DNA of 64,000 nucleotides. Source: Octopus vulgaris. Lineage: Eukaryota. A program made the translations under genes and the position numbers. Below, one piece after another: positions 1 to 64,000 of this stretch (the first letter of the stretch is position 1; each line of letters begins with the position of its first letter). The notes beneath the pieces are model-generated. The model made no database searches. It saw only the letters and a program-made list of their open reading frames with translations, and was not told where the DNA came from. The stretch covers positions 34,658,001 through 34,722,000 of the forward strand of contig OX597822.1 of the NCBI GenBank assembly GCA_951406725.2, given 5' to 3'.

Positions 1-59
1 TCGCCTGCTCGCCGATTTAATGTATGTATGTAATTAGGTATGCGTACAAACATACATAC

Positions 60-70
60 GCACGCACACG

Positions 71-126
<56 letters not shown>

Positions 127-387
127 TATATACATACTTACATCAATACGTATATATACATATATATGTATATATACATATATACATATATACATATATA
201 TACATATGTACATATATATATATACATATATATATATACATACATATATATATATATACACACATATATATATATATACATACATCCATATATATATACA
301 TACATACATATATATAAACATACATACATACATATATATATATACATGCATGCATACATATATATATATATATACATGCATATATAT

Positions 388-418
<31 letters not shown>

Positions 419-610
419 CATACATCCATATATATATACATACATACATATATATAAACATATATAAATACATATATATATATACATGCATGCATACATA
501 TATATATATATACATGCATACATATATACATATATATATATATATACATACATACATATATATATACATACAGCCTATATATATATACATATATATATAT
601 ATGTGTGTGT
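60..610. repeat. Compound (CA)/(TA)/(TACA) microsatellite with ~140-bp higher-order duplication
   Basis: Simple repeats; marker words tacatccata (281, 421) and catgcatgcatac (~345, ~485) recur 140 bp apart. Confidence 0.9.
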
Positions 611-837
611 GTCTGTGTATATGCTTGTGTGTCTGTGTTTGGCCCCCCAAAATCGCTTGACAACCGATGCTGGTGTGTTTACGTCCCCGTAACTTAGCAG
701 TTCGGCAAAAGAGGCCGACAGAATAAGTACTAAGCTTACAAAGAATAAGTCCTGGGATCGATTTGCTCGACTAAAAGCGGAGCTCCAGCATGGCCACAGT
801 AAAATGACTGAAACAAGAAAAAGAGTAAAGAGAGTAA
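603..837 (+). mobile_element. SINE family A, 3' half
   Basis: Near-identical to the 3' halves of full copies at 29508-29924 and 27259-27760 (cgcttgacaaccgatgctggtg...ctccagcatggcc...gactgaaacaag). Confidence 0.85.
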
Positions 838-2333
838 ATATATATATGTGAGTGTGTGTGTGTGGGTGGGAGCACAGGACGTCACGAAACGTGTACAACA
901 AAAATATGAAGTACAAGTACATTGAATATGAACTATTTTTCGAACAACGAAAGACACATATGGAAAACGAGGCAAAGAACTCAAAGAACGACCCTTCATC
1001 AGTTATTAGCAGTTTTTCTACTCACGTATTTTGAACATTTAACAACAAGATACGCTTTAGATAATACATTTTCACCCGCAAAGCAAATTAAACTAAATTT
1101 GGGATTTTACGGAGGGTCAAAATTGGTAACACAAACAGGACAGTTAAAACAAACAGGAACCACTGCTGAGCCTAATCGAGGTTGTGGTGGCGAACGCGAA
1201 AATCACCTTTGGACAGGAGAAGGCAAGAACACGTAATCCTTGATCCATCTACAACGGAGAGAAAGAAAGAAACACAAGTTAGGAGAAGAAAGAAGGCCGA
1301 TGGTCACGTGAGAGCAACGTGAGCAAGGGAGGAAGAGTGATGGAGAGAGAGTGACAGAGAACTTTGAAGGGGAGAGGAAAAAATTGGAGATAGGATAAGT
1401 GAGAAAAAACTGGAAGGGGAGAAGGGGAGGTGTATATAAATTTTAATATTTTATAAGTCTTTGGTGTAATAATATTGTTTTTTTTATGTAAATATCGTTG
1501 TGTATGTAATGATCTAATTATCGTAATTTTCCATATAATTATTAGATACTAACTTTAATTTTATTCGTAAGATTTTACTTAGCGATAGATATGTTGTTTG
1601 ATAGCAAGTATACGAGTTGTTTAAAGTTAGGTTTATGTATATACATGTATTAATAGCATTAATTGTAGTTTTAAATTTCTTATAATTATTATTTTAACTT
1701 ATATATTGTCTTTTTAAATTGATATTTGCTAGTTTTATTCCCATTGATAAATATATTTATAGTATTTATAGTATTTATTTGGTACTATATAACTACGAAT
1801 TGATTATTTCTTTAAGTATTTTAAATATAAGTTTTCCGAAAGTTATTATTTAGCCAACTAGATATAAAGATAGTTAATATGTTACAGCGTTCGTTTAAGA
1901 TTGTTTGTTTGTATTTTTGAAATTAGCTATTTCATCTTTAAATATGAAAAAATAATTTATTAGGTCTTTATTATATGTGCATATATATTTATTTATAGTG
2001 ATTATTTTAGATCTTAATTATAATATTTATATACATTTATATATTTTCATTGATAATTTATATATAATAGTCTTTTTTTTGTAAAATATTTATGTAATTA
2101 GATATTGACTATTACAGATATTAAATTATTGGTGGGTTTCTTACCTTAAAAATTAATACTAAAAAATTAATATTAATATTTAACATTATAATAGATGGTT
2201 TGATATTATCATAATCGTTAAGTTTTAAGTTTCTAGTTTGATAATAGAATTTTTTTATAAGTATAATTATTATATTATTTATTTCTTTAAAATATTGTTT
2301 AAATATTTCTGATTATTTATTAAAATATTACAA

Positions 2334-2431
2334 TTAACCTGAAGATTGACTGTAACCATAATTCGAATTATTAATTGAATTTAAATTATTGTTATTCAAA
2401 TTGGTTACAGCCATGAAACGATCGTAGTGTT
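2334..2431 (+). ncRNA. Hammerhead-ribozyme-like motif (Penelope type I, slightly degenerate)
   Basis: CTGAAGA (2339), stem II TGACTGTAACCA/TGGTTACAGCCA, GAAA, palindromic AC-GATC-GT, GTA cleavage triplet; stem I imperfect. Confidence 0.6.
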
Positions 2432-2504
2432 TTTACTCTTTATCTTTTATAAAACTTTTAATACTTTTTGATATTTATATAATTTTAAAAAAATAAATAA
2501 ATAA

Positions 2505-2545
<41 letters not shown>

Positions 2546-2879
2546 AAATTTATAAGTTTAAATTATTTAAATAATTTTTAAATTTTAACTTTTATATTTT
2601 TTAAATTAATTTTATTTCTATGTATTGGCTTATGATTTTCACTGTTTGATTTGCCTAATAGTGGTTTTATCTCTAATTTAATATATATATATATATACAA
2701 GCCATAATAAATCTCTGATCGAGGTATAAACAGTAGCTGCACGACAATGTGAAGTATATTTGTCAGATAGGGCACAGAAAGTGTGTCAATAGCCAGCTGG
2801 AGAAGATGGTCTCCTGGGGCTACAAGCTACAGTATCATCCACCCTTAGTGGTTAGCCACATTTAAGAAACAAATATACT

Positions 2880-3285
<406 letters not shown>

Positions 3286-3635
3286 TAAATAAGTCTATAC
3301 ATGGAAGTTAACGTATAGCCATTCAAAATGATATTCTTTGAAAATTTTTATTTTACGGATCGTCAGCACTATTGGGTTTTAATGTTTTCGTTTTTGTTTT
3401 TATTTTACCTTTGATACTTTTCAGATATTTCTTAAGCTTAATTTACTAAAAGTAGCTTTCATACATGCTGGTGAGATGAAAAAAATGGAATAAAAAGAAA
3501 GCAAAATATTTTCTCTGAAATATGAAAATCATCTTCAACAGCATCTCATTCTTCTTAACCCTCCACATCATCATCACTATCGTATTTCATCATTATTATC
3601 ATTGTCATCATCCTTCTTTCTTCGTTATTTTTCTG

Positions 3636-3709
<74 letters not shown>

Positions 3710-4435
3710 CGTATAATAGTCTGTCTATCTGTCTCTCTGTCTGTCCGTCTATCTGTCTCTCTGTCTTTCTATTCACAAACATATTCTCTTTTATATTTTA
3801 GGCATATAGATAACATAGACTGGTCGTTCACCACCGCCTTGCTTTAACGCATGCAAATACCATTTTTACTACACAAATAAATTTTGCATATGATTCTCGT
3901 CAAATCAAAGCTTATTTAAATGGATGCTTATATATTCTACATAACTGAAGACCATATGATACCTTGAGGCTGGTAAATAGTAAATGGTTATACTTATATC
4001 TGCTTAACAGATAATAAATTGACAAAGTAATTTATGTAGTTTTGAGTAAAGAAAATCATAATCTGCCGTACACTCGGTATTAGAACGCACCGTTTTAAAC
4101 CTTAGGTTGTTCCCTTCTATAACTGTTTATTTACTAGATTTCTCTTAACATGTCAACTTATCAACCATTCATTTGTTATAGAAAACCAACCATATAAATT
4201 ACTGGTATAACTTAAAGAGAATTGTAAAATGTAAAATATAAAGAAAAATAAAACAGCTCAGCAACGATGATTTCAGAAACATTTTTCGCCCAAAATCGCC
4301 GAGGTATTGAATATAATATGCTGGTCCCTTGTTAGCTGTCAGAAAACTGCATATTTCCAAATTCCCATGCTTCACAAAATTCGCCATCACTACTCTTTAC
4401 GTAAATATGCATCTTTCTTCTTTATTGTTCTTTTC

Positions 4436-4751
4436 ATTTTTTATTTATGCGCCCTTTTCAAGCCTAGCCAGGCTCATGGGCCCGGTTTCCCGGTTTCTAT
4501 GGCGTATGTGTTCCCCCCAGCTGGACGGGACGCCAGTCAATCGCAGCGTTACCCAAGAAACAGGAGGAAAGAATGAAAGAAAGTTGGGGCGGAAGTGTAC
4601 AGCAGCGGTCGCCACCACCCCCTGCCTGACCCTCGTGGAGCTTTAGGTATTTTTGCTCAATAAACACACACAATGCTCGGTTTGAGAATCGAAACAGCGA
4701 TCCTCCGACCGTAAGTTCGCTGCCCTAACCACTGGGCCATTGCGCCTCCAC
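4436..4751 (-). mobile_element. tRNA(Arg)-like-headed SINE, head C + tail 1
   Basis: Minus strand head gtggaggcgcaatggcccagtggttagggcagcg (A box) and tttcgattc (B box); tail gcgattgactggcgtcccgtccagc...aaaagggcgcataaataaa. Confidence 0.85.
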
Positions 4752-6014
4752 TTACTGTCCACGATTCTGCTCCTCTGTGTTTTATTAAGTGTACTGTGCG
4801 TGAGCCTTAGGATTTGTTAGTTATTGCAGTTTTCTGTCGCCACTTTAACCATTTACTATCGAATTGTAGTGCGTCTGAGTACTGAATATAATACGCTCAC
4901 AATTATTATTTCCATTTTTGTAAAGGATTCAATTTTGGATTGCCGAAATTATAAGGGAACGTACACACTATGGATATATTCATGTACCCTATTTAGTCTG
5001 TTGTACACGTTTGAGCAAATGTTTCCACGGAGGAGTATCACATCGCGCACGAATATCGTTAATTCTTTCCTAGATTTCAAAAATTAAAACTGAAGTCATA
5101 ACTAGGATCTGATCCGAACTAGATCCCACGCATTATTCCTTACCACACATTCTATGCCTCTGCAAGACACGCATCTTTCAGTTTGTCTCTGATACATTCT
5201 TTACGCAACGCTTTTTTCGAAACTTCGTATCTGTGCATTTGTAGTCTACTCACTCATGTCTTTTATCTGGATATCGGATCAAACATTTCCAATTACTCTG
5301 CCTCTCTCTCACCCCATCCAATTCTGTTTATATATATATTTAATTTCTCTCTCTCCGAACTGCTCAAAGTACTAACATGTCTTCGGTCGTATCTTTTCTC
5401 CGTACAGCGAGCACATCTATTTCCCAATCATCCCCTTCTGAAGTCATCGTCTTCGAAGACCACAACCATCGCGCGTTTTCATTCATTTCTATCACATATT
5501 TATTTCCTCTCTTGTCATATTCCTGTGTGTATCTAATAAAACAGCTTAGAAGATGCTAGATAAGTAGATTCCATTTCAACAGTAAAAGATCATTTCAGAG
5601 AAGCATCTTCATATTTATATCAATCGATCAGTTACCCAATTTTTATGTTATGTGCACATTTCTACACTAATCAAATAACCAAAATTCGTTATTGGCTAGT
5701 TTTCTATATCGACTGAAATAATTATATCTCAAATAGAATTTTTGCGAGACTATTCTTTAATATCACCCTTCTTACTAGAATAAAGCAACTAATAGACAGA
5801 CAGTGATTATCCCAGAGCAAGGCGGCTGCTACCATGTTTTATCGATATCACCAAATTACTCTCTTGTGGCACATGAATTATCACAAGTTTTCAGCAAATA
5901 ATTTCGTGAGTTAATTTCAGCACCGAAGAATAGTTTATAGGCCCGGTTCTTGTATGGTCTCACCAAAACAATGTTAAATATTTTCTAAAAGCGTACTAAC
6001 AATACAATCTCTCC

Positions 6015-6291
6015 ATTCTAGGCAGACTATCGTAAGGCTACGTGTTCATTCCCGGTGGTGTGTTGTATCCTTGGGCAAGATATTTTATTTCACGTTGCTC
6101 CGGTCCACTCAGCAATCAAAAATGAGTAGTATATGTATTTCAAAGGGCCAGCCATGTCACATTCTGTACTCTGTGATCTGCGTTAAGGGTATTCGTGTCT
6201 GTGGAGTACTCAGCTACTTGCACATTAATTCCATTAACAGGATGTTCCCTTGATCGGATCAAGTGCAACACTCATTGTCACAATCGAGTGC
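6015..6291 (+). mobile_element. Degenerate SINE, head D + tail 2
   Basis: CORE-like ccttgggcaag motif; tail homologous to 6590-6738. Confidence 0.65.
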
Positions 6292-6294
6292 CAG

Positions 6295-6363
<69 letters not shown>

Positions 6364-6381
6364 GTGTGTGTATATGTGTGA

Positions 6382-6738
6382 GTGGAGGAGTAATGGCCCA
6401 ATGATTAGGGCGGCGGACTCGCGTCGTAGGATCGCGGTTTCGATTCCCAGACCGGGCGTCGTGAGAGTTTATTGAGCGAAAGCACCTAAAGCCCCACGAA
6501 GTTCCGGCAGGGGTGGTTCTGGCGAACCCTGCTGTATTCTATTCTTTCACCACAACTTTCTCTCCCTCTTTCTTCCTGTTTCTGTTGTTACAGTATGTCA
6601 CGCTGAATCTCCCCGAGATCTACGTTAAGGACAGTCGTGTTTGTGGAGTGCTCAGCCACTTGCACGTTAATTTCACGAGCAGGCTGTGCCGTTGATCGGA
6701 CCAACTGGAACACTCGTCGTCGTAACCGACGGAGTGCC
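6382..6738 (+). mobile_element. tRNA(Arg)-like-headed SINE, head C + tail 2
   Basis: A/B boxes, anticodon-like loop ACTCGCG; homologous to 22882-23260. Confidence 0.85.
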
Positions 6739-7448
6739 ACGTATGTATATGTATATATATAAACATGTGTATGTGTGCGTGTGTGTATAGCGAGAGAGAG
6801 AGAATGAAAGAAAGGGAGAGAGATGTAATATGGTTTAATCCTTGGTCTGTTTGAGAACCACAATCTAATTTCATGCTAAATAACAAATACAGCCGTACAT
6901 TTGCTTTCTATCTCCGGACATTATTCAAGTTTAATCACCTAAGCAAGTCTTCATTCCAGCAAAAACTTTTCGTATAATTGTTCAACATCCTAGTTCCTTT
7001 GAAGTCTTTACTATGGTTTCAACAGTCTTTCCATACAGTTTTTAACTTCTTAATTTTTGCTTATTGTGTACCAATCATCACTTCGTAGAATAATTTCTTG
7101 CATCCGTAGAAAAAGCTCCTGCATCTACCTTTCATACCCGACCTCATCATACAATTCTATTGTATCTTGCTAATCAATAAGAACACCATTCCACAGTATT
7201 TTTGGAACCTCGTGTTTACCCAATAATTTTCCTTCGACAACAACTCTATAAAATTTCAAATTAATAAATAAATTGCATTTAGAAAAAGACCCCTGTAATT
7301 TTCATTCGGTTTTTAATCGGTTTGTATTTAATCGATTTTAAAGAACATATTAAACGGAGATGTGAATTTTTATGTCAAAATCTAAATCATTCATTTCTCT
7401 TAAACCTGTGTCTTCATCGCATTGGAAGCAGCATACGGGAAGTTATTC

Positions 7449-7633
7449 AGAGACCCCCTTCGGTCACGAATGACCATGGGATTGCACCTAGAAAGTTACC
7501 CTCCGAAGTACAAGTCCGGGTAAGGTTGTTTATGGACGACTAGTAGTTGTCCATGCATACCAGCCTCCCCTCTCCAGGCCGCCGATGTTATCCAAGGGAA
7601 AGACAAAGGCCGATATAGCTTGGCACCAGTGTC
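7449..7633 (-). mobile_element. SINE tail-3 fragment
   Basis: Homologous to 52245-52370 (caagtccggg...gttatccaaggg...cttggcacc). Confidence 0.7.
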
Positions 7634-7714
7634 AGGAAGTTAACCAATTATAATAAACATGCGTAGATTCTACAACTAACATCTGTGGCTGGCCACAAAG
7701 GCTGAACACTTCAA

Positions 7715-8035
7715 CTACATGATTAGCAGGGGAACTTTTTTTAATATACAAACTCATACTATCTGCATCACGTACGCTGGTCATATGTTTATTACAATTA
7801 AATACAGACAAAAATACCTATCGTCTTAAAAAATATCTTGTAAAGAGTTTCGTCCTTACATTTATGATCCAACACAGCTCTAGTATAAAAGTCATGACTT
7901 AACGTCCTTCCATTCTTAGATATAAATGTTGGAATGTTAAATATCAGAGATAGTAGCACCGTATGCATGAAAAACGCAAAAGCGTATGTATTTACACTTA
8001 TAATGTTCATCCTCATAGGTATAATATATATGTAG
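7715..8035 (+). repeat. Unclassified ~320-bp repeat, inverted relative to 15765-16085
   Basis: ttatgatccaacacagctctag here is the reverse complement of ctagagctgtgttggatcataa at ~15920; collinear similarity on both sides. Confidence 0.8.
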
Positions 8036-8949
8036 TCGAATTACAGCGTATGACACCGGACTATAGTGACTACTTGGTTACATATACTCACTCAAGTTTA
8101 GTTATCCATTGCTATAGTGACGCTCAAATAACTACTACGTTTATTTCTTGAAAATCCAGGACAAAATCTTTATACAAAGAAAATTGAAATTCTATTCATC
8201 GATTAGCTCAATTTCCTGTCTTAAGTGCCCAGGGAACAAACATTCTCCTCGCAGCATGTGCCATGTCAATACACATAAAACACAGGCACAATTGATTGTT
8301 TGTGTACAAAAGCTTCCATTTGCTTTAAGCTATCTTAAGGCCTTCATTTCATTTTATTATACGCGGCAAGTGTTTATGTTGAAATTTTATGAACGTACCT
8401 TCTTTATCTTTATCACTTTGATGTGCATCAGGTCTTCCTTCTCGAGATTTTCTTCACCCATACCACACTTCACACATTTACTTTGAAACAAAAGTTATGG
8501 TATTGTATTGTAATTTTATGAATAACAAGTGAGAAGTTGAGTGATTAATATATTAGCTTCAGGAATATAAAGTTAGAATTTCAGTACTATAATTTTGCTG
8601 TCCAAGCCGTTAACTGTACATGCAGTTGAATCGTCGGGTAAAATGGAGTAATCATTACTTAATGCTGGGAACGTGACACAGGTTTAAGAGATATGAATGA
8701 TTTTATTTCGCAGTGAAACGGGTTTTATTCGTTTACGGAACACTGTAAAAAATAGAAATATATATATTAAAAGAAATAATGACGGCCGAAAATTGCAAGT
8801 TCCATTTGGCTGCGCCTGATATGTTCATTATGAGAAATATTTTAGGAGATTAATATATTTCTCTGAATATTTTTAGTGAACAAGTAATATACGAGTTATT
8901 TGTATTATGTCAACTAAGTGTGTGTGTATGTGTGTAGGTGCGCAAGATA

Positions 8950-9230
8950 AACCGGCAGAATTGTAAGCGCGTCGGACAAATTATTTAGCGGTATTCCTTC
9001 TGACTCTTAACGTATAGATTTCAAATTCCACCGAGATCGAATTTACCTTTCATCGTTTCGGACTCCATAAAATGAGTGTTCGTGGAGCACTGAGAGTCGA
9101 TATAATGGACTCACCCATGCTCTTATGGTTTACTCATGCAAAATCTTTCGTCACCCTAGCATGACCGCAGCTTTGAAACTGAAACATTTTTAAATAGTTA
9201 AAATAGTTTATGTGCTAAAATTTGAAACCG
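8950..9230 (+). mobile_element. Degenerate SINE family B
   Basis: ggcagaattgtaagcgcgtcggac...ttcaaattccaccgag...ctttcatcgtttcgg. Confidence 0.6.
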
Positions 9231-9982
9231 TTAATATATGCCACACCAGACAGCGTGCATTTTTACAGCAAGATGACCCAGGAAGGTAGCTAAGACAGAT
9301 GAGCACAGATAAATAACAGGAACCTCCATTGTCACAAATGTAGTACAGTTGCTTCCAGTTATGTCGGGCAAGCCACATGTTACCATATCAGTAGCTTACC
9401 TTAACCTCCATGCAGTATCTCTTTCTCCCAGGATGTAATTATTGCTGTTGTTATCTATAAAAGGCCAACATAATTTGTTTTTATTTGCTAAAATAAAATC
9501 TTCTTCTAAATGTTCATGTCTGTTGTTCAGTTCTTTCTTCACACAACTCAAGAAACATATTTTCATTCATCAACTTGACCAGTCAGCACAGCATCAGCCA
9601 ATAACAACAACACTACCCACGCAACACTCCCACATATACAGGTTCATACAAAAATACACATGACATATTGTTCACTTGTACAGGTATTAATGTATTGTTC
9701 TAAAGAGATAACTATTGTTACTATATAATTCCAGGTCGTATCTGAACAAGGAAACATGATACAAAATAAAGCATACGTGACCGTTTAGTCTTTTTTGTAA
9801 CCTTATTTGTTTCCGTACACAGTATGTCTACGATCTGCCGTGTCGTTTACTTTAATACTGTAGATGTGATTGGCTGCTATTTCTAGGAAATGGAACGACA
9901 GCATTCAGGCATCTTATTTGTCTGGATACCGAGATCGTAGTTCATTGGATTATTTGAAGTCTGAACTGGGAGAGAGGTGGGG

Positions 9983-10036
<54 letters not shown>

Positions 10037-11095
10037 CAGTCTATAACTGCAGTTGGTTGAGTTCATAGAGTGCATAAATTATTAAACATTTGTTATTCAC
10101 TGAACTGAGAGAGTAAACGCACCGAAATTGGAAATCAAACGCATTCACGATTGGTGAAACCTTATTTTAACAAGTTTGGTTCCTGTTTCTTTTAATCCTT
10201 TACTGATGAAGATCAGGCGGTATCCATAACTATTTAGAGTGTCTCTTAGACGGATTGGAGGAGGGTATCTTCACATCGCGGTCTTGGCCAGAGTCCTTGC
10301 AAAAGAAAGTATTCTGCTAATGGCATTCAAGGTACCATATGGTTCTGGCTATTAAACCGGATGGTGGTTTATATCTGTCGGCCATATAAACCATGATGGG
10401 ATTTCAACGTAAACCGGAGAAGTGATGGAACATAGGTAAAGATTTAAATGCTCGTTACTCATAATTTCTAAGAGTATTCAGACATCGGTGCTTTCGTAGA
10501 TTTCTGCAGACGTTTCGGTGGCTTTCAGTAGATAACTACAACTTGGAGAGAACGATATTCTATCGCATTATCATATCAGAGTACACGCTAACAAAAGAAC
10601 ACAGCACACACTCGCATTGGTCTTTCCTCGCACAAAAACACACATACATTGGTCTTTCCTGCTTCGCCGTGTCTAATGTTCGAATTAAATTAGAATGTTT
10701 AAGATTCAATGTTCATATAGCTGTACCTGAAAAGAACAGGCTAGCTAGGAAGACATATTAGCCGTTTTAATCGTCGGTTCTAGTAATCAATAATAGTGAG
10801 TTATTATTCTTGTAGAACAAACTTAGTGTCTCGCAAGATATGACGTAAACTAATTCATTTGAGCTTGATACAAAACAAGTCAACGAAAGATAAATTCCTG
10901 TTAATTTTGTAAGACGTGGTAATGAATATTAAACTGATTTTCGTATAATTCATGACATAAATTGGAACCATGTTGCTGTTTAGCATACGTTAGCAAAGTT
11001 AATAGAGGTTTGAGCAAACGCTTTCTATCCGTGACTATTCCACTTATTTACACCTGTATTAGTGCTGCCAAGATGACATTAAGCAGCGTTACCTT

Positions 11096-11573
11096 TACCC
11101 AAGGTGTCAGGCAATGGGATTGAACTCGGAACCATGTGATTAGGAAACAAGCTACTTACCACACAACCACGCCTGCGGGCAAGCTGGCTGAACCGGTAGC
11201 ACGCAGGACGAAATGATAAGCGGTATTTCGACCATCGCTACGTTTTGAGTTCAAATTCCGTCGAGGTCGGCTTTCCCTTTCATCCTTTCGGGGTCGATAA
11301 ATTAAGTACCAGTTACGCACTGGGGTCGATGTAATCGACTTAATACCTATGTCTGTCCTTGTTTGTCCCCTCTGTGTTTAGCCCCTTGTGTGTAATAAAG
11401 AAATAGGTATTTCAACCATCGCTACGATTTGAGTTCAAATTCCGCCGAGGTTGACTTTCCCTTTCATCCTTTCGGGGTTGATAAATTAAGTACCAGTGAA
11501 ACACTGGTGTCGTTGTAATCGACTAGTCGCCACGCCCCAAATTTCAGGCCTTGCGCCTTTAGTAGAAAGGATG
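11096..11573 (+). mobile_element. Composite insertion: inverted SINE A head + dimeric SINE B, one 15-bp TSD
   Basis: TSD aagcagcgttacctt (11081-11095) / aagcagcgttatctt (11574-11588); A head on minus strand 11096-11177; B units ~11183-11400 and ~11400-11570. Confidence 0.75.
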
Positions 11574-12264
11574 AAGCAGCGTTATCTTCCTTTATTTCGT
11601 TATATAACAATTTGAATTGATTTATTTGTTATTTCTAACAACAAAGTCTTGTGCTTAATATGGATGTGTTTCTAATATAAACAACATATAATTATAACCG
11701 ACCATCATTGCTTACCTTGTAAGCTGTATTTGTGAATTTACATTTCATTGTAGGAAATAAACAGGCAGTTTTTTAGATAGTAAATAGCAACAAAATAACA
11801 TGTCTCCAATCGATAAATCTTAATTTTCTAGATTGCGCGATAGCATTCATTTCTATCAAATGGGTTTGTTAAGGTGATTCTATTCACACGCATCTTCATT
11901 TTGTAATGACACTTTATGTCTGGTGACATCCCATGGATCACTTAAAAGCAATAAATATTGCAGCAAATCTTAAGGAAATATCTCTAAACTTTATGAAAAT
12001 TAATTCATCACTGAATCAACATGCGATAATATTAGTGAGGACACTAAGGAACGGCGAAACTTTTATTTTTTCACTTCTTAATAGAATGTAAAGCAATCGC
12101 ATAAGTACAATAGTTTGTTCAACAGCTGGGTTTTCTCATGCTTTATAGTAGTTTATGGAATATGGGGATAAAAATAACACCAGTCTTCACTGGAATAGTA
12201 GGACTCATAAAGAAGGGAATTGAAAAATTTAACAACCATACCCCGAACGATATCAATACTTACA

Positions 12265-12675
12265 GTGAGCTGGCAGAAAAGTTAGCACGCCGGGCGAAAT
12301 GCGTAGCCGTATTTCGTCTGCCACTACGTTCTGAGTTCAAATTCCGCCGAGGTCGACTTCGCCTTTCATCCTTTCGGGGTCGATTAAATAAATACCAGTT
12401 ACGCACTGGGGTCGATATAATCGACTTAATCCGTCTGTCCGTCCTTATTTGTCCCCTCTGTGTGTAGCCCCTTGTGGGTAGTAAAGAAATAGATATTTCG
12501 CCTGACGCTACGTTCTGAGTTCAAATTCTGCCGAGGTCGACTTTGCCTTTCATCCTTTCGGGGTCGATTAAATAAGTACCAGTTACGCACTGGGGTCGAT
12601 ATAATCGACTTAATCTGTTTGTCTGTCCTTGTTTGCACCCTCTATGTTTAGCCCCCTGTGGGCAATAAAGAAATA
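12265..12675 (+). mobile_element. Dimeric SINE family B
   Basis: Head gagctggcagaaaagttagcacgcc; ~185-bp unit (gttcaaattc...cctttcatcctttcggggtcga...taaagaaata) present twice. Confidence 0.85.
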
Positions 12676-12696
12676 AATATTTAAGCAGCCCAAAAT

Positions 12697-12905
12697 CGGA
12701 GAGCTGGCGGGATCGTTACGCGCCGGGAAAATGTCTAACGGCGTTTTTTCCGACTTTATTTTCTCAGTTCAAATCCTACTGATGTTTACTTTGCCTCTCA
12801 ACCTTTCCGGGTCGATGAAATAAGTACGAATTAATCACTGGAGTCTATGAGACTTACCCGCTCCCTTGGAATTGCTGGTCTTTTGCCCAAAATTTGAAAC
12901 CAATT
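12697..12905 (+). mobile_element. Older monomeric SINE family B
   Basis: gagctggcgggatcgttacg head; flanked by aagcagccca (12683 and 12909) as probable TSD. Confidence 0.65.
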
Positions 12906-14346
12906 TTCAAGCAGCCCAGAAGTATGCACTACTTAGAACAACAGTGCATATGCTATAGAGTAGTATATGCAGCTTGCTTTTGGGATTATCTTTTAGATCT
13001 GCCCCAACATACAAAACACGAACTACAAAAATAACAACAGCTACAATAATGGTCTCTGATTTAGTCACAAGAGCAACTGTATTAAGTTATTGGATAAGTC
13101 GATAGCACTCGCCCCCAGTACTTGACTGGTACTTTATTTTATCAACCCCGACAGTTGACCTCGGCTGGATATGAATCCAAAAGAAAAAGAAAAAAAAAAC
13201 GTTGGAAATGGCGTGCGGGTGTTTAGACTGATGCATAAACACATCAATGATTGTTTATAAAATAGACATGAGGCACTGTGGTGTGGGAGTTTGTTCATAA
13301 CAAAGGTCTCAATAAATGACTGTTGTATTATCTTTTCGTAACCGGAGGAAAGCTCTGCAGAGTTGAGCTCGACGAGATTTGAACTCAAAACTGCACCAAT
13401 CATTTTGTAGAAGATTGGTTCGATCCATTCTTACAATAATTCTCCAACTTCAAAAAGCTTTCCAATAATAAATTGCATATTATTTATTCCTAACGTAATG
13501 TTAATTTTACAGGGAAATTACTGCATATAAAACCCTGAAATCCCAACATCATAAAGTATGGATAACAAGAATTCGCCTTTGATCAGCTGGATTACATAAA
13601 AAATACCTAACTTATGTATAATTATGATCAAGCGAGTATATAACAATTTATGCTCAATGTCAGATAACTTCAGAAATGGTGAGCAGTTACGTATTCATTG
13701 TTAGTCATACATGTGTCAACTATTATCTGTAAAAATAAGCCAAATAACATAACAGATGGCAATTTAATGAGAATTGTACATAATTAAAATACAAAATATT
13801 CAGATTGAAAATCTTGCTTCAGGTTGAGTCAAATATTCAATATAATAACATAAAAACACAAAGCTAATGGCTTATATTACATTTAATCGGTTATACAATG
13901 TCTACGCATAATCAACCTATTTCATTTAATAGCGTAATTTTTCAGCATATACTTATTTGCATACATAGGCATCAGAGAGAAAAGAAGCATACTCGCATAT
14001 ATATTTTATTAAAAATATGCCTGTGATTTCTTTTATTAAGTATTTTTCATATTTCGTCATTGGTCCTTTACGCTTTGTTTGAACATATAACGTTCCTAAA
14101 TCCATTTATTCACTAAGGTTTTAGAATTTTACTTTACAAATAATGAACTGATGGTAATTAGAGTATGCGGTTCGCCCGCTTAACCGTAGACTTCAAAAGA
14201 TCGTTGGAATGATAAAATAAATGGTAAAATCATCCACGCCATATTTTTAAAATATACAACGGTTACATCAGGGTAGATTTCATGAGTTATTTTACGTGTG
14301 AGGTATTTACTGATTATTTTGCTATCGAAGCTTAATTTCTCATTTT

Positions 14347-14774
14347 GGATCTTTTCGGTTTGAACAAAACTTTTTAACATAATTTCTAGGTAACTAAAAT
14401 ATTTTAAACTTCGTATACTGGTAGAATGTGTTTATAAAACATCTTTTTCTCTTGCCTTTATTGAGAAAATTCTATAGTTTGTAAGATATTTGTTTTTTTT
14501 TCTTCAATTTCTCAATTTCAACCAATCAGTGACGTCTATTGAGTTAAGAAGCATTCTGTGCCGTATGAATATGTCCCTCGTTTAAGAAACAGATTGGGTT
14601 TATTTACATTTGTGAAGAAAAAAAGATACCCTTCCCCCACCCCTGACCTCTAACCATAACTAACCCTAACCCTAAAAGAGATTGAAATGCAATAGATCGA
14701 TTCTAGGGTCATAATTATGGGTGACGATTTCATGACACTGCTAGAAAAAACTGCCGTTCAAACCGAAAAGATCC
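14347..14774. mobile_element. MITE with 19-bp TIRs and 8-bp TSD (Merlin-like)
   Basis: TIR ggatcttttcggtttgaac / gttcaaaccgaaaagatcc; TSD ctcatttt at 14339-14346 and 14775-14782; GG termini. Confidence 0.85.
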
Positions 14775-15365
14775 CTCATTTTTAATCGAAATCTTCTTAG
14801 AATTGTTTGAGTGTCAATGAATATTTTATCTAATTTTATTTTGTGTAATGTAAGTTTCAATAGTTTCCTGTTATAAATGCACAGTTAATAAACAGGAAAG
14901 TGTCTGACACGCTTGTCTGGTGAAATAGTTTGAGTCACGAAGTTTACAGCTTTTAGGATTTGTATATTACATTACTTTTCTGAATAGCATTTTGTAGTTG
15001 GCAAATTTGCGGTTTCGAATAGATGATTTGGTAAGATTATTATTTCTTTATTCTGGTGTGTTTGTAATAAAATGTATCATGAATTTGTGGTTCGTTGTGA
15101 TACATATTATGTTCTTTTTTTATGAATCGTTTAATGACGTATTTATCCTTTGAGGAACCATAGTGCATTTGTTCCGTGTAGTATATACGTAATTTGTGTA
15201 TGCTTACGGGTGCTGCATCTGAGAGAATTTGTTGTATTGTTTTTTAGTTTGGTCTACTAATATATTAGTGTAGCATTATATAAAGATACTTGTTTAACAT
15301 GTTGAATTTTCTAAAAGCTTCTTTAATTAACGAAAATTTTAAGGCTCATCTACACAAGAATTTCT

Positions 15366-15758
15366 TTTATTCATTTACTTGTTTCAGCCATTTGACTGTG
15401 GCCATGCTGAAGCACCGCCTTAAGGGTTTTAATCGAAGAAATTGATCCCAGAACATGTTCGTTGCCAGCCTAGTACTTATTCTACCGGTCTCTTTTGTCG
15501 AACCGCTAGGTTACGGGAACATAAACATACCAGCATTGGTTTTCCAGCAAGGGCGTGGGGACAAACACAGACACACACACATAAATATACACATATATAT
15601 ACAACGGGCTTCTTTCAGTTTCCATCTGCCAGATCCACTCATAAGGCTCTGGTCAGCCCAAGGCTATGGTTGAAGACATTTGCCCAAGGTGCCACACAGT
15701 GGGATTTAACCTGGAACCATTTGGTTGAGAAGCAAGCTTCTGACCACGCTGCCACGCC
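15366..15758 (-). mobile_element. SINE family A, full length, diverged
   Basis: Reverse complement of 29508-29924. Confidence 0.8.
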
Positions 15759-15764
15759 GGTGTC

Positions 15765-16085
15765 TATAGATATTTTATACCTATAGGGATAAACATTATC
15801 AGAGTACATCTGTAAGCATTTGCGGTTTATTTTTCTGCATACGGAGCTACTGTCTGTGGTAATTCTTATTTCAATATTTATATCTTAGAATGCAAGAATG
15901 TTAAGACGTGAAGTTTATGCTAGAGCTGTGTTGGATCATAAGTGTAAGGCTGAAACTTTTTTCAAACTATTCTATAAGTCGATCAGTCAGTATTTGTCGT
16001 AATAAACATACGATCAATGTACGGTTATTTATGATCAATGTATGCGTACATTTATTTACAAGTTTCTTCTACTAATCATATAGAA
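15765..16085 (-). repeat. Inverted partner of 7715-8035
   Basis: Collinear reverse-complement similarity over ~320 bp. Confidence 0.8.
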
Positions 16086-16569
16086 CGCCACCAATACGAC
16101 CCCAGGTGAGTACCCATAAGCAACAAGTCCTCCTGCGCCGTTACATTGAATTGTAAACAGCGGAATTTGAGTTCATTCACATAGAACAACATAAACTTCT
16201 CAAGATATTTCTTGGTACAGGAAATGAGTTTACTTTATAATATAATACGCACTTGTTATCCAATGTTATGTTTGCTGCTTCATGTATTGGGACGTTCGAG
16301 TAAACTAGTTTGATATATCTACCGGAAATTTTACCAAATTTACCGCTTTTCTATAGAACTTCTAGGAATCTGTTAGATGGCGGTATTTATGCACACACAC
16401 ATACAAACATACACCACCCTCCATTATATGTAGGTACATATTCATATATGTACTACAGAGGTGCCAATGTTTCACTGATTCCTGAGATCATAGTATAAGC
16501 TAAAATCATTTATATATATATATTTATATAATTGATATATATATATATATATACAATCTATATAGCTAC

Positions 16570-16607
<38 letters not shown>

Positions 16608-16798
16608 TTGTGTGTGTATGTTTGTGTGTGTGTGTGTATAAGTATGTATATGTGTATGTATGAATAAATGTATTCAATTTTTCATGATTCAGATGGCTTC
16701 TTTTCTTCTTTTTCTTCTTCCTATTATTATTATCATTATTATTATTATCATTATTATTATTATTATCATTATTATTATTATTATCCTTATTATTATTA

Positions 16799-16829
<31 letters not shown>

Positions 16830-16852
16830 CATTATTATTATTATTTGTTATT

Positions 16853-16884
<32 letters not shown>

Positions 16885-16896
16885 TATTATTATTAT

Positions 16897-17215
16897 TGTT
16901 CTTGTTCCTGTTGTTATATGAAAACTCAGAGCTTATTTTGCTGGATATGATGGAAAGTGTCAGCTGTCCACAACCAGTAGACTAAGGTGACACTTGTTTA
17001 ACTGGTCATGCTTCAAGAACCCTATGAAGAATTCTTGCAATTCCAAGCAATGCTGATTTTCAGCCATGTTGGTAATTCAGTGCTGATACTTTCAAGTGCA
17101 CCAATTACTATTGGCATCACGCCTACTCCGCTCATTGGTCACAAACTTTGTATTTCTCATTTTAAATCGTCGTAGTTGTTTATTTTTTCTTCTTCCTTCA
17201 GATTGATCATGTTGT
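16897..17215 (-). pseudogene. Second R4/Dong-like subfamily: REL C-terminus and 3'UTR within ATT/ATC repeats
   Basis: Minus-strand translation NLKEEEKINNYDDLK*EIQSL*PMSGVGVMPIVIGALESI...SALLGIARILHRVLEA*; ATT repeats on both sides. Confidence 0.75.
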
Positions 17216-17923
17216 TATTATTAATATCATCATTATTATTATTATTTTTTTTGTTTAACTATTATAGTATCATGACAGCCATGTAATGTAGTTACAAGGA
17301 TCCAATGGTACATCATCATTCAGCCATGTCCGAAGATTGGTGAATTTACCAGTTCATATTCAGCATGACATTATTTAGTAACATTGATAGGTTGTCATAA
17401 GACAATGATATCATACGAGTAACATACGCACACAAACACACACACATACACATAGACACAAACACACACACATATACACACATGTATGCATACTTGTATA
17501 GGCAATACTTACATAAATATATGTATATTACATGTATGTGCGTGTGTGTATGTGTGTATGTGACTGTATTTTGAATTTTTATATATGGGGACTCTATTAT
17601 GCATACTTGATATTTCCTTTAGTGAAATTCAAGCTTTGGAACTGGTAAAAGAGTGGAGATATACTATGTCATTGAAAGGACAAATTTACAAGATTAATAA
17701 GTAATATCTATGTTCACTGAACTGTAAAGCCAGAACGTGATGCAATTTACGATGACTTCAAAATAGTTTGATAGTCTCCTACAATATATCATTCATGAAA
17801 AAAGTGACTTTTTTTACTTTTTACAACGAGGAAAACACGTATTAATACTTAAATATTAAAAGTGGTACTACCATAATTATTTTAGACGCAGTTCTGTTTT
17901 TTAGTTTCTGGACAACGAAGAGA

Positions 17924-18458
17924 ACTGTAATCAATTAGAATTCCAGCTTTGCCTAAACAGAGGACTACATCACCGACGTAACATTTAATTCCTAAGAGCG
18001 TTGTGTGTAATTTTCAGAGAAATGTGGTCGTTTTTTCTAACTGGCCGCACATCCACATAGATGCTGCCTTGTTCGCTAGAAGTATTATGAATTTAGTTGA
18101 AAATACTATTTTCCGTTATATAGGGAATATGTGTTGTAATTTGTTGATCCATTAATTAATAATATAATTAAGATACCGATGGAAATTAATGATAACTTAA
18201 TTTTACGCATAGTTGCCGAAATTATTATCGTTTACTTGCGGCAGAAATGCAAGCATTTCGGGGAAATAATATTATCTACTTAAATGCGTTTCCATCCTAA
18301 TCAGCTCTTACAAAGATATGATCTTAAACTAAAGAATTTAACATTGAGTGCCACGGGTTTGCAGTTTAAGGTAATTTGAGAGAGGCGGTGTGAGTGGCAG
18401 AGTCGTTAGTGTTATACAAAGGCTCCCTTGTGTTACATAGACTCGAGCATATCAATCA

Positions 18459-18554
<96 letters not shown>

Positions 18555-19309
18555 GTTTATGTATCTATTTATCAATATGTATATATGCATGTATATGTAT
18601 ATTTTTGTGTATATGTTTGTGTGTATGTGTGTCTATGTGTATCTGCGTGTATATAGATATGTAACTTAGATAAGTTACATAACTTTGATATGGTTCTATA
18701 TTTAAGAGATGAGGAATTATGTAAATAATGTAAATAATGAATTTTGATATGTTAAGACAAAAGATTGGTCCAGGCTAACTTAATGGCACCACCTAATAGG
18801 ATTTGCTAAATTTTATTTTTAAGTCAAGTTTTGTACTATGATGGGCCATACTTCTTGGGTGAGTTGTGCGTGTACGTACATATACATGCATACTTACATA
18901 CATATATGTACATATATATATATATATATATATATAAGTTATGTACATATATCTTCTTGTTTGTAAAGTGTTACACGAGGGTGAAATTTCTCGATAATTA
19001 CATGTTCAGCTTCTTTCACGGTTTTAGTTCTTACAATATCCATGATGGATTAATGGTGAGGAAATATGGAAAAGTCGGATGTAGAATTACTTCATCTGGC
19101 CTGTTCACTTTTCCTCAGCATTAATCCACACACACACACTGTAATCTAATAGTATTGCAGCTTTGCAGCTTCTATGTGGATGTTCGGCCAGTTAGAAAAA
19201 GCGACAACATTTCTCTAAAAATCACACACAACCCTCTTAAGGACCGAAATGTTACACCAGTGATGTAGTCCTCCATTTAGGAAAAGCTGCAATATTATTT
19301 GATTACAGT
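17924..19309. repeat. Inverted repeat pair, ~140-bp arms (17924-18067 / 19165-19309)
   Basis: gaggactacatcac...ttctaactggccgcacatccacatagatgctgc is the reverse complement of gcagcttctatgtggatgttcggccagttagaa...gtgatgtagtcctc. Confidence 0.85.
18693..18740 (-). mobile_element. Terminal fragment of the hammerhead-bearing element at 54948-55127
   Basis: gttctatatttaagagatgaggaatta identical to 54949-54975. Confidence 0.65.
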
Positions 19310-19558
19310 GTGCGTGTGTGTGTGTATGTGTGGCTCATGAGAGAGACGGAAGATGGACGATACGAGAGATTTTATTCATAACTACAATTGTTTCGATCAA
19401 TCTAGCATTGATCCGTCCCGGTGGGATGCCTCACAACTGGTTCAGGAGCATCTGATGGTGTCGATATAGCTCTTCGTGTGTGTGTGTGTGTGTATGTATA
19501 TATCTATATATATGTGTGTGTGCCTGTATATATATGTACATATATGTGTCTGTAGTTA

Positions 19559-19596
<38 letters not shown>

Positions 19597-19697
19597 CGCA
19601 TACTTACATATGCATACATACATTTATACACAAACTTACATACACACACATATATACACATATATATATATATATAAATATATTTATGTATAGACAC

Positions 19698-19997
19698 AGG
19701 CACTCTATCGGTTACGACAACAGGTGTTCCAACTGATCGAATCAACGAAGCAGCCTTCTCATGAAATTAACGTCAAAGTGGCTGACCACTCCACAAACAC
19801 GTGTGCCCTTAATGTACTTCACAGAGAAGTCGAGGGTGACACAGAATGCGAAAAGCTACGACTCATTCTTGCGAGCTGAGTGGACTAGAGGTACCTGAAG
19901 TAAAGGTGTCTTGGTCATGATACAACACACCACCTGGAATCGAACTTAAGACTATATCATTGTCAGCGAATATCCTAACCCCTAAGCCACATACATT
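19698..19997 (-). mobile_element. Degenerate SINE, head D + tail 2
   Basis: Homologous to 51677-51988. Confidence 0.7.
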
Positions 19998-20040
19998 CAC
20001 GCACATACACATATATGTACGTATTCCCACGCATGCTTAT

Positions 20041-20129
<89 letters not shown>

Positions 20130-20485
20130 AAAGGGTAAAATTAATTAATTAAGAAGTAATCAATAATTTCACCAAGAAGAATTCGGTATCAAAAAAGGAC
20201 CATTTCACGGCAAACTTAAGTAATACTTATTAATAAGGGTTCAGCAATGATCGGCTTTACCACATGCCGAAGTTTAGAAATAGCAGCCAAAAAATCTTAG
20301 CTATTTCTTCTACTTTAAAAAGGGACTCCTAGAGAAACCAAAATACTTGAAAATAATTCACACAGGCAGATAGAAAAGCAACGATAGATAGGTAGGTTGG
20401 TAGGTAGGTAGGTAGGTAGGTAGGTAGGTAGGTAGGTAGGTAAGTAGGTAGGTAGATAGATAGATAGATATATAGATAGATAGAT

Positions 20486-20531
<46 letters not shown>

Positions 20532-20552
20532 GTAGGTAGGTAGGTAGGTAGG

Positions 20553-20626
<74 letters not shown>

Positions 20627-20828
20627 TATCCATAAACATACACCCACTCACGAAGATTATCATGCACAAATATATATCGACAAATCTATACATATCTGCT
20701 GATATTTTTGTCTAACGTATTAATGAGAGTCTTATGTTATATTTTTTATCTTTATGATGAGCAAACATTAATCTGTCGGACAATTTCCTTCAGCGTTAAC
20801 ATGCTGAAAGAACAAACAGTAAAATATT

Positions 20829-20903
<75 letters not shown>

Positions 20904-21197
20904 CTACAAAAAACTAAAACTTAATGGCAATAATAAGGAAATGCTATGTCCCCCAATTCAACTGACCTCATTCATTTACGATATCCCACAGGAAATACAC
21001 TGTTGATCCAACATAGGCCGACGTTGTCATAAATGTATGACAATCCAATAAACAGACATAACCAGAAAGAACTGGATATCTGACAACGTAGATTATATTT
21101 AATAATATTGCATCGCTGAAACTCTATAACCAATTCTCGGAAGAGACGTCGCTACAGCCGACGTATTAAATAGAATTATTATTATCATTATTATTAT

Positions 21198-21232
<35 letters not shown>

Positions 21233-21240
21233 CATTGTTG

Positions 21241-21304
<64 letters not shown>

Positions 21305-21488
21305 AATTATTTTTTTAACTTTTGTATGCTATGCATATGTTCCTTCTTTTACAGTGTATACCGTGTATACTTATTTCATATTTTTATCATTTCATTATTA
21401 CATGTTTCTGTATTGCCCCCACCCCACTCTCCACCTTCGTCATCGTCATCATCATCATTATTATTATTATTAATATTATTATTATTAA

Positions 21489-21583
21489 TTTTTCTTCTTT
21501 TAATTTTGTTTCCATTTCTTGCCGAGTGTCTTCACATCTCTTAGCTTATCATCATCACCATCATTGTCATCATCATCATTCAT

Positions 21584-21618
<35 letters not shown>

Positions 21619-21738
21619 CATCATCATCATCATCAACCATACGATTATTATTATTATCATTATCATTATTATTGTTATTAGTATTAGTTTTTCTTCTAAT
21701 TTTTTTTCCATTTCTTACCAAGTGTCTTCCCATCCCTT
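21489..21738 (-). mobile_element. Two ~55-bp Dong 3'-terminal stubs in ATT/ATC repeats
   Basis: Reverse complements gaagacactcggcaagaaatggaaacaaaattaaaagaagaaaaa and ggaagacacttggtaagaaatggaaaaaaaattagaagaaaaa match 58551-58596. Confidence 0.8.
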
Positions 21739-22070
21739 ATCATCATCATCATTATCATCATCACTATTCATATCATCATCATCATCATCATCATCACCAT
21801 CATCATCATCACCATCATTATTATTATCATCATCATCATCATTATTATTATTATCATTATTATTATCATCATCATCATTATTAATGGTCTTTTATTTCTG
21901 TTTTTTTTTTTTTACGTTTACCAGATCGGACAGACGTTCAAAGCGAGAGTGGTCAATCGTATAAAAAGTATACGAAGGTTGGCAGGAGGTTACGTATACA
22001 CGTACAGCATTATGAATAATTGAATATGTATGGACGGTATCATGCAAACCTATAATGAAACGAACGACGG

Positions 22071-22200
22071 CAATAGAGTCAGCTAAGACCGATGTTATAT
22101 TTCCAGCTTCTTTTTAATCCTGTGATCTTCAGTTTACATAGATTTCTCATTTATATTCCTGTTTCCTTATGTATGTGTACGTATGTGTGTATGTGTGTGT
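22071..22200 (+). repeat. ~130-bp direct repeat, second copy at 23290-23420
   Basis: caataga.tcagctaagacc...taatcctgtgatcttcagtttacata...tgtttccttatgtatgtg present in both. Confidence 0.8.
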
Positions 22201-22210
22201 AAGCGTGTGT

Positions 22211-22258
<48 letters not shown>

Positions 22259-22412
22259 GTGCGTGTGTGTGTGAGTGTGTGTGCATGTGTGACGAGCGTC
22301 TGCCATTGTTTTGAATAGCGAACATATCAGACTCTGATATTTGCAATGTAGGAAACTCTTGACTCGCGAGTCATTCCTGCTGAATACAAACACGCAAATG
22401 ACATACACATAA

Positions 22413-22483
<71 letters not shown>

Positions 22484-22497
22484 GACACATACATGTA

Positions 22498-22822
22498 TCT
22501 TTTATCTTTTACTTCTTTTAGTCACTAGACTGCGGCCATGCTGGAGCACGTCCTCGAACATTTACTCGAATGAATCGACCTCATTACGTTTTTTAATAAG
22601 TTCTGTGGACACTTTGACGAACCGCTAAGTTACGGGAACATAAACACACCAACATCAATTGTCAATTTGTGATGAGGTGACAAATATAGACAGAAAGACG
22701 CACACACACATACACAAATATACAAATATATGTATGCCACGGGTTTCTTTCAGTTTCCACACTGCTTTGGTGGACCCGAAGCGATAAGAAAAGCCACTTG
22801 TCCAAGGCGCCCATGCCTAGGC
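22498..22822 (-). mobile_element. Degenerate SINE family A
   Basis: gactgcggccatgctggagcac; aaccgctaagttacggg; tctttcagtttcc. Confidence 0.7.
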
Positions 22823-22881
22823 ATACACACACACACGCATATATACACACATTTTCACACACACACTATATATATATATAT

Positions 22882-23260
22882 GTGGAGGCGCAATGGCCCA
22901 GTGGTTAGGGCAGCGGACTCGCGGTCAAAGGATCGCGGTTTCGATTCCCAGACCGGGCGTTGTGAGTGTTTATTGAGCGAAAACACCTAAAGCTCCACGA
23001 GGCTCCGGCAGGGATGGTGGTGGTCCCTGCTGTACTCTTTCACCACAACTTTCTCTCACTCTTACTTCCTGTTTCTGTTGTACCTGTATTTCAAAGGGTC
23101 GGCCTTGTCACTCTCTGTGTCACGCTGAATATCCCCGAGAACTACGTTAAGGGTACACGTGTCTGTGGAGTGCTCAGCCACTTACACGTTAATTTCACGA
23201 GCAGGCTGTTCCGTTGATTCGGATCAACCGGAACCCTCGTCGTCGTAACCGACGGAGTGC
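22882..23260 (+). mobile_element. tRNA(Arg)-like-headed SINE, head C + tail 2, well preserved
   Basis: A box TGGCCCAGTGG, loop ACTCGCG, B box GTTTCGATTCC; flanked by (TA)n. Confidence 0.9.
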
Positions 23261-23514
23261 TTCCATATATATATATATATATATATAATCAATAGAATCA
23301 GCTAAGACCTATCTATACTTTGAGTTTCTTTTAATCCTGTGATCTTCAGTTTACATATATTTCTCATTTATATTTCTGTTTCCTTATGTATGTGAACGTA
23401 TGTGTATATGTGTATGTGTGTATGCGTGTGTGTACGTATGTGTTATGTGTGTGTGTGTGCGTATGTATGTGTGTGTGTGTACATATACAGAAACAGAGAT
23501 TGAGAGAGAGGAAG

Positions 23515-23574
<60 letters not shown>

Positions 23575-23963
23575 GATATTTTTCCTATTAGCTAAATGTC
23601 TGTACCACGTGTATACATACCCTGTACCATGTGTATATACTCCCTCTCCATACATTGGGCCGGAACAATTTTGTGGCACTGCATTCAAGAGCATCTCCTC
23701 CGGTACTTCAACCATTTTGTTTAACAATATTGAGTTTTAGCTCATGCACAAACCTTCATTTTTTATGAACCGGAGCATAATCGATTAGGGTCTTACCCAA
23801 TTTTGACTTTTTAATCTTTGCCTTTTATACCTTTCAGTCAATTCAACTGCGGCTTTGCTGCAGCACCGCCTTAAAACATTTTAGTCGAACGAATCGGCCC
23901 CCTGAACATATATTTCTAAAAGCTTGCTACTTATTTTATCGGGCTCTGTAGTTGAACCGCATA

Positions 23964-24005
<42 letters not shown>

Positions 24006-24007
<2 letters not shown>

Positions 24008-24194
24008 GGGGGTGTTGAAAAGTTCATGGCTCTAAGCGTGTCACGAAAGGCCTGGTTGGAGGGCCAAACCTCCGAGTTCTTTTACAGAGCATCGAAAATC
24101 TCGAGGACCCCTGCAATAAGTGAGTGAATCATAATTAACTGGTCCTTCTTGATTTTCTTTTACTAAAAGCTAGGAATTTTTCAGCTCCTTATCG
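24006..24194. mobile_element. Mariner-type MITE, degenerate
   Basis: ta|cagggggtgttgaaaagttcatggc ... gctaggaattttttcagctccttatcg|ta. Confidence 0.6.
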
Positions 24195-24207
24195 TATACA
24201 TACATAC

Positions 24208-24266
<59 letters not shown>

Positions 24267-24306
24267 CACACATATGTGTGTATATATATATATATATGAA
24301 TTTATA

Positions 24307-24523
24307 CAGGGTGGTCCAAAGTAGGTTTACTAGGTTTACAGTTATCATGGAGGCACTTTAAATTTTTTTTAAACATTATTGCATTTAAATTTCTATCTTA
24401 AAATTAACTAAATTAATATAGAAAAATGGTTTCATATATTTTTATAATCAAAATCTAAACAGTTGATATAGAAATGCGAAAGAGATAGTTGATTTATTGT
24501 AAACCTACTTTTGGGCCACTCTG
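24307..24523. mobile_element. Tc1/mariner MITE
   Basis: TIR cagggtggtccaaagtaggtttac / gtaaacctacttttgggccactctg with TA TSD. Confidence 0.85.
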
Positions 24524-24575
24524 TATACATATACATATATATGCATATACATATATATATACACACACATGTGTT

Positions 24576-24657
<82 letters not shown>

Positions 24658-24660
24658 CAC

Positions 24661-24692
<32 letters not shown>

Positions 24693-24699
24693 GAGCGTC

Positions 24700-24848
24700 T
24701 TTGAATTTATATCTGCCAAATCTATTCACAAGATTGTAGTCGATTCGGTGCTATAAGAGAAGGCATTTGCCCGTGCCACGCAGTAGAACTGAACTTGGAA
24801 CCATGTAGTTGGGAAGCAAACTTCTTACCACACAGCCCCGCCTGCGCT
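24700..24848 (-). mobile_element. SINE family A, 5' part
   Basis: ggaaccatgtagttgggaagcaaacttcttaccacacagcc. Confidence 0.7.
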
Positions 24849-25199
24849 TATCATGATATTTACTTATTGCGTAGAACACCTTATTTCCGGCTCTATCAGC
24901 CGGAAATAACCAGACGAAATTAGCCGAGTCTTTTTCGTTTCGTTTGCAAGTGAGAGAATGTAAGAGAGACAAGAGGAAGAGAAAAAATACTTTGGTTTAC
25001 CCTTGAAGTCGGCTGAATGAGAACAGGCAAATATATTTCGAAATTATTCTGTAAGAGACTGCGTGTCACGATTCTTTTAATTCAAACCGCTTCGGTATAA
25101 AAATTAGATATATACATACAGTATGGCTTTCGAATTCTCTCATGTGTGCGCACGCGGAGCTGCGTGCGAATCCTTACATATGCGCGCGCGCGCGCGTGT

Positions 25200-25256
<57 letters not shown>

Positions 25257-25394
25257 TGTGTGAGTGTGTACAGATGTATATATATGCGTACGCATGTATC
25301 TATGTATCAATGTTTGCTTGTGTGCCGTACGTGTATCGATGCGAATTTGATCAGTAAACACGCCATATATCTTTGTATACGAGTGCGTGCGTGC

Positions 25395-25433
<39 letters not shown>

Positions 25434-25614
25434 CGTGCGTGTGTGTATGCGTGTGAGTATGTGCTCCGTAATATTTGAAGTTACTCCAGACCGATTCAAA
25501 AATACCACCACCGTCTCCTCCTCCTCCGCTCTCCTACTCTTCCTACTCATGTGCCTCTTCCTCCTCTTCCTCCTCCTCCTACTACTACTACTACTACTAC
25601 CACTACCAATAATA

Positions 25615-25659
<45 letters not shown>

Positions 25660-25976
25660 ACAACAACAATTATAACTATATCAATAATAACAATGTTCAA
25701 AATCTCATGAATATACAAGAAATTAATAATCCTATTACTATGTTGATCGGTAGTATGCTGTAGATTATGCTGTTGATCCAGGCTTCCTGGATAAACAGTC
25801 GATGGGATTATGTTTGTTATAGTACCTTCGTTAGTACTTTCATATTAAACTCTGAACAAATATATTTTCTCGTTTTTATTGTGTTCTCCAATCAGTCTCA
25901 TTCTAGTGTGCTTTCAGCTTAACTCATTTGCGTCCTTAATTTGCTTTCATTTTCTCGTCACCTTCGGATATATATA

Positions 25977-26400
25977 CAGTGTTGCCAAAATATATACACA
26001 TTTTAGCAACTGATGACTCACTTGATTTTCATTTCTTTTTAAGTTTAACGCATTGGAAATAATAATGCTCAGCCAGACTATGATTTGAATAGAGGAAATA
26101 TATCGTGCTATTCGAAGATCGTCAATGTAGTTAGAATTAAGGAAGGATTTTCAAACAATTTTATCACGCGAATTAGAGGTAAATTTGAAGGAGAACTGAC
26201 CAAAAAGTTCACCAGAAATATTCCGGATTACTCTGGACATCGACGACTTTCGCAAAGCAAGAGAACATACTAGAAACGTATTGCCAGAGTTCTGGCATAT
26301 TTGTGTACGCGAGCGTGTAGCGAAATAGGAATTTCAAAACCAAGCTTTTACCTCATTTTTGAAGCTCTCTTATTGGAAAGTTTGCATAGTCGATTTCTCA
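25977..26400 (+). mobile_element. Tc1/mariner-like 5' remnant
   Basis: ta|cagtgttgccaaaa terminus; HTH-like remnant RACSEIGISKPSFYLI. Confidence 0.4.
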
Positions 26401-26822
26401 TCTCTTTCAGTTTTGATTCCAGAAATTTTCACACACATACTCACACACACACACATAATTCTTTACAGGGCTCAGCATGCTTTCTTCTGAGTCCCCTCTA
26501 CTAAGGACACCCGAGCTGTTGCTGTTACATTTTACATCGGATGACGAATTAAGTCTCCCACCCAAGTAGACCCCGGTAGAATTTAAACTCAATACGCAAA
26601 GAAATAGAATAAATAACACAAGGCACCAATTTCAATATTTTGACATTTTCCCCTTTTACACCACCCTACTTTTGTACTCTACTTAAAGATGGCGTAAATC
26701 ATGCAAAGCTACACGGCGCCTTAGGCGGTTTCCTTCTACTATATCTCCAGGTCGTCCAACATCTTGTTAGTGAATTTAGTGCAGGGAAACTGTGTGAAAG
26801 CCCGTCTTATATACGTGGGAAT

Positions 26823-27160
26823 TCTTTTATCCTTTTATTTTATTCGTTTCAGCCCTAAGGCTGTGGTCATGTTGGAGCACCGCCACAAATCACCTTATCA
26901 ATGGCCAATCTTATGTGACTGGCTTTTGATGAAGGTCGGAATTCGACACTGCTGCCCTCTATTGAGTTTCCTGCCGTGATATATGTTCATCTTGGACCTT
27001 AGATAGTAGGAGGTCAAGTTGTTTCTTGAAAATATCTACTCCTACTCCATGAAGATCCCACAGATGTTATGGCAAGCGTTAAGTATCTGTGGGCCCTTGA
27101 ATCCCGAACTATTGCTGTACATGGTCGTTACTCTGAACGGGATTACTAGAACCTGTCTGT
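26823..27160 (-). pseudogene. CR1/L2-group LINE 3' end sharing its tail with SINE A
   Basis: Minus translation NSSGFKGPQILN...LHGVGVDIFKKQLDLLLSKVQDE...RAAVSNSDLHQK; 3'UTR ends ggcggtgctccaacatgaccacagccttagggctgaaacgaataaaa. Confidence 0.75.
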
Positions 27161-27258
27161 ATGCTTTTTTTGTTTACATTTTCCCACCATCTTCTTACAA
27201 CTGCTGCTAGTTTGTTTACGTTTACGTAACTTAGCAGTTCGTAAACAAATTATATAAT

Positions 27259-27454
27259 AGGCGCAGCAGTGGCTGCGTGGTAAGTATCATGCTTACCAAC
27301 CACATGGTTCTGGGTTCAGTCCCACTGCGTGGCACCTTGGGAAAGGGTATTCTACTATAGCCTCGGGCCGACCAAAGCCTAATGAGTGGATTTGGTAGAC
27401 GGAAACTGAAAGAAGCCCGTCGTATATATGTATATATATATATATATATACATA

Positions 27455-27507
<53 letters not shown>

Positions 27508-27760
27508 TTGTGTGTTTGTGTCCCCCCGCCAGCATCGCTTGACAACTGATGCTGGTGTGTTTACCTTCCCGTAATCTAGCGGTTCGACAAAAGAGACCGA
27601 TAGAATAAGTACTAGGCTTACAAAGAATAGGGTCGATATACGTGAGAATTCTTTTATCCTTTTATTATATTATACGTTTCAGCTCTAACGCTGAAGTCAT
27701 GCGGTGCTCCAGCATGGCCGCAGTCAAATGACTGAAACAAGTAAAAGAGTAAAAGAATAA
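27259..27760 (+). mobile_element. Full-length SINE A nested in an older SINE A, carrying a templated insert
   Basis: A box TGGCTGCGTGG, B box GGTTCAGTCCC, internal (TA)(TG) tract; older A pieces at ~26765-26815, ~27170-27258 and ~27760-27850. Confidence 0.85.
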
Positions 27761-28367
27761 GAACTGCGGTCGTTTTGTTCTATAACCCCATTCAAGGTGT
27801 TCCTCCAGCGTGGGCGCAATCTAATGACTGAAGCGTGTAAAAAGCTAAGATGCGCGGGCGGTTCCATTAACAAATATTGTCATACGCAAATTGTATGTTT
27901 GTTTTTGAATTTCTCGAACATTTTAGAACGTCGTTGGTGAACGGTATTTAAAGAAAATAACGAAGCAGATGTAGACAAGATGAAGTTGATATTGAAAGAT
28001 TTAATATGATGTTTTAAAGTGAAGAGTTCTTGAATAATGTATAGTTTAGAAAATGAGTTTGTGTATAAGGCGCCATATAAAACCGTGGATTAAGTTATTA
28101 TTTTTCAAATACCATATGTAGGTCACGAGGATGGTACTGAATTGTCACTGTCAACTTCTGAATGTATAATTATACTGGTAATATCCAAGTTTAAACGGAC
28201 ATGCAATTAATTCTGTGCCAGGCTATGCCGTTCCGTTTAATACCATATTAGAATGTGGCTGAGTGGATAATTGAATTTTCAAGAAAATTATCATCGACCG
28301 GACAAATCTTTACTGGATGGCAATTATATTTGGAGTGGGCAGTTGTTATTTAGGTTTAGGTAATTCG

Positions 28368-28368
28368 C

Positions 28369-28428
<60 letters not shown>

Positions 28429-28548
28429 CATTATTATTATTATTGTTATTATTATTATCATTATTATTATTACTATTATTATTATTATTGTTATTATTAT
28501 TATCATTATTATTATTACTATTATTATTATTGTTATTATTATTTTTAC

Positions 28549-28581
<33 letters not shown>

Positions 28582-28776
28582 TAATATTATTATCATTATT
28601 ATTATTGTTATAATTATTATTATTATTATCATTATTGTTATTGTTATTATTATCATTATTATTATTGTTATTAGTATTATTATTACTATTATTATTATTG
28701 TTATTATTATTGTTATTATTACTATTATTATTATTATTGTTATTATTATTGTTACTTATATAATTATTATTATTAC

Positions 28777-28831
<55 letters not shown>
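28368..28831. repeat. (ATT)n microsatellite, ~460 bp
   Basis: Direct reading. Confidence 0.95.
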
Positions 28832-29507
28832 TAATCACCCTCGACACATTAGTGAAGTTTTATTTTGTCTAATAGCTAAAATTTTATGATTTAAAAAAAA
28901 AAAACATCTCAAGCTAGGAAAGAAGTGCTACGTAATGTGATGGGAAAATATTTTCTCGACATGGATTGAATATATTGGCTTAAACCGCTTAACCTTTACC
29001 TTAAGTTTTCTCGTATTTAACTCTATATGCCGGTGATTGTTAACGGCTTCATAAAAATTGCTGTACGCTCTTACAATAATATATATATATATATTTAAAA
29101 CTAATTTGAATAAGGCTTTATGGTTAAATATGACCGAAAACTTGTAATTACAAGATCGCTATCTATCTATCTATCGACTGCCTGTCTGACTGTTTGCCAC
29201 TGAAGTATCCCATTTAATAGATAATATCAAGTAAATTGATTAGTTTGCTATTTACGACTTTATAAATCTGAATCCCAGAAAAGTCTGATTCGCTCTTTTT
29301 ATTTGAACTGATCTACTTGTAGCTCGTCAGTATGCTCTGGAGGTTAATAAACTACAATCACAATAAACCCATCGTTTATAAAATGGAATTCATTATAGAT
29401 TAAATTGAGAATATATGTAATCCTAATGAATTTGAAATTCTTGCGGAGTCACAAGCTTCCATCATTTACATAGAAAACTGATAATATACATACACATAGA
29501 TACACAC

Positions 29508-29924
29508 AGGCGCAGTAGTGGCTGTGTGGTAAGTAGCTTGCTTACCAACCAAATGATTCCGGGTTTAGTCCCACTGCGTGGAACCTTGGGCAAGTGTCTT
29601 CTACTATAGCCTCGGGCCGACCAAAGCCTTGCGAGTGGATTTGGTAGACGATAACTGAAAGAAGCCCGTCGTATATATGTATATATATATATGTATGTGT
29701 GCGTCTATGCTTGTGTGTCTGTGTTTGTCCCCCCCAACATCGCTTGACAACCGATGCTGGTGTATTTACGTCCCCGTAATTTAGCGGTTCGGCGAAAGAG
29801 ACCGATAGAATAAGTACTGGGCTTACAAAGAATAAGTCCTGGGGTCGATTTGCTTGACTAAAGGCAGTGCTCCAGTATGGCCGCAGTCAAATGACTGAAA
29901 CAAGTAAAAGAGTAAAGAGTAAAG
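29508..29924 (+). mobile_element. Full-length SINE family A (reference copy)
   Basis: tRNA-like head, CORE-like ccttgggcaag, internal microsatellite, LINE-like tail ending in (agtaaag)n. Confidence 0.9.
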
Positions 29925-32365
29925 ACAGATACATATATGTATACATATGTACACACAATAACACACACTCTCTCTCTCTGTCTATCTCTGTCTCTCTCTA
30001 TCTATCTCTCACGCACACACATATACATACATATATGTATGGGCGATTTGTAAGCTTTATTGTGTTGACTAATTCAAATCTTTGCTTAATACTAGTTACT
30101 GAGGTCTGGAATGTAAAATAATCTTTTTCCTTACATTTGCTGGTCTATTTTTAAATATGATTTATACAAAAGAAGAAATCTCCCTTTTTATTTGCTTCGT
30201 CGTGAGAGAAGGTTGAGCTCATAACTTTTGCAATGCTTTCTAAGTACATGGAGATCAACGGTGTCAGTGTTCTAGAAACAGCTGCAATTTGTCAGCAGCA
30301 GAAATCACATTTGCAGAGAATGAATTCAATATCTATGGTTTACAGAGAAAGGAGAGACCGGACTTTGTTGTTCATCCGATGCCTGAGAAGTATTGGGTAT
30401 AATGCAGTTGACGAATGGGGAACAAGAAGCGAGTAAGGAGCTAATATGGCATAAACCCTGCTAGCTCTAAGACGAAGAGGATACTGCAGTAGCGATAGCC
30501 AAAAGATTGGAAAACGTCGGCTAGAAACTTAGTGACACTCAGTTTGTGGAGCTATTTTTTTTATTGTCCATGATATTTTCAAGCTTTACCATATTGTTGA
30601 GGTTGATGCTATCGATATCCTGTCCAAATGTCTAAAAAAAAAAGACATATGTAACGGTGCAGAAAAGAAAGCGGGAGGAAATAGGCAAAAGCGGGTGTCT
30701 AGTTTCAATGCGTGAAACTAAGAGAACTATGCTGAATACTCTCCAGAACAAGGTGCTACTATTAAACTGACAGCCTATATCCCTGATATAGTATGATGTG
30801 AAGAGAAAACGGTGAAATATTTCATAGTGATTGGCAGTTAACCTCAAAAAAGTTTTTTTTTTCTTAGAGATATACTGGTATTGTAATTGGAGAACTTTTG
30901 TATATCACATGCGTGCACGTAAACATCATTCTGCATAAAATATACTATATATCGACCTCGAAGTTTCTTTTGGTTTCAGAGAAATAGCAATTAAATCTGT
31001 CTTGAGTGCCACTATACTGCCTTACTGGACAGTTACATTCCTTAATGAAGTATTATCCATAATAAAGTAACGTGGCTTTGACCATAAGTATTCTAGACTA
31101 AGGTTTCAAAATAATGACCAAAAACAGACACTATAAGATAATAATAACATATACACACGCACACTATACTACAATATTGACAGCCAAGCTGAAAGTGTAT
31201 ATGTATTTTAAACTAGACTTCTGCACCAAATATATGATTACCAGAATAACAGATGAATAAAATTCATCTAATAAATTGAGTGGATGCTCTGATTTTCAAG
31301 AATAGGAATTCCACGCCACAGGAACCATGAAAATAATTTCACATCGTGGTATTAAACTTTTTCAAACGCCTACGAAAATTCAGACGATAGACACGAAATG
31401 GTTCGAACGCAGTCCAAAATATATAAATAAACAAATTAATTAATTAAGCAAGCAAGAATATTTGGTTGTAATAGATTGCCTACAAAGAATATAGAAAAAA
31501 AATCAATTTTGTTTCTATGGTGCGTTTGATGGAAACGGTGACATTTGAGCTATGCTGGCATCAGACTATTAGAATTGCTATTAGAATTAGACTAAATTTT
31601 GAATTTACAGGAGAAATGTCAAGGACGTATTGAGTACTCCTCATTCATAGCTTCAAAAAATACGTAAATACACACAGATACACACGCATTGAGCCATACG
31701 AACACATACAGTCATAGGTACTTATACAAATGTGTTATAGTGGAAGAGTCAGGTAGAAATGAACAGAACTTCAAGCTATGGACTGATACATTAAACCGGA
31801 TTTGAATACAAATGTATTAACCCCTGTTTTGTAGCTGACAGCTCTACATTTTTTTTTATTGGTATGGTCATTAATAGGAAAATTACACATTTTAGGGCAA
31901 CTGCATGAGGTGAGAAGGAAAATTGTTCGCTGACTTCCAAGCATGGCCTAGATGAAATCGAATGCTCTTTGCTAAAGACATTCATGGACCAGGTGTTGTT
32001 ACATTGGGTGATGTTGTGAAGGAAAGTTCAAGAAAATTCTTGTAAATGGTTACTTAGTCAAAGAAAGGAAATGAGGAAATCAGACAACCAAATAAATGAG
32101 CATTCTGCAAAAAATATTATTTCGGTTTTTTCAGTCACTGGACTGGGGCCATACTAGAACAATACATTGAATGTTTTAGTTGTTCAAAATGGATCTCTCT
32201 ACATATATGAAGCAAGATACTTAATCTTTAATGGTCTCTTTACTGCGAATCACAAACCAACTCCGCCAGTCAAGCGGTGAGATAGAACAACAAAGACACA
32301 CGTATGCGTGCGCGCACACACGCACACGCGTGATGTTTTTCGACATAGTTTCTGTCTTCGAAGTA

Positions 32366-32465
32366 CGGTAATCCCTCGCTATATCGCGGTTCACTACTGC
32401 AGTGTATTATTTAAGCTTACGCTGTTTCCTCTGTGGTGATGATTTCCAATCATAATAAAATAAAT
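32366..32465 (-). mobile_element. Tigger/pogo-like MITE end, same family as 58890-59125
   Basis: cggtaatccctcgctatatcgcgg terminus; ttcctctgtggtg matches the reverse complement of ~59035-59052. Confidence 0.6.
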
Positions 32466-32679
32466 ACTCTTTTAATCTTTTACTTGTTTCAGTTATTTGA
32501 CTGTGGCCATGCTGGAGCACCGCTTTTAGTCCAGCAAATCGCCCCCAGGACTTATTCTTTGTAAGCCTAGTACTTATTCCATTGGTCTCTTTCGCCGAAC
32601 CGCTAAGTTACGGGGATGTAAGCACACCAGCATCGGTTGTCAAGTGATGTTGGGGGGACAAACACAGACAAACATATAT

Positions 32680-32738
<59 letters not shown>

Positions 32739-32885
32739 CATATATACGACGGGATTCTTTCAGTTTCCGTCTACCAAATCCACTCACTGGGCTTTGGTAG
32801 GCCCGAGGTTGCCCGAGGTGCCATGCAGTGGAACCGAACCCGAAACCATGTGGTTGGTTAACAAGCTACTTACCACGCAGCCACT
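32466..32885 (-). mobile_element. SINE family A, near full length
   Basis: Reverse complement of 29508-29924 with a small deletion at ggcccgagg. Confidence 0.85.
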
Positions 32886-33684
32886 TACAAATTATAAAAT
32901 TATATATATATATACAGAACAGTTCTGTTTCTACTTTGCAGATTTTCACCCATCACGAGGTTGTTTTAGAACATAACACGCGATTGTCGAGAGAATACTG
33001 TACACTTACGAGGCATTGACTTCACCGAATAACCATGCACTGAGATTGTATCTTAAACAACGTGATCCCGAAGCGAAAGTTTTATTCCAACAGTTGTGCC
33101 TGCAGCTCAGAATATTTATAATAGCATAATAAAAACATACGCATCGGTTGTCAGTGACAGAGAAAATTAAATATAAATTGAAGTTTTGCAAAATAGACAA
33201 GAGGTTGCACCAGTGAAAAAAACTTTAAATATTTACGCGAACATTTGGAAATGTTTCCATTGAAAACACATTAAAAATTGTCAAATACCAGACAAAAGGA
33301 AAAGACAAACTAGAAGTAAGACAAAACGAGACAAACGAACTGATGCATAAATAATACCAGTTCTATCGTTGTCTAAAATTTTAAACCTTTGAAAAAGTGT
33401 TAGCAATAAAATGAAACAGAAATATTAAGAGACAAAAGATTAAACTTTGAATATTTGAAATGTTGATTTTTTATTTTAAGAGGGGGGAAATTATAATGCA
33501 CAGTCAAAAGCAAGTATAAGAGATTATGGTATTGCAATTTAATATGCAAACTACTAAAGTACTACAACAACTACCACCACCACCACCACCACCACCACTA
33601 CTACTACTACGACTACTACTATTGCTGCTGCTGTTGTTACTACTATTACTACTGCTGCTGCTGCTACTATTACTACTACCACTT

Positions 33685-33750
<66 letters not shown>

Positions 33751-33753
<3 letters not shown>

Positions 33754-34196
33754 GCCTTGATGCAGTACCAGAGAGTGGCCCTCATGCTTCTAAGCTAAAC
33801 TGATTTGAAGTGTTATCACGTGCATTGTTTTGTCTTGGTATAAAGGATGGGCTACAGCAAATATCCTGCTAATACCGCAGAATTGCTTGTCAGTTGTTTG
33901 ACTTTAACCAGTTGAGCATGTCCCTTAGTGGCTGACGATATGTGCATCTCTGATCACGAGCAGAAGTAGTGGGGGAGCATCATCGTCATGTGCTGAGAGA
34001 GATTCTTTGGGGTTTCAATAATTTACCTCTGCAAACATGGGTGTTTAATTCAACATCCTTAAACAACCATTATTCAGGGACCTTTTGAGCGGGATGGGTT
34101 ACTAGACCAGAAGAGAATTCTAACTGGGCCCCACATGCAAGGTCATATGCTGTTTATCTTGATATGAGATCACCATGTCGTACACATATGGTTGTG
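33751..34196 (+). mobile_element. Non-coding AAT-associated element (family E), 3' part deleted
   Basis: Begins directly after (AAT)n; reverse-complement homology to 55520-55885. Confidence 0.8.
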
Positions 34197-34199
34197 TGT

Positions 34200-34544
34200 C
34201 ACTTTGGGCAACTGTCTTCTACTATAACTGCGGGCCGACCAAAGCCTTGTGAGTGGATTTAGTAGATGGAAACTGAAAGAAGCCCGTCGTATATATATGT
34301 ATGTGTGTGTGTGTTTGTGTGTCTCTTTGTCACCCCAACAACCGATGTTGGTGTCTTTACGTCCCCCTCACTTAGCGGTTCGGCAAAGAGACCGATAGAA
34401 TAAGTACTAGGCTTACAAAGAATAAGTCCTGTGGTCGATTTGCTCGACTAAAGGCGGTGATCCAGCATGGCCGCCGTCAAATGAGTGAAACAAATGAAAG
34501 ATTATATATATATATATATATATACACACGCAAACAAATACACA

Positions 34545-34589
<45 letters not shown>

Positions 34590-34840
34590 GTGTGCATGTC
34601 TACCTATTTGTGTGTATGTATGTATTTATGTATTTGTGTTTGTCCCACCACCACTTTTTGAGAACCGGCGATGGTGTATTTGTATCTCCATAACATAGCG
34701 GTTCGGTCAAAAAGGTCGATGCAATACGTACCAGGCTTTAAAATGAAATACTGATGTCGAATCCTTAGACTAAAACTTCAAGGCAGAGACCCAACATGGC
34801 CGCAGTCTAAAGACGGAAGCAAGTAAAAGATATAAGAATA
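34200..34840 (+). mobile_element. Two SINE A pieces (34200-34500 5'-truncated; ~34620-34840 old 3' half)
   Basis: Homology to 29508-29924. Confidence 0.75.
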
Positions 34841-35052
34841 TGACTCAAGCCCCATCATCTGTCAGAATCTCCTTTAACTGGTTATTTGAGGATATAAAGT
34901 AAGCTTCCCCTCTTTTGTGAAACAAAAATAGATGCGTTTTCTTTTCTTCTAGTTCTGAATAAAATTCACTTTCTTTAAACACAACTTTACCATTGCTCCA
35001 TTTCTATCAACGCTAGAGGCACTGGTTAACAGAACCTAACGCTAATATTTCT

Positions 35053-35456
35053 TGTTTCTTTACTGCCCACAAAGGGCTAAACACAGAGAGTACAAACAAG
35101 GACAGACAAACGGATTAAGTCAATTTTATCGACTCTAGTGCGTAAATGGTACTTAATTTATCGACCCCGAAAAGATGAAAGGCAAAGTTGACCTCGACGG
35201 AATTTGAACTCAGAACGTAACGGCAGACGAAATACCTATTTCTTTACTACCCACAAGGGGCTAAACACAGAGAGGACAAACGGCTTAAGTCGATTACATC
35301 GACCCCAGTGCGTAACTGGTACTTAATTCATCGACCCCGAAAGGATGAAAGGCAAAGTCGACCTCGGCGGAATTTGAACTCAGAACGTATCGGTAGACGA
35401 AATACGGCTACGCATTTCGTCCGGAATGCTAACGTTTCTGCCAGCTCGCCGCCTTC
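35053..35456 (-). mobile_element. Dimeric SINE family B with 14-bp TSD
   Basis: TSD acgctaatatttct (35039-35052) / acgctaatctttct (35457-35470); duplicated unit as at 12265. Confidence 0.9.
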
Positions 35457-36292
35457 ACGCTAATCTTTCTGTTTGTATATGAGCGTCAGTGTTGTTGTGA
35501 TTGTTGTTGTTGTGGCAGTATCGTAGCGGTAGCGTTGTGTGGATGCAGTAATGATGTCAGGGTGGATGCGGTAGTGATGACAGTGGTGGTGGATGCGGTG
35601 TTGGTGTCCAGGCCGTGAAAGTAACATTGGTTGGGGAATGAAACGATGTTGCTGAGGCAGTGAATTGACTGTTCGATGATACATTGGCCATCACATTTGT
35701 AGTCACCCATCAAGTTCTCAGAATTTCTAGAAGAATAAAATTTTCTCAAAAATTTCTAGTTATTTATCATTATTTTTTTTTATCAGAGTAGCGAAATTGC
35801 TTCTTTCGATTTGCTTTGTGAAGCGTTTCTTCGGTTCAAGGCATTATGGATCAAGTTGAAGGAGACGAGAAGAAAAAAATGTTTAAAATATGAAAAAGAT
35901 ATATTTAGGTTGTAAAGAAAGTAAAAGAAAAAAATTAGAAATGGCGCAAACAACTAAAATGATGCCTAGTTTCCAAGATAATAAAATTCTTTGGAAAAGG
36001 TAGTTATCCGAAATCTAATAGAGAGAGCAAAACTAAGACTTGCATTTGCTGAAAAGCATAATAATATTCATCGTGATGATGACGAGGATGATGATGATGA
36101 TGATGACGATGACGATGATGATGATGATGATTATCATCATGACGACTCCAACCACAACGAGTATAATGATGATGATGAAGACTAACGAAGACGCTGATGA
36201 GGATAATAACAATACTAACAAAAAGACCACAACAATTATGATGATGATGATGATGCTTATACCAGTAGTAGCAGTAGTTGTTGTTGTAGCAA

Positions 36293-36375
<83 letters not shown>

Positions 36376-39300
36376 AAGCTTAAATTGTATAGCAACAAAT
36401 GGTGATACAAATAATCCGAATCAAACCCAGAGGCTGAAATTGAAAAGACTTAGCGTGAAGTAAAGGAAGAACTTGATTGATTGCAAAAAGAGTAAAACTG
36501 GATGGGATAAAAAACCTAGATGCATGAAACGGAACGGAAGTTGTCAAAGGAAAATAAAAGCCATGAGAAATGTTAGTGTTGCTCGGGTGAGTATTGAGAA
36601 AAAACGAAGATAAACTGCTGAGACAATCAGCAAAATGCTTGACGAGAAGGAAAGCATTGTCAACCTATACATACACACATATACACACATAGATTCATGC
36701 ATACATGCATAAATACATACATGCATTCATACATACATACGTACATACATACATCTAGATTCGTATACGCATACATTTCCAAAGATTCTCAGCCTACTTA
36801 TACACCAACAATCCAATTAGTTTGCCATTCCTGGAAGTACGACATAGGAATAGAACGAATAACGAAGTCAATATCTTCAGTAGAGGTCGAAGACGCATTA
36901 TGAAGTTTGAGGCATCTTATCAAAATAACATAAACTAGTCATAAAAATAAATTTTTGAAAACATTGTCCGATGAAACTAGCAGTGTTCTACGTCGGCAAG
37001 AATATGTAATGGCGAACATAAATTTACAATCTTTTCTCATTTTTAAATGTTGCGAAGAGACGTAAGATAATGACGTGACGTGAGTGGCCCACGTCGACGA
37101 GAGAAAATATAGTTTTTTCAATTTTTATTTCTTTTCAATTATCAGCCTTAGCCATGTAACTATGAATCTAATCATATGATTTGAAAAGGTCATTTGTGAT
37201 GAGTAGCATGGGAGGTTTTTTTTTAAATGGCCATTATTATATGGCCATTTTATGGTATTATATGGGGTGCGTGGAGTTATACTACCATTGAAAATATACT
37301 CAAAGTCAAAGCTTTAAAATGCTGTCCAAAAACAGAATCGAGATATTATCCGCTTGCTCCCAACTACAAAAATACTTTTAAGAAAATTGCTATTGTAGAA
37401 CGGTAACAACTCTTATTTAACTGGTAAAGATGCCTGAAAAAAATAGTAAGAATTCTTTGCTATAAAGACAATTGAATCCTATGAGACCTCCCAACTGATC
37501 ATCAAACATTCTTGTGTTTTTCTTCTCCTGAGGAACGCTGACCAATGAAAATTGAATAGTACGATACCAGCAATGTCTTCAATTTGTGTATCCATAAATC
37601 GCCCCATTCAACTTTTGTTACCTGAAAGATCACACACGGCATGAAACACTGAGTGGAGACAGAACGAGTGTTCAGCATCACACATATTATAAACAAATAC
37701 ATGTGTACAAGAATACATGCACGAATACACGCACACACATGTATATATATGTATGTATATACATATCCACTTAAAATTTCGGCGCGTGCCTATAGAAATC
37801 TATATATTTATATACGGCCCTATCTCTAACGATGCTTTCTTTCTTCAATTGATATGCTTCGCAAAATGTATAGCTTTAGAAATAGATCTCTACAAAGATA
37901 TTACATTAATAATATCTCGCCATATGAACGGCCATCATTTAGTGTTACAAAAGATTTAATAACGGTTTTCGAAACATTCATAATTGATACACAAAACCCT
38001 TGCTAAATCTTCAAGCTTAAAGGCAAGTAGATATTGCGCACACAGAAAACCCAATGAAAATTATATTGTAACTGAATATATCACCATCGACGTACGTCTA
38101 AAACATATAATAAATAATATGGCTTTAGATGGAAAATCGCTTCACTGAGTGACAGATCATAGAATGATGCCTTGAAACAGGATTCATTCACAGAAAGAAT
38201 ACAGTAACCATCATAATATTATAAAAACAAATGAAACCAGAAACAGAAAATTATTCAGTTTAATCCTGTTCTGGTTGAATATATCAAATGATTCATATGC
38301 TTTATACGCAAGCATTTCCCACGAAGCCATCTTTATTACAAATACCTTAATACAAAATAATATCAATAAACATATCAAAGTCAGTCAGAGTTGTACCAGC
38401 AAATCTGAATGCATCCATAATATATTTCATCAAGAGATATTCCGCATAGAGAAATATTCTACACAGTTCATCACAAATACAATTGCATTAATATAACATG
38501 CTGTTTTCTTGGTGGCAAATACCTCACAAAAGAATTTGTCACTGTGAAAAGATGATCTCCAGGAAGATTGTTAAAAATATTTATATTGGCCTTTACTGGA
38601 AATACATTTAAGAGTTCTCTGATAGATTGAGAAGCGAAATACGACTTCATTATCTTAATATGGATTATATCAGGCTTGACATCGGTTAGATAATAAGTAC
38701 ATATCGAGCAACAGCCAATAACCTATGGTGGATATTGTAGAGGAATATTATTGCTCAAAACAGCCTTCTCTTCCGATCGGTTTCAATAAATACAAAAAAA
38801 AAAAACTTTCGAAGGTTTTTAAGGTTTTTAAGAATTTAAGTTACCAGGACAAGAAATTGCGTAGTGAGCCGTATCGTTTAGTACTAATTCATCACCACCA
38901 CCACCACTACCACAATCACCACCACCACTACGGCCACCACCACCACTATCCACCACCACCACCACCACCATCACCACCATCATCGTCATCATCATTATCA
39001 TCGTCGTCGTCGTCGACCTCGTCAACATGATCAATATCATCATCGTCATTATCATCGTCATCATCGTCATCATCGTCGTCGTCGTCACCATCGTCATTGT
39101 CGTCATGATCATCATCATTATCATCATCATCATCATCACTATTACCATTATTATAGTTTATAATTGCCATTATTAATACTGCATTTCCTTACATTTTAAA
39201 CTTCTTTTATATTCACATAATTCTCATATTTTTCATTTTATTCTCACAATGTTTGCATTAATTTATGCATATCCACATAGCAATATTTGTATGTTCTTCG

Positions 39301-40386
39301 TTTGTTTAGTAATTCACAATTACTAAAATATACAAATATTGACATTTGAATTTCTTCTCATATCCTTGTATCATTGTAATGCCTTGTTTAATTTCGTTGT
39401 CTCAAACAATGTGTACAAGACGTTTCGAATTCTTAACAACTTTCATATAATTTAAGCAAATCCTAAAAATATACATTCCATTATATGACATTTATAAATA
39501 CTCTTGATATAATGACCATCGAAGGGTGAAAGTTATTATATGAGTATATATTCTGCGTTTGTGCCTATGTTTACCTGTGTAAGGGACTTCAAGGGAAGGT
39601 ATACTAGTATATGTACTCCTTCAGTTGGAGGTTTAAGAGAAACTCCACATCCCTGTTTTATATGGAGTTTTAGGAACAACGGGAATGACTTTATCACACA
39701 ACGAATGGAGTATCATTGATAGGGTCCCTCTGCAGACACCTGAAGCTTGTAATTGCCAACACCACCTCCACGAGAGATTTCACGCACTCCACCAACTTGC
39801 AGCAACCATCAATAGGAAGTTTCAACTATCGTACTGTTGCTACAAGAGGTATGCCCTAATAATGAACTATAAACTACTGGCACCCGACAATCCAGATATA
39901 CCACCATAGGTTTAACTAAGTGGGTATATTCAATTTCTGATACACGTATACACTACAATCCTAGCCACGCCGACAGTCCGACCTTGCTCCACCAAATCTG
40001 GTTAATCTCACGGAAAGGTTGTCACCGCTATACCGTTCGTATTCCACTAACTTGCGACAACACCCAGTCCTGCCATCGAGCAGTAAAAGGAAGAAACTGA
40101 TGTCATTAAATAAGCATTACTGCAGCCTCCAGACATAATGGCAACAGTTCCTTACCAACATCCAATCAGACCATATGATCCTGATAACAAAGATAAGAAA
40201 AAATATCGCCCCCAAAGCAATGACACCACGCGACGTGGGCCGACCAGGAGAGGCCATCTTCAAATTGTCTCATTTCCTGTTACTCACGAGTTACCTCGAG
40301 GTTCCAAAACTTTCAGATCAGTGGATCCGAGTCAAACCGATATTAAATATGTTCACAGCCACTCTCTTTCCTTTATCCACTCCCTC

Positions 40387-40462
<76 letters not shown>

Positions 40463-40483
40463 AGAGAGAGAGAGAGAGACATG

Positions 40484-40530
<47 letters not shown>

Positions 40531-41264
40531 GGATGGATAGACAGATATCAGCCAGATGTGCGTCTTTGTATATGTATATGAGTATGTATACATACATATA
40601 TACGTGTGTGTGTGTGTGTGTGTGTGTTAAGTCTGTTAATGATATTAATACCTTAAACGTATTATTCTTACCAAGCAAATATGAAAATCCTCTTGACGAG
40701 AAAGATCAATTGTTACTAAATCGTAAGTTAATATAAGAAATTTCTCATGACGAATTATGAATTAATAGATGTAATGATCAAAATCAGGTACAATGGTATC
40801 CAACGTGTTAGAAATTCGCAAAAAGGTGTAATGCACTAATACAACAAAATATCAGAAGTGAGTGGATTCAATGACAAAATTTAATATATAGCTGCATTTT
40901 ATCTCTGCAATATTAAATGAATGAATAAAAAAAAATAAGAAAAAAACCTCGCAAAATCACGTGTCACTGTGTCATTAATATTGGGTTCTAATTTTGGCAC
41001 AATGCAAGTAATTTTGGTGATGGGTTAAGTCGATTGTAAATCCTGTAGATCACTTCGTCGTTGATGAAGCAGGACACCCGAAGTATGACAGCTTAGAGGG
41101 AGAGAGGGCAACATCAGCAATGACCTTGTAATGATTTTCAGTCGAATGGACTGGGGTAATGTGAAATAACATGCTTTGTTCAAATGCATGACGCGCACGA
41201 AGTCAAAGCCTTGCAATCTTTAAATGGCCAAATCATTTGACCACACAGACAGACACACACAAAC

Positions 41265-41316
<52 letters not shown>

Positions 41317-41480
41317 CAATTAAGGATAAAATCTTAATAAGAAATCTTAACAAGAAATTATCAGGTAGTTAGCGTGAAAAACCTCATAAGAGAAAAAATC
41401 TGAAAATGTTTTCACTTGAAAACATTTGTTTATATTGTATAGAAGGCATTATTACACATAAATGCCCTTTATACAATATA

Positions 41481-41530
<50 letters not shown>

Positions 41531-42425
41531 TATATATTTATACATATATGTATGTATAGATAGATATATATATATATATAGAGAGAGGAGGCAGACAGAC
41601 ATAGACAGAGGGACAGAGAGACATACATAGATATAGATACATGTTTGTGTCTGTGTTTCTGTATGTATGCTTTTGAGCAGAAGACGATGCTCATCCAAAC
41701 TGTACAATAACAACGGCATACATTGCTATCCGCCCACTCCACTAGTACGACAATTAATCATAGCTGTATCTAGCAGGCGGATTTCGTTAAATTACGTTCA
41801 TATTTATTTCACTTTTCGGCTTCATTCTTTTTCTCTAGCCTTATCTCATGTTCAGCATTACGCTTTGTATAAGTTTTTATGGATTTCCTCTTTCATTAAT
41901 TTATCTTTCTTTTCGTACTTTCTTCTCATTTCTCCTTCAACAAATAAACCCACGCACACACGCACTCACACACATACATCCACATATATACACATAGTGT
42001 ATTGAAGAAAGCTTTTAGGCAGAATCTTTGTCACGGATCGATAAAATTTCGTGTAATTCTATACACCTACAATATTATAGATCTTTATTACGCAATAGAC
42101 ATGTCTATGGTATTAATCAAGTTTCATTCGAAACAGCTGTAGAGATAAGACTAATTCGTCATTTCTTGTTTACATGTAAATACTTTTCATTCCCTATAGA
42201 TACATACATACATACATATATATGTTTTTTTTTCGTAAACTCTCCCCTATATATATATATATATATATATATAAGTTCAGCAAAATTTAGATTCAAATGA
42301 ATATGTTACTTAAGTTAGATGCACCAGAATTTTGTATGGTGTTATCCTTATAAATCCATGGGGTGATTATAATCAAAATAAGCAACAACAATAACTACCG
42401 GAGATATTCTTGTTGCTTATTTTGA

Positions 42426-42480
<55 letters not shown>

Positions 42481-43088
42481 AATCTGCATATGCATGTATG
42501 CGTGTATACAAAAAGAAAGACATTCACTGTCACTAGCAAGTAACAATGACATAGTACTTGGTGCCATACTTTTGCTAATTCTTTAAGGTGCCTATATAGT
42601 CACAAGTATGTGTGTGTGTGTGTGTGTGAGTGTGTGCTCGTGCGTGTCTGTGTGTCTGTGAGTTTGTATCTTTGTCTGTGAGTTTGTATCTTTGTCCGTG
42701 AGTGATATTATGATATCAGTACGTTTACTCTATGCAAAACACTGTCTCCTAACGTGTATGACACTGTGTGTACTGACAGGTAAACGAATATAGGACAACA
42801 GAAGCCATTCCTTAGCCTTCGACCGGCAATCCATTCAATTCGTCTCCTTTTTTGACTCAACATCATCCTGTCTCATATTGTTTTCATCTTTCTGCTGCCA
42901 TTGTTCTTTTCCCAACCACGCATGCAGAATTACTTAGTCTCTCTAACGTTTCCTCGCTATGAGCAAGATCTCGTTCTCTAAGGGCAACCAAAACGATTTT
43001 TAGCTCAGCTCAGAAATCTCACGTAAATGGTGACTGTAACTTTCCCGACTACATACGATCTTAAATTTAGTTTACATATGTATGTGTT

Positions 43089-43146
<58 letters not shown>

Positions 43147-43639
43147 AGTGTGTGTGTGTGTGCTATCTATCTATACATACATAATATATACATGCACACA
43201 CTAACATATGTACACACACACATATACACACACTCGCAAACACACATACAAATTGGCGTTCACACACACTTAAACACATACACATACACGTGTGTTCACA
43301 CACACACGCACCCACCCACATACACACACGCATACATACTCACACACACAAACGGTCAATTGGCAGAATCTTTAGTGGGTCGGATGGATGGGTCTGCGGT
43401 AATCCATTCGTATCTCGACGCTCTGAGTTAAACTTCTGCTGCTAGTAGCTTTTCCTTTCAAACGTTCATTTCAGAGTCGATAAATAAAATACCAATAATG
43501 TTGTCTGGGAGAACTGAGAGAGATAAACTATGTCCGAAACGATAATGTGGCTGTCGATGGAATCGTTTTGATCATAAAAATTGCTTTGCATTAAGGCTCA
43601 ACTTTGGTACGAACCTAAGACGCACACCACATAAAAAAT

Positions 43640-44035
43640 AGACGTCAATAACGACGGTAGCATGACAATTTTCCCGTCCCGTGGCTGTAGATCCCTCATC
43701 TGAGATGCCACGTGCTGAGATAGTTGACACCAAGTTGCTGGTGTCAACTATCTGAGCACGTGGCTCCGCTGTTCGTCATGCTGAGAAAAGCAAACTGTTA
43801 AGGTATTGGTTGTCTCCGGCAGATTTATGGTGGAGCCTGTGGTAGGTGAAATCTACGACGTTCTTGGGCCCCAGAACATATCCTTGCTCACCACTATTGC
43901 AGCGGAGTTTGCAGCCCGCATGTGCGAGCCCTGTGAGTCAGAGTGGCTGTCCCTGTCCATCTCCCTCGCTACCCTCCGGGGCAATGTCTTTTCCATTTTG
44001 TCTGCTGGTGCCATGAGAAATATTTCTATATTGTG
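43640..44035 (+). pseudogene. CRE-clade non-LTR retrotransposon REL endonuclease remnant
   Basis: MTIFP...SLI*DATC..VDT...AEKSKLLRY...FMVEPVVGEIYDVLGP...ESEWLSLSISLATLRGNVFSIL resembles CRE motifs WDxTCxDT and SLAxQRGNA. Confidence 0.7.
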
Positions 44036-45124
44036 AGACAGAGGATAAGTTGTGTGCTATTTTATATAATTTTCCTATAAGAGCAGCAAGACAGTGACCA
44101 AAAGTTTCTATCTCAGAACGTCTCAATCTCACTATTTTCGTTCCACGAATTCCACAAGTCAAATCCCTTTTAGAACTGTTCCAGTGATATTCAAAGATTA
44201 CTGAATTGGTGTTTGTTCCTTGGGAGATTAGAACGTTAACGTAAATGCATATTTATTCCATATCTCTGCCCTTTCATTACCGGAACATTTTTGTTGGATA
44301 ATTTCATTTAATGGTTCTCTATTACACGCTCTGTGAAAGAACATCAATTTTATTAATATTTTGTTTTTTTGTTGTTGTCGATAGGGACGATCATCTGTTT
44401 CGTTAATTTTCATTTTCATTAATCGATTGAAAAAAAATTGAGTTGAATTAATCGATTTTATGCGTCGCGCTTGATTTTTAAGCACGAAATATAATGTACA
44501 CTCACATATGTTTGCTAAAATAAACAACAGATAAGCATTTGTACAGCCACGTTTTTCAAACACTTTTGGAAAATATTACAAAATATATTAGACAAAAGAA
44601 GATAAACGAACGTATGAATTAATATATTCATTCTATATATTCAATAAAAGTTAGTCTCGCCGTAATGGAGGTTCAGTAGCTATAATCCAAATTTAAAGAT
44701 GGAGAAAAATATGGCTTGTGGTGGAAGGAGTTGGGTGGAAGGAAATACAGCGTGGACACGTAGGCAATAATCGAAGAATGTAATTTTGTTTGCTTTTAGA
44801 ATATTTATGTTTTAACAAAAATCTAGAGTACATCACGTTTTCTCCAGTATGGATTGGGGAGAAATTGTCTTATACGAGTTTAAATCTAGACCCGTCCGTT
44901 GAATTAATGATAAGCAATCGAGGAATAGCGCAGAAAATATATCACATGTGATGTATGACATTGTTATATGCAAACATATTTAGTTTCACTGTGAAATAAT
45001 TTGAAGAGGAAAAGACAAAGCAGGAAACATATACATAGATAAGTAACTAGACAGACAGACAGACGTACGGACGAACAGATAGACAGAGACAGACAGACAG
45101 ACAGATAGATAGATAAATAGATAA

Positions 45125-45159
<35 letters not shown>

Positions 45160-45894
45160 TGTAGATAGAGAGATAGGTAGATAGATAGATAGATAGATAG
45201 ATAGAGGGAGAGAGAGAGAGACAGACAGACAGACAGAGCGGTGGAGAAAGAGAAAGATGGTTGTTGGGTTATTTGGAGTTTAATATAGCGAGTTAATGCA
45301 ATATGGCCTAATGGTTAAGAAGATTGCTTTGCAATTACGAGGTCCTGGGTTCGATACCAGTCATGCTGGGTGTCTTTTCAAATAGCCTTGGGCCAATCCA
45401 AAGGTTGTGAGTGAAATTAGGTAGACAGAAATTGTGCACAGAGCCTGTTGAATGGATTGTACCCGTAATGCAAAATTTCAGCTATTTTTGGCCTATTTGC
45501 ATCTACTTTAGGAACATATTACTGGTATACGCGCGCGCACATGTATGGGCGTGTGTAATGCTCTGCCACCTTCACACCGAATCAATGATTCAGTCATTCA
45601 GTTGAGCCAGCAACTGAATCCTCATCGTCGAAACTGGTGGAGATCCATTCACCTTGTTTTAAAGACATAGTATAGGAGAAAAAAAAAGTAAGTCGTGCCG
45701 AAATACCTGAAGTGATTTGCTTCATCGATCTGGAAAGTTCTGAGGGTGAAGAGGCAATGTTAACGAGCGGAAGAGTGATGTGGTTAGAGAGGGGGCTTGC
45801 AATGAAGCAAAGACTAGTAAATTGCACCAAAGAAGAGACATTTGCCACTGTATCAACATATGTCTTGAACTGATGTACGAGAAGTTTCACTATA

Positions 45895-46090
45895 TTGGTT
45901 TTAAATTTTGTCATAAGGCCAGCAATATCTGGGGAAGAGGTAAATCATTTACATCGTCCCCAGTGTATAACTGGTACTTATTTTATCAACTCCGAAAGGA
46001 TGAAAGGCAAAGTGGACATCGGCAGAATAAGAACTCAGAAAAGCTGCTAAGAATTTTACCCGGCGTGCTAAACATTCTGCCAGCTGGCCA
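45895..46090 (-). mobile_element. Degenerate SINE family B
   Basis: ccgaaaggatgaaaggcaaagt...cccggcgtgctaaacattctgccagct. Confidence 0.7.
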
Positions 46091-46197
46091 CTTAAAAAGT
46101 TTCACTGTATTGAACCTGACAAAACTGTGGAAATTTTACAAATCAGAATATCGATCTGTTACTGTAAACAAAAATAAAATAAATTAAAAGAATAAAC

Positions 46198-46585
46198 AGG
46201 TGCAACCTTGGGTGTGCGGTTAAGAAGATCGCTTTAAAATCACAGTTTCGTGGTTAGTCTCATTGTGCAGTGCCTGAGTCTAGTATCTTCTACTGTACAT
46301 CGTGCCTTGTGAGTGAATTTGGTAGTTGGAAACTGTAAAGAATCTTGGTCATATATGAGTATATATACGTACATGTGTGATTGTGTGTGTGTGTTTGAGT
46401 TTGTCCCTTGCCCACCACTTGATAACCGGTGTTGGTCTGTTACCGTCTACATCACGTAGAAGTTCGGTAAAAGAGACCGATATAATAAACGCCAGATTTG
46501 AACCAGTTAACTATTTGTACGACTGAACACTGCACAGCAAGGCAATGCCCTCTATGGCTGCAGTCCAATGACAAATGAAAGAGTC
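46198..46585 (+). mobile_element. Degenerate SINE family A
   Basis: ccttgtgagtgaatttggtagttggaaactg; gttcggtaaaagagaccgat. Confidence 0.65.
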
Positions 46586-47506
46586 ATGAATGCATCTTAA
46601 TTGTTCATTTCCTTATGCTGTAAATAATTGTCATTAGATGTGCAATCGTTTAATGTAAAATTAATTTCTTACAGACAAATAATATCGATATAAATATGCA
46701 AGGGGAATAAGATTTCGTGATGCTCATACATTTCACATGGCATTAGATCTTTAAAGACAATCGAGTTTCTTTAAGTTTGCAAACTTGATCTGAGAAAGAT
46801 TAAATATTAATCTACATTGACGTATATTTCGTTAGTTAATTTTACTATAGTTAAGTAGTCTCTTGGAAAAGTAACGTGCTAGAAAAAAATACAGAGAACA
46901 ATGTACCCGACCAGGAGAATGCCTGCAAGGAATGAAAGCGTTCTAGAATCAGAGTCATTTATCCGTCATTCTCTTAACCATAATTAAGTTAGTGTTTTCT
47001 AATATTGATATTGTTAATTTTGGTTATCAAAGGTTATCTCTGCTGGGTGGTGAATTGTCAGAAATGGTCGGCGCCAAGCTGAATTATGTGAAATTATAGC
47101 TATAATTATATATATTTCTATATTATGAAGTGAAGTTGTTGTACAGTGAACTGCCTAACCACAAAGACATGCGTGCACCTTTATGTGGGGAGGGAAAATG
47201 ATAGGGGGTCTGTATAAGTATTGTTTAGTTCCTCTATTGTCTCAAAGTCAACAGGCAAAGCATTACGCTCCCTCGATCTGAAAGAAATAGTATCGAATCT
47301 CATTCAAAATCACATTCCTGACATTTTAAAACTGGATTATGTATTTTTGCTGTAATATGTGGAGAAAATGTTTGTGATATGTTCATTGAATTTGAAGAAC
47401 GGGAGACAAAGTTATGACCTTCATTTCCTTCACAGCGAGTGTGATTAGGTACAATTCAAACGCCTACAATGAATGAGAGTTCGTGGAATCGCCTTCTCTT
47501 TCTCTC

Positions 47507-47577
<71 letters not shown>

Positions 47578-48335
47578 GAAATATGTTACAAAAAGAAAAT
47601 AGAAAATACACGTGGAAATGTAAGGGGAAAATAAGAAGAATCAACGAAAATGCACATTGTAAATAAAAAAGAAAAGGCTTTTTATAAAAGGTAACGACAG
47701 ATATATACATTTAGATGGACTGAGGTAGTATTAAAAGTCATAAAAGTCATTATTATGAGATGATTAAAGAGTCGGAAAGCATACCATGGTTTCGTCATAA
47801 GCTATTCATTACTTTGAATATATATATATATATATATATATACATACATGTATGTGAGAGTATTTGTGTTTGTGTGTGTAATATGTATATGAGTCTGAGT
47901 GTGTGCGCATGAGCGCGAGCTTCTGTGTGTGTGTGTGAACACACGCAAATCCTATTTACCGTTTCGGACTGTTATCATTCACCACGCAAAAGCAAAATGA
48001 AAAGTGGCTTTTTATAGATGATGATAAAAGTGGTCATGTAAATATATATTGTATATTTTCTACTCTCTATTGAGGAGCAAGTGCCCAAAACATTAAGCTT
48101 CCAAATCCACATGCCGATTTTATCCACCAACATTATATGGACTAGCTCTTATTTACATTAAATGTTACCGCCACAGGATCTCTCCAGCTTCTTAGGATCC
48201 CGGACCTTTATTCTAAAAAGCGCATACCCAAGTTAATATCTTTATATATCTTTCATTGTGAAGAGTATTATAGTTCTATGCTCCATATTTCTTGACTTCC
48301 TGAGAACAGAAGGATGTGACATTTCATATAACGAG

Positions 48336-48376
<41 letters not shown>

Positions 48377-49001
48377 CAGAGGAAAATAGAGAGAGAAAGA
48401 GAGATACAGAGAGGGGGCGCTAGTGAAATAAGTAGACAGTGACACAGGTGAAGAAAAAGGAGAAAAGAATAAGACGCGTAGGAAGAAATGAACATGATGA
48501 TAATGATGATGAAAAACAAGAAGATGAAAAGAATGGGAAGGAAGTGGAAAAGAAGTGGGAGAAGAAAGACGGCAAAGTAGAAAGAAGAGAACAGAAGTGG
48601 AGGAAAGAAGAAGAAGAAGAAGAAGAAGAAGAAGAAGAAGAAGAAGAAGAAGAAGAAGAAGAAGAAGATAGTGGATAAGAGGGTTCAAGGAAGAAGTTAA
48701 AAGGAGGAGAAAGGGATGGGTAGCAGAGGGAAGGAGAACAAGACAAAGAAGGGGGAAGAAATTGAGCACAAAAAGGAAGGCAAAAAAAGGAAATGGAAGG
48801 AGGAGCAGATGAAGAAGGAGAAGGAGCAGATGAAGGAGGAACTGAAAAGAAATTATCCATTATGCAATTGTAAGTCGTTTAACCTAACTCTTCGACTAGT
48901 CAAGACCATGACGTAAAATGATGGATTAGCTTCGTTTGTAAAACAGATGACAAGAATACGCTTATAATAGAGAAATATCTCATATATAAATATTATATTG
49001 A

Positions 49002-49037
<36 letters not shown>

Positions 49038-49441
49038 TGTGTGTGTGTGTATTCGAGATATGTCCAAAATGAAGACATTTTTTTTTAAACGGTGCGACAA
49101 CCAATCGCCGTAGCTTGCTCGTCCTGATGCAGTAACTGTGTACACGCCAACGTGTTCTTCAATTAAAAAAGAACCACACTATTATGTCACGTCAATCAGT
49201 AAGTCATTGATCTAGACAGACTTGTATGTACGCATGCCCAGTATGCATACGTTCATATCATGTCGTACCTACATATTGTTTCGGTCATTGGACTGCGGTC
49301 ATACTGAGACATCGCTTTGAAGAGTTACGACGACGTAAAGACAACTCAACACCGGTTTTCAAGCAAGAGGTATTGGTGCAAACACAAAAACACACATGTA
49401 AATATGTCTATCTGTCTGTCTGTATGTATGTATGTATGTAT

Positions 49442-49482
<41 letters not shown>

Positions 49483-49489
49483 AACCCGC

Positions 49490-50085
49490 AGAACGAGCTT
49501 GTTTGGATGTCAATCTCAGGACATTGCAATCAGATGACATGTATCGAGAGTGATACATTCATCTTCCCACACGACCTCACACTCAACACGGAGGCCTACA
49601 TCAAGTGCCTGGACGAGGTACCCTGGGTCAAGAGGGTAACTGGTGAAACACTCCATGTCTCGCAACATGACTTTGCACACAAACAAAAGTACTCAGTCAT
49701 GGCTGTCAGACAATTTCTGCGACCACATCACCTCTAACATCTGGCAACGTAACTCCCCAGACTGCAGCCCCTTTGATTATTATGCGTGTGGCGTAGTTGA
49801 GCGAATGACCAGCAAAACTTCTTGTAACACCAGATAACCCGAACGTAAGGATTATGGCAGCATTCACCAGCTTAAACAAAACCATCCAGAAGGGTTGCAA
49901 GTGATTCCGAAGTCGTCTGGTGGCCGTGGTTGAAGCCAATGGCGATTTTCTTGACTAAATTTCCTCTTCAGTATTTCAACATATTTTTATGTAATTTTTG
50001 TAAATGTATGTGTTAAAATGGGATGTCAGTGTTATTTTCATATTTACGTAATTTAGATGACAGTTTATTCATCTCACCTGCGTAT
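49490..50085 (+). pseudogene. Tc1/mariner (DD37D/maT-like) transposase C-terminal remnant
   Basis: LNTEAYIKCL...HTNKSTQSWLSDNF...WQRNSPDCSPFDYY (WPPNSPDLNPLDY-like)...RSRLVAVVEANGDF; frameshifted. Confidence 0.8.
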
Positions 50086-50099
50086 TTGTGGTAAATATT

Positions 50100-50858
50100 T
50101 CGTTTCTCTGAGGCAATGCTGTGGCACTGCATTGAGGGCTTTAGTCGGAGGAATCGACACCAGTTCTGAATTTTAAGTGTGGAGTATATGCTATCTTTTA
50201 CCGAAAGGCTAAGTATGTAAACAGACCAACACTGGTTGCCAAATGGTGAGGACAAACAATTATAGTCATGTGCAGCGAGCTTCCACACAGTTTCCGTTAA
50301 CCAAATTCTATCACAAAAAAGCATTGGTCGCTCCAAAGTTATAATAAAAGACATTTGCCCAAGGTGCAGCGTTGTTGGGCTGAATCCAAAACCGCGTGGT
50401 TGCAAAGCAAGCTTCTTAACCACACGGGTATTCCTGCACCTATATAGACATGACATATACATAGGCGCGGCTGTGTGGTAAGAAGCTTGCTTCCCAAGCA
50501 CATGGTTTCGGGTTCAGTTCCACTACAGGGCATCTTGGGCAAGACTCTTTTACTACAGCCTTGGTACGACCAGAATCTTGTGAGTGGATTTGGTAGACGG
50601 TAACTAAAACAAGTCAATCGTATATGTGTGTGTGTATGTGTGCGTCTTTGTGTCTGTGTTCGTCCCCTCACCACCGTTTGACAACCGGTGCTGGTGTGTT
50701 TACGTCCCCGTAACCTATTAGTTCGGCAAAAGATCCCCGATAGAACAAGTACTACGATTATGAAAAGTAAGTACTGGGGTTAATACATTCGAGTAAAAAT
50801 TCTTTAAAGCGGTGCTCCAGCATGGCTGCAGTCTAATGACTGAAACAAGTAAAAGATG
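50100..50858. mobile_element. Head-to-head pair of SINE A copies (50100-50441 minus; 50463-50858 plus)
   Basis: Both homologous to 29508-29924; heads about 20 bp apart. Confidence 0.75.
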
Positions 50859-51676
50859 CATAGACACTAATTCCTCCCATCTTGTCCTGCTAAAGTGCGT
50901 CTAAGTTTCAGAAATTAATACACACGCAACGCGATTTTTCTTTTAATCTCAATGCAGCAGATTAAAGAAACACTTGTTAATTATACTGCCGTCTCGATGT
51001 TTTTCGCATATCCTCTTTTTATTTAATTTCTGCGTGGCTCCGCAAATGATTGAGATACAAATGTATATGACATGTAGGCTGTATAGTCTTGGTCGATAGC
51101 ACGGTTTGCGTGATCCGATTTCGTTCACTGAAGTAGATTTGACTCTATATATTCGTGTAATACATCCTCGAGTGTGAGCCTGATTGACAGAAATTGCCAG
51201 TGCAGGCTGTAAAGGCTATTCCGAAGTAGGAGATTTAGAAATTAAGTTAAAGGTCAGAGCAATTAATATTAAGTTGAGCAAATTGGATAATTGAGATACA
51301 GGACGGCCTCAGTATTCTTAACTCAGCTGGAAAAGAATAGCACATAATATATAGAAATGTGTGTGTGTTTCTGCTTGTGTGTGTGTGTGTGTTTGTGTAT
51401 ATTTTACACTTGTCTCAGGCATCGGACTGCGGGCACTCTGGGTTAGCACTTACCAGAGTTTAGTCGAACAATTCAATCTCAGTATATTTCTAAATCACTG
51501 GTACTTATTCTAGCAGTCCATTCGTCTAGTGATTGGGGACAAACACAAAGATATATATATATATATATATACAAACACATCACACATCCATACGTCTATA
51601 CACTGACACACGCACATACTCCATTACATACATAGGCATACACACAGACACACACATACACATTACATACATAAAA

Positions 51677-51988
51677 GCACTCCGTCGGTTACGACGACGT
51701 GGGTCCAAGCTGATACGATCGACGGAACAGCTTGCTCGAGAAAATAACATGCAAGCGGCTGAGCACTCTACAGACACGTGTACCCTTAACATAGTTCTCA
51801 ATGTGACACAGGGTATGGCAAGGTTGGACATTTGAAATACAGGTACTACTCACTTTTGACAGCTGAGTGCACTGGAGCAGCTTGAAATAAAGTATCTTGC
51901 TCAAGGACACAACGAGTCGCCGGAAATTGAACTCATGACATTACAATCGTGAGGTGAATGCCCTAAACACCAAGCCATGCGCCTTCAC
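51677..51988 (-). mobile_element. SINE head D + tail 2
   Basis: Head gtgaaggcgcatggcttggtg; CORE-like gtccttgagcaag; tail as in 23090-23260. Confidence 0.85.
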
Positions 51989-52023
51989 ACATCACATACA
52001 TATACATACACACATATAATAAC

Positions 52024-52091
<68 letters not shown>

Positions 52092-52244
52092 GTAACAACA
52101 TCAGAATGAGACCTCGATATTAGGTAAATAAAGTACTATTTATATTTATAGCTTAAGACAATCATTAAGTTATTATAGTACTCATAGTTTCAAATGCTCA
52201 AGTGAAGAGATACGATGCATTCTCGTCGGCTATTAATGGCAATA

Positions 52245-52524
52245 AGGCACAAGTCCGGGCAATGTTGTTTATGGAAGACCAGAAGTCGCCCATGCATACC
52301 GGCCTCCCCTCTCCACGCCACCAGTGTTATCCAAGGAAAAGGCAAAGGCCGATGCAGCTTGGCACCTGTGACGTTGCAACTCATTTCTAAAGCCTAACGA
52401 ACTGGAGCAACGTGAAATAAAGGGTCTTGCTCAAGAAAACAACACGCAGTCCGGTCCGGGATTCGAACTGACAACCTCATGATCGTAAGCGCGATGCTCT
52501 AACCACTGAGCCATGCGCCTTCAC
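52245..52524 (-). mobile_element. SINE head D + tail 3
   Basis: A box TGGCTCAGTGG, B box GTTCGAATCCC; tail as in 7449-7633. Confidence 0.85.
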
Positions 52525-52536
52525 ACACACACACAC

Positions 52537-52607
<71 letters not shown>

Positions 52608-53397
52608 GTTACAGGCATACATTCACACTCCTGCATATATACGATGTATTTCCATACATTTTCCGTTAACTGAATTCCTTCCAAAGGCGTTCGTCGATGC
52701 GAGGCAATAGCCTCGCATCAACGTATTAGAGGCTTGCCCAAGGTTTTATTCAATCACGGAATTTCAAAGCGATCTTCATGACCACTAGCTATTTCTTCTC
52801 CTATGCAATTCTTGCTTTATGCTGTTCTTGTTCTACGAGTCTAAGTCTGACAATACATTTTTATGCCGATTAAATATAACAAAATGTATATATTCATACT
52901 TATTTATTAACTTCTATTTATCCTGTTCGTATCGCCACCCACACACATACAAACTTAGTGTCTCACACACACACACTCACGCACACAAACACAAACATAC
53001 GCACATATACGCATCCATACGCTTGTTGTTCTAGTGTATAGATGTCTCTGTGTGCTTGTTTAATGATGTTGATATGTGTTTACTTCTACTTCCTAAACAT
53101 TAAGTATACGTCTGTAAAATCGTCTTGAAAAAAACCCCTATTTCCAAGATTTGGAAGTGTTTACACACCGAGCCAGTATGTTCAAGACGACAACCGTGGA
53201 AAATAAGAGTCCGCTTATATATATATATCGTAGAGCGGCCATATTGTGTTACCAATTGGAAGTGTTTGGTTTATGAAATCGATCGCAGTATTTATTTTTA
53301 GTGTATATTCTATCACGCTCTTCTAGCGAACTGCAAACGAACCAAGAGAATTCAACGCTGTGTAAACGCAAAGCCGCAACTGCACACACACACACAT

Positions 53398-53432
<35 letters not shown>

Positions 53433-54624
53433 CACATACATAAATACACACAAACACACGCATAAACACACACGCACACACGTGGGTCATTCACACAGTT
53501 TATGTCTCTCAAAGTTACTGAGAAATCATGTTCGGACCGGACGCAACAATGGCGACAAAACGATGTCTTTGTGTTGAATGGTTGTCATGGCGATCAGATA
53601 ATGCCGGCCAAAAGCTTGGACAATAAAGAAATTCCAAAGGTTCGACGTAGCGGACGTGGAAGAACTGAGAGAGAAAACGCGCAGTGAGTGAGAAGATGAG
53701 AATGAGAGGCAGGTATGACAGGTGTGTTTCGATCAGGGTTGTATGCTGCAATCGAACACCAAGGAGAAATGACCGTTGAAGCAGTAGTTGTAGATGAGGA
53801 GAAATTAGAAGATAGCTCTTCTGTAGGATTGAGGTTATCGTGTGTTGGTGAGCGGCAGGGCAGGATTAAGGCCCGAAGTGGCCCTAAGCATTTTGATCTC
53901 AGGTTGCTTCGATTAGTAACGACGACCTGCAGATAGTTAGTAACCACAACGATAACTCTAACCCCCAGAGCAATAAAATGCAGTTTTGATGCCCCGCAGT
54001 GGTTTTGAACTTTCGTGACGAAAGCACTGTATATATACCGAAAGGCATTAAGATCCAATGATTCGCTATTTCTCTCATTCGACTAACGCCATCACCTCCA
54101 ACAACTGCAGCCGAACGGCCACCACCACCAATATCCTCACCACCATCACACGACCAGTAATAACAGTGTTAGCTGGCAATGATCAAATAACACTTCATTC
54201 AATAAAGTCCTTGTGTGTATTTCTGCGCAACGCGATGCTCTTCAGTACGAGATGAAATAATGAAACGACTAAAACGTATTCTGTCTTTCTGTCTGTCTGT
54301 CTGACTCCCTACCCGCCAGTGTGTCAGTCTTTGTCGATCTGAATCTCTGTCTGTTTCTTTCTCTTTCTCTCCCACGCTTTCTCTCTCTCCCTCCTTTCCT
54401 CCTGTCTTTCTGTGCGTGCGTGCCTCTTTCTCTCTATCTCCCTCTCTCTCTCTCTCTCTCTGTTTGTCTGTCTTTCTTTTTCTTTGTTTCCAGTTCTGTC
54501 TCTCTTTATCGCAAACACGCAAACGCAAAGAAAAGACTCTCGTGTGTATTCGCGTTGATTGTATTTCTGTACACGTATTTGTATTCGCCGCTCTGTCTGT
54601 CTATCTGTCAGTCTGCCTCTCTCT

Positions 54625-54671
<47 letters not shown>

Positions 54672-54947
54672 TTTCCTCTGTCCTCGCTTTCTCTTTCTTT
54701 TTCTCTCACCCACTCAATTTCTTGTCTATGAATAAATAAACACTAGTTGTTGCATTTCCGTAATCCACAATCAGAATATATATATATTATATATATATAT
54801 ATTTCTTCGTAATTATGAGTTTATTTATATACAGCACTGGGATAGATAGCAAACTACGTTATTTGTGCATATTTGTTTGTTGAAGCATTTTTTCTCATTT
54901 GACACAATTATATTTCTAGGTTCACCTCGTTTCTATATTTCTGTTGT

Positions 54948-55127
54948 AGTTCTATATTTAAGAGATGAGGAATTACGTACATTATATTATTTACAATTGA
55001 CGGAAATTTGTCCTCATCTTGTTTGTTTTTAACACAACGTTTCGGCTGGTATACCCTCCAGCCTTCATCAGGTGTCTTGGGGAAATTTCGAACCTGGGTT
55101 CGCATTCCTAAGGTATTTTTCGATGTT
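54948..55127 (-). mobile_element. Hammerhead-bearing body of putative tRNA-headed element (family F)
   Basis: Contains the hammerhead below; terminus repeated at 18693; adjoins the ATC/ATT tract leading to a same-strand tRNA-like head. Confidence 0.65.
55031..55076 (-). ncRNA. Minimal type I hammerhead ribozyme (Penelope type)
   Basis: Minus strand GACAC-CTGATGA-A-GGCTGG-agggtata-CCAGCC-GAAA-CG-TT-GTGTT: stem I 5 bp, stem II 6 bp, palindromic AACGTT in place of stem III. Confidence 0.8.
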
Positions 55128-55154
55128 GTTGTTATCATCATCATCATCATTATT

Positions 55155-55186
<32 letters not shown>

Positions 55187-55235
55187 TATCACTATTATTA
55201 TTATTATCATTATTACTATTATTACTATTATTATT

Positions 55236-55885
55236 GAGTGAGAGAGCAGTGCATGCCATCAAAGTGACACTGGGGTAAAATATACGAAGCCCAATATACC
55301 CATCATGACTACCCGTCTGATAAGGGTACACCAGGCACATGCATCACAACCATATGTGCGCGACATGGTGATCTTATTATTATTATTATTATTACTATTA
55401 TTATTATTATTGAGTGAGAGAGCAGTGCATGCCATCAGAGTGACACTGGGGTAAAATATACGAAGCCCCGTATACCCATCATGACTACCCGTCTGATAAG
55501 GGTACACTAGGCACATGTATCACAACCATATGTCGGCGACATGGTGATCTCATATCAAGATAAACAGCACATGAACTTGCATGTGGGGCCCAGTTAGAAT
55601 TTTCTTCTGGTTGAGTAACTCATCCCGTTCCAAAGGTCCCTGAATAAGGGTTGTTTAAGGATGTTGAACAAAACACCCAAGTTTCCAGAAGTGAATTATT
55701 CAAATCCCAAAGAATCTCTCTCAAGACATGGCTATGATGATCCCCCACTACTTTTCCTCGTGATCAGAGATGCACATATCGTCAGCCACTAAGGGTCTTG
55801 CTCAACTGGTTAAGGTCAAACAACTGACAAGCAAATCTTTGGTATTGAGCAGAATATTTGCTGTAGCCCATCTTTTATACCAAGA
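55236..55885 (-). mobile_element. Two tandem family E copies (55236-55374; 55412-55885), same 3' end, different 5' truncations
   Basis: Both start gagtgagagagcagtgcatgccatc directly after (ATT)n on the plus strand; homologous to 33751-34196. Confidence 0.85.
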
Positions 55886-56029
55886 TTCAGGTCACTGCCT
55901 GGAATCAAACTCAGAATCTTGGGGTTAATAGATCGCGCTTTTAACGACAACGCCAGATGCCCGTGAGCGTAGTGCTTAAGAGCGCGGACTACTAACCCCA
56001 TGATTCCGAGTTCGATTCCAGGCAGTGAT

Positions 56030-56034
<5 letters not shown>
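55886..56034. mobile_element. Palindrome of two divergent tRNA-like Pol III heads
   Basis: Right arm gcgtagtgcttaagagcgcggactactaaccccatgattccgagttcgattccaggcagtgatctgaa; left arm is its reverse complement with some mismatches; B box GAGTTCGATTCC. Confidence 0.85.
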
Positions 56035-56121
<87 letters not shown>

Positions 56122-56123
<2 letters not shown>

Positions 56124-58607
56124 CAATAGCAGACCTAAGAAAGGCACTCACGAAGGCCCATAATTGGAAATCCCCCCGTAAAGATGGGGTGCCGAATATC
56201 TGGCTCGCATCGCTCCCATGCGCACACGGTAAGCTAGTTCAGCTGCTCAATGGAATTATGAGAGACCCAAAGAAAACACCTGAATGGTTAGCAAGTGATA
56301 TTACTTACCTACTCCCAAAGAATAACGAAACCAACCTCCCCAAAAACTATCGGCCTATAACCTGTCTATCCACCACGTATAAAATCCTAACATCTATCCT
56401 GGCGGAGAAAACATATGCATTCATGGAGAAGAACGATATTTTCCCCATTGAACAAAAAGGGTGCCGCCGAGGCTCTTACGGATGCAAAGATTAACTGCTA
56501 ATTAATCGTATGATCCTTGAGAACTGTCACAACAAGCGCAGAAATCTCAGCTCCGCATGGATTGACTATAAAAAGGCCTTCGACAGTATACCGCATCCAT
56601 GGATCTTGAGATCGCTGGACATCTTCAAAATTTCCCCTGTGATTTCAAACTTCCTGAAGCACAATATGTCGTTGTGGAATACGAATCTCCAATTATACCA
56701 CTCTAATGGAGTACTTGCCTCAGAAAATATAAACATCAACTGTGGAATTTTTCAAGGTGACTCACTTTCACCTTTAATATTCTGCATAGCCCTAATACCC
56801 CTTACAAGTGAATTAAACAGAACAGGGTATGGGTATAAAATTGCCAATAAAAAAATAAGCCATCTATTTTATATGGATGACTTAAAACTCTATGGTAAAG
56901 ACAATAATGAACTTGAAGGCCTATTGCGCACTGTGAAAGCATTCAGCGATGACATCGGGATGGAGTTTGGACTTGAGAAGTGTGCCAAGGCCACTTTCCA
57001 GAAAGGGAAAGTGAAGACCACAAATTCAGTCGTGTTAGATGTTGACACAGTCATAAGAGAGCTTGAGCAAGAACAAACATACAAATATTTAGGGATAAAT
57101 GAAGGCTCTGGTATTCAGCATGCAAGCATGAAAGAGAAGATCAGGAAGGAATGTTATAGGATAGTTCGTGCAGTCCTGAAATCTGAACTAAATGCACGTA
57201 ACAAGGTGTTAGCTATAAATTCCTTAGCAGTTCCAGTTGTTACTTATAGCTACAATATGTTGAACTGGAATATGAGTGAAGTAAAGAATATAGATAGGAA
57301 AATACGCAAGCTGCTGAGTTGTAATAGGATGCACCACCCAAAGGCAGACGTAGATCGCCTTTACCTTCCCAGAGCCCAAGGAGGTCGAGACCTGATCCAA
57401 TTTGAACTAGCTTACAAAACAACCACAATTGGACTGGCCAAATATCTCGAAATAACGAATGACTGGATGCTAAAGCTCGTGGAAAATCACGAGAGACGAA
57501 AGAAGCTTCATTCTATCATAAAGGAAAGCAAAAAATTTGCTATTGATCTCGTGCAGGATACCCAAACTGAACAACCCGAGGGAAGTACGGCAACTATTGT
57601 TGCAAAGAAGGTAAAAATAATAGCAACGAAAAAAGCGCACGAGCAATTGGCTGATAGGTGGGAGGAGAAACATCTGCACGGCAAATATGTGGCCCGCAGC
57701 AAACAAGCTGATGTTGACCAGAAGCAAACTCATCAGTGGCTACGGAGCTCAGGGCTAAAAGCAGAGAGCGAAGGTTTCATCCTGGCTGCTCAAGATTAAA
57801 GCCTAGTAACCCGGAACTACCAGGCCAATGTGATGAAAAATGGAGCAGACCCAAAATGCCGATTCTGCAACGACATGATTGAAACAGTGGACCACCTAAT
57901 CTCTGGATGTAAAGTCTTAGCACCAGTGGAGTATAAATTAAGACATAACAGAGTTGGCCAATATCTACACTGGCTAATAAGTCGGCATTACAATATCAAA
58001 ACTGCCGACAAGTGGTATAATCACCACCCTGAGGCTGTAACTGAAGGAGAAATGTAACTATTCTGTGGGACTTTCCAGTACATACAGACCGAACCATCAA
58101 GGCCAATAAACCAGATATTGTTGTGAAAGATCAAAACAATAAAGTTTGCTTATTGATCGACATGAGCATCCCCTGTGATCATAATATCTCAGCGAAAGAG
58201 TTTGACAAGCTCAGAAAATATAAAGACCTGCTCATTGAAATTGAGAAAATGTGGCATCTCAAGGCGGTTACAATACCAGTGATCGTAGGAGCACTAGGAA
58301 TGATCAAGAAGGGAACCGAAAATTATATGAGAATGATCCCTGGCTTACCATCCCTGCAAGAAGTGCAAAAGATTGTCTTAACTGGTACATCACACGTATT
58401 GAGAAAAGCATTGTCGATGTGAGAACTGTTGCTGCTCATGTATTTTAATTTAACTTAAAAGAAATAATAAAAATTTTTAAAAAATGAACGAACGAGTTTG
58501 GTTTAATGGCCTACCAATGTATACTATGAGTTTCTTTGCCCTAGAAGTCGGGAAGACACTCGGCAAGAAATGGAAGCAAATTTGAAAGAAGAAAAAGAAA
58601 AAGTAAC
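56122..58607 (+). mobile_element. R4/Dong-clade non-LTR retrotransposon, 5'-truncated, inserted in (AAT)n
   Basis: RT, CCHC and REL domains plus 3'UTR; (AAT)n on both sides, matching the TAA-repeat targeting known for Dong. Confidence 0.9.
56123..58422 (+). pseudogene. Disrupted RT / zinc knuckle / restriction-like endonuclease ORF
   Basis: NYRPITCL, WIDYKKAFDS, GIFQGDSLSP, FYMDD, YKYLG, CRFC..ETVDHLISGC, RHN, KPDIV..IDMSIP..KY; stops at 56492 and 57797, frameshift near 58050. Confidence 0.92.
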
Positions 58608-58889
58608 AATAATAATAATAATAATGATAATGATAATAATAATAAGGGTGGGTGCATATTTCCTTATAGTAGATGTGATCTTTCCATTCTGAAACAGCTC
58701 TGAGTAAGGGCGGTTGCCATATACTCTTAAGCAAGTTACTTGCTGCCTTGCAATGGTCAAGAAACGCTGTAAGAAAACTTCGGATGCATTATGGCTTGTT
58801 GTTTTTGCATGCATGGCACAACGGCTTGTGAACATTTTCTCATGGGTAGTAAGCAGTCTTTATTCGTAAGTTAAAAGAGAAACCTCAAT

Positions 58890-59125
58890 TCAGTAATCCC
58901 TCGACTATCGCGATTGTTACTTTCCGAAAAACCCGCGATAGGTGAAAATCCGCGAAGTAGAAACACTAGTGCATTGTATGTATGTTTTATTAGTTTCATA
59001 ATTTGTATATATTTATTTCATTATAAATGGAAAGCAACACCACAGAGGAATCGAGTTAACCTTAAATAATAAACCACGATAGGCGAACAGCGATAGGTGA
59101 ATCGCGATAGGTGAACTGCGATGTG
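58890..59125 (+). mobile_element. Tigger/pogo-like MITE, right end eroded
   Basis: cagtaatccctcgactatcgcg terminus; subterminal repeats gcgataggtgaa. Confidence 0.65.
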
Positions 59126-59244
59126 TGAAATTCGATATGCCGAAGGATTATTGTATCAGATGCTCGACCAGCAAAACTAACACTGTAAAAAAAACAAAAT
59201 CTGCTATGGAAAAGATAAAGTGTAGATATTTCATTAAACGTGGA

Positions 59245-59320
59245 GGTCCAGCTGGGGGGAACATATGCGCCATAGAAACCGGGAAAAGGGCGCATAAATA
59301 AATAAATAAATAAATAAATC
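59245..59320 (+). mobile_element. SINE tail-1 stub with (TAAA)n tail
   Basis: gtccagctgggggaacatatgcgccatagaaaccggg matches the reverse complement of 4440-4527. Confidence 0.75.
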
Positions 59321-59470
59321 TCATTAAACAAGATTAGAGAGAACTTCCCATATGGTGTACCAATAGATGAAGCTATTTAAATCTGTGCCTCGTGAAAGCA
59401 AAAACAGGTCAGATTATATTATTTCGAAAGCACAAGAATATTTTCAGTCATATGTAGCTCTAACATATAT

Positions 59471-60013
59471 ACGGGCAAAACGCCCCTCCCGCGTCCAATG
59501 GACGGTGCTGAGTTGTCAAACATTTAAACCAAATTTTCTCAAAACTTTTCATTAAAAAATTATTAAGCATGCCTTTATTTCAATAAAATTTTTGGTTTTG
59601 TTAAACGAAGTTAAGGCAAAAATAAAAATTCTTGAGAAACCAAATAGTCTTTCCTTCCTTCGTGCCAAGTGTGAACAAAATATCTCTTTTGCGTCTTACA
59701 TTTTTGGTCTCTTAAATATACTGCATTTTGTGGCATTATTCCAAACCAGCCGGCTTTTTTTGCGCAAACTGTACGTGCAATTTTCTCGCGTACGCGTAGT
59801 ATCGATCTCAACAGCTGATGTGCTTGCACGTACAAATGCACGTTCCCACGGCTTTATCGGTCGCATTCTCATCTGGACTCGGTTTTTGTAATTTTTTTCA
59901 AGACTTATACACGCCCTGATGCCGTTGGTATCTACATATCAAATTTGAGTGCGATCGGATGGCGGATGTCCAAGATCCATACACACACACACAGAACGAT
60001 TTTATATAACAGA
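59471..60013 (-). mobile_element. Non-autonomous Helitron-like element
   Basis: Subterminal hairpin cgtcca-a-tggacg at one end; (CA)n...ttttatataacagat (5'-TC on minus strand) at the other; CTAG terminus degenerate. Confidence 0.45.
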
Positions 60014-60473
60014 TGTGTGTATGTATGCGTAAATGTTTACCAGCGCATCCAAGGATGTGTTTTTCCATGTGTTTAAAGTATGTTCAGATGATAATGATGA
60101 CGATACCGGTGATAGTTGGACGGCAATCACGCTGAGTTTGCCGGCAGTGATGCTGGTAATGGTGATGATGGGGTGGCAATGGTGGTGGTGATGCTTATTG
60201 TAGGAGGTAATGTTTATTGTTGATAGCGATGATGATGATGATGATGATGATTATGATACTGAAGACAACGACAACGATGATAACGATGTTGATGTTGATG
60301 ATGGCGGTGGTAGCGGCGGCGGCGGCGGTGTTGGTGGTGGTGGTGGCGGCGGTGATACTGGTGGTGGTGATGGTGCTCATGCTGGTGCTAGTTGTGGTGG
60401 TGGAGGTGGTGGTGTTGGTGGTGGTGATTATGGTGGTTGTAGTGGTGGTGGTAACGTGTTGGTGATAGTCGGT

Positions 60474-60516
<43 letters not shown>

Positions 60517-60864
60517 AATGACATATTCGTGATCATGATGATGATTATTAAGGCTAGGATAAATGATTGAAACCGACACAGCATAGGTGCTCATAAAATT
60601 AATTACGAGTTAGTTTCGGATTACGTAACCTCTTGCAGATAAAAGGATAAATATCGCCCCATGCTCCAGATAGGAATGAGTACCATTCTATTACCGATAA
60701 CACTTCGGTGCCTATTAATGAGGCGTGTGAGATTAAGAGTCTCGTCCATAGATGCAAGAGATACAATGAAACGGCTGGAACAGATATGAAACCGCTACTT
60801 GACCTAATATCCTCAAACATTCTCTGATAGCCTGAAATGGATTGTACTTAAATTCTTTCGTTTT

Positions 60865-60920
<56 letters not shown>

Positions 60921-60989
60921 TAGTCACGTGTGTGTATATGTACATACATGCAGGCTTACATACATGCATGTATGCACACATACATCGGC

Positions 60990-61325
60990 CTGAGATATGT
61001 AACACACTGCTTAAATACCAGTCTTGAGAAATTAGGCTTCTCAAAATCAGAAAGGAGAAAGCTGATTCGAAGACTGCGGATTCAAGCCATTACTGGAACT
61101 GTAAAAATCTGTAAAACTTTTCAGAAGTTTATCATTCAAATATATATGAGCATGTTTTAGATATGCAACTATATGGATGAGAATACATACATAAAGCAAT
61201 ACAAATCTGCATATATACATACATACATACATACACTGTTGTTGATGTTGAAATTCCAATGGTGGAGCCTCGGATTTTGGTTAGAAACCGACTCTTTCTC
61301 TATTGGCATGAAATATTGAAATAAT
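60990..61325 (+). pseudogene. 3' end of a further REL-type LINE
   Basis: YVTHCLNTSLEKLGFSKSERRKLIRRLRIQAITGTVKICKTF resembles REL-clade C-termini; followed by a UTR-like tail. Confidence 0.55.
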
Positions 61326-61373
61326 GATACACACACACATACGCACACACGCACTCACACACTCGCATATATA

Positions 61374-61614
61374 CAGGGTCGGCCAAAAGTCAGCCGACAG
61401 TAAATTAAGATTCCATAAATACTTGATATGCAATTTTATGTTTTCATTCCAATTATGAATGATTAATAATTGAAAGCTCGGAGGTAAATTCAACTTTTTG
61501 TTTTCCAACATTTGACTACTAATTAAGTGAAGTCTCATATAAATTAATTTCTTGTTTCAATCTTGAAATTAGATGAGTTTTGATTTACTGTCAAGTGAAT
61601 TTTGGCCAACCCTG
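61374..61614. mobile_element. Tc1/mariner MITE
   Basis: TIR cagggtcggccaaaagtcagccgacagtaaat / atttactgtcaagtgaattttggccaaccctg. Confidence 0.8.
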
Positions 61615-61632
61615 TGTATATACAGACATAAT

Positions 61633-61680
<48 letters not shown>

Positions 61681-61805
61681 AACACACACACACATATAAG
61701 GTGAGCATTCTTCCACTCACAATTATTTGAATCGAGACTAAAAATATTAAAGGACTTGGCAGCTTATATATCTAATATTCATCTTTTGACTTATTCGCTA
61801 TTATT

Positions 61806-61860
<55 letters not shown>

Positions 61861-61965
61861 TCTCCAAAATTATACAGTAAACGGACAGATTAACGTAAAA
61901 TTGTCTCTATTATAACTGAACATAAAAATAAACGATGATATATACATATATAAATATATATATAA

Positions 61966-62212
61966 TCCTCCTTCTTTCTTTCCTTCCCTGAACGTCTAAT
62001 AACACCCGAGGTCGACTTTGCCTTTCATCCTTCCGGGGTCGATAAATTAAGTACCGGTTACGCACTGGGGTCGATGTAATCGACTTAATCCGTTTGTCTG
62101 TCCTTGTTTGTCTCCTCTGTGTTTAGCCCCTTGTGGGTAGTAAAGAAATATATACTTGTTCCACGTCCTCGCGTTATGGTTTTCTCTTTGTGTTTTCATG
62201 TTTGGATTAACT
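61966..62212 (+). mobile_element. Truncated TA-associated element (family G) interrupted by a 5'-truncated SINE B (62006-62150)
   Basis: Reverse complement of 63012-63110; (TA)n on both sides. Confidence 0.8.
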
Positions 62213-62669
62213 TTATATATATACATTTATATATATATATATATATACATATATATACATATGTATGTATGTATGCATAAATTGTACTGAACAGCGTGTC
62301 AGATTTTCAACCGATTAAACCAGTTATACAATGAATTATAAAATTAGAATGTGAAACACGGAGTATTCTACAGATAGTTGTAGTTTCAATATAATCCTGT
62401 CATAACACGATCAGTCTTACACTGACTGTGACTAAGCTAAATTACAAATAATGCCAATCTCTTGGGCTTCCACACGGTTTCCGCTTATCGTATTTCACTT
62501 GATCGATCAGAAAGTTTGAATCTATCCAACGGCATGATGCAATGTTGTTTAAAGTGCTGCGCAGTTTGACAAGACGCCAAATCTTATTATTACGAATGCA
62601 GATTTCGTAACTCGTCAACCATGCCTACCTCGTGCGTATTAACAATCACGCGATGAAACACAATGGATA

Positions 62670-62984
62670 TTGCAAGAGACTGACTATGAGAGCGATGACT
62701 GTCATCGACACAGATCGAGAAAACAGGTTAAAGAGGAGTCAACAACTTTTACGAGAGCACATACTTGGCATGAAGAAGTTAAGCGTACTGCTCGAAAGCG
62801 CACTGCCGGTGTAGTGAATGGGGAAAGCTTGGTTTGCAATGTTTGCAGTTGTATATGCTTGTCAAGAGCAAGGTTCATTAGCCAGTAACGGAGCCGCAAA
62901 TGCAAAATATAAGTTAGTCCAAGTGCGCAAAATCTTCCTGAAGGTCAGCAATGGTCTTCCTCGATCAAGAGTTGACGGCCATCA
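62670..62984 (+). pseudogene. RTE-clade LINE 3' end
   Basis: RHRSRKQVKEE...LVCNVCSCICLSRARFISQ*RS (degenerate C-terminal C2H2 finger) then a short UTR. Confidence 0.65.
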
Positions 62985-63011
62985 TACACATATATATATA
63001 TATATATATAT

Positions 63012-63225
63012 AGTTAATCCAAACATGAAAACACAAAGAGAAAACACAACGCGAGGACGTGGAACAAATATAGTATTATTGGACGCTCAGGAAGGAAGGA
63101 AAGAAGGAAGGTTTAACGTTTCGAGCGGAGCTCTTCGTCAGAAACATAGGAAAAGGAAAGACCCAAAGAAGGGAAGACAGAGAAAAAAAATTCCCAACGG
63201 TACACACACGGTCACATTTTGAATG
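63012..63225 (-). mobile_element. TA-flanked small element (family G) carrying a hammerhead
   Basis: Island between two (TA)n tracts; second copy at 61966-62212. Confidence 0.75.
63111..63145 (-). ncRNA. Minimal type I hammerhead ribozyme (Penelope type)
   Basis: Minus strand GTTT-CTGACGA-A-GAGC-tcc-GCTC-GAAA-CG-TT-AAAC. Confidence 0.75.
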
Positions 63226-63269
<44 letters not shown>

Positions 63270-63494
63270 GATAGTCAGTAAATCATAAATCCGAAAGAGC
63301 AGCACGGTCTAAGTTATAGAGCAATTAAATAGAGTAATTAGATAGACTTGTGGCCAGTCTACAACTTTACCCAGGGTTTCATGTCCATAAAACGCTTAGT
63401 TTTTGAGCGTTTCTTCAGACTCTAATGGCCGATGGCTTTTAGCCTCTCTTCAGTGAAGAGCGTCTAACTATCTATATCTAATACAAACACACAC

Positions 63495-63555
<61 letters not shown>

Positions 63556-63793
63556 GGTGTGTGTGTGTACGCGTTTTAGTCATTCATCTGTGGCCATGCT
63601 GTAGAAGTTCGTATTCTCTAAAACAGATCCATTAGACGAGCGGTTAGACAGAAGGACGTAAACAGACAAACACTGGTTGTGAGGTGGTGTGTGGACAGAT
63701 AATCACAAAGAAACGGAGACGCACACACACACACACACACACACTCGAACACACACGCACAGACACACAAACGCACTCACGCACACACACACA

Positions 63794-63875
63794 CACCCAC
63801 GCCTCCACACACACACACACCCACGCCTCCACACACACCCACGCCTCCACACACATCCACGCCTCCACACACACA
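63794..63875. repeat. Minisatellite cacccacgcctcca(ca)n x4
   Basis: Direct reading. Confidence 0.85.
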
Positions 63876-64000
63876 ACATAATAATTTCGCAATTCTTATT
63901 TTCAGATTGGTGAATACCATTTCAATTTTTTTCAATAAAACTTTATTAAAGCGTACATTATCTCACATATTCCACAAATTTTTTTCACAGTAAACCATTC

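What the first reader, a model, noticed from the sequence alone, without database searches (positions are those of the whole stretch)
54948..56121. Putative Pol III ribozyme-SINE: tRNA head + (AAT)n + hammerhead, with an inverted partial copy
Seen: removing the two E insertions leaves, on the minus strand, a tRNA-like head (55962-55886), an AAT/GAT tract, and a 180-bp body with an intact minimal hammerhead whose terminus recurs at 18693. A second head plus (AAT)n points the other way. Known: minimal dimer-acting hammerheads and inverted partial copies are hallmarks of Penelope-like elements; retrozymes are non-autonomous hammerhead retroelements; classic SINEs use LINE tails. Inference: a tRNA-promoter, self-cleaving SINE mobilised by a Penelope RT/GIY-YIG. 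That head and body form one element is inferred, not proven here.
Basis: partly seen in the sequence, partly recalled or inferred. Interest (0 to 1): 0.85.

Follow-up and report, generated by a model that had tools for sequence, protein, structure and literature searches.

The report
Penelope retrotransposon end with tRNA promoter
This repeat is the terminal repeat of an octopus Penelope-type (Poseidon) retrotransposon that carries a tRNA-like segment ahead of a hammerhead ribozyme motif; most of its thousands of genomic copies begin at that segment, likely because RNA polymerase III starts a short RNA there, which would be a promoter type not found reported for these elements.

Summary
Head + (AAT)n + hammerhead body is the pseudo-LTR (pLTR) of an autonomous Poseidon-type Penelope-like element (PLE). 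It follows the RT/GIY-YIG ORF in 27 of 30 ORF-seeded loci, and the body also encodes the ORF's first ~50 codons. Inverted pairs are single insertions: 41 of 67 have 9-19 bp target duplications, and 39 of 43 have the 30-45 nt tail on one arm only, the PLE signature.

What is unusual is the head. It best matches tRNA-Arg(ACG) (52/74), has A and B boxes, and marks a sharp 5' boundary: 2,889 versus 368 genome matches just inside versus across it. The 2.55-kb sense strand has no TTTT, the Pol III terminator (codon-shuffle P=0.025). This points to Pol III transcripts from the pLTR that yield SINE-sized copies.

Against or open: short and ORF-linked copies share one consensus and age, RNA-seq showed no discrete start, a weak hairpin also lies at the boundary, and Pol III use and cleavage are untested.

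The parts
54948..55125 (-). 3' part of the pLTR ('body'): ORF start, minimal hammerhead, stem-loop and tail
   Evidence: 93% to family majority; runs straight into the ORF in longer copies
55103..55105 (-). ATG that opens the Poseidon ORF (about 835 codons in the family majority; this copy goes out of frame after about 40 codons)
55031..55076 (-). Minimal type I hammerhead motif: helix I 5 bp, core 55071-55065, helix II 6 bp, GAAA at 55043, no loop 3, predicted cut after 55036
   Evidence: definition in PMC4209133; cleavage not tested
54963..55020 (-). Predicted stem-loop whose (GTAAATAAT)n loop holds the short 3' end of the family
   Evidence: fold; bimodal 3' ends
54948..54985 (-). PLE tail (approximate 5' limit), present on one arm only of inverted pairs
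   Evidence: 39 of 43 pairs
55126..55235 (-). (AAT/GAT)n spacer of the pLTR
55236..55885 (-). Later insertion: 5'-truncated E repeat with a 176-nt tandem duplication of its 3' end; not part of the PLE
55887..55963 (-). tRNA-Arg(ACG)-like head of the tailed arm; A and B boxes degenerate in this copy
55967..56033 (+). 5'-clipped head of the inverted arm; B box at 56008-56019
56033..56121 (+). (AAT)n spacer of the inverted arm; its body is lost
56122..58645 (+). Unrelated 5'-truncated LINE (RVT_1 domain, AAT tail) inserted in the AAT tract
18693..18735 (-). Separate tail-only remnant of the same family

Best explanation
The feature is a short, inverted insertion of the pseudo-LTR of a Poseidon-type Penelope retrotransposon whose pLTR begins with a tRNA-Arg-like segment that likely acts as an internal Pol III promoter. 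Shown: element order is [head-(AAT)n-ATG-hammerhead-stem-loop-tail]-RT-GIY-YIG-stop-31 nt-[head-(AAT)n-...-tail], where the 5' repeat was seen only from the inner head onward; inverted pairs are single events with 12-13 bp target duplications, a tail on one arm only and 5' ends piled at the head. Inferred, by analogy to anole Poseidon in vitro: the protein nicks both strands about 12 bp apart, each 3'-OH primes reverse transcription at one of two sites around the stem-loop, and the two cDNAs are joined head to head. Inferred from the boundary, boxes and lack of TTTT: most templates are Pol III RNAs starting about 5 nt before tRNA position 1, from any pLTR or solo copy, so the element sheds SINE-sized copies of its own end. 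The hammerhead would cut only as a dimer or with protein help.
For: ORF followed by head in 27 of 30 and 15 of 20 ORF-seeded loci. All 5 of the 30 N-terminus-seeded loci that reach the ORF start have the body there. One frame runs from the body ATG through RT and endonuclease. Endonuclease matches an HMM of this genome's PF01541-positive PLE domains (E 3e-6 among 5 proteins) and no CX2-5CxxC linker was found. One tailed arm in 39 of 43 pairs, P=1.4e-8. Duplications in 41 of 67 pairs against 1.3 shuffled, mode 12-13 bp. 34 of 43 arms that reach head position 12 stop between -15 and +12; 27 of 30 head-seeded loci stop within 8 nt upstream of position 3; 2,889 versus 368 genome matches. In 10 of the 70 loci one arm starts at the head 5' end while its partner has no head, and 4 loci jump on the same strand from the ORF to head position 1-12. 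Head 52/74 identical to tRNA-Arg(ACG), score 70 against shuffled 21+-6. No TTTT in 2,554 nt; 0.33 per kb in 111 aged segments against 2-5.5 per kb in other PLEs and the LINE of this genome.
Against: RNA-seq reads of a holder species lie on both strands equally, follow DNA copy number, mostly run into flanks and show no start or end site, so no discrete Pol III RNA was seen. A -6.3 kcal/mol hairpin straddles the boundary and many junctions use it. TTTT depletion is modest: P=0.025 by codon shuffle, 0.06 by dinucleotide shuffle, and 1 of 7 outside Poseidon-like groups also has none in 1.5 kb. A and B boxes are not better conserved than the rest of the head (5.6% and 3.6% against 4.8%). No copy was found with a complete head at the 5' pLTR (0 of 30). 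No intact full-length ORF was seen in the copies examined.
Confidence: 0.65

Rival explanations
1. Ordinary Pol II-transcribed Poseidon element: the tRNA-like segment is a captured relic, and the 5' pile-up comes from reverse transcriptase stalling or snap-back at the hairpin, or from RNase P-like cutting at the tRNA mimic.
For: Hairpin at the boundary and junctions that use it. Drosophila Penelope has a LINE-like TATA-less internal promoter and an intron (PMC2377424 abstract). No discrete RNA start. Boxes not specially conserved.
Against: The hairpin is weak for a stop of about 80-87% of copies. The boundary holds where the partner arm has no head and in same-strand jumps. The head is not called as a cloverleaf, which argues against RNase P (inference). 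The lack of TTTT is unexplained.
Confidence: 0.2
2. One reading: a self-propagating tRNA-SINE lineage with its own master copies that borrows the Penelope enzyme.
For: Short copies outnumber ORF-linked ones about 8 to 1. The two arms of a pair share private variants, 43 against 12.3+-3.2 shuffled, which fits many slightly different source loci.
Against: Identical majority sequence and similar divergence for 99 short and 35 ORF-linked heads (5.7% and 7.7%) and for 82 and 21 bodies (4.7% and 4.9%). No diagnostic site beyond what about 250 tests and CpG decay would give. Shared variants could come from gene conversion between arms.
Confidence: 0.13
3. A MITE or other DNA transposon whose inverted arms are terminal inverted repeats.
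For: Palindromic layout with flanking duplications.
Against: Arms are unequal at the outer ends in 39 of 43 pairs, the centre varies freely, and the arms are the end of an RT/GIY-YIG ORF.
Confidence: 0.01

Closest known systems
Poseidon (Penelope/Poseidon clade) PLE, e.g. PAc of Anolis carolinensis (PMC11167929, parts 1-2 of 4 read)
   Same: RT plus C-terminal GIY-YIG; hammerhead overlapping the ORF start; two 3' ends a tail apart, about 117-165 nt into the ORF here and from 111-118 nt in PAc; AT-rich targets; inverted 5'-truncated copies (PMC8557442, passages).
   Different: The pLTR starts with a tRNA-Arg-like A/B-box segment and an (AAT)n spacer, most copies start there, and the sense strand lacks TTTT. 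No such promoter appeared in the passages read or in searches.
Sm-alpha and Sj-alpha hammerhead SINE-like elements of Schistosoma (via review PMC6765202 and PMC2770079, passages; originals not read)
   Same: tRNA-related Pol III promoter followed by a hammerhead; tens of thousands of copies.
   Different: Those are non-coding, often tandem, and have no ORF-bearing parent named in the passages read; here the unit is the pLTR of a coding element with a minimal hammerhead and PLE tail/inversion integration.
Non-LTR retrozymes (PMC7229834, passages; bioRxiv 10.64898/2026.07.22.740005, part 1 and passages)
   Same: Short hammerhead-bearing non-coding units related to PLE pLTRs.
   Different: Retrozymes are head-to-tail tandems of about 300 bp; these copies are mostly head-to-head inversions with a tRNA head.
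Octopus OR1/OR2 SINEs (Ohshima and Okada 1994; paper not held)
   Same: Octopus, tRNA-derived head (Arg origin of OR1/OR2 is recalled, not read).
   Different: Cited as CORE-SINEs; here the head is followed directly by (AAT)n and the ORF start, leaving no central domain. Not compared by sequence.
Cassandra, Helenus and Ajax (PMC10886601, listing and passages)
   Same: A small-RNA-gene segment placed inside a terminal repeat.
   Different: Those are non-autonomous LTR elements; this is an autonomous PLE.

Membership tests
Penelope-like element, Penelope/Poseidon clade | Single ORF with RT followed by C-terminal GIY-YIG endonuclease | tested here: met
   Majority ORF about 835 codons; RVT_1 on 60-68% identical homologues P0001 and P0025; endonuclease matches an HMM of PF01541-positive domains. 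Pfam itself gave no hit on the L212 fragment.
Penelope-like element, Penelope/Poseidon clade | No CX2-5CxxC linker finger (present in Neptune and Nematis) | tested here: met
   Absent in the L212 thumb-to-EN fragment, present in the 781-aa Neptune-type family; criterion from PMC8557442
Penelope-like element, Penelope/Poseidon clade | pLTRs flanking the ORF with a minimal type I hammerhead | tested here: met
   core intact in 67 of 97 copies
Penelope-like element, Penelope/Poseidon clade | Inverted 5'-truncated copy and 30-40 bp tail at one end | tested here: met
   41 of 70 loci inverted; 39 of 43 pairs with one tail
Penelope-like element, Penelope/Poseidon clade | Placement in the clade on an RT tree | not tested
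   No labelled reference proteins were held as stored sequences
tRNA-derived SINE | tRNA-derived 5' head with A and B boxes | tested here: met
tRNA-derived SINE | Transcribed by Pol III from the head | tested here: inconclusive
   5' boundary and lack of TTTT support it; RNA-seq showed no discrete start
tRNA-derived SINE | Non-autonomous lineage separate from its partner, sharing only a 3' tail | tested here: not met
   The whole unit is the partner's pLTR, same consensus and age
tRNA-derived SINE | LINE-type integration: one 3' end, simple duplication around one copy | tested here: not met
   Two 3' ends; duplications flank the inverted pair; none evident by eye around 11 single-arm copies
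Non-LTR retrozyme | Head-to-tail tandem of hammerhead units | tested here: not met
   Not in the window; dominant form is head-to-head. A minor tandem form exists elsewhere.
Non-LTR retrozyme | Circular RNA from self-cleavage | not testable with these tools
   Needs bench work; one search is ordinary RNA-seq
CORE-SINE (OR1/OR2) | About 60-bp CORE domain after the tRNA head | tested here: inconclusive
   Head is followed directly by (AAT)n and coding sequence; no CORE or OR reference sequence was available for alignment
MITE | Equal terminal inverted repeats, no retroelement ORF | tested here: not met

The most novel reading that the evidence does not exclude
An autonomous, protein-coding retrotransposon that is transcribed end to end by RNA polymerase III from a captured tRNA promoter in its pLTR, with its 2.5-kb ORF purged of Pol III terminators. 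Its pLTR is at the same time a ready-made SINE, showing a route by which hammerhead SINEs such as Sm-alpha could arise from Penelope elements.
Probability: 0.3. Interest if true: 0.88.

Novelty: new variant of a known kind. Interest (0 to 1): 0.62.

Why it matters
PLE promoters have been studied in very few elements, and those look like Pol II promoters. A tRNA-type promoter in the pLTR would explain why this family shed roughly tens of thousands of SINE-sized copies, and would link SINE origin to Penelope enzymes rather than LINEs. Whatever the promoter, the family is a large natural test set for the PLE integration model: two priming sites, one per strand, 12-13 bp staggered cuts and head-to-head joining can be read from the copies and match the one in vitro study. 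Annotation pipelines would probably split it into a tRNA-SINE, a microsatellite and a Penelope fragment (inference).

Tried and rejected
ARAGORN and Rfam found nothing relevant in the window or five loci. The young 781-aa Neptune-type family found through PF01541 is not the parent: no match to head or body in its repeats, and a different hammerhead. AlphaFold of the thumb-endonuclease fragment was poor (pLDDT 51.5) and its fold search gave nothing at E<=0.001. No holder run was on record as RNA; raw RNA reads came only through a species label and appear unstranded, so they say nothing about polymerase. 80 distant Poseidon-like loci from metagenomes (25-47% identity, 7 groups by single linkage) showed no head homology, and the 7 group representatives no A/B-box pair downstream, but several have little downstream DNA. 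DNA for the closest outside relatives (60-68%, P0001-P0072) could not be obtained. No target duplication was found for the window copy. A single-cDNA fold-back model for the inversions was rejected by inference: in loci such as L061 the longer arm lacks the tail and the tailed arm is short, which needs two cDNAs. PMC5785218 and the 1994 octopus SINE paper are not held; Repbase, Dfam and SINEBase could not be searched, so the family may already be catalogued in pieces.

Full report
Setting. The window is G000:C9:34658001-34722000 of a 2.8-Gb animal genome. The only named homologue of the element's protein is an Octopus sinensis protein, so I take the host to be an octopus (inference). The repeat is held by runs of five coded organisms.

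Observation. The two heads, the AAT tracts, the body, the minimal hammerhead with N17 at 55036 and the remnant at 18693 are present as described. E is one insertion with an internal tandem duplication. The plus-strand arm lost its body where a LINE sits at 56122-58645. A 26-mer of the body has 4,727 exact genome matches. Only 11 of 89 independently found bodies carry it exactly, which gives a rough 38,000 hammerhead-bearing arms (wide margin).

Linkage. Head and body lie on one strand across an AAT-type tract in 16 of 29 body-seeded, 25 of 29 head-seeded and 44 of 70 hammerhead-pattern loci, and in 26 of 30 loci seeded at the head's 5' end. The 70 loci are fetched around the first 76 listed matches on contig 1, and the sets overlap in a few loci.

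Integration signature. 41 of the 70 loci hold head-to-head inverted bodies. 3' ends are bimodal: one at ...GAACTGTA, one inside a 9-nt repeat about 28-45 nt earlier. 39 of 43 pairs have exactly one long end, against 21.5 expected (P=1.4e-8). 41 of 67 such pairs from all sets are flanked by direct repeats of 9-19 bp, mode 12-13 and 77% AT, against 1.3 in shuffles. Each pair is therefore one insertion. An inverted 5'-truncated copy and a 30-40 bp tail at one end are described PLE features (PMC8557442, passages). Anole Poseidon protein cuts and extends both strands and starts reverse transcription at two sites that bound the tail (PMC11167929, parts 1-2).

The parent element. In 10 loci the head continued 5' into a shared sequence that encodes an RT thumb and a GIY-YIG-type domain. 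Searches with two fragments found 5,016 and 7,121 candidates, 150 scored each, mostly broken. Walking 5', 5 of 30 loci reach the ORF start and all five have the body there. The frame opens at an ATG 35 nt before the hammerhead core and runs about 835 codons; one break in my majority is a scaffold artefact, since 11 of 12 copies carry the extra bases. No CX2-5CxxC linker was found, which fits Penelope/Poseidon by the criterion in PMC8557442. No tree was built. A separate young Neptune-type family is not the parent.

The head. Among 11 tRNA types sampled from this genome, Arg(ACG) scores best, 52 of 74 identical; other Arg tRNAs come next, and not all isotypes were sampled. A and B boxes are at tRNA spacing. 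5' ends pile up there: of 107 arms in the 70 loci, 43 reach head position 12 and 34 of them stop between -15 and +12, while the other 9 spread over about 600 nt. Genome-wide, a 23-mer just inside the head has 2,889 matches and one spanning the boundary 368. In a second species, DNA depth rises about fourfold at the head and reads pile loose ends there. A weak hairpin spans the boundary and is used in many junctions, but the boundary also holds in 10 loci whose partner arm has no head (15 such pairs minus 5 that continue into the ORF) and in 4 same-strand jumps.

Terminator test. The 2,554-nt majority has no TTTT on the sense strand and 30 AAAA runs. Aged copies have 0.33 per kb with no recurrent site; three other PLE regions and the window LINE have 2-5.5 per kb at similar T content. 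Nulls give P=0.01 (base shuffle), 0.06 (dinucleotide), 0.025 (synonymous codons) and 0.023 (Neptune codon use). Seven outside groups hold 36 runs in 11.5 kb, but one has none in 1.5 kb. This is suggestive, not decisive.

Is the short form its own SINE? The majority sequences of 99 short and 35 ORF-linked heads, and of 82 and 21 bodies, are identical and similarly aged. Arms of one pair share private variants, 43 against 12.3 (114 arm pairs), which fits a common template or later gene conversion. I read the short copies as products of the element's own pLTR; re-mobilisation of solo copies is possible but not shown.

Expression. Three raw RNA runs (about 6% of each read, one study) gave 6,400-9,200 reads each at 85% likeness, equal on both strands, 76-80% running on into unlike flanks, with no start or end site. 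This looks like passive inclusion in host transcripts.

Prior work. Minimal dimer-type hammerheads in pLTRs are known and weakly active in vitro (PMC4209133, parts 1-2 of 4). Pol III hammerhead SINE-like elements are known in Schistosoma. Retrozymes have been tied to pLTRs. Ten searches listed no paper describing a PLE with a tRNA-type promoter or this family; most listed papers were seen as listings only. The supplement of PMC8557442 lists only Naiad and Hydra families under the octopus terms searched. The library lacks most subscription journals and Repbase Reports, and preprint supplements are closed, so prior cataloguing cannot be excluded.

Verdict. A real, high-copy Poseidon-type PLE terminus (about 0.93 for this part), with a tRNA-derived segment that likely works as a Pol III promoter (about 0.65 overall). 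New variant of a known kind; interest 0.62.

Noticed in passing
L121-L130 (e.g. G000:C16:20835000-20841500): Young Neptune-type PLE family with an intact 781-aa frame and copies 96-98% identical; its pLTR has a hammerhead-like motif that appears to carry the U3-A8 core variant (read by eye).
   Followed up: partly
L308, L315, L316, L327 (all on G000:C29): About 290-nt head-to-tail units made of the body plus the next 119 nt of the ORF, with one shared junction; a possible retrozyme-type derivative, or a local duplication.
   Followed up: no
window 55236-55885 and 33833-34196; L011, L016, L018, L028, L049, L177, L186, L215: The E repeat (about 560 nt, AAT tail) lies in or beside AAT tracts, in the same orientation as the PLE arm in these loci; its partner is unknown and it shows no match to the window LINE.
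   Followed up: partly
window 56122-58645: 5'-truncated LINE with RVT_1 domain, in-frame stops and an AAT tail, inserted in the AAT tract.
   Followed up: partly
window 12310-12682: Two tandem 184-bp copies of another repeat that resembles an octopus CORE-type SINE (recalled, not tested).
   Followed up: no
G000:C2:211890000-211907200: Tandem cluster of about 25 matches to a tRNA-Arg(ACG) motif, many at about 207-bp spacing.
   Followed up: no
P0001-P0072: A close relative family (about 51-73% identity) mostly in unnamed ENA assemblies, so possibly in another animal; its DNA could not be fetched to look for a tRNA head.
   Followed up: no
L003:976-1500: Three tandem 146-nt units of head, short AAT and the first 27 nt of the body with an inverted piece, ahead of a full copy.
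   Followed up: no
114 inverted arm pairs: Arms share private mutations 3.5 times above chance; a possible measure of gene conversion in short inverted repeats or of source-locus diversity.
   Followed up: partly
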